DNA of 62,919 nt, counting the filler, from Platydemus manokwari (Eukaryota): assembly GCA_037951405.1 (NCBI GenBank). It is 5 parts of 5 records of this genome, joined end to end, with 100 filler letters (N's around TTAATTAATTAA, not from the genome) between each part and the next. Parts side by side here need not be neighbours in the genome. Positions count along the whole stretch, not along the records: positions 12,167 to 22,968 come from JBBMOY011104331.1; 4 more parts are not named here. One strand, 5' to 3'. The notes beneath the pieces are model-generated. The model made no database searches. It was not told the origin of the DNA and was given only the letters and a program-made list of their open reading frames with translations. Position 1 is the stretch's first letter. Each line of letters opens with the position of its first letter. A program made the position numbers and the translations under genes. Below, one piece after another: positions 1 through 62,919 of the stretch.

Positions 1-1724
1 TAATAAAATCAATATTTTAAATGTAATATTAATTTGTAAAAGATATTAAATTTTCAATAATTTTCTTAAAACCTAGTAAATTTTTAATAAAATTTTGTTT
101 TTGCTTAATTTAAATTTTAGCATTTAATTATCATTTCGAGTATAAATAGTGGCACAAATCACACTAAAAATTAGTTTGACTTTAATGATATTGAGACTTG
201 AAAATAATATTTTTTTTAACATTAATTAGCAGCAATAATGGTTAACCATTGATTTTTAATAGAAAAATTCAGCTACCATGTAACACATAAATCTTCAAAG
301 TGTTTTCAAATTTTTGTGAAACATTGTTTTATATGACTTGATTATTTTAAAATGGAATTCTTTAACATCTCATTTAAGCACATATTTCTGTTTCGAAATA
401 CAATTCTCATCTCCAGCCTAATATTTGTAAATAATTTTAGTTTTTTATTAAAGGTAAAAAACTTGTTTTTGAAATTTTATTTTATTTTTCTAATCGAATA
501 GTTTAAAAAAATCGATTTATGTTTGAATTGTAAATTCAGAAATCTTTTTTGCCATAATCACTAGAGTTCTATTGTGAATATATCTTTTAATATAATACTT
601 AATATATTTACAGATGCTTTGATTATATTGATATAAATAACTATTTTCGAATAAATTATTTTTGGTATTTTAAGTATTTTAAAATTAATTTAAATCTTGC
701 CACTTTTCAAGGAAAAACTAAAATCAATTCTAAAAAAACATTTTCATTGAATCGATATTAATTAAACAATAAATACCTCGTTTTTTAAATCTTCAATTTA
801 TTGACAAAATGCATCGATCTAGAACATAATTTAAGTAAAACGTTTTTTAATTAAAAAATCAATTCACTCAAATTATAATAAATGTTTGACTTCTTGAAAT
901 GTCTCATCAATTAAACAGATGATTAAATTGTATTTTTCCTAAGAAACTTTATCAACAAACAAAAGTGTTTGTAGAAATTATCGTTTTTGATATTTTGATA
1001 CCATGGTAACTCAACAAAAAAATGTACAAAAAATAATCAAGACATGAGAGATTGTTATCATATAGAGTGAAATAATATAATGATAATAAATAATAATGAA
1101 CGAAAAACGTTGTGACGATAAAATATAATTGGGCCAGATATTAATAAAGAAATCTTATTGAATAAACACTCTGAAAATGGTAAATTTGCGAATCTTTTAA
1201 AAATCTGATTTTGCAAATAAATTATAATTGGAAACCGATGATGGCTTTATCAGTAATAGATATTTGATGTTTATAATTTCTGAATCTTCACTTTTAAATA
1301 GAGTGATATTTCCATTCATCATATTGTGTTTCATATTCTGTTTATTATTTATTTATTTGGCCATCCATTACTTTTCCTTAAACATATAATTTATTTTGTA
1401 TTTTTCCATATCTAATATGAAAAGATGAATAAAAGATAATAAATTATAAATATTCCAAATTTTGGCCTATTTGTTTGGGAAATATTCTTTAATTTATTAT
1501 AGTTTATCAGTAGATAATTCAAACTAACAAAATTTTCGAGTAATTTATTTAAAACATAGGCATCTGTAATGTATTTATTTAATACGTCTAGTTGAATAAA
1601 TGGAATATCCATCTCGATTTATCACTTGTTCATAAAGTATTTCACTTAGTTTTATTAGCACGGTAATTATAAAATAATAATTATTAGAATTTGCAAATTT
1701 TCATTTGTACGTTTATGATGCGAT

Positions 1725-2507
1725 AACCATCGTTTCAGAATATCATTTTATTTTGTAATGACGAATAAATCTCTTTACTGTATTATGTTCTACTCAATTT
1801 ATCGATGTAAGCTCAAATTTAATTGAAGAAAATTTTGAATAAATGAAAAGTTAAATATAAAAATGCTAGTGATAAATGATGTCATACTGACTTTCATTAC
1901 AATTTTTATATTTTGTGTTGCACCACTAATTGGTGATTTGTAAATTTTAAAAGCAAAAATACAAAGCAACCCAACATTTGCCACCATAAGTATGGAAAAT
2001 AATACAAGTTGATAATAACGCTGCACATTGTAATATGTCTTGATAAGTAGTTGAAATTGTGCTAGGCAATAACTGCAAAACTATATGAAGAATTTCCATC
2101 GGTATTACCATTGTCAAAACTAATGAAAATAAAATTTTTACAACTAGAGATTTATTCCATTTGATGGTGACAAGTTTCAATATAGCCACCACTCTGTCAA
2201 TAGCCTATAATATTAAAAATTCAGTGACAAATATAATATTTAGTATTCCATAGTATATAATTAGGGCAAATTCTTTGACTTTATGTAGGAAAATGATTCG
2301 AATAAGCATCAACACGCAAGTTAAGTAATCTGTTGATGTCAATATTTTCGTAAGTCATTCTTTTACCTAATACATGAACAGGATATCTGTGAAATTGCAA
2401 CAGTAAAGCGCTGTTCAGAAACAATCCACATACATATAAACCACTAAAAAATCAATGAATTCCCTTTGTAATATTATTGTTTGTTTAAAGATTTCCAATT
2501 AATTCAT
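1725..2507 (-). pseudogene. Pseudogene of the orphan GPCR family (paralog of 7799..8671)
   Basis: Colinear similarity across frames to the intact copy (LQREFIDFL vs LQNELIDFV; VAILKLVTIKWNK vs VAILKPITIKWNK; NIKIVMKVSMTSFITSI vs NIKIVMKVSVTSFITSI). Broken by frameshifts and stops, split over ORFs 1947..2192 and 1799..2026, with a TAA two codons after the ATG at 2507. Confidence 0.88.
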
Positions 2508-5500
2508 ATTAGTAAGTTGAAACAACGGATCACCTTTTTATAGTTATAAAAATGTAATGAATCCATCCAATCAGATTATTGCCTTAGTGATGACATCCAA
2601 ATTATTCATATCTGTAAGTTTTAATATCAAGTTCTCCTTTAAATTCTCCTATCCAATCAGATTAACTCATAAAATACGACTTGCAAATGGTTTTGTAAAC
2701 ATGACGTCATAAAAATTGATTTGAAACATACTTAATGTTTTGATGATTCGTTTAAATCAAAATATATTTTATTTTATTAGAATTTGATTTGCGACATTAA
2801 ATATTTGTTTTATCAAAGAGTTTTATAGTTTTTCGATATTTGACACATTTTTAGTACTGAATTTGCAACATCAATGTCATACAAGAATTTTTATAACTGC
2901 ACAAAATACATTAAAATTTCCTGAATAACACAATGTCAATAACTGTGCAATTACTTTTGGGATTTCAATGAATTTTTACCCGACTAATTTAGTTAAGTGC
3001 GCATTTATAATATACATAAATAAAGTGAAGAGCAATTATTAAAAAAATTGATAAAATTCAGTGTGAAAAAACATAACTAAATTAAGCTAAATAATAATCA
3101 ATAAACTACTTCAAAAATATTTTGCAATTATTAAATATAAAAAATTTTAATATTAATACTTAATTTGTTTATTTAATTTTTATTATTTTTATTATTTTTC
3201 GTGTAAAATGTCAAATAAAATTATAATGAATTAAAACCATAATTTATAAATAAATTGTTTTTTTATTGTTTTAACGCGAAATATATTTTTCTATTTTGAA
3301 TATTTTCTAAACAAATATTCTTTTATTTTAAACATTTTTTTAAACATTAAAAATTACAATTAATATTTAAAATGTAAATGTGCTCATTTAAATTTGATAT
3401 ATTTTAATTGATTTTGTAACATATATTTTTGAGAGGTTACAGTAAAAATTGTATGCACTGAAAGGCAATGGTAGTTCCTAACTTTTGTATATCTATTTAT
3501 ATATTAAGAATTTATGCTGTATCTATTTTTGTAACCATGGTTTCATAATATCAATTCATATAGTTAAAACCAACTATTTTGTTTGTCGACTCAGTTTCTA
3601 AAGAATCAATCGATTTATTTATCTATTTAATTTTAGAAAAATGTTGTGAATTAGAGAATCATTAAAAATTTCATATCTTTGCTACAGTCTCTCAATTAAT
3701 TAGGATTTAGAAAAGAACCCAGTGTATTTTAGCCTTTACGTATCATTATTTATTACGTTCTAATTAAATTTACATTTTTTTCATCAGTAAATAATCAATA
3801 TAATTTAATATTATCGATATTTTTTTAACTGTTATTATAAAATATGAATAATTATTATATAATTTTTCTTTGATTTGATTTTTATTTAATTAGAATGAAA
3901 AAGTTCGAAGATTCTTCTATATCAATATAGCTGCACACGACTAATTTTCCTAAACATCAATGCAATCAATGATGCCTAAATTAATTTACTTTATATAATG
4001 AGAATAATTTTTAGTTCATAGAAAATTGAAAACAAACAATAAAATTTCAAAATCTACAAATTAGGTGTAAATTGTATTTCAGTAATAGCTGCCTGGATTT
4101 GCCAAACATTGAATATTTGTTGTGATTTTGATGAGTTTTTCTCTATCAATCAATATTACCAAACATTTTATTATAGCGCGCCAAAGTCAAAAGAAATTTG
4201 TAATTTTACTGAAAAACCTAATCAATTATTTTTACAATAGTATTGTATTACTTTTCCAATATAAATCTATATTTTATAAAATTATTTAGCAAAACAAGTA
4301 TATTAAATCATCTCACACGACCACAATATAAATTTACTTTGATGAAAATTAATTATACATGAGAAAAACACAACGCGTTATCACAATACTGGATTTTAAA
4401 ATTAAATATTAATTTAATAAGATCCCTAATTTTTGAAAATATAAAGAATCACGTTTAGTATATTTTAAAAGAAGTACAAAAAATATATAAAGAAAATTCT
4501 AAAAATAAATTCTAAAAAATGCATAAATAAGGTTTAAAGATCATATCTTTAAATCAAATTTCGTGTAAATTTTTTTTAAATAATCACCCAAAATAAGTTG
4601 ATCTTCATTCCTTTATATTCATGTAACTTTCCAAATGCTTTTTGAATTTTAAGTTCACTGGAATCTGTATTCCATTTCATACATTTGTCATAACAAAATA
4701 TAAATGAGAAACCAACTTTGAAACTTTTAATAAAATGTGGTGCTTTTGAAAATCGATCGTCAATCACTTTTAAATATCTCGAATATCAAAACTATTTATA
4801 GTAATTTTTTTTATCTTAATTTAAATTATTCTGATCAGAAATTTGTAAAATACTCTGGATGCATATAAAATATTCATATTATAGATATTATAAAAAAAAA
4901 TATTATGACACCAAATCGTACATTGCTCTCAAATCTTCTCTTCAAAACGCGTATTTAATATATAAATGAAAAATAATACATAAACATACGAATTTTAGTT
5001 TATCCTGAGAGCGAGTAAATTTCATTTAAATATTTTACTTTGTGAAAGCAAAAGTGAAACAAAAGCTTAACGAATGAGATAATTTACAATAATTCTAATT
5101 TTTTAATTATTTTTAATATTATTATTAAAAAAGATAAATACTTGTAAAATCGAAGTAAAATATTTAAAATATGTTGACAATTAGTACCTCCAAATTTAGG
5201 TTTTTAAATTCAATTTATAAATTAGTTTAAGTGAATTGAAATGATAATTTTATTAATTTTCAAATAAAACTTTATTTAAATACTATACTAATGCTAACAA
5301 AATTTAACTAATAAAATGTATAATTCATTTATAAGCAAAGTGACACTGAACATTAATATCATAATGCAAATCTATATGGTATAATTTATTAAAAGTACGT
5401 GATGTACTCGATCATTTATATCTTATTATTGTAAATGTTTATATCTATCAATAAATAATTATTAAAATCTTAATAAATCCTAAATTAAACAAAATAATGA

Positions 5501-7798
5501 AATTTGAAATAATATTATAACATTTAAAATCATAAATTCTAACAATAACGCATTTCAAAAAATTTGATTTCAAATATATCAAATACAATTAGGAATTTAG
5601 TGGTTTGATTTTCTTTCGAAAACAGAAGGCCTTCTCAAAACATTGAACGAGTTCGAGATTGTTTACCTTCTCTGAGCAACTATACTCAAACGTTTTTTGT
5701 CGAAAAGTAAAAACAGGACATTTCAAGACGAATCTTGCTGGAATTTACATTTACATGGAAATGTACACTGGCAGTAATTCAAATATTTAATTATTATTGA
5801 TAAATAAGAAACAAAGTGAGATATCGATATATATTTTTCGATCAAAATGACATATTTTTAAATATTATTCTGGATTATCACTACCAACAAATCTAACAGG
5901 AATACGTTACCTTTACTATACTGCTTAATCTATAATTAAAACGTTTCCCACTAATGGATTATTTGTAACACAAATAATAGAATTAGATGTGGAGCGACAA
6001 ATTTAATTTATTAATAACATGGCTGAACTAAATAAGTAGCCTGGATATAAATTTGATTATCAGAAAAGGAGCTAATCGTGGAAATGCAAAGTAGTTTCTG
6101 AGGAATACCTGTGTGACATGTTCCCAATGTTTAATGAAACATGAGAATCCGAGTAAGTGGAAAATGAGATATTAACGATAATGATAGAGAACAACGGAAA
6201 AATGGCAGATCAATGACGATGAGATAGAAATGATAAAAAGAGGGATTGGTCAAATCAAGAGAAAAAATAAAGTCACTTAAAGCGAGAGGAGCTGTTCACA
6301 AAAATATTTATCAAAATTTGCAGAGCTTTAAGAGAAACGAACATTTTAATTTTAAAGAATGTTGACAAATATTTAATATTTGTTTAAAATGGATGTATTT
6401 TAAAAATATATTATTTGTGTGGTAAAATTATGTCTTCTGGATAAAACATGGATAATGAAGCAGTGTTGGCAACTAATAGATACTATAATAATTTATATAT
6501 TAATAATTATTTGCATTTAAATATCCGTCCCGTTTTATTAAATTTTCATATTGTTCACAATTAATAATTTCTCATTATTTTCAAAATTTACAAACCAACC
6601 AATAATAATTATCATAATAATTATTTGGTGATTTATTTTATAAAACATTTAGATATGATTACAAGATTAAAGAATTTCAAAGTCAATTTATATTTGATTC
6701 ACGAACGTATTTGTCTGTTGACTAAGTTTCTCAAATAAAAATCGATTAATTTATATATTTAATTAAAGGAACGTTTTGACTAATCAGATGTTATTTATAA
6801 TTTCAGTTTATTGATTTCCTCTGCTTTCTAATTTTATACATTCTCTAAATAGATTCTGTCTCAAATTGATTTTTCAAGATACCTAAATCAATATTGTTGC
6901 ATCTATATTTTATTCATATTTATTTAATCATAATTCGTATTTTTAGAGTGAAAATTTGTTAGATAAAATGAGATTTACAAATCAAAATTAGATTTAAAAT
7001 AAGTTAATTGATTTAATATTAATTAACATTATCAATATATCCATTATAACTATAATTATATTATAAATTATATAATAATAATTATGTATTTATGAAAATT
7101 TCATTTTAGTTGGTAAGTATGTGTAATGGATGGTGACCAGACTTTCTCTGCACATCATGTTTTAGTAACACCAGTTTGTTTCTCCAAACCACCGAAAAAA
7201 CAAAGCAAACCTAGTAAAATACAATGTGCTTTATTTACTTTAATTAACACAATTTTACTAATAGCTTCGATTAATTTATTTCCAAGAACCATTTAAAGAA
7301 ACAGATTCATTTAAAATTAATAAATCTATAAATAATGAGTTTTTCAGTTCATGAAATAATTCTAGTTTTTCACATTTTGGTTGCGACTTCCAAATGGAAC
7401 CTTAACTTTATCTCATACTGAAATAATGTTTGATAAATTATTAGTAATATCAAGTTTCAATCCATCACAACCAAATTTGGACACAATGTCAAGATTTTTT
7501 ATTGTTATTCTGTTTTTATTTTAATTTTATACATGATCAAGCTCGAAAAATATTATTAACATTTACGATAAATTCCACAACGAGTACTATTAATACCAGC
7601 CATACTCTTTATCGTAAATAGTTTAGAATCAATAGCTAGAATCAACAGTCCATATTCTTATCAATCTGACTCATAATAAAATAAGATTTACAACCACAAA
7701 TTAAATTTATTAGTAAATAACAGTGAATATAACATAATAAATCAAATAAAAAAACACAAATTAAGTAACTTTTAATATTCTATTGTTTTCCTAACTAA

Positions 7799-8671
7799 TC
7801 ACGTTGCATTTTCAATTGGATAATTTCGCTCAAAGATCTTTCGTTTCAAATACTTGTTATTCATAATAAAAATAAGTCCATTTGATAAAACATTGAAGGT
7901 GCACATGTACTGATATACAGGTGGGAAATGTGCCGAAAATACTAAAAAATTATATAAATACGATGCAAATGTTGAAGTATATAAAATGCTAGTGATAAAT
8001 GATGTGACACTGACTTTCATGACAATTTTAATATTTTTTGTTGCATCACTGGCTGGTGATTTGCAAATTTTGAATGTGAAAATACAAATCAAAATAACAT
8101 AAACTAATAAATTGGTGATCATCAGTGTAGAGTATAAAACAATATAATAATAATGGTAAACAGTGCGTAATGTCTGCATTTTAGTAGTTGATAATAAAGT
8201 TTTGTATACCAGCACAATTGTACGAGGAATTTCCACCGGTATTAATATTCCAAACACGAATGAAATAAGTATTTTAATAATAAGATGTTTATTCCATTTG
8301 ATTGTGATAGGTTTTAATATGGCCACAAGCCTGTCAATAGCTAATAAATTAAATATCATAAATTCAGAGAATATAATAATATTTTCCATCGCATATAATA
8401 TTGTTTGAATATAAGCTCTTGCATAATACAAGCAAATGGCCCGAGAAAACATAAACACACAGGTTAAAAGATCTGTTGATGTCAATAATTTCATAATTAT
8501 TTCGTACGTCACTCGTTTTCCTAATACTTTAACAGGATATCTGTAATACTGCACAAGCAAAGCACAGTTTAAAAACAATCCACTTACATAAATCGGATAA
8601 TAAAACAGCACAAAATCAATTAATTCATTTTGCAATCTTATGGTTTTTTTCATATTTTGTGATACATCCAT
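7799..8671 (-). CDS. Intronless orphan class A (rhodopsin-like) 7TM GPCR, 290 aa
   Basis: First true ATG at 8671 (MDVSQNMKK). Seven hydrophobic segments, with GLFLN in TM1, LTSTDLL in TM2, LAIDRLVAI (DRY-like) ending TM3, and SNGLIF in place of NPxxY in TM7. Confidence 0.88.
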   Translation of the reverse strand: MDVSQNMKKTIRLQNELIDFVLFYYPIYVSGLFLNCALLVQYYRYPVKVLGKRVTYEIIMKLLTSTDLLTCVFMFSRAICLYYARAYIQTILYAMENIIIFSEFMIFNLLAIDRLVAILKPITIKWNKHLIIKILISFVFGILIPVEIPRTIVLVYKTLLSTTKMQTLRTVYHYYYIVLYSTLMITNLLVYVILICIFTFKICKSPASDATKNIKIVMKVSVTSFITSILYTSTFASYLYNFLVFSAHFPPVYQYMCTFNVLSNGLIFIMNNKYLKRKIFERNYPIENAT

Positions 8672-10477
8672 GTTTATTATATAAAACAAAAGTTAAATGT
8701 TAAACATTAAGTCTGGACAATATATTCTCTTTTATTATCGATTTATATACTAAGAAATAAGTCTAATTTGTCCAATTAGAATAGTTTAATATAGGTAACG
8801 TTTGAATAATGCATATAGAATTTATGTTTCGTAAAATGATTTGTGACATATCTATTGTTCTAGTAATTTTTTACATCTAAATTAATTATTTTAATTAAAA
8901 ATATTATTTGTAATTTTAAATATCATGAATTTATAATAGACTCTCAGCCATTTTATCGATTCATATATCAGATCTGCAACGAAGTTATTGATGAGATTTT
9001 CACTTTATTGAGTACAAAAATCGCTATAATTTCAAATAAAACAATAAGATTTCAGATTAAAACAATCAGTGGTGAATAATTTTAGAACTATTCTTATAAA
9101 TTTCAGTTTATTTTATTTATGTCATTAACATCAGTCAAATTCATTATAATAATTGATAATATGTATAAAACGGCATATTTATAAAACAAAGCACAACTTT
9201 TCTGCTTGTAAAATGAGGAACAATCAAGTAATTTTAAAATTATCCTTCATAATAATATTTTCCTAAAAATAACTGATAATGTCATGATATAATTGTTTAT
9301 AATTTTCCAATGAGTAAAGTCTACATTTAACTTATATTTATAACATTATATTTCATCAATAATTCTAATGATAGTGATGAAATTATTTATAATAAATTTG
9401 AATGTTCTTTCCGTTCTTTCATTATATTTTGCAATTTACTTTTCAGATTTCTCAGATGGTTTTAAAACTTGAATAAATTATAATATTACATCTAAATTTG
9501 ACATTGTTGTGTGCTCGTATTTAAGTTTAAATTTTTTATAGGGTTTACATTTATTGATTTAGAAATATGTTTCAATCAATATTACGCACATATAATTTTA
9601 ATAGCCAGTATTCTGAACATGTAATTCTCAAATACGAACGAATTGAAAGGAGCGAGTGTTTATGAATAGTCAGTTCGAGGACTGGCTATTAATATTACTT
9701 TATTCAAATTTTTAATAATGAGAACATCATAGACTTTTCAAGTTGAAAAAATTCCATAATGATAAAAATAACTTCCTGCCAAAATTGTTTTATGGTAACC
9801 CACAGGGAACATTTATCTTTTGTATTTTATAACTATAATTCATAATTATAATCTTTTAAGATAAAATTTTATTCATAAAATATTTATTTTACTGAATGTT
9901 CTTTTATTGCTGATATTGTTAGCTCTTCATTCAGATTTACTTCTCAATTTTAGGCACCAACAACATTTTGAATCAAAACTAATTTAATAATTCTATACGA
10001 AGTGAAATAATATAATAAATCTAAAGCAAATAAAAAAATAAGATTTGGATTTTTGTTATAAATGAAATATCAATAGCAATTTTCTACTATATAAATTTAT
10101 TAAATTATTATTTAAATCACTAATTTTAAGTGTGATTTGTGGAACACTTATTACTAGAAAACTACAAATGATTTTTAAATTTTGAACATCCTGATTATGA
10201 TGAGAAATCATACTTCTGTTTGTTATTGGACATTCATAAATTATTGATGAATTATCTAAAATTTGTAGTTTTATTTCAAAGAAAGTAGTTCCAGGTGTAT
10301 AAATTTATTGTTTTTTTATCCGAAAATAATGTTTAATTAATTTCAAATGAAAATTAAATTCATTTAGAACTTATTAAATCGATAAGTCAATAAATAATCT
10401 AGTTTATAGGTTTTGTGAATCAATATATTTTAAATTTAAATTTCAAATTCAATACTTTGATCATATAATATAAATTT

Positions 10478-11030
10478 CGGAGTGACCTGAATTTTTATGC
10501 GTTTAATTTCAATTACCGAGGTAGAACAAAAACTCTAGCAATTAATGCATCGCCTTGAAAGACAAACGAAGAAAGCCAACAGTGCCGGCGCTGGCATAGC
10601 TTCCCTGAAATCATGACACATGTACTACAGTGTTGCAAGCTGAACGAAAAGCTAAAATATGCTTGCCATGATGCATGCCTGAACAAAATTGTTGACTGTT
10701 TTCGATCAAAAAATATTATTGTAGTAGTGAACCAAATGTGCTAACTTTTACCGGAAAAAAAGAGCACATCTATTTATTGGTTACTGATGTAGAACGAAAA
10801 AAGATCTTCCAGGTAAACATGAAATATCCGATTGACACAATACTTAAGTTCCAGGAGTCAAACAAAAACAACATTATTCATTATACCGATCTTAGGAATG
10901 AGCTCGCCAAATGGAAACCAGATTTCAATATTGAGTTTTTTACGTGCATTATAGGCTGACTCGATACAGTGCCGGCCTCAACAGAAGTAATTTTAGAGAA
11001 AATCGGCGTGCCAAAAAATGAAATCTAAAA
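10478..11030 (+). mobile_element. Degenerate 3' region (CCHC knuckle + restriction-like endonuclease) of an R2/R4/NeSL-type non-LTR retrotransposon
   Basis: Manual translation AFNFNYRGRTKTLAIN..QCRRWHSFPEIMTHVLQCC..CHDACLNKI matches the CxxC..E..HVL..C..RHD pattern. A shifted frame continues ..HYTDLRNELAKWKP..TCIIG*LDTVP..ILEKIGVP, like the RLE C-terminal K..Y..L..IIG.LG.VP. Contains stops and a frameshift. Confidence 0.8.
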
Positions 11031-11148
11031 CCTACCAAAATATGAATTAAATAGAATTATTATAAAAATTATGAAAAGTATTAGCACCCAAAATGGGATA
11101 TTTAATTAAATTAAAGTAATGGATCGTGTAGGAATTATCAGTTTGGTA

Positions 11149-11168
11149 TACACACACACACACACACA
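11149..11168. repeat. (AC)n microsatellite
   Basis: Visible cacacaca run followed by (TA)n. Confidence 0.9.
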
Positions 11169-11309
11169 TATATATTTATATACTGACCACATTTAAAATT
11201 GTCGTAACCACAAACATTTATTCATCGATAGGATGTTCTTGTTGTTCTTGATTGTTAGATATTTATTAAGTAATTAATACTTTTAAATAATAATCACAAA
11301 TAGCTAAAT

Positions 11310-11745
11310 ATAAGTGGATATTGCTTCCGTTTACTACGTCATTATATCGACTATTTTAATTTTAATTAAATAAATTAATAATTAACTAAACTTAAATCTT
11401 ATTTTAAGCAGCAATGGTTTTTTCTGAAATTACATATTTTGATAAATATTTTGATTAGTATTTTCATCTTAAAATATATAATTCACCATTTAGTGTGGAA
11501 ACACGAAAGATTAAAACAGTAATGAAAGTCGGTGTTACATTTATCATCATGAGTATTTCGTATATTTCAACATTTGCACCTCATTTATACAATATATTAT
11601 ATCCAACGTCATCTTTTTCGTTTTTTTATAAATATATTTGCATCTTTAATGTTGTATCAAATAGGTTTGTTATTATTATGAAGAACCAATATTTGTAGCG
11701 AAAAGTATTTGAGCGAAATAATTCAATTTAGAAGATGGGATGTAT
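11310..11745 (+). pseudogene. Inverted, 5'-truncated GPCR pseudogene (TM5-TM7 part)
   Basis: KIKTVMKVGVTFIIMSISYISTFAPHLYN..YKYICIFNVVSNRFVIIMKNQYL*RKVFERK aligns with the intact copy's NIKIVMKVSVTSFITSILYTSTFASYLYN..YQYMCTFNVLSNGLIFIMNNKYLKRKIFERN. Premature TAG at 11696-11698; upstream part degraded. Confidence 0.85.
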
Positions 11746-11824
11746 TATGCAAAAGACTATTGATTTCTTTGACCATCTAAACACGTTATATAAATAGTTA
11801 GTTGGTATTATATATTCGATGTTA

Positions 11825-12066
11825 TTAGGGTGAACCAAAAGTTCTTTCTATTATACTAATCCAGACAAAGAAAATCAATGGTTGGACCCAGGGCAAATGA
11901 CGGAATCGGTTCTCAAGGAAGGTACTTTTGTGTGTTTGGTGAAATTTCGAAGGCGTATTTCACTTCGAACTGGTTACAAATGGTCAAAACATTGACGCAG
12001 ACCTTTTCTGCGCCCAACTTGATCGAATGTATGAGAAACTTGGCGAGAAATACCCCGCTTTGATCA
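11825..12066 (+). mobile_element. Internally deleted mariner transposon fragment, cut by the assembly gap
   Basis: TA followed by a TTAGGGTGAACCAAAAGTTC mariner-like TIR, then FYYTNPDKENQWLDPGQ and, frameshifted, KVLLCVW*NFEGVFHFELVTNGQNIDADLFCAQLDRMYEKLGEKYPALI, typical mariner transposase sequence. Confidence 0.85.
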
Positions 12067-12166
12067 NNNNNNNNNNNNNNNNNNNNNNNNNNNNNNNNNN
12101 NNNNNNNNNNTTAATTAATTAANNNNNNNNNNNNNNNNNNNNNNNNNNNNNNNNNNNNNNNNNNNN
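12067..12166. other. Assembly gap with artificial TTAATTAATTAA linker (same pattern at 22969-23068, 36581-36680, 53714-53813)
   Basis: Identical N44-TTAATTAATTAA-N44 structure four times; the linker gives stop codons in all six frames. Confidence 0.95.
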
Positions 12167-12217
12167 TAATTCAACAATCTGTTTATGGAATTTATTAAAT
12201 CTAATTTGGGATTACTC

Positions 12218-12285
12218 ATTTGTGGGCGTTATTCGTTTTGTGGGCGTTATTCGTTTTGTGGTTGTGGGCGTTTATTTGTGGGTTG
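12218..12285. repeat. Short tandem repeat, 18-bp unit TTTGTGGGCGTTATTCGT (two full copies plus degenerate ones)
   Basis: Directly visible next to the gap. Confidence 0.75.
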
Positions 12286-12934
12286 GATCCCAACAATCAT
12301 AAAATTTATAAAAAATATAATCAAACTTGATAATTTTCATACTTAATGTGAAAAAGTGTACTGATTTATTTTACTGAATTTAAACAATATCCCTAACCAG
12401 TTTATAAATTTAAGTCAACTATAAAGATAAGCAATAAATAGTAATTTGACTTGTCGAACATTTCCTTCTGGGGTTAATAAAAACGAGTTCATACCAAAAG
12501 TAATAAATTAGTAATATCGAATAATACTCTCCAATACTTTAAATTTTTATTGTAAATAATTATTAATGAATTCAATGAACATGATTTAACATTCTGCACA
12601 TGTGAAAACTAATACAACTTACAACCCAATCAGACAAAATGTTGAATCAATAAACATTCCCAAAGAAAGCCCGATTCATTATCAACACAATGACGAATAT
12701 GTAATCTCTGTAATTGAAATCATTCATTTCTTGTAGAACATCAAAAATAATATATAAGGCCAGTTATATTTTGATAAACACAAATAAATGAATAAATAGA
12801 CGAAAATCTGACAGTGACAAAAACGTTGTTCGAAAGCTATTTATTAACGAATCAAAAGTATAACATAAAAATAATTCAAGATAAATTGAAACTGCATTTT
12901 CCATCAAAGCTCACTAAAAATGATTCCATTAAAT

Positions 12935-14339
12935 TCAAATGTAATTCATGGATTCTCGGATGAATATTTCTACATTGTGTGTCAGCAATAAGAGAGTGAA
13001 TTGAATGAATAAATGAATGAGGGAAAATGATGTTTCGTGTCTTGACCAAATTAAGCTCGGAGCAAAAACATTTGCTAGATTTTGGAATGGCATTTTGTTC
13101 TGTTCGGAATGATCAGCGACCTAAAATGATCAATGGTATAAGTAAGTACCTTAAATAACTTTCACAATAAGAATTTGTTAAATTTCCCTATTTTTCCTAT
13201 CATAATTATAAGAAGTATTTTTATGAAATCAGTCGTAATTGATTAATACCATCCAAATGAAGAGAAATTAAAATATTAATCGAGTATAAACAATAACCGA
13301 TTTAACTAAAAACTCATTAAAATTAATTTGAAGTTGATAAAAATGAATGAGAAACAAAGTGCATCTGCTCTGAGACTTATCAGATTCAACTATAATAAAG
13401 AGATTTTTATGACAGATAATGATTAGTCGAACTACAATTGACAACATCTATGTTTCAATATTTCTTATAAGTTGCTAAATTCTAGGTTAATTATGATTCA
13501 TCATTTTTCGATCAATACAGCCAATTAAATTTAATCAAATTTGGTAAAGTGTTGCTAAAAATTTTGAAAAACTAAATTTAAAATTCTATACCTAACAGTA
13601 AATTAATGATGTGTGAGTAATAATAATAATATTTGTCTTATAAAATCATATTTTGATTGCACAGATTTATTGGATAAATAGTTTTGTAGTATAAATATTC
13701 GAAAGAATCAAATTTTCAAAATATTGATTTCATTAGAATTGAAAATCTAGTTGTCAAGAAAAAATGAAACAGTTGTTTCATTGGAAACGGTAAACCTTAT
13801 CACAACTGAACTGCCTAATGGATTGAAAGGATATTCTTTCAATATTCATTTTATGAAAACAGTATTTAGCATATTAGAAAGAAGATAAATCCAAAGATAA
13901 TCTCTAGAAAATTGTTGAGCCTGTTGTATGCGATAATATACTTATTCGTTAGGAAAATTAATTTCAAAATGTAATAAAATTGTTAATACACTGAAGAGAA
14001 AAGAGCTGAATTAACATCTGTACAAAAGAACATGCCAGAATTTAATTGGCAATGTGAACCAGATGTCGATCAAAAAAGAATTCATAAAAGTGTTGTGAAA
14101 GAAAAAATCTGTTGTCGCCAAATTACAAAACTTTGAAAAAAATAATAATTGCTACTAAATTTAAATACATTTATATACACATATATGGATTTCGATTTTT
14201 ATGGGTAAAAATTTTTGTTTTAAATCACTCACTTCTATTAGAAAATCAATAAGATATTGTAGAACTTGATAATTATAATCTGGTAACATTTCACAAACAA
14301 TTGTTCGAATGTGCTCAACTGCAACATCTGTCTGACAAT
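12935..14339 (-). CDS. C-terminal part of an ARHGAP1/ARHGAP8-like RhoGAP domain, two exons (14339..14233, 13120..12935)
   Basis: Spliced: (D)CQTDVAVEHIRTIVCEMLPDYNYQVLQYLIDFLIE|VADHSEQNKMPFQNLANVFAPSLIWSRHE..IFIRESMNYI*, matching the RhoGAP LP..NY.VL.YL..FL..V..HS..NKM...NLA.VF.P.L motif. GT-AG sites; AATAAA near 12845. No N-terminal GAP exons seen. Confidence 0.85.
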
Positions 14340-15279
14340 CTAAATAAACCAATGAAATACAAATTGAGACAATCTACACATCAAAACTTAATAGATGAAC
14401 GCGCGTGTAATACAATATAAACAATACAATTAGATACATCATATGATTTATCAGATATTGAAACAAGCTCGCAAATAACTATCGTTGCAATAGAATAGGT
14501 GATTATGTTGATTTCAGAGGAAAAAATCAATAAAAAGTCGTATAATGAAACAAAAAACAGTCAGTCTTATTTATAAAAATTATAATATTAAAGCAACTGA
14601 ATTATTTATTTGTGCTTCTTAATTATCGCAATAATAATTAATAGATACCGCCTGTATTCCTTATAAAATGGACACAATCATCACTATCCAATAAAACATG
14701 ATGTAACACAATTTAACTGGATGATAAACCCTAACTGTGAGACTAATTTAAAAATCTGACAAATAATTAAAATTTACATAGGATTAAAATTAAAAATGGC
14801 GCCAAAAAATATTTAAAAAAAATTATATTAAAAATTAAAATAGTAAGTAAGGTTTATTTAAGAATACTATGTAGATAAGATTAAAATTAATAATTAAAAA
14901 ATATTTTTAAATAATTATATTAAAAATATTTTTATTTATAAAATGATCGTGCTCGAAACAGAACTGTAATTTCTTAAAGTTTTTTAAAAATAATTTTTCA
15001 TAAAAAATAAAAATTTAAAAATAAAAACCTGATAATTTTACTTTAAAAAAAAGAGGGTTGAAAATAATCGAATATTTGTTTAAAACGATACAAATTATTT
15101 GTTCGGTGAAATCATGTGTTTTGAAATAAATATAAAAATGTAGAAGTTTTAGCCACTAACAGTCACATTTCTAATGATTAAATGACAGCTCAATGTATCA
15201 AATCATCACCAAATCTCTCAACAAAACTTTCAACAAATATCGACAACCGTCAATCATTATCAAATTAACAACAAATCAC

Positions 15280-18200
15280 CTGCAAATTCATTGAAATGAT
15301 TGCCAATATCAAATCCACAATAGTTGTAATCAGCATATTCGAAATCAATAAAATGAATTCGATCTACAAATCAATGACAATAATCATATCTCAAATCAAT
15401 CGATAAATAACCTTTATTTAAATTCATAATCAAGTTATTCACCAATAAATCGTTATGACAAAATGTAATCGGATAATTGGGCTTGACCAAATGTCTTTCC
15501 AAATATGCTATTTCTGTCAACACAGTTGATTTAGTTGGAAAATAAAGTACATATCTAATGATAAATCAATTGAATGATGTTCGAAATATTGTAAAAATAA
15601 ATAATAATCAGAACAATAAAACAAAACTGTATCCAACAGTCAATTGTATTGATTGACAGCCTATCACATACTTTTTATTTTTTTCGGGATCATCTAAATG
15701 ATCTGGCAAGTGATTTGCAATTTCTCGCATTTTTCGAAACAAAAATGGTTCTTTAGAACGGCTTAGATTTAATTTTACAGTATGTAGTTTGGCTAATTCC
15801 TTGGTGATGAGCCTGTTTTAATAAATAATCAAATACAATATGGATATAATTTAATTACGAAATGTGATTATCATCTCTAATATCATACAGATCGAGCATT
15901 GAACCATGAATATATTGATAACAACATCCATTTGCAAATTTTCCCCATACATGAGCAGCTAGACCATGTTCCGATAAGGCTACCATATTTTCCATTTCGA
16001 TATCCCTGTCAAGTAATGCTTCTCCATAAATTCGAACCAAAACCATATCGGTGGAATTTGTTAAGATTTCATCTATGTAAACACCAAATAAAAGATTCGA
16101 GATTCCTCGTTCGAATTTCTGAATTTAATGAAAGAAAGTAGATTAATAAAATGTTTTTACAATTTGTTTAGTTATCAAATCTGATGATTTAATCATTCTG
16201 AAAACCTAGTAGAGTTTCTTATTAGGTTCCTCTACTGCTCTTCCGCAGAGTCCAATATCGTGCAGATAAAAAGGAACGCCATTGTAGATTAAATCTTTGA
16301 ATATCACATTTATTAGACTTTGAAAAGTTCCTAGTGCTGTACATTATCCAAAGACTAGTCTGTTAAAAATAGAACTAAATGTTTCTAGTGCTGAACAACG
16401 TTTTCAACTTAAAATCTTTCTCAAGTTTGACCTAATAATGTACTTAGCCTGAATCTAGCGTGAAGGAGACTGTTGCACCACACAACTGCGTGTACTTTAT
16501 TTATTTGGCGTCTTCCTTCATCACTTCTATTCTATCACCAGTTGATAAGCGTTTTATTGACTCAACTTCACTCACAAGATACCCACAAGAGGTTGGAGAA
16601 AGTTTTTTCTCTTCCATGAAAAGTGAATTAGCAAAATCACCTGCTTCACTTTCGGTTTGAATATCGTTTTCATCTTTTTCATCATGGACACACAATATTT
16701 TCCTAAAATTATCGTAACTAGGCTTTCTGGCTAAATGACTTTCTCTGTACGAATTCCCTTCTTTTCCGCATATTAAACATGTATTCAACAGTGGATATTC
16801 AAACATCCGGTGTCCAAGCTCTTCACAGCAAAATCAGCCTACTGGTTTTAAATAATCACCACATGTCGTGGGTTTTCCTCTACAATCGTTTCAGAATTTA
16901 GACTTGCATTCATTGACCTCTTATTGTTTGGAGATTCCCTGTGATTAACTAATGTTCGATGGTATTCGTTTACACTAAAACCTCTTCCCTGCACGATTAT
17001 ACTTGGATTTGTGTAAAAAGTTTCCTGAAATATTTTTCTCGGGATATTTTTAAATAATCAATGGGTATGTCTTTTTTTAAACTTTTATCGGCATAATCGT
17101 AGTTAGCTACCCCAAATTGATAACCAGCTCTCTTCTTTTTTCGCCGGACATTTCAGGGTCTTTCAATTTCTTGATACTTAGACCACGTAGAATAAATAGA
17201 CTTCAAATTTCTTCAAAAGTGTTTTTCTTTTCAAACACCTCCGTCACCAGTTTCTTTACCCGAAGCTTATAACTGCGGTACTTTTTACCTAGTCTTTACA
17301 GCATTGATGCTAAATCCTGAATCTTGTTGACCACTATAATAGTATGTCAGAATTTATTCAAAAACCATTTCTCTATCACTTGATTTGAAACCATTTCTTT
17401 AAAACTACTGTATTCTTATCATAGCTGTTTGGTGTGTCAGTATATCTCAACAGTACATCAAATGCAAATGGCATCTGCAAAATCCTTGGTTGTCCTAACC
17501 ATTTTTCAGTATCTTGGATTGACAAATAGAAGACCGACGGCTTTGGAATCAACAACTCCAGAGTTTTTTGAGGCAGATCAGAAAAACTGTTCAGCCTCTC
17601 TTCTCTTTTGACTTTCATAAAAACATTTATTTCGGTGTAGTCGCCAGTACAAACGCCATACAAATTCATAAAAGATTATCATTTCGAAAAACACATTATA
17701 CAGAATATTTAAACAAATCGAAAATCAAAGATTTATCTAACTATAACTAAAGACTTTAATCAGCTTGTGAATCAAATAGGAGTTTACGACAATGTTCTAT
17801 CCGATCATAATAATAAATAAATCGGTTTTTATTAGTTTTCAGTTTCACTTGTACAGTGTTTATTTAATTAAGTAATTATGTGATATTAGCGAGAATTCAC
17901 TGTCAAACAATTTAGTAATAAATCTTCCAATATAAAGAATATAGATCACTAATAATGGTAGATTTGGTGTTATACTATCTCAATAAGCAATCACAACTAT
18001 TTTTATATGACAACTAGGTCTGTTTTAAATGTACAAAGGTTCCAAAAGCCTTGAGAAATAATTATTAAATAATGGGATATATGATATCCTATCCATACAC
18101 TACAAGCTCAGTATATCGATAAGACGACCTGTTGATATTATCAATAAATCAATCAACAAACTCTTAACTGTTATGATAGGCTTGATTACAATTTCTATTT

Positions 18201-18540
18201 TAATAACAATTCAACAAATAAATTTTGATTTTTAATTTTGAATGTTAATAATTATTATTTATATTATCGAAAATAAAGTGATTATATTTCTTGTTTCATT
18301 ACAATATTGTTTTGTAGGTGTTTAATTTTCACTGAATATTATTATATTAATAAACGTAATAATCAATAATTAACTAAAAAATAAATGTGAACAATTGGAA
18401 TTTCAATAAATGCCATAAATTACTTTTGTTTTTAAGCAACTGTTATCCCAGTATGGCCTTATTTCTTCAATAAGTGGTTTGACATCCTCATTGAAACTGT
18501 TTCCATGGATTTTAATATTTGGAAATATTTTATATGCCAT
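15280..18540 (-). CDS. ETNK: Ethanolamine kinase (ETNK/eas-like), first five exons (18540..18424, 16118..15859, 15812..15672, 15554..15412, 15363..15280); C-terminal exons not found
   Basis: Spliced MAYKIFP..IEEIRPYW..K|KFERGISNLLFG..VLVRIYG..LAKLH..ITFCHNDLLVNN (Brenner motif)..FIDFEYADYNYCGFDIGNHFNEFA (choline/ethanolamine kinase motif). All junctions are GT-AG with consistent phases. Confidence 0.92.
16165..17400 (-). mobile_element. Degenerate Ty3/Gypsy LTR-retrotransposon internal relic (gag-protease-RT) inside ETNK intron 1
   Basis: Two decayed zinc knuckles (FCCEELGHRMFEYP; TCLICGKEGNSYRES), protease motif VSFTLDSG, then RT FNRLVFG*CTALGTFQSLINVIFKDL..VPFYLHDI (decayed FGL.NAP.TFQ and YLDD). 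The 5' boundary is approximate. Confidence 0.82.
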
Positions 18541-21500
18541 AGAAAACCAAAATAAATCTACAAATAGATACAAATAAATTAAATTGAAACAATTGTGAAT
18601 TAAATGAAATGCTTATATAAATGATAAAAGTTTTCAAAATCGAATCAAAATATTTATTCGATAAAAACTTTACAAAAATTATTTCGTTACTAAATGACTT
18701 CAAATACTTAACGTTTTAAAATCAATACATCATTTGAAAATAGTTTAAGTTAAATTAACTAATTATTTCAAACAAAATTTCAATTGAAAAGTATTTATAT
18801 GCAAATGATTTCGTTTTGATTCAATTAATGATAAGTAGGTTAATATAATCAAGGAATAATTTTCTTAGTTATAATTTATTTTTAAAGTAAAAACTTTCTA
18901 TAACGAAGTAAACTAAATGCGTTCTCATTAAAGAATGTTAAAATACAACAACTGATAATTATACTAAATATTTAGCAACAAAACACAAGTCTTATTATTA
19001 TTCTGTAAAATCCACTGACACTTTTATTTCGTGACTGTGCGATGGTACATATGTGAAATGTATGTGGTGGCTTATATAGCGAGTTTCTGTAGGTAAGTCT
19101 TTGTGCCTTGTTATCTAGTTTTACACTGTGTTGTTTGGTTTGAGGATAACGAGCTGAATCCTTTTAGCATTGAAAATTTTTTCCTTGTTCCTGTGGTAAA
19201 GTTACTATTAGGTTTAAATATAAGACAGATTCAGTAATCTGAAGGAGCTTTAATATTTATGGTTGAGTCTTACTTCGAATTAAAACATAATACTTCTGAT
19301 TTTGATTTAGTTTACCGTGGAGTAAATTCTTAAATATTTTCGAAACATTCACTTTTCATTATCATAGAGTTCAAGTTATTTTCACTCCGATTTATATGAC
19401 ATTGAAATTCCATAACATCATTGATTGCCCTGTAACAAGTTTGTGTTTGTTCTAATTGTAGTTTCTTATTACTAGTTCTTTTTTTTCAATAGCAAATTGT
19501 TTACATTTCACTTCACGTAATTTCTCTAGGAACATCTTTCTTGTAGTTAATCAAAAGGACAAGGCAGCCTCTATAATCGACAATGTTTCTGCAAGCAAAT
19601 ATCCTTTAAACTTTTTAACATAAAGAATTTTTATTTTTCAAAGCCATAAATTACTAATTGGACTATAGCAAGATGCTGTCAAACTTCGAGCCTGATATGC
19701 AAACGAATTTTTTACGAAATTTTTTTTCGTATCAAGCAAAATGGTATTAACTTGAGTATACAAGCATATGCATTTCGAAAACTGATTTAAATTTTCAGAC
19801 TCTGTAAAACACACCAAGCAAAAATGTTGCATTGACTCCGATCATATTTTTGTTGTTAATATATTTTTACGCGTGTTTAGTGAAGTAAAGCACTAAATAT
19901 ACAAAAAATCAATGAGACGGTGCGGGATAAAATGGTGACATATTCAGATAGTGAAATGTAGAAAAAGAACAATTGCTTATTATTGTAAAATGATATGCTA
20001 AATGGAAAAACATGCTGGAACCAAAACGAAAATAAAAAATTGAGACAGAATCCCTGAAATATGACCTGGTGTAGTAGGTAAGTGATTGAGATAAAAACAA
20101 TGTTCAATGAGTTGACTCTAAAGAAAGAATGGGAACGACCAAAAGAAATAAGCGGAATTTTGACCAAAATATTCTGGAAAGAAGATTTCTAAATAAAAGA
20201 TATAAAAAGATGGAGATAATTAAGCGTAAATCTGGAAGCATAAATGGAAGCCGCTGAAAAACAATTCCAATCAATCCAACATCCAATTCAACCAAACACA
20301 ATTGTGATTAGAATGTGATTGAAAATTTTTTCATATGAATGAAACTAATATATGATTTTCAAATCGATTTTTGTGATCTAGAAATTACTATTTTTATATT
20401 AATTAATTACGGTGAAAAATAATTATTTGGAATGGATGTCGATTAGAATATATTGGTAGGGTCAATTCTTATATTTTTTGATATGCGGTAGATAATAATA
20501 GTACAAGTAGATAATAGTAGATAATAAACTACCCTTAAAATGTCATGAATTTTTGAAGATTGATTTTATACATTTTATTTAAAAGAATGGTTTGACTTGG
20601 TTCAAACCGTTTAAATTAATAATAGACAGATAAATGTTGTATCATATAGAACGTTAAAATTCAGTTAAAATACTGCTTGAAGAGAAAAATTTTAAATCAC
20701 TGAATAGATTGAAAAATAATTTTCCTCTCAAAACTGTGCTTCTTTCCAATTGTCAATCGCTATTTAAAACTTTCAACAAGGTTAGAAAAAATTATAATTA
20801 AATACCAAAACCCAAATGATCGATTTGAAAATGTAATTCAACAATGAATGTAGGCATATTTAGCGTTTAAATATATTGAAGTTAATTTACAAATGTTTGT
20901 AAATCTTTTCTTCGTCTTATTTATATTGCCTTTTTTTCAGTGCTACTCCTTCTTTCTAATATTTTATTTACTTTTCTCTTTTTTATTTACTTTCTTTATC
21001 TCTTTATTTATCGTTTTTATTTTTAGATATTAATATTTTGTTGTTCTATTTTTAGGCTTTTTAAATGCAATTTTCACATTTTGTTCTAGCAATTTCTAAA
21101 AAATGCCTATTGGTAATTCTTCTTAATCAGTTGGATTCTGGTGCTCAGCAATAAATATCATTTAAAAATTAAATATTATTTAAAATATTATCCGGAAATT
21201 ATTTTGCACCAACTGTTCTTTGTCTGTTGGAATCCAAATAAGTTTTAGATGCTAGTATCTGTTTTATAAACTTCATTAAAATTATAAATAGAAAAATTGT
21301 ATGAAGTTAGTAAATCTTTAACAGTTTGTCTATTGTCTACATACCGCCTACATAATAATTTATGAATGGATTTTCCTCTATGTCTCTCGTGCTATTGGCA
21401 TGTCTTGGCTTTTGTTGCCTTCTAGTGATGTGCACCAACTGATGATAAAATTCTAATTTTGGGTTAGTCTTTTGAAAGCATCCGATTTGCTATAAGCAAG

Positions 21501-21799
21501 GAATAAATCGTAATTGTGTGCGTCGACCTTTCTGATGGTTTTTCTAAACTCCTCATGATTATCCTGCTTGTTTTTGTTACACAAGGAACATAAGACGCAG
21601 CACATATTCTGTATAAAGAAGATTTAGAGAAGATATAAAACAGTTAGAAGAAATAGAGTTTTTTATGTAGATAAAAATGAACAATCGATACAATGTCAAT
21701 TAAGAATGCAAAGAAAATCAAAGATTTTAAAGAAAGCGGGGTGTGAGAATTTTAAATTGAATTAAATTTTTTAGAGATTTAACTTTGTATAAAATTTAA

Positions 21800-21913
21800 T
21801 TCTATTTAAATATAAGATAAAATTAATTTGTTTAAATATTTGTATTTACATTTGATTGGATGTCTTTTCAGTTCGTTTTTAATGTGTGGTTTTTAAAATA
21901 GTATCGGTTTACA
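21800..21913 (+). repeat. Dispersed direct repeat, copy 1 (copy 2 at about 23165-23273)
   Basis: Identical 41-bp core TTTTCAGTTCGTTTTTAATGTGTGGTTTTTAAAATAGTATC at 21865-21905 and 23225-23265, with weaker similarity upstream. Confidence 0.8.
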
Positions 21914-22886
21914 AATATCATATATGGATTGAGTTAAAATGCGTTGTTGTACATGGATTGAGACTTGAATAGAATTTTATGAATAAGTTCTGAGTTTTGT
22001 TAAAGAAATAAAAGGCAATTAAATACTAGCTGTGCTTACATTTATTTATATGTCATTTATAGACATCACCGTTGAGTTTATTTAACAAAACTTTACCCAA
22101 TATATTCACGGATATTATTGATACTTTTTCCTTTAACCACTATAGCTATTGTGCCACTTATTATTCCAATCACTCTCAATCCATTTTTAATTGTAAGAAT
22201 TTCTGTTGTTATCATGTTTGTTATATTCACTTTTGTTTCTGCCATTCAGTTTTGTTTATTTTATTTTCATTGCCTCGATTTCTAAAGTTTATCCATTTCC
22301 GTTGTCATTTTTCCATATTTTTCTCTACATCTGAAAAGTTACATTTCGCTGTTCCTTAACAATTTTCTATCCAGCTCGCATTCTGACGTATCTGGAGCAT
22401 GAGAAAAAAACACTGGAATAAACTTCAAATTGCAAACACATTCATCAGTAAGCAATTCGAGATTTTCGATTTCGCTTTTCAATCAGTACAATGCATTTGG
22501 GATGTCAAAATTAAATGCTTCTACGTTTTGATGGAAACAATTCTTTGCATGAAATCTTCCCATAAGCTCAAGCTAGTAACATTTAAGAAATTACTAAATG
22601 CGATGAACTAATTGGCACGTTAGTTTGTATATTGAAAAGTTTCCTACACAATGTGTGCCTTGACTTGACTTCTTTCCTTGGTCTGATTTAATTATCTTTG
22701 AAAAATTTTAAAATCAGATTTTTATGAAATATTAATTTTTTAAATAATTGCAATTTAAATATAATTTCTGTGTCGGGACTTTTCATTTAATCTCCACTTC
22801 GCCACTTACAATTACTATTCTTTGTTTTTATTCTGTTTCTAGTAAAGATACGAATTTTATTCTTTTTTCGATTTGGTTAACTAAGC

Positions 22887-22909
22887 CAGGAGTCTCCAAA
22901 GTACGGCCC
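22887..22909 (+). mobile_element. hAT (Charlie-like) terminal sequence, other end lost or in the gap
   Basis: CAGGAGTCTCCAAAGTACGGCCC resembles the CAGGGGTxTCCAAACTACGGCCC hAT terminus pattern. Confidence 0.55.
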
Positions 22910-24009
22910 ACCAAGCTTACTATGAAACACACGAACATTATGACAAAATTAAGTGATACACATATTTANNNNNNNNNNNNNNNNNNNNNNNNNNNNNNNN
23001 NNNNNNNNNNNNTTAATTAATTAANNNNNNNNNNNNNNNNNNNNNNNNNNNNNNNNNNNNNNNNNNNNTGTTGTTTTAAATAAATTTATGTACAACAAAT
23101 TTTTATTTCCAATTTTGTCCGCGAACTTTATTTACAACCTAATAATTCTGTATAAAAGTGTTTTGTATAAATTCAAATTAAGTTGTTTAAATAATTGTAG
23201 TTAAATATAATTTGATGTAGCGATTTTTCAGTTCGTTTTTAATGTGTGGTTTTTAAAATAGTATCTACTTACACTAATAATTAATTTAATAAGTAAAATA
23301 AAATAAATACTGTTGATAAGTATATCTCAATAAGTCACGAGAAGATATCCTATAATCTCATTAAGTCTACAAATAATCAATTGAATACAGACACACTCTT
23401 TGAGCCTTTCTTTCCCTCTCGTTATAAATCTTATATCTAACAGTAACATCAGGATTGGGAATCTATTGGATTACACATACCATGATAGTAACTGACTGAT
23501 TTATCATTTAAATCGAAATTACCAATTTTATGAAAGCAATGTTGATCGAACTAACCTACGATTTATATCAAAAACTGTACTAACTTTTTTTGTCTATTAA
23601 ACCAAATTTGTTTGATATCGATTTTATTATTCTGAGGGGCTTTGTAACCTTTAGGATTGAAACTATGTCTTCGGTCCACAAGGGGTTTGGTTCTTAGTAC
23701 GTGTATGGAGTCAGAAATAATAATCATTGTTGTACAGAGGGTGTTCTGAAATTTTTTTCAAAGTCCTACCTATAATGAGAGTGTCGAATCAAAAATAATG
23801 TCACTCAAAACAACAATGGATTTCAAAAGAGTAATTAATGCATACGAAAGCTTAAATGATCAAAGAAAAGACGTCTAAAATTCAGAAAAATCAGTAAAAA
23901 CAAATCCAAGGGGTAATAATAAATAAATAGGGCTTGAGGATCCAAAATTGAATAATTAATAGAGGCTTGTTATGAATTAAATAAATAATTAATTTTTCGG
24001 TTATTACTA

Positions 24010-24190
24010 AAAGTAACAGGCTGCGAATCCTCTTTTTGTCAGGGATACCAATTAACTATAATTTAAGGAATAGAATGTTTGAGAATCAACAACTTTTAAT
24101 AAATGTTATAAAGCGAGAACTCGGACTACTTGAAAGACCGTTTTGTGTACGCTCGGTAGAAATCCTTAACAATAAAATTGACAAAATACA
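24010..24190 (+). mobile_element. Possible decayed mariner transposase C-terminus
   Basis: NYNLRNRMFENQQLLINVIKRELGLLERPFCVRSVEIL loosely fits the mariner L.GR.F......V...L..L...FY..GI..L tail; weak. Confidence 0.3.
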
Positions 24191-24959
24191 AACCTTTAAT
24201 TTTGTTTCAATAAAATTACAATTTTACCATAATTGCTCTGTGATTTTTAAATAGTTTCAAACAACAAATCTTGTTTTTATTAATAATAAAAATGAGTCTT
24301 CGGAAATAAAATCTTTCATTATTCGTAATTTTTAATAACTGGCTTTCGAATTGAAACTGTGCTTGAATGGAAACTGAGGCTGCAATTTCTTATTTTGTAA
24401 ACTTCATGATGTCATTGTTAATCATAAGACTTTTTAATAAGGGAACATCTATTTAGTACAATTAGAATGTTATATATCATCACATTTCTGATTATGCAAT
24501 CAGATCATGGGAGATTAAACGGTTAGTACCAACTGATAGTTGCGCAATCACTAATCTCATTTACGCATCTCCCTTACAGTCATAATTAATAATTTGTGCC
24601 CAAACTGGGTTCAGTAATTACATTTATATCCCCGTTTTTATTTGATATGAATTTCGTAAAATAACCCATCAATTTCTCCATATTTACTGTATTAGATTTA
24701 AAATTCATTTCGAATCTGTTCTAATTCATCGTTATTATTTTCATACATTATTCCTCATTAATTTAATCTATGATAATTCCTTGAGAATGAAATTGCATTT
24801 AATGATTTACCTACATGAATTTAAATAATTACAATGTTATTAAACCTTGTAGTTATTTAATTCTCAGGGATAAAATGAAAATATTAAGCTTTATACATAA
24901 ATATTCAATATAATAATAATGATTTGATTTCCGTCAACAAAAGCTGCCCTCGATCCAAA

Positions 24960-25900
24960 ACGATATCGCATTGAAGAAAATAATGAACGGTTTCATTAAT
25001 ACCAATCGAGTCTCAAGCAATAATCGTTACCAGATGATTGAAGTATGTGTCAATGAATCAATACCGAAGTTGCAACACTGTCTTCTTCAATGAAGGTTGT
25101 TCTGTGCATTCATTGATGGGCAATAGATTAAGCCTTGCAAGATGAATAAAACGTCAAGCATTATTGTTGATGAAGCCGATATGAACTATTTAATTGAATC
25201 CTGTGTTTCGATTAATAACACGAGCTAATATGTATGAATATAGGTTAGTCGTATGAATAGGCGCAATATATTAATGAATAATGAGCCTCAAATATCCTTT
25301 ACATTTCACAAAGAGTGGATCATATATATGAATATATGTTGTGCTGTCTTCACGATAAACTTCATAACAAACACTTGGTTAATATTAAACTAATCAAATG
25401 ATTTGACCACCGAAGATATCATTGTTTTTGGGATTTTTGTAGTTTTTGACGCTGTAGTCTTAGAATTTCTACTTCGACCAATGATTATCTGATCACATGC
25501 TGGTGCACTTGAACGAATGCATTGATAATATTTAAGACCTGGATGGTCTGGTAGAAATTATATTCATCTAAATAGATCCTATAAGACAGGTTTACTACGA
25601 ATCGGATAAGTCTACAAATTGTATATTTTAGACAGGTGTGATAAAGCAATAAACAGGGTCATTTTGACTTGCTTGATTGCTGATTGTCTGAGTTCAATGT
25701 TGTTGCATGTTACGTGTATTGTTATTTGCTTTGGTTGCATGGCATGTAAAAAAATAAAATGATAAACAATTGTTGGGACTCCCACCAAGCCATTACATAC
25801 AATGCGTAGATATAAACATTGATGAACAATAATAATCTATCGCCATGATCAAGCTGTTGTAATCTTGTATAAAATGTATAATTCTAAAAAAAGAACAATC
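24960..25900 (-). mobile_element. Heavily degenerate NeSL/Utopia-like non-LTR retrotransposon, post-RT region
   Basis: Minus-strand frames give YLRIVCNGLVGVPTI (LY...GGLG.P), RFIHLARLNLLPIN (the RFIH.ARLN.LP motif preceding the knuckle) and RQCCNFGIDSLTH/HILQS (decayed CCHC). Many stops. Confidence 0.7.
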
Positions 25901-38355: not shown

Positions 38356-41300
38356 ATGCCACCAGTTTCTTCAATAAAAGTTGGTGTCAGATGTCGACCT
38401 TTAGCATATAATGAATTACATGATGGTTGTCAATCATGTGTTGGATTTCCAGGTGGCACTGAAATAATAATAGGTGGAACCAAACAATTTACGTTTGATC
38501 ATGTATTTGTTGATCAAGCTACTCAAGAGGAAATTTATAAAAGTGCTGTTAAGGATATGATAGACAACTTATTTTTGGGTTTTAACGTCACAGTACTAGC
38601 TTATGGTCAAACTGGTAGTGGTAAAACATTTACCATGGGTACTAATTTCACAGATAAAATTATAACACCGAATTCCGGAGTAATTCCTAGAGCTATAAAA
38701 GACATATATGATTACATTGATCCCATTAAAGAGAATGCCAGCATTTGTGTTAAAGTTTCTTTTATTGAGGTACAACATTCTTACTAATTAAATATAACTG
38801 TGTTTGACATAGGTTTACAACGAAGAAATATTCGATTTATTATCTAACAGTAAAGAAATTAAGTGTATTAGAGAAGAAAATCAGGATGTCAAGGTTAGTT
38901 TTCAAATATTTTTATAAATCTTTTGTTTTATTTGGAAATCCATAATTTAAATAGATTTATTAATAAGAAATAATTTAGATTCCTAATTTGGTTGAAGAAA
39001 ATGTCACATGTTCTGAAGATATTTTTAAATGCCTCAAAAAAGGAAGTGAAAATAGAGCAGTTGGTAGCACGGCAATGAATGAAACATCGAGTCGTAGTCA
39101 CGCGATTTTTACAATTTATATTAGTATTTTGCCTCTTCCCAGCGCAACAGTGTCAGATGGGTTTGAACCTATTAGCACGAAATTACATCTAGTGGATCTT
39201 GCAGGATCTGAACGAGCCAGTAAGACTCTGGCTACCGGAGATAGGTTCAAAGAAGGTGTTAATATCAATAGGGGATTGTTAGCATTGGGAAATGTTATTA
39301 GTTCTTTGGTGGAAAAAGATAAAAATAAGAATAAAAATCAGCATATACCTTATCGTGAATCGAAACTCACTAGGTTATTGCAAGATTCACTAGGTGGAAA
39401 TTCCAAAACACTTATGCTTGCTTGTATTAGTCCTGCAGATTCTAATTTTGAAGAAACGTCCACGACATTGAAGTGATATATTTATAGTATTCGATTCTTT
39501 TTTTATTATTATTGTGACTAGCTATGCAGCGAGAGCCAGACAAATTCAAAATAAACCTATTATTAACAAGGTAGATTCAGTTCAAGGTGAGGTATACCAA
39601 CTTCGTGCACAAGTAACGGCACTTCAAGCACAATTGAAGAGCTACCAACAAAACGGGACGAATAACATGTCATCTGAACCATTGGCCGTTGCACCTTCAT
39701 TATCCAATAAGGTTTATGAACTCAATGCACAGATTGTGTCTATTCAACGGCAGAAATTTGAGCTCATTGAGGAATTTGATGAAGAATTATCGAAAAAGGA
39801 CGATTTATTGAAACGAATATGGGATAAAATCAACACCATGGAAATGGATAAAGATGAAACATATTTTGATTTAGAGAAACATATAATGGGTATTATCGCT
39901 AAGGAAGATAACGTCGAGGATCTCGAACAGTCGGAAAACGTTGATCACGAAGACAGTAAACAAGAATCAAAGGAAAAAACCGATTTCCTAAAATGTTTGC
40001 GCGAAGAATTGAAAAATAAAGAAGCATATTTACAACAGATTGAAAGTACGGACTTGTCGGTATTGCATCAGTATGAAGAGAAGAATCGAGAATTGCTACA
40101 ACGTATCAAAGAATTAGAAGATGAAAGGTTGGATTATTGTTGTGATTTACAATTTTTTTTTGATAATTTAAATGTTTTTTTTCTCAAAATACATTTTTGG
40201 GTTGAATTTCAAATAATAACATTTAATTTTTATAATAAAATCTTTAATATGGATTTGTTTTTTCGTTTTAATTTAGATTAGTGCTATCGAAATGGTGATT
40301 TGAATATTTTAATTTGAAAATCTATTACGGTGATATTGTTGTTGATAAACAATTTTCTAATATTGATTTATCATTTTATTTAATAAAATAACTCCTTTTG
40401 GTTTGTCTTGATGATTCCAACTTGAATTTTTTGGGGATAAGCATCAATAAAGGCAACCAAAAATTTAAAAAAATAATCGAAATTTATATATTTCGACCGG
40501 ATAAATAAGATTCGACATTATTTTTCATCGAATTAAATGTGTCCCTCTTTATTTGACAAGCGCTGTTTTTATCATAATTTGAATTTTTTTCGACATTTCT
40601 CTCTATCTTTTAACCGAATATTCCAATCAGATTGTGTGTCAATCCTAAAAAGCGTCTGGAAGATATCGAACAACGTTTGAAAGAAGCTAAAAGACAATTG
40701 GTTGAACTGAATAATTTGAAAAAGGAAAAAGAACAGAATTCGAATGAAGTGAAACAATTGAAACTAAAAATTGATGAGTTGAAAAAATCGATTTGTAAAG
40801 TGACCAAAGAATTGCAAAAGGAAAAAACTCAATTTAAAAAGATCACAATGGAAAAGGAGAGACAGTACAAGAATTTGATCAATAAAGATCGATTATTGCA
40901 AACTCAAATGGAAAGACAAGCTGTTCAACATGCGAAGGAAACTGCGGTGCTTCGGCGGAAGGTTGAGAGTTGTATGGCTGAAGGTAAACGGTTGAAGCAT
41001 ATCTTGGAGTGCAAAAAGAACACCACAACTCGAATTGGAAGAAATAATATGAATAAGTTTGGTTTCGTTGTTATTTTCCCTGTTTGTTTTTAATGGGATT
41101 TTATCATAGGAACATTAATAGTCAAGTAAAACTTTGGATTAGACAGAGTTTAGAGCAAGCTGCACAACGGTGTGAAGCTCGACAACGATTTAATTTCTTG
41201 ATAGAAGACCGTCGTAAATTGACAGAGCAACTCGATCAATTGACTTATTCTACAATTGATGAAAAATCCCAATTGGAATCAGAAATCAAGCGATTAAATG

Positions 41301-42493
41301 AATGCATTTCCCAATTACAGCAGGTCGAATTGACAGAGGGAATGGATGACATACAGGTTCAAGCTTGTTGGAATCAACTACGAAACATAAACGAGTGTCG
41401 TGTGGCGATACGTTTTATGTTTCGACAACTGGTTCAGGAGCGAGTGAGTCAAGTCATGACCGAATCTGAGTTGCAACAGGCTAAGGAGCTTAACTTCTCT
41501 TTGGAACAAGTTAATAGCACGCTTCACGGTGAACTGGAACACATTCGATCGGAAAATGAAAAACAGTTGAAGCGGTCAATTAATCGACGTCGTACGTCAA
41601 TTCTTTTATCTTCTGAAGTAAGTTGGAGCGTTATTAACGCCTGACTATTATTTAATATTTTCTTTAGGAAGCCGTAAAAATCAATAATAAAAACGAACAA
41701 GAACCACCATCTAAAAGACAAGTAATTATTTGTATTTGCTCAATATTAATTAATATTATTTAGTCATTGGTAGGTTTATTGCTTCATGTAACCGGAAATT
41801 TTGTATTAGCAAATATTTTATTTATCTATTAATTATTAATCAATAGAATATTTCATTATATATTTTATTTAGAAATATAGTAATCGATTTTCGGATAATG
41901 AGTCAATATCGTCTTCCATATCACATAAAAGTCGCTTATCAAACAGAGTTTCACAAATATGCCGTTGCAAAAATGGTTGCAAACCCAATCGTTGTGGATG
42001 TTTAAAATCTGAAGATTCTTGCTCGATAAAATGCTTATGCAAAGGACTTTGTCTTGAAGAAAATCAGTCGGCGTTACCAGATATTAAAGAAGACCCCCTC
42101 GAATCTTCTTTCCACAAGATTATCGTTGAAGAAAATCAGGAAAGGAGAATGAGTTCATCGAATAGTTCGGATGAAGACGTTAAAACTGCAATGGATGTTA
42201 CGTTTACTTCCAATGCAACTGTGGTGCTTAATCGATCATTTACATTTTCTAAAGAACACAGTTCCAATGCAAATATTGTCATTCCTATCATCGACGAAGA
42301 AAATAAAGAAAACGAATATAAATGTATTTCTAAAAGCAAATATCAATCTGAAGCTCAGGATGCACCGAAAAAAGCATTTACAAATTCAAGTAATAATAAT
42401 ATTCATGAAGTGATGAATAATACAAAGGAAACAAGAAATAAACGACAAATTCAGAAACAATATTTTGATTCACCTTCTCTAGTTACAAAATGA
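38356..42493 (+). CDS. KIF4: Kinesin-4 chromokinesin (KIF4/Klp3A-like), 8 exons, about 1067 aa
   Basis: Motor motifs [51 protein letters not shown]; long coiled coil; C-terminal Cys-rich [25 protein letters not shown]. Exons 38356-38769, 38813-38893, 38979-39472, 39522-40127, 40631-41056, 41110-41617, 41668-41721, 41873-42493. Confidence 0.93.
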
Positions 42494-42952
42494 CTTAATC
42501 AAAGATTATTTGATATGAAACTGTATATATTATTGTTGTGTTTGTACATACTTTTATATTTCTTTCAATGTACGGGCACATCTTTAAAGAAATAAATTTT
42601 GAGTTATTGTTTATTTTTTTTTAACTTAATAATAATAGTTAAATACGGATATTGATTAGTTGTCAAATAATCCATTATGTTTTACGCTTGACCTTGAAAA
42701 AATATAGATTTTAATTTTAACAGATTATTTTTACAAATCAAAATGGTGGTGCTTACCAAATAAGTATTTTTATAATTTAGTTTTATTAATTCTTTTAAAT
42801 TTTGTTCATATAAGATAAAATATAGGCTTTTTAAGTCAATTTAAGTATATTTTATTCTATATAGTGTGTTGACGTACTTATTTGTTTTAATTTTTTTGAT
42901 AAACAGAAAAATTGCTTCACAGATATTTTAATAGAGCAAATTTATCCTCTAT

Positions 42953-45900
42953 ATGGACGATCATTTTACTTTCACTCCACCACCTGAGTGCCCTGTATTT
43001 AGGCCTACAAAGGAAGAATTCAGGGATCCGCTTGAATACATTGAACAAATTAGACCAATTGCTGTCAAATCCGGAATTTGCAAAATAATTCCTCCTGATG
43101 TAAGTTTAACTGGAGTTGATAAATCAAATCAAAATTTTAAACGTTATTTTTTATTTTACTGCAATTTAGAACCTAAATCGTAAGGAATCGGTCGGAAATC
43201 ATTTTGTAATTCTTGGACCGGCTATAGCCAACTCTTAATTTTTTAAAAAATATGTAAAATATTTACAGTTTTTAAGTATTTTGGATAATATTTTTACCTA
43301 ATCTACATTTTATTGTGCAGTTTATCTCTTAACAGTGACTAAATCGCATTTCAAAATTTCCAACTTGTAAATATGTTGTGAATAAGTTGTTAATGATTAT
43401 GTTTAACAACTATATTTCATGTTACTCAGACTATTTGAGTTTAAATTCTGAAGAATAGTCTTCTAATGCAAGATTAATTAATTACTCATTTGTTTACACT
43501 TAGTTTCGGTTTTAAAATAAATCAATAAATTTATAAGATGTCTTCCGGTTTAAATAAATTTTATAAATTAACATTTTTGATTTTAATCAGGTTAATTATG
43601 ATTTATGATAGGACTGGAGGCCGCCATTTTCTGTAAATGTAAACACATTTCAATTTACACCAAGAGTCCAAAAGCTTTATGAACTTGAAGTAAGGATTAT
43701 TGCTAACATATTTTTTTATTTTAAATTTTAAGGCTCAATCCAGGATAAAGTTAAATTTCATGACAAAGCTTTCGCAATTTGTTCGATTGCAGGTATGCTA
43801 TAATCTTTAACTCATCATTATGCTATTAAAATATAGGGTTCAGATAAACTTAAAATACCAAATATTAATGGTAGACACCTCGATTTATATAAATTGCATA
43901 AGTTAGTTCATGAAAATGGCGGCTATGATCATATTATTGCCAACAAATCGTGGCCAAAACTCGCAAACAAAATGGGTTATAAAAATAGTAGTCATGCTTA
44001 TTCGCTGAGAACACATTACGAAAAAATCATACTACCTTACGACATGATGCTTGCTGGGGGTAATGACTCACATATTTATGTTGCACCTTCAACCAATAAG
44101 CCAAAGCCTGTTCTTCATCCTTCAACAACAAAGAAACGGAAATCAGTTCAACCTAATCCTATCGATGAAACGTTATTAGAATCCAATAATGAGTTAAAAA
44201 GACTTCAGTTTTCTGGTCCCGGTCCAAGGACGTTTGTAAATATTAAAGATGAGTTGAAGGTTGAAGATGAATTAATTTCTGGTCCTCTAAAAAGAAAGTG
44301 CTTATCCGATTATGTATGTAAAACATGTGGTAGTGGGGATAAAGAAGACCGTTTATTAATATGTGATAATGACGATTGTCAAGATTCTTATCATTGTGAC
44401 TGTTTAGTTCCTCCACTGGCTCAAGTACCCAAGCAAAGTTGGAAATGTCATAATTGTGTCTTAGAACTTCTTAGTGTGAAGCCTTTGGAGTATGGATTTC
44501 CAAGTTCTAGTATTACATATACGCTTTATGAATTTGGTAAATCAGCTGATAGATTTAAAGCTAACTATTTTGGCAAAGAATTACATGTTAGTTGCATTAT
44601 ATATTTTATATATTAGTTATGTCTCATCTATATTAAACTTATTGTTAATTATATTTTTCTAAAATCTATAGGAATTAGTGCCCTGTAGTACAGTGGAAAA
44701 AGAATTCTGGCGTATTTTACAATCTTTCAATGACGACATAATTGTTGAATATGGAGCAGATATTCATTCAAGTCATCAAGGATCTGGCTTTCCAACTTTG
44801 GAAAATATAAACAATGGTCGATGTGCTCGTAATAACGGTGAACCTAACATGGATCTGGCTCATCAGTATTCAACCGAATTATGGAATCTTAATATTTTAC
44901 CAATAACCAAAAAGTGTTTATGTTTTTATAGTATAATTATTTAAAATAAATAATTTTAGATCGGTATTGAGATTTATTCGTGGAAATATTGATGGAATGA
45001 AAGTTCCATGGTGTTACGTAGGTATGGTTTTCTCTAGCTTTTGTTGGCACATTGAAGATCATTGGAGTTTTTCAATAAATTATCTGCATTGGGGAGAACC
45101 AAAAACATGGTATGGTGTGTCTAGCGAAAATGCAGATCAGTTCGAAACAGCTATGCGTAAACAAGCTCCAGAGTTATTTGATAATCATGAAGATTTACTA
45201 CACCATATTACTACCATAATGAATCCTAATATTTTGATGAAAGAAGGTGTACCTGTTTATCGTACAGATCAACATGCTGGGCAGTTCGTTGTAACATTTC
45301 CTCGCGCTTATCATACTGGCTTCAACCAAGGTTTCAATTTTGCTGAGGCTGTGAACTTTTGTCCAGCAAATTGGCTTACCATGGGTCGATTATGTGTCGA
45401 ACACTATGCGCAACTTCATCGTCATTGTGTTTTTTCACACGAAGAGCTTTTATGCACCATTGCAGAAGCAGCTCTGTTAGAACAAGATAATACTACCGAT
45501 GAAGAAATATCTGAAAAATATCCGTTAATGGCTGGTCTTGGTATGTCTTCTAATGACATTTGCCTTGATACAAATATAAGGCGAACAGTACATGCCGAAT
45601 TAGAAATTACTGTTGAAGAAGAACGACAAAATCGTGATAAAGTTGAGAAATTGAATATTAAAAAAATGGAACAAGTTATTAAATATATTCACTAATGATT
45701 CTCTAACAATACATTTTTAGACTCTTTTTGAATCGATGAAAGACGATGAACGTGCATGTAATATTTGTCAAACTACTTGTTTTTTGTCGGCTATACGGTG
45801 TAATTGTGTAACAGATGAACGAAAAACTGATGAAAATGATATTGAAGAGCAAAAATTAAGGCGGATTGTTTGTTTGCGACACACTGATAATGTTTGCAGT

Positions 45901-48499
45901 GCTTGCTCACCAGATGACTGGGTTTTTCTTTATAGATTCACATTGTCTGATATGGATCGATTATTATCTGGATTAGAAGTCAGACTACAAGATTTTCATT
46001 CTTGGGAAGGAGATATCAAAGCTCATTGCACAGAAGGTCCTGCATCTTATAGTATATCTGAGTCTGATAAACGGTGGAGTTTGGATCAACTTCATATGAG
46101 ATTGAACGAAGGCGCCGAATGCGGATTTGATAGCTGTGAGGAGTTTGTAAAGGCTAGAGGATTATTAGAGCGGGGTCAAAATTTAACCAGTGTTTGTAAA
46201 CATTGGTTAAAAGCAATTCAAAATTGTGAGGATTGTACTAAGTTGGATGAGAATGATGAGAGTAAACAACATGTCCCTAAATCCGTTTTAATTGATTGCG
46301 TCCGAGAAGACGGATCTGTTGAAATCAAGAACATTAATGTTGCAAGGTAAATATCTTTAATTCACATAAACTTTTCCGATTGCAACATATTTTTCTAATT
46401 TTTAATGTTAATATTTATAATTTAGGTTTATAAATTTAAATAAGGTATTAATTGGTAATTCAAAGCGATTATATGCAAATATTTATAATATAAATCGTGT
46501 AATTACATAAATTTTGAAATTCATTTCTATTAGAAAGTCAATTATGCAGTTAGCTAAATTAATCAATTTTAAGAAAAATTGTTATTGCAGTTGGAATATA
46601 TAAAAATATGAAATCAAAATAATAAGAATTTGATTTTAAACTTTGGATTTACATTTAGTTTGACTGAAGAAAATTTAGCACATATGAATCAAACGCTCTC
46701 GAGATTTCCTTTACGATTACCGTGTGATCAATTCGAGCAAATGGTAGCTAGGTTGTTGCAATGGAGACAGGACAGTCACAATTTAATGTCATCCAATATG
46801 TCAAACCCAGGTGTTCTTTTACCAAAAGTTGTTCAGTTATTTGAAGAAGCTAAGAGGTTGTTTCCTGGCTGGACTGCGTTTACAGATGAGCGTACTTGTT
46901 TAATGCTTCTCGGTAAAAGCTTACAGTGGCTTGTTCGCATAAGGGAATGTGAAGATGCTGTGAAAGCTGGGAAGTCAGCTCACTTGGGTCAAAGTGAAGG
47001 AGCGTTTTCATTACCAGTTAATCTTGTTAAAGAAAGCACAGTTTTTGAGTTGGTTACTCATGGTGAAACACTAACTTCTTCTGTCAAAGAAACAGCTTTG
47101 GATCTTGGTGATTTGGGAAATCGTTTTCTAACTCCGATATCTATATCATTACAATCAGCTCTTGATGTTCTTTATGAAGTAGTTGCAGAAATTAATCGTT
47201 TACGTGAAGATCTGACCGAGTTACCTAAAAGAGGAATTTCTTCGCAAATTCTATCATCTTTGAAAGAAGCTACTGAAAGGTGCTTATGTATGGGCGTGCG
47301 AGTGAAAGAGTTAGATGATACAAGAATTCGTTTGTATAAAATGTGCATCGAGGTTATTCTTCTAACAAAACCAGGACGCTTTGTAGATATGAATCACGCG
47401 TCACAATTGATTCAACTTGGAAGCGCACTTTTCAGCGAAGGTGTGCTTGATCGTGAAAGCAGTGTACTTACTCAGAAACATTTGACAGGTAGAGCTCAAA
47501 TAACATTGATGAGTAGATCTGTTAAAAAACTTAAACTTGCCTATGTTGGTTGTAATATTGAACACTCTGTTAGCGACACATGTCCCTCAGGATGCACAGA
47601 TTTTGATTTCTTGAAGGTTTAATATTTATTATTTATTTGAAATATCTAAATAATAATTATAGGTACTTTTACCTCGGCATTTTTCTTATGATCAAAATTT
47701 GAATCGTGATCGCCTTGCACATAATAGTGTACAATTTTTTCAAATGTGGCATTCATCACCTGTCAATGAAAGTCAGATAATATCTCTTATGGTACTTGCT
47801 TTTTATTAATATTTAATTTTTATTGATTTAATAGCGTCTTTATCAATCTATGATCGTTGATGAATTGTCAAGCATTGATGCTCTTCATTCTCAGAAACTA
47901 CCAGTTATCCATTCCGAGTTAAATTGTTGTATATGTGAACAGTCTTTAATTCAACCAAATTCAATTTACTGCTCATTATGCGCTCCCCGTAGTAAAAGGC
48001 CAACCATAAACGAAATGGCACAACTTAATAAACTTCTTAAGCAATGTCCAAATATAATTTCGGTATATGGTATTGCTCTGCAGGCTTTAAGCAAACGCAC
48101 GGTCACGTGGCTGGTATGATCTACATATTGTTCTTGAATTCAATTCAATTGATTGTGATTTAGGAATCATTGGTAGCCTTAATTCGATTGCATGCAAAAT
48201 ATCTTTCAAAATTTTATTCACAAATCAAAAATTCGTCAATTACTATCCCAGTTTGTATAAAAGAATTATTTTCTCAGATAGGTTCACCGGAAAAAAGAAC
48301 TATTGATCAAGTTCGTGTTAAAGATTTACTTTATAATTTAACTTATCTCCGCCGTGTCGGATATTGTCTTGAAGTGAATGTTGAATCGTATGTCACAGTT
48401 TTGTCGATTCTTATAAATTGTGTCAGTAATGATAAAGATACACCTTCCAGTTATCAGAATGGTTTGGAAGCAGAGTCCAGTGCTTCAATTAACAATTAA
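42953..48499 (+). CDS. KDM5: Lysine-specific H3K4 demethylase KDM5/JARID1/lid, about 11 exons
   Basis: JmjN ([23 protein letters not shown]), ARID (LDLYKLH..GGY..W..LA..LR.HYEKI), PHD1, JmjC ([10 protein letters not shown]; [21 protein letters not shown]), C5HC2 zinc finger, PLU-1-like helical region. GT-AG introns traced. Confidence 0.95.
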
Positions 48500-48904
48500 T
48501 TGTAATGTGTTTTGTAGATAATAAATTGTATTTAGAAAATTGGTTTTTTATCATAAATAAATTACAGATATTTTATATATCTAGTCATTTTATTAATTCA
48601 GATTAATTTATCGATCGTGATTTGTTTGAAGAGCAATGCATAACATTGATTTTTATTATAGTAATTTATTTCTATAATAGGTTAAATCATACTAGTTGAA
48701 AGAGCTTCGAATTTTGGATATTAATAAATGTTATAGAATTTATGGTAATTATAATCAAATATATAAATATAAATTCAGTGAATTTGAAAAATGATACAAA
48801 ATAGACGATCCAAAATTTTATTCAATGTTTATTATGTATTTGTCAATTATTTATATAAAAGAACATGTAATTTTATTACATACGAAAAATTAAGACGAAC
48901 ACCA

Positions 48905-49840
48905 TGAGTGAGTATTTACACAATTAGTTTAGCCTTAGTAAATGATTTATGGAATGCATTATGTGTAAATTCATAAAACAAAGCATGTAGTATTGATATA
49001 TTTGTAAATGAACTTCCATTTGATTTTTGCATCAATTAGTCGACAGCTATGATAATAGGAGAAACCGATTTAATAATGTTGACTATTTTTATTACTGTTC
49101 CTAATGAAATTAACAGCCACTGTCTGTAAATCCGATACTGTAGTACTTATGGTACAATATTTTGTATTATGGCTCGGAAATTAGCTCAATAATTATCCAT
49201 GCTATGTAACGAACTTCATCGCAATGTTTTCAATACTTCAGGCAATAAATGTGTGAATCTAATTTCAAAAACAGTCCGGTATTAATTTCAGATTTAAGTA
49301 ATGAGTTCAATTTTAGCATAAAGTAATCAGATGATCAACAATCTTACGCTATAAATTGGAATGTTAGAAGCAATACCGAAGTGAGCGTCATCATAAAAAA
49401 TTTAAAAATATTATTTGTGCAAATAACACAAGACAAAATCAGTCAGTTATAAATTATTGAGAAAAATCACGTGTACACAACTTCAATTTTTATTTTGTGA
49501 AAATATAACAAACATAAATGACAAAACATAATCAATTCAATTCGATAAGATTAACGAAAATTATTTCGACTGATTTCTCAGTCACCGAAGTTAGGAAAAT
49601 TTATGAATTACATATACGTATTGGAATCAGTTTTTTAAAAGATGATGAGTTGTGGCATCGAGTCAGAAATGAATATTGATTAAAATCCTATTTTTTAGAG
49701 GAAGTGTAACTTTTACAGACTTTTTGTTAATATTAAAAGTAGCGTTGAAAGAAAATTCAATGGATTTTAAAGAATTTGTTGAAAATATAGATCGAAAACT
49801 GAAATTAAATAATTTATCTTTTGAAACATTATATTTGATG
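48905..49840 (+). CDS. Possible small multi-exon gene (helical, EF-hand/p25-alpha-like segment); model incomplete
   Basis: ATGA|gtgagt at 48905; exon-like 49331..49380; open segments LTKIISTDFSVTEVRKIYELHI and GSVTFTDFLLILKVALKENSMDFKEFVENIDRK..LM|gtaagg. Not all junctions resolved. Confidence 0.3.
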
Positions 49841-51048
49841 GTAAGGGCTGAACCTTTCTATCTTCGATATTGTTTTATATATATTTCAATGGATATTGTT
49901 GGGTCCTCAACAATTAATTAAACTCTAACTCCAAAATAGAAGGTTAATAATATAATTTATTGGGTACACATAAATATTCTTCTTTGTATCCACAATATAC
50001 ATGGTGACAATGAATTTATTCTTTGTTCTACCTATATTTGCCTACTGATTTTTGAAACAAAAATTTAGATTTTCGCATCAAAGTTAGAATTTTTTACGGA
50101 TTTCTATATTTTATTGAAATCTAAAATGCAGCTAATGTAACTTTATTTTTTTTAATTATTACTTAGAGCATTAATTTTATTTTTCAAATTTCAGGTTTAA
50201 TTGTAGTTTGACAACATTTTGTTCCAATAATTTAAATATTTGATTAGACATACCTGGTTAATATTCCTTCCCGAAAAATATTGATATTAAACTACTTTAT
50301 AAACAAACTATATTAAGAACTTAATACAATCAATACAAATTATCATAACATTTTTTTCCGAAATTTAGGTCAATTAAATTTAACCAGATTTTCCAAAATG
50401 ACACTATTGGAGTGCTAATATTCGATATATTGAATCAATAATAAATTATGCATTCAAACAAACAGAAATCTAAAACCAGTTAAAATTACTACAAAACTAA
50501 ATACAACAAAGAGGAATCTTAGATTTTTATAAAACTGGGAGTGGATTATGCCATTAGTCATTATTAATCTACCTAGCTCTGCCAATCTATCTTTAGCTGT
50601 ATTTGCAAACTAATTAGTTTTTTGCAAATTTGAAATTTTATCAATTCAGTTTCAAAAAAATTCAACAAATGAAAATTTTTGAGTGTCACTAAAAAATATT
50701 GACATTAAACGAAATAAACTACCAGTAATCTTTAGTAACAAGTGGATTTTTTATTATGATAATATTTAATGATGTGATATTAACTGTTAAAGTTTATACT
50801 TTCATTATTATTATGAAATTGTAATTAGTTAAGTTCAAACTATGTTATTATTTTTCTGTTACTAGTTCATTGATTTACAAAGTTTTGTTTAATAAAGTGT
50901 TACTGCTACACTCACAGTTATTTCCATTAGTTTGTCAAAATATAATTAGTACCTTCAGGAAATACAAAAAATAACTTCACATTATCACTACTATTTCGCA
51001 ATATTGATTATCAATATATTTGTAAAAAATACATCGAATGTCTAATAT

Positions 51049-52179
51049 ATGTCTAATAGAAAAGTAGCTCCAATCAAGCTGTTTGATAATAGAAATCGTG
51101 GGATTCACAAACAATGCGGACGGCAGGAGCGTTGGTGTTCATGCTTCTTTGAATTAACAAACCAGACGGCTAAAGTCAATATTAATGCTTATAAACAGCT
51201 GGAAAATCAACAAAGAAATAGATACAACAAAAATGATCTAGAAAATAAACATAATTCTTTAACACAAGTTAGTGATAGTGAAAACCATTCCAGTAAGGAA
51301 AATTATTTCGATGAAATCGATGGGATATTTCCTACAGATATTCATTTGGAAAAGTTTACCGAAAACGAAATTGAAGAGTATGAAAATAAAAATGACATCG
51401 AAATTTCTATAACTGAGTCCTTAGATGAAACTTCAAATTCTTTATCAAATAATTGCAATATTGATTATGAAGTATCAAGTGTTGATGAAACCAGTAACAG
51501 TTCATGGAAGGATATATCTCAAGATCATTTAATAAGTACAGATAATTTTTTAGATAAGAGTGATATTAAAAATAACGTAGATGTGAAAACATTTCGAAAC
51601 ACCTTTCCTACTGTATTCAATAAAAATGAATTATCTTGTCATATGAATATGTGTACTGATAAGAATGACATTGTGATTCCTATCAGATATTTTAAGAAAA
51701 ATAATGAAACTATTTCAGGAATAGAAAATTGTACAACTGTTGGAATCCAGGAAACTAGCATTGATTACGATCTTGATACGGATAAATTAAACATGTCGCT
51801 TGTTGAGTATCCGATAAAATCAACCAATTCATTAAAATCAAGAAAAACTTATCTCAAAAATTCATTTCAAAACGAACGTTCGAAAAAGCAACTTAGTAGC
51901 TCGAACCATGTTTCATTATATGCTTATATATCTGATATTAAAGGTATTCAAGAGAGTCTTATCCTAAATAAAGATAGGCGATTCACAAGAATTCTAGAAC
52001 GATATAATTGTAAAGCTTCAGTAGTTCAATTGAGAAACCTTAGCAGAGGCTTTCCGCACACAATATTAAAAATAGAATGTGAATCGAAATTAAATTTGAG
52101 TCTTATGGCCCGAGATACAGATCGAATACACCTCAGTTGGAATTTGAGGTCGCAGTTACGTAGTATTCATGCAAATTAG
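51049..52179 (+). CDS. Single-exon orphan protein, 376 aa: acidic/Ser/Asn-rich disordered body with a compact C-terminal domain
   Basis: 1.1-kb ATG-to-TAG ORF in very AT-rich DNA; AATAAA at about 52220; the last ~85 aa show alternating beta/alpha patterning. Confidence 0.75.
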   Translation: MSNRKVAPIKLFDNRNRGIHKQCGRQERWCSCFFELTNQTAKVNINAYKQLENQQRNRYNKNDLENKHNSLTQVSDSENHSSKENYFDEIDGIFPTDIHLEKFTENEIEEYENKNDIEISITESLDETSNSLSNNCNIDYEVSSVDETSNSSWKDISQDHLISTDNFLDKSDIKNNVDVKTFRNTFPTVFNKNELSCHMNMCTDKNDIVIPIRYFKKNNETISGIENCTTVGIQETSIDYDLDTDKLNMSLVEYPIKSTNSLKSRKTYLKNSFQNERSKKQLSSSNHVSLYAYISDIKGIQESLILNKDRRFTRILERYNCKASVVQLRNLSRGFPHTILKIECESKLNLSLMARDTDRIHLSWNLRSQLRSIHAN

Positions 52180-53813
52180 TAAAATGTTGTAATTTTCTTT
52201 ACTGTATTTTAGGTGGAATAATAAAAACGAAAAAAATAATATCCAAAAATTTTTATTTTTAACATTTTTTCGTTTTTTTAAATCTTTTTTGTTACAATTA
52301 AACTAAATAGATTTGAGTCAAGCACAAAAGACTATTTTAATAGCAGAAACAGACTAGTGAAACGCATAAATGATTTTAAGTATATTTTAAAACATCAAGA
52401 AATCTGGAAAGCAAAATAGAACAATTTAATAGCAAATGGAGACTAATAAAATAAAAATTCAAAATGAGTTAAATTAAATAAAAATGGATAATAATTTATT
52501 GTGAATCAAATAATTATATTTATTTAAAAATATAAAAAATAATATAATTAAATTAATTTACATAAATTAAGATGAATTAAGTGTTACTAGGAATAAATAC
52601 AACCAATTCCAGAAGAATCAAATTATCAAAAACACACCAACTGCTACTGTGACTAGCACATATAATTTGGCAATATTTTGTTAACAATACTAGATGTTGA
52701 AAGTTGAAAACATTAATCGATGCTACAGAGACATTAAAATTTGCATCTGAAAAACGTTGGCGAACAATGAAGAGACATTTGGTTTTACCTGGAAAAATAT
52801 CATTGTCTAAAGTGGTTTGTTATGACAGAAATATTAGCATTCTAAATCATGCTCAAAAGAACAAAGTCTATTAACAATTTGCAAAGGCATATCAGCACGC
52901 GAAAGATAAAACAAACGCAGGAATAAAGGCCATAAAATATTGGTCATCAGAATAATCACACAAAAGAATGAGACAGAGAAAATTATCGACTATGAAAGAC
53001 TAGCATTTGCATGTGGAATTCAACAGTTTTACTTGACGTCTTGTAGGTTTACACTCTTGATTCGTTGAAACTGTTCACATATTGGTTTATTAGCAGATTT
53101 CCATTATTGTGCCATTGTTTGATCTGGTTGTTTATTCACTATAGTGGATATGCTTCAATTTATTTATTGATAATTTGTAGGTATCTGATTGGTGAGTGTT
53201 CATTGAGTATGGGCTATTCAAAGATCTTCGTAAATTATTTGCTTACTTTTGTTATATTGGAAAGAGCATAATATGGAGAAGCTGATATTTTATTCAAACA
53301 ATGAAGAAATAGACAAAATACCTAAGACTGTTAACCCGAATGAACAATGGATGAAGAAAAATACCGAAACAGAGTCGGCGAAATATCCTACAACTTCAAA
53401 TAAATATGAGTTGACAGAGAAGTAAAACGATAGAGAAGTGAAAGCTCAAATGGCGGTTGGATACAAAGTTCCTAAAGTCAACTGCTATGGGATGATGAGA
53501 AACGAGAATAAATCACTCAACTACAACTTTATAAATTTTTAATTCTATTCATTTTGTGGAGTTACGAAAATTTGATGATGGAAAGAAATTAATAATCATT
53601 CAAATAGATAACGCTTAATGCTTTGGTAATAAATTGTTGGGCGCGTCCCCGCTTAAAAGATACATGATATATGATATACATGACATAACCCAGACATAAC
53701 CAATATACATATANNNNNNNNNNNNNNNNNNNNNNNNNNNNNNNNNNNNNNNNNNNNTTAATTAATTAANNNNNNNNNNNNNNNNNNNNNNNNNNNNNNN
53801 NNNNNNNNNNNNN

Positions 53814-53887
<74 letters not shown>

Positions 53888-53888
53888 T
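53814..53888. repeat. (TTA)n microsatellite
   Basis: About 25 perfect TTA units abutting the gap, with a degenerate continuation to about 53960. Confidence 0.95.
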
Positions 53889-54553
53889 TGATTTTGATTT
53901 TTATTATTATCATCATTGTTATTATCATTATTATTTTTATTATTATAACTTATTATTATAGGTTAGTAATTTTATTGATTTATTTGATTATGTACATGCC
54001 TCATAATCAAACTTCCATCATTGTTTCAGAAATTCCAATGTATCCATTCTATTTTATTCCTTTGATGTCACGTGCCATTAATACCAATGATAGCACTTTT
54101 GTCATTCACAAGAATTATTCCGTGCTAAATGCTATCATGCATTTCAAATGCCATATACTATTGTTTGTGGTTATCTACTTATTTATCTCGCATTCTTAGA
54201 AACATTTACTGGCGGAAAATTTCAATTTATTATTCGCATTGGCATTGATTTTGGTGCCTACAAGCACAAGCTAAAACAATGATGTTTAAAGCAAAAAAAA
54301 GTAAAGTGATTAAGCCGGAAACCACGCCCTTTGTGAGATAACGCCTAAAGTTGAATGGAACCATGAAAGTCGCCATCTCACTTATCAGAGATTATTATAA
54401 TTTAAGGGAGATCATTGGGATATCCAGTGCACAAAATTAATTAAACACAACATGGCAGGTCAACACACAAACAGAATTTCAATGCTACTAGAAATTGAAA
54501 GTCACGGTATAAAATACCATTAGCGTTAGTCCAATAGTTGATTAATTTTTCAG

Positions 54554-54814
54554 GAAATAAATTGGACACGATGGCATGTCAATAGTGAAGTAGATATTGA
54601 AGAAATCAAAAGAAATATTGAGAAAAATCCGATAAGAAAAACTGGGAATGTAAGTACAAACCAATTTAAGATAGACAATATACTATTTGTCAAGAAAAAT
54701 ATGCCGAATAAAACCATGGATGATATGACGGTTAGTAATGGAAAAATAACCATGAAAGAATTCATCGATAACGAGTTGAAAATTATTCAAAGATTTTTAA
54801 GTAGGAAAATGTGA
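54554..54814 (+). other. Orphan open exon-like segment (86 codons plus stop)
   Basis: ttttcag acceptor followed by EINWTRWHVNSEVDIEEIKRNIEKNPIRK..IIQRFLSRKM*. No upstream exon identified. Confidence 0.3.
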
Positions 54815-57685
54815 AGATTAATAATCTTAAAATGTTGAAATTGTATGGTGAAAATATGGTTATACCCACGTATTTATTTAATTATTTTTTACATTCAGGA
54901 TTATTCTGATCAACACTATATTTAAACCTCTCCAAAAGTATAATTTGTCATGATTCTCAGAAAATTTGTTTTTGAAAAATATTCTCCTTTTAATATAAAT
55001 AGATACAATTTAAAACCCCACTAATATTGATATTGTTGAGTCTAAAAGAATCGAAGGTTGGAATTTACCTTTCACTAAATCGTACTGATTCGTACGTATA
55101 TAAACAACTCTAAAATTCAAGAAATATGTCATAAATCAATACTAAACAACTTCATAATACTCGGCTTTCAAGTGGCAGTTGATAATCTTTACATCGGTAT
55201 TTCTACTTGAAATTTTTGTGTATAATTTGTGTATCACTTTTTGATTTGGTATTTCATTTCTCAAGTTTCAATTGGATTTATTGATTTTGTTTATCAGTAT
55301 TTGTCAATCCCTATGCGTAGTTATGTCTACATTCGAATTAGAATCGTCCAAATAACTCCTATGCTCGTATGATTGTGTAGGCATGCTAATGCTTAAAGTG
55401 CCAAAATAACAGATGCAAAATATTTTATCTTTTGTATAATTTCTCCTTTACTAAACGCATTTGTACAGATTAGCGAATTTTAGCTAACAAATAAATAAAT
55501 TATAGTGGATCCTTAACAACTGCATTTGATCATTTTTCATGAATTGAGGTATTAAAATTAAATTATAATTGGACAAAAACTGTTTCTCAATTTAATGAAG
55601 AATATTTATATAATGAACATAAATGTTTGTATGTTCGTCTTTGAAACAATTAATAATACATTATAAAATTATCATTTTTTATTCAAAGTATATTTTAATA
55701 TTGAGGTTAGTGTTTTATTCCACCACTAGTGAACTGATAATGACAACAATAAATAAAACGATACCTAATGATTGAAAAATTAGATTGATAACTAAATTAA
55801 GATCACGATGTCAATGACGGACATACATAATTACTATATTAACAATAACAAACAAAATATTATGAAAATAGTCTGAAAAATGATGTAACAGAAATGTAAA
55901 ATTTCTCTTTACAGTCTGTTTAGTGAACTCACATAAAAATATCAGAACGGAAAATTAATCCCATATGACACAAAATTAGGACCCATTAACAAATACTTCT
56001 CTTTAATATCAACAATTATAGCAATAAGCAACCCTAAAATTTAAGAAATAAAAGGAAATAATAAATAATAATAATAATAATATCAAAAAAACCTGTAAAT
56101 TACATATGAATACAATTTCATATGAATATCCCCGAGGAACATCAATCAACATAGTTTAACTTTGAAATCCCTATATAGACCAATTTGGTATTCAAAAAGA
56201 TAGAAGACATTTCTCATCAATTGTCAAGCCTAGCAGTAGAAGGTTGATATTCCCTGTAATCATAGTTGAAGTAGCAATTTCAAGCCATTGAAGATATCGT
56301 TAACAAAGTAGTAATTTATGGTGTTTTTTAGAATAAATATTAAATTATCTATACTATTTACTAATCTGTACTGAAATTTCTTGAAGTGGTTTGGTTTATT
56401 ATCCGTATTCTTCTTGAATTGTTAGACACTTTTGTCCAAAGCTTAGTTTATGGAAACAGTTATTTTTTATTTGGTGTACCTTGAATTGAAACAATCAATA
56501 TTTTATAGAAGTCATTGTGTCGTCAATTAAACTGGAGAGTGAAATAAGAAATCATATCAAACTGAATAAATTGTCATTCTCATCGATTGCTTATCTTTTT
56601 AAAGAGGTAAAGTGAACGATCATTGATTTGCCATAAAAATGTATTATTGCAATAGGATTGAGGAATAATCTAAAAGACCTGTTTAAGGATTAAAATATTG
56701 AATAATAATTAACTCATTGTTAAGTGTCACTCTTCTAGTTTTCATATGAGCAATAGAAGCGATCGAGGTGAATAAACAGCAAATATTATAGCTTATTACT
56801 ACCGCTGATTCAAAAGAACTCCAGAGATTGATTAAGTTATGANNNNNNNNNNNNNNNNNNNNNNNNNNNNNNNNNNNNNNNNNNNNNNNNNNNNNNNNNN
56901 NNNNNNNNNNNNNNNNNNNNNNNNNNNNNNNNNNNNNNNNNNNNNNNNNNNNNNNNNNNNNNNNNNNNNNNNNNNNNNNNNNNNNNNNNNNNNNNGTACG
57001 GAAAGTACAGAAGTCAAAATGTATTAGAATAACATTAGTTGAGAATTATTGGAGCCAGATGTTCTGGAAGTTACTTGAAATATTCGAGTTAGTACTTAAA
57101 ACTGAAACATTATTGACTAAATATTAATAACGGTTTAATCAGCTAAACCTTAACAGTATAACAACGTAATTATTTTATTAATATCTACATTGATTAACTA
57201 CTTATACCTTGGAAACTGTTCTCTGGTTTCCATTTTTAGTGAATAATTTATTTTAGTCTGAGTGAATGATTTAAAAGGTTGGATTGAATTATAAATTGAA
57301 TAATATAATTATAATATAATTTGTGTTGAGTTCAATTGCACTTTCTATTTATCAAGTATAAACTCGTAACGTACTCACTTATTAGGTTATTACAACAGCA
57401 TGACCCAAATCGAATGACATAATAATTTATAGAAACCAACAAAAAAGACAAAAGATATTTTAAAGAAAAGTAAATTAACTTTTAAAAACAATTATATATC
57501 ATTAAAATATTTAGAAAATTTTTTTAAAATTATTATGATAATTTTTTAATTTTATATCGGAAATATATTTATCTCAAAGAATATTACGTAATTTAGGATA
57601 AAGCAAGGAAATTTAAAAAAAAATTATAATAATTTGTTTAAAAATTTCATGGCAGTATTCTTTAATCAAATTTACCACTTCTCGA

Positions 57686-59820
57686 ATGGTTTTAACAAAT
57701 AAATTTACTGTAACCCACAATAGACAAAACAATGATAACACAAATACGATCACAGTGAATATGAAAGATGAACGCCATTATTCATTGATCGAAAAAATTA
57801 ATAGAAATATTATGAATAAAAATTATTGGTTTTCTTGTGAGTTCTTTCCTCCAAGAACACCAAATAGTGCCACGGATCTTCTAAAAAAGTAAGATTAAAT
57901 CACTTCACAAAATCATTTATTATATAGAAATTAAGTCTGACAATTAAAACAAAAGACATAATAAATTTGTTCTAATTATATTTGTGATGATATTTTTTAT
58001 TTTATTTATTTAGATTTGATACATTTGCTCGTGGAAACCCACTTTTCTGTGATATTACCTGGCATCCGGCAGGCAATCCAACATCGGATAGCCCAACAAG
58101 TTCAACGTTGATAGCAAATACTATGTTGAATTACTGTGGAATTGAAACCATGTTACATATGATCTGTATTCAGTGGTCGAAATTGGAAATAAATGATCTT
58201 CTAAACAAGATTAAAAAATATGGAATACGAAATATCTTAGCTTTGCGAGGAGGTAAAATATTTTACACTGATTTGCGAAAATTATTGTTTAACTATCACA
58301 GATAAACCAAAAGCGACCAATTCTTTGAAAAGTTCCAAAACCGATTTCAACTATGCTATTGATCTGGTTCGACACATTCGAGAAATGTTTGGTGATTTTT
58401 TTGTCATTTGTGTTGCTGGATATCCAGAAGGACATCCAGAAGCAGAATCGTATGCAAAAGATTTACAATATTTGAAAAATAAGGTCGATGCTGGAGCGGA
58501 TTTTATCATCACTCAGTTATTTTTTGATTCGAAAAAATTTCTAAAATTCGAAAGAGATTGTCGAGAAATCGGAATTACATGTCCAATAATTCCTGGAATC
58601 ATGCCTATTCAAGCATATCGATCTTTAAAAAATATTGTAGCTTTAACAAAATTAGAAGTACCAACCGAAATATTGAAAGTTGTCGAAGCTAATCGTGATT
58701 CTGAAGAAGCTATTTGTCAATATGGAATCGATTTGGGAGTGAAATTGTGTAAAGAACTTTTGAATTCAGGAAAAGTTTTCGGGATTCATTTCTACACTTT
58801 GAATCGAGAAAGAGCAACGCTTGACATACTTAAGCAAATAGGGTTGTGGGATATAAATATTTCAAGACCTCTACCATTTAAGAAAACCGCCAATCATTTT
58901 CGAATTTCGGAAAGAGTTCGTCCTATTTTTTGGTCAAATCGACCGAATTCCTATGTTTATCGAACGAAACATTGGGAAGAGTTTCCGAATTGTTGTTGGA
59001 GTTGTGGAACTCCGTCGGTATTTCAAGAACTCGAAGATCCATATTTGTTCTATCTGAGAGTTCGAGCAAACAAAGAAGAATTATTAAATATGTGGGAACA
59101 TGAACTAGTATCCGAAGAAGATGTGTGGAACGTTTTCTATCATCATATCAGTAAAACATCAAATAAAAGAGGGGTTCTGGTAAAAATTATTTTTTTTGTA
59201 AATTTTTTGTCTTAATTTCATAATTTTAAAAGGTCAAAAATTTACCTTGGTATCCAAATACCGACTTGGAAAAACAAGTCTTGATCATTCGATCTCAATT
59301 GAGTAATCTTAACAAACAAGGAATCTTAACAATTAATTCTCAAATCAATATTAATGGAATCGATTCATCTGATAATATTTACGGTTGGGGAATTCCTGGG
59401 GGTTATATTTATCAAAAGGCCTATCTCGAATTCTTCATTCATCGACGATATTTCAAATATCTGATGAAAGTTCTGGAGGAATATTCGAATCGAGTGAATT
59501 ATCACATAGTTCAATCGGAAGACGGTGATGTGACAAATTATGGTGATGATAAAGCAATTGCCCTGACATGGGGTGTTTTTCCTGGCAGTGAAATCATTCA
59601 ACCATTTGTTATCGATCCTTTGGTATTCAAATATTGGAAACAAGAAGCTTTTGATCTGTGGATAAAACATTGGGGAATTCTATACGATAAAAACTCGAAA
59701 TCATATGATATCATTCAACATATGCATGATGATTATCATTTGGTTAATCTCGTTGATAATTGTTATGTGAAAGACAATTGCCTTTTTGAATTGGTGGAAA
59801 AGGTTTTGCGGCTCGGGTGA
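57686..59820 (+). CDS. MTHFR: Methylenetetrahydrofolate reductase; exons 57686..57888, 58014..58252, 58302..59179, 59233..59820
   Basis: [70 protein letters not shown]; regulatory domain [42 protein letters not shown]. Confidence 0.96.
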
Positions 59821-61981
59821 TTTCTTTCAGAAATTGGGTTTTTTGCGCATTTTTTACAATGGATTGGTGATTTTTATCGATATTTTATATGTTAATGGCA
59901 TTGTTTTGGAATTTGATAATTATGACTTTGGATTTATCCTCGGGTATTTTTATATAAAAGATCTTTGATATTTACTATTGATTTATTCATGTGAAAATTG
60001 ATCTTTGTAAATTATTATCTTTTATTGATTTTACTTTTGATAAATTTCTCGATATTTGTTTTTTTGAAAATTTACAAATAAATCAGCTCGATGCATTGGT
60101 TTTAACATATCATTCTTCCAATACGTTTAGTTTAATATTGTTACTATTTATAGTAATGAAATGTGTGTGTGTAATGGATTAGACATACCAATAGAGCTAC
60201 TTAAGCATTATCTGTGTTAAATTTTCAATACGGCGTTAACTATTTTATTGGAATTTTAACAAAAATTTTTCCATAATTGTTTCCGATTTGAGAAAATCAA
60301 ATTTTCATTTTTTGTGCCAAATCATTTATTTTTTAGTTTTGAATTGATTTGATTTTCATTTTGCAACAGTTATTATTCAGTTAACTTTATCAAAGCTTTA
60401 TTAATAATTATGCAAGTCTATACTGACTTTACATTTATATCTACTACATAGCTCAATATTTACGTTGTAATTAAATCACCAAGTTGTTCTGCTTAAGTTA
60501 AGAAAATAGAGTATTTTGAGCCAGTTTCGCTGTGATAAATTATCGAGAATTGTTTAATTTTATATTTTAATATCAATTATATTTTTTTCTTAAATATCAG
60601 CCAATAAGTTAATTTTATAAAGCATTTTTAATTCGTCTGAAAAGTAATAAAAACTGCAATAAAATGTATTTCCTTTATACTTCAAAATTCTAGGTATAAA
60701 TATCTCGGTGATTTGGATTGAACATCGCATTGATTGGTTAAAGGTGTTCCATGGATAAACGCGCTTTGAAGGCAGCTACAAGACATCGAATTAATGATTT
60801 ATCCTAATACATGAAAGATCATTTTTGTCTTTATTTGTAATTATTGCCTCTAGAATTGTTTCGCTTCGATATTAGGCCGGAAACAAGAAGATATTTTCAA
60901 ATATACATCGATTGTTATGATTATTTAAGCTTCAAATTAACTGCGATAACTTGTCGGTAATTTGAATGCTTAATTTATATAATTACCAGAACCTGAGATA
61001 TGGATGAAAGTAATTCCACCGATATCTGACTCTTAGCTGGGTCGAAGTGTAGATTTAGCGTTAACATAAGTACTGATGTTTAATAAACGAGACCATTAAA
61101 GTCAAAGGTATTTATTAACTAATCAATATAAATGGATATAACATCTATGATATTGCTCTCATATTTTTGTGGTGAAGATGTAGTGTCATGAAAATTTATA
61201 GCAGCTAGTATTGAGAACTAAAGCCACCCAGCCCTGGAGGAAAAAGGAGGTCGGATGAGAATTGATTTTAAGAAAGTTACAAATAGTCGATGCGATAATT
61301 GACTGCGTTAACTTGTCGATAATGAATACCTTGATTAAAATTATCCATAATAATTGTGGTCCGAAGTCTGTGGTTTTGATTGTTTTCTGACTCGGAGTTG
61401 TTTATCTTTTTACGTACCTTCTTGTTTTTATTAACATTAATCATTATCGGAATCAATAGTTGACTGTTTCCCTTATTGATGATTCTTTTGATTTACGATT
61501 CTTATATCTCAATAAATATTTCAAAATCTTAAGTTTTATTTTCCCGTTTAATTTAACTATTAAACACTGAGTGAATGGTTGGTTGTTATTAGCTTTTACT
61601 GGGCCTATAATGCTTCAGTAGACCGTATGAGACAGAACTTATCGGAAAATTACTCAAAAAACTAAAGGTTAGAGCTATATAAATTATTGACTGCTGCAAC
61701 AAGGATTATTTGTCCTGCTGCAGCAAGTTTGGCTGGTACTAAAAGTACACAACAATTATTATTATTCAATATGCTTAGAGATCTGATGGATCTGATAATA
61801 TTTCGATTGATATTAGTAAGATTTATTAAGGAAAACGAAAATTAAACAATATTTAAAAGAAAGCAAAAATTGTCAAAATATTAAACGCACAACGCATGCT
61901 GGTAAATATTCACTATGGATACCGGGAAACCAATTAGACACGACTGTTAATTAAATATTATTATAATTAATTAATGGTTTA

Positions 61982-62919
61982 ATAAAAGCTAACTTTTATA
62001 ATGATAGTTCAATTGAAATCGAAACAATATATAAAACTTTACGTCAAAAGGATCCAACAGCTCCAGGAAGGAACAATATCGGATACAAGGATATATCTTA
62101 TGCCGACCTAAACTGTGAATTATAGAAAGTACTATTTGACAAGTGCATGAACCTAAATGAAATTCCTGAAGAATGGAAAACATATTCTACGATCATGATA
62201 CCCAAACCGATGAAACACGGCGAATATCACAGAGTCGGATCATGGAGACCGATCGCACTCCTCGATTGTTGTTACAAAATACTAACAACAATCCTATGCC
62301 AACAACTTCGGAGTTGGATCGATGAGAACAACCTAATTCATCCATTACAAAAGAGTCTGGGGCCAACTGATGGGTGCGCGGAGCACAACTTTATTCTTCG
62401 AGCTCTGTTAGAAAATTATTCAAGGAAAGGAAGAGATGACATTCACATCTCATTCATGGACATTGAGGAGGCCTTTCCTTCGATAAACATCACAGCAATG
62501 ACGGAGATATTGGAATATATGGGTCTGGATGAAAATGCTTTAAAAATGGTCAAATGCCTGTACAACAACTGCTGGACTACTTTCAAATGTGGAGATTATG
62601 AGACGTGTCCGATCGAAATGAAACGTGGGGTTCGTCAAGGTTGCCCAATATCAATGTTGTTATTCAACATTACAATGAACCCAATTCTTGTAAAGATGGA
62701 TCAAAACCGATTAGGTGGATTATTATTGGCTAATAATAAAATCTCTTGCCTGGCATATGCTGATGACCTTGCGCTGATCGGTACGGACGCCAATAGTGTA
62801 CAATCAATGATCAACGAGGCTTCCGAACTGGCGACCTCACTTGGATTCAAGTTCAAACCATCAAAATGCGGTTACCTACACAATGAAAGAGAAGGTTCTA
62901 TGGTAGATAATTTAGAAGT
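61982..62919 (+). mobile_element. Reverse transcriptase of an RLE-class (NeSL/R2-like) non-LTR retrotransposon, 5'-truncated, running off the window end
   Basis: TAPGRNNIGY..(TAG at 62123-62125)..IPEEWK..IMIPK..SWRPIALLDCCYKI..QKSL..DGCAEH..FMDIEEAFPSI..GVRQGCPISMLLFNI..LAYADDLAL..GFKFKPSKC. Absent from the ORF track because it has no in-window stop. Confidence 0.93.

Follow-up and report, generated by a model that had tools for sequence, protein, structure and literature searches.

Ethanolamine kinase exons followed in frame by the last exons of an ARHGAP1-type RhoGAP gene on a short contig of Platydemus manokwari

Does a short contig of Platydemus manokwari (assembly GCA_037951405.1) carry a chimeric gene in which the first exons of an ethanolamine kinase (ETNK) gene run, in frame, into the last exons of a RhoGAP gene, and what kind of event or error would have brought the two together? 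The window, that is, the whole stretch of DNA that was analyzed, spans 62,919 nucleotides including filler, and the exons in question all lie in a single 10.8-kb piece of it (positions 12167-22968, contig JBBMOY011104331.1), which comes from the fragmentary assembly of an AT-rich invertebrate genome. A sequence-only reading had assigned 745 nt to five ETNK exons and, with two RhoGAP exons added, arrived at 1038 nt and a 345-aa open reading frame (ORF) without stops, uninterrupted by any N gap; joining the exons reproduced these figures exactly. All 7 exons are on the minus strand with GT-AG borders throughout, ETNK exons 1-5 and RhoGAP exons 6-7 (293 nt) together yield 345 codons with zero internal stops, and the piece contains no N letters (Table 1).

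Table 1. The joined exons and the features around them, in 5' to 3' order on the minus strand; positions count along the window, and a slash marks an exon border
Feature	Positions	Strand	Description
ETNK exon 1	18540-18424	minus	117 nt; ATG at 18540, MAYKIFPNIKIH..., donor gtaatt; start aligns with the start of P0001 (residues 1-39, 51% identity)
ETNK intron 1	16119-18423	minus	2305 nt; higher-GC block (about 0.35) at roughly 16200-17700 with decayed ORFs (composition profile, ORF list)
ETNK exon 2	16118-15859	minus	260 nt; N-lobe, GISNLL...VLVRIYG; 70% identity to P0001 residues 38-123
ETNK exon 3	15812-15672	minus	141 nt; homology to P0001
ETNK exon 4	15554-15412	minus	143 nt; Brenner motif CHNDLLVNN
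ETNK exon 5	15363-15280	minus	84 nt; choline-kinase motif IHFIDFEYADYNYCGFDIGNHFNEFA-G; ends in phase 1, NEFA-G/gtgatt, native donor
Junction interval (would-be hybrid intron)	14340-15279	minus	940 nt, GC 0.23; no coding remnant of ETNK or RhoGAP
AT-rich low-complexity block in the junction interval	14804-14942	.	strand unassigned; self-comparison and, up to 14900, tandem repeat finder
RhoGAP penultimate exon (exon 6)	14339-14233	minus	107 nt; acceptor tttatttag/AT TGT, enters in phase 1; encodes (D)CQTDVAVEHIRTIVCEMLPDYNYQVLQYLIDFLIE; 74% identity to P0121 residues 352-390
Intron between the two RhoGAP exons	13121-14232	minus	1112 nt, phase 0
RhoGAP terminal exon (exon 7)	13120-12935	minus	186 nt including TGA at 12935-12937; VADHSEQNKMPFQNLANVFAPSLIW...; 78% identity to P0121 residues 388-446; same end as P0121
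AATAAA, candidate polyadenylation signal	12840-12845	minus	starts 89 nt past the stop codon; motif only, use presumed

Set beside ETNK1, ETNK2 and EKI, residues 1-248 of the joined product are clearly those of an ETNK, with 65% identity to P0001, a full-length environmental ETNK that is the closest relative of this half, and 37-41% identity to animal ETNKs. The Choline_kinase profile (PF01633) was matched with 172.1 bits (cut-off 29; E 2e-50), at profile positions 3-208 of 300 only, and the half retains intact both the Brenner phosphotransferase motif HxDxxxxN (exon 4, CHNDLLVNN) and the choline-kinase motif ..IDFEY..YN..FDI.NHF.E.. (exon 5, IHFIDFEYADYNYCGFDIGNHFNEFA). Compared with a full ETNK, about 105 C-terminal residues are absent, including the ...LASH..W..W... 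helices, which in ChoK/ETNK structures line the substrate pocket; these helices with their Trp pair (Pfam positions ~209-300), present in P0001 and in human ChoK alpha (2cko), are found neither in the ORF nor in the piece. A tblastn search with the closest full-length relative gave no trace of ETNK residues 250-354 in 12167-22968 on either strand, and an HMM of the ETNK C-terminus, derived from 117 homologues, had a best match in the piece with an E of only 2.3.

Exons 6 and 7 encode the last third of a RhoGAP domain together with the native C-terminus and stop, matching the RhoGAP profile (PF00620) with 60.1 bits against a cut-off of 24.5 (E 3e-16) at profile positions 91-147 of 148 only. Their nearest relative, P0121, has 448 aa with CRAL_TRIO and RhoGAP domains and can be aligned from end to end with human ARHGAP1 (6r3v, E 1e-87). 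When the locus is compared with ARHGAP1 (p50RhoGAP/Cdc42GAP), ARHGAP8 and Drosophila RhoGAP68F, its last 97 residues prove to be 77% identical to the C-terminus of P0121, with the same stop position, and to keep the NKM..NLA.VF.P segment, whereas the BCH/CRAL_TRIO domain is missing, and with it the GAP domain up to its last third, EGIFRRSA included. The latter, the arginine-finger motif, sits N-terminal to P0121 residue 352, upstream of the retained part, and is not in the piece; the catalytic arginine finger of RhoGAP is the G-h-F-R motif, Arg282 of human ARHGAP1. Exon 7 contains NKMPFQNLANVFAP, with the conserved Asn of the NKM..N-L-A segment, which we take to be Asn391 of human ARHGAP1 as counted on the alignment. 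With P0121 as the query, tblastn gave no trace of its residues 1-351 in 12167-22968 on either strand, and the BCH/CRAL_TRIO_2 domain that forms the N-terminal part of P0121 is likewise absent from the piece. The proposed anatomy, a kinase core continued in frame by a non-catalytic GAP tail, is thus borne out by the exon joining and the partial Pfam domains, and within the 10.8-kb piece the searches of both strands agree with the earlier observation that the C-terminal ETNK exons (tblastn, HMM) and the N-terminal RhoGAP exons with the arginine finger (tblastn) are lacking.

One genome seems to be the source of both halves, because they share base composition (exon GC 0.315 vs 0.331 and GC3 0.25 vs 0.28 for the kinase and the RhoGAP half, respectively) and the same kind of nearest relatives, both P0001 (65%) and P0121 (77%) originating from environmental data; a cross-organism chimera was rejected on these grounds. 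Family-conserved columns are matched about as in canonical relatives, 67 of 100 against 61 for ETNK and 25 of 36 against 27 for RhoGAP, and dN relative to the P0121 mRNA is 0.15, with synonymous sites saturated. Neither half shows signs of decay, which fits a young event, and an ancient pseudogene relic was accordingly rejected. A second metagenome scan gave, apart from the P0121 mRNA once more, only a distant RhoGAP with a non-comparable exon structure. Look-ups of the exact products of four ORFs of the window matched nothing.

The introns on the two sides of the junction have counterparts in canonical genes. An intron occupies the same position and phase as the kinase donor after NEFA-G in the ETNK gene of Haliotis rubra (NEYA-G/gtgagt, L008), a phase-1 intron lies at the place of the exon 6 acceptor in the ARHGAP1-type gene of Dimorphilus (L006), and the intron at 13121-14232 recurs in the same position and phase in that of Macrostomum (L005), so that both intron positions of the RhoGAP part are common to other lophotrochozoan ARHGAP1-type genes. 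As judged from these sequence comparisons, both splice sites at the junction occupy ancestral phase-1 intron positions, an observation that goes beyond the sequence-only reading. A donor as in abalone ETNK combined with an acceptor as in Dimorphilus is what recombination between two introns should produce, and the chimeric ORF is in frame because the two intron phases match. Frame compatibility by itself is a 1-in-3 coincidence; the homology of both halves greatly exceeds what chance would give. Whether from a rearrangement or a mis-join, a breakpoint has to fall in 14340-15279, where the low-complexity block includes a palindrome of ~55 nt (14887-14942) and a 32-nt direct repeat (14804-14835 and 14896-14927).

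We tentatively place first a real but young DNA rearrangement, with a probably non-functional chimeric pseudogene or a very young chimeric gene as its outcome. The event may have been a deletion, a partial duplication or some other recombination from intron to intron, and would have put ETNK exons 1-5 ahead of the final two exons of an ARHGAP1/ARHGAP8-type (BCH-RhoGAP) gene, with both breakpoints inside ancestral phase-1 introns; the native kinase donor at 15280 would then pair with the native RhoGAP acceptor at 14339, giving the in-frame 345-aa chimeric ORF, and intact copies of ETNK and of the ARHGAP1-type gene would exist elsewhere in the genome. The join would accordingly be present in the DNA of the animal, and recent. 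Its product is probably inactive because the kinase ATP-binding and catalytic motifs are kept but the C-terminal helices of the ethanolamine pocket are gone, and because only the last GAP helices remain, with no arginine finger; we do not favour a new bifunctional enzyme and prefer a relic or a very young chimera. Drosophila jingwei and the human PRR5-ARHGAP8 read-through are examples of young chimeric or conjoined genes, ARHGAP8 being the 3' partner of a known human conjoined transcript. The locus described here is similar to these in that phase-compatible introns connect the 5' exons of one gene, in frame, with the 3' exons of a second; it differs in that both domains are cut through their folds, not between domains, and the candidate join is known from the contig alone. 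In Macrostomum and Dimorphilus, no ETNK gene was found adjoining an ARHGAP1-type gene, so that synteny gives no support to a simple deletion between ancestral neighbours, while being silent on this species. If real, the join is a clean natural case of equal-phase intron recombination making an in-frame chimeric ORF, caught before the decay of either half, and useful for studying how genes arise and die in an invertebrate lineage that has been sampled little.

Besides the lack of support from synteny, two features count against this rearrangement, namely, the AT-rich low-complexity, palindromic block, since assemblers and amplification make false joins in such sequence, and the length of the piece, only 10.8 kb, so that exons farther away are possible. 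The first bears on the next explanation, less probable than the rearrangement but still a real contender, that a mis-assembly or a chimera of amplification or reads linked the ETNK and ARHGAP1-type loci of one genome within AT-rich low-complexity intron sequence. Such an artefact is consistent with a short contig from a fragmentary assembly, with the GC of 0.19-0.23, the palindrome and the 32-nt repeat of the junction interval, and with the pristine state of both halves, as expected if each belongs to an intact gene elsewhere. A search of sequencing runs found a single run holding the region, of unspecified kind, kept as contigs and possibly the source of the assembly itself, and no RNA run; this sole run shares 0.77-0.89 of the words of the region, not 1.0, which also fits a false join. 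However, self-comparison revealed no exact long repeat at the junction, the repeats internal to the interval being local and 87-91% identical, and a random false join rarely hits two introns on the same strand in matching phase, although this argument from rarity is weakened because the case was picked for exactly these properties. Should the join be an artefact, it is a warning that, in this assembly, a short contig may contain a false join that looks like a fusion gene.

A serious rival, although an unlikely one, which we add as a fourth alternative to the three proposed earlier, is that one of the two genes is intact and runs off the piece. Most plausibly, ETNK intron 5 would exceed 3.1 kb and harbour a partially duplicated RhoGAP 3' end, the final ETNK exons lying past 12167; in the mirror case, an intact RhoGAP gene would have an intron of more than 8.6 kb holding a 5' ETNK fragment. 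Long introns with foreign material do occur in this gene, as in the 2305-nt intron 1 with its higher-GC block, the RhoGAP part has its own 1112-nt intron, and the piece ends merely 768 nt past the RhoGAP stop codon. Nevertheless, the ETNK introns other than intron 1 measure just 46-117 nt, the lodged fragment would have to be young, phase-matched, in the same orientation and starting exactly at a native acceptor, and nothing in the piece hints at exons past its ends.

It is improbable that the locus encodes a functional fusion under selection, in which the last RhoGAP helices would serve a kinase-like N-terminal module as a new cap at its C-terminal end or as a surface for interactions. In favour of such a gene, the reading frame is uninterrupted, its splice sites and stop are native, a polyadenylation motif is present, and the family-conserved residues are kept as well as in canonical relatives; the product, however, is without parts essential to both activities. 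Moreover, the proteins closest to each half are canonical ones, separate and of full length, and the ETNK-RhoGAP architecture was seen in none of the best 150 of the 2952 matches among 1.84 billion representatives, with no RhoGAP tail in any of the 267 ETNK-type matches and no ETNK head in any of the 120 ARHGAP1-type ones. A metagenome scan with the fusion protein yielded no match and no contig combining both parts, and a literature search for an ETNK-RhoGAP chimera returned nothing relevant. The top match of the representatives, P0122, was considered as a multi-domain protein and rejected, because this 2262-aa model has three ETNK domains in tandem but no RhoGAP, and its identity is only ~30%. 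With a 4-row alignment as input, AlphaFold2 modelled the fusion at a mean pLDDT of 40, too low to be informative. There is no conserved fusion in the searched protein and metagenome sets, and nothing supports a working fusion gene. We regard it as quite improbable that the join is real and transcribed and that the 345-aa protein is a selected new gene, with three terminal RhoGAP helices replacing the C-terminal helices of the ETNK fold; such a gene, having arisen by phase-1/phase-1 exon shuffling through the middle of both domains, would encode a pseudo-kinase or a module that binds ATP and presents a new surface. Whether the join is real or not, annotation as a bifunctional kinase-GAP is unwarranted.

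Two complete same-strand genes interleaved, with exons of each inside introns of the other, had also been proposed and are very unlikely, since the 8.6 kb preceding exon 6 contain no RhoGAP 5' exon and the 3.1 kb following exon 5 contain no ETNK 3' exon; the one point in favour is that, in principle, each missing half may be located beyond the ends of the piece, but crossing ETNK and RhoGAP introns of more than 3.1 kb and 8.6 kb, respectively, would be required, for which no precedent is known in such compact genes. Finally, the ORFs in ETNK intron 1 and those upstream had no Pfam match, and the higher-GC block of this intron, with its decayed ORFs, is probably a decayed mobile element.

The locus lies on contig JBBMOY011104331.1 (positions 12167-22968), which consists of AT-rich eukaryotic DNA (GC ~0.19-0.35) with no N, and comprises seven minus-strand exons with GT-AG borders throughout, separated, in the 5' to 3' direction, by introns of 2305, 46, 117, 48, 940 and 1112 nt. 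The five ethanolamine kinase (ETNK) exons total 745 nt, with the final donor in phase 1; joined to the two RhoGAP exons, they yield a predicted open reading frame (ORF) of 1038 nt, with 345 codons and a terminal TGA. Our recount of the exons, phases and ORF reproduced every figure given in the sequence-only reading, whose description of the seven-exon arrangement is correct and precise. If the donor of exon 5 were not used, read-through of 15279-15259 would add GDLLLI before a stop, the alternative predicted product being a truncated kinase of ~254 aa.

Exons of the predicted ETNK-RhoGAP reading frame (the slash marks the exon-intron border)
Exon	Half	Coordinates	Strand	Borders	Details
1	ETNK	18540-18424	-	GT-AG	
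2	ETNK	16118-15859	-	GT-AG	
3	ETNK	15812-15672	-	GT-AG	
4	ETNK	15554-15412	-	GT-AG	
5	ETNK	15363-15280	-	GT-AG	donor …NEFA-G/gtgatt, phase 1
6	RhoGAP	14339-14233	-	GT-AG	acceptor tttatttag/AT TGT, phase 1
7	RhoGAP	13120-12935	-	GT-AG	terminal, TGA

Residues 1-248 of the predicted protein match the Pfam Choline_kinase profile (E 2e-50), covering only positions 3-208 of 300, and residues 249-345 match the RhoGAP profile (E 3e-16), covering only positions 91-147 of 148. Nearest to the kinase half is P0001, an environmental, full-length ETNK of 354 aa (65% identity), which continues past NEFAG into a normal C-terminus; identity to named animal ETNKs is 37-41%. P0002, an environmental ETNK fragment (220 aa, 55% identity), ends exactly where exon 4 ends, plus one glycine, the residue obtained by reading into a phase-1 gt intron, which suggests that this intron position is common to the two genes. 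The tail is closest to P0121, a protein of 448 aa with CRAL_TRIO and RhoGAP domains that is encoded on a transcript contig from environmental data (JGI 3300030569, SRR7686494); identity between the two is 77% across residues 352-448 of P0121, and both stop at the same place. P0121 itself can be aligned from end to end with human ARHGAP1 (6r3v, E 1e-87), and among named proteins it is closest to those of flatworms, with Macrostomum first (45%). These affinities suggest that the animal is probably a lophotrochozoan from a poorly sampled lineage. The top match in the library of representatives, P0122 from another organism, is a 2262-aa predicted protein in which three tandem ETNK domains follow methyltransferase and 3'-5' exonuclease domains. 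This is probably a merged gene model spanning a tandem ETNK array, and the example shows that some lineages can have ETNK in multiple copies.

The ETNK 3' and RhoGAP 5' parts, previously noted as missing, are indeed absent from the contig. Permissive tblastn against both strands of the whole contig, with the queries P0001, P0002, P0121 and three further ETNKs, gave no trace of ETNK residues 250-354 or of P0121 residues 1-351, and an HMM of the ETNK C-terminus (117 homologues), compared with all six-frame fragments, likewise detected nothing of the former. Among the absent kinase residues are the …LASH..W..W… helices, whose counterpart in human choline kinase alpha, by alignment, is the substrate-pocket region; the absent GAP residues include the arginine-finger motif EGIFRRSA as well as the BCH domain. 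Given the loss of these elements, established knowledge of both folds implies that the predicted protein could not be a normal ethanolamine kinase or a GAP. The AlphaFold model of the predicted fusion, obtained with a shallow alignment, has a pLDDT of 40, which is too low for interpretation.

The donor of exon 5 agrees in position and phase with an intron of the abalone (Haliotis rubra) ETNK gene (…NEYA-G/gtgagt), and in the Dimorphilus ARHGAP1-type gene an intron corresponds in position and phase (1) to the acceptor of exon 6; exons 6 and 7 are separated by a phase-0 intron that also occurs in the Macrostomum ARHGAP1-type gene. Given the first two of these agreements, both splice sites bordering the 940-nt interval are native sites of ancestral introns, which is newly recognized here. 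The halves were thus joined intron to intron, whatever the cause, and the reading frame survives by the coincidence that each intron is in phase 1.

We tentatively favor a real, young rearrangement between two phase-1 introns, which would have produced a chimeric, probably inactive ORF. The junction interval (14340-15279) contains no coding remnants of either gene, and in its middle there is an AT-rich low-complexity block with both a ~55-nt palindrome (14887-14942) and a 32-nt direct repeat (14804-14835 and 14896-14927). An assembly or amplification chimera is a possible but somewhat less probable origin, for which the palindromic block is a plausible site of false joining, although it is an equally plausible candidate for a real breakpoint. 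It is unlikely that one of the genes is intact and extends beyond the contig, harboring a piece of the other in a long intron. The locus belongs to a known category, that of recently formed chimeric genes or of truncated gene fragments.

The two halves have the same composition (exon GC 0.315 vs 0.331). Counting only columns that 80% or more of the family members conserve, the kinase half matches 67 of 100, compared with 61 for P0001, and the tail matches 25 of 36, compared with 27 for P0121; relative to the P0121 mRNA, dN of the tail is 0.15, with synonymous sites saturated. Neither half is decayed by these measures, and the results rule out both an old relic and a cross-species chimera; they do not discriminate between a young rearrangement, an artefact and a fusion under selection. 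A selected functional fusion is quite improbable: the combined architecture was not found in a collection of 5.8 billion proteins with either the whole ORF or the tail alone as the query, among the best 150 of 2952 matches when 1.84 billion representatives were searched exhaustively with HMMER, or in two metagenome scans. Of the proteins retrieved, 267 were ETNK-type, none of them with the RhoGAP tail, and 120 were ARHGAP1-type, none of them with the kinase head. In the genomes of Macrostomum and Dimorphilus, ETNK is not located beside the ARHGAP1-type gene, and a literature search for such a chimera found nothing relevant. Among public sequencing runs, the sequence was found in a single one, which is stored as contigs and may itself be the source of the assembly, and no RNA run was found. 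Interleaved genes, also proposed earlier, are highly improbable.

No recognizable gene lies in the 4.4 kb that precede the ETNK start (18541-22968); the ORFs scanned there (64-96 aa) have no Pfam match, and nothing in this region matches the ETNK or RhoGAP families. Within intron 1, a ~1.5-kb block (16200-17700) with GC of 0.35, against ~0.25 around it, contains several decayed ORFs on the minus strand (~100 aa), one of which includes a degenerate, Cys-rich stretch, CxxCGK..G; two of these ORFs (~100 aa each) were scanned and had no Pfam match. This block is possibly a dead mobile element. Near the contig end, there is a perfect 18-nt tandem repeat of 2.4 copies (12219-12261), which may be the reason why the contig ends there.
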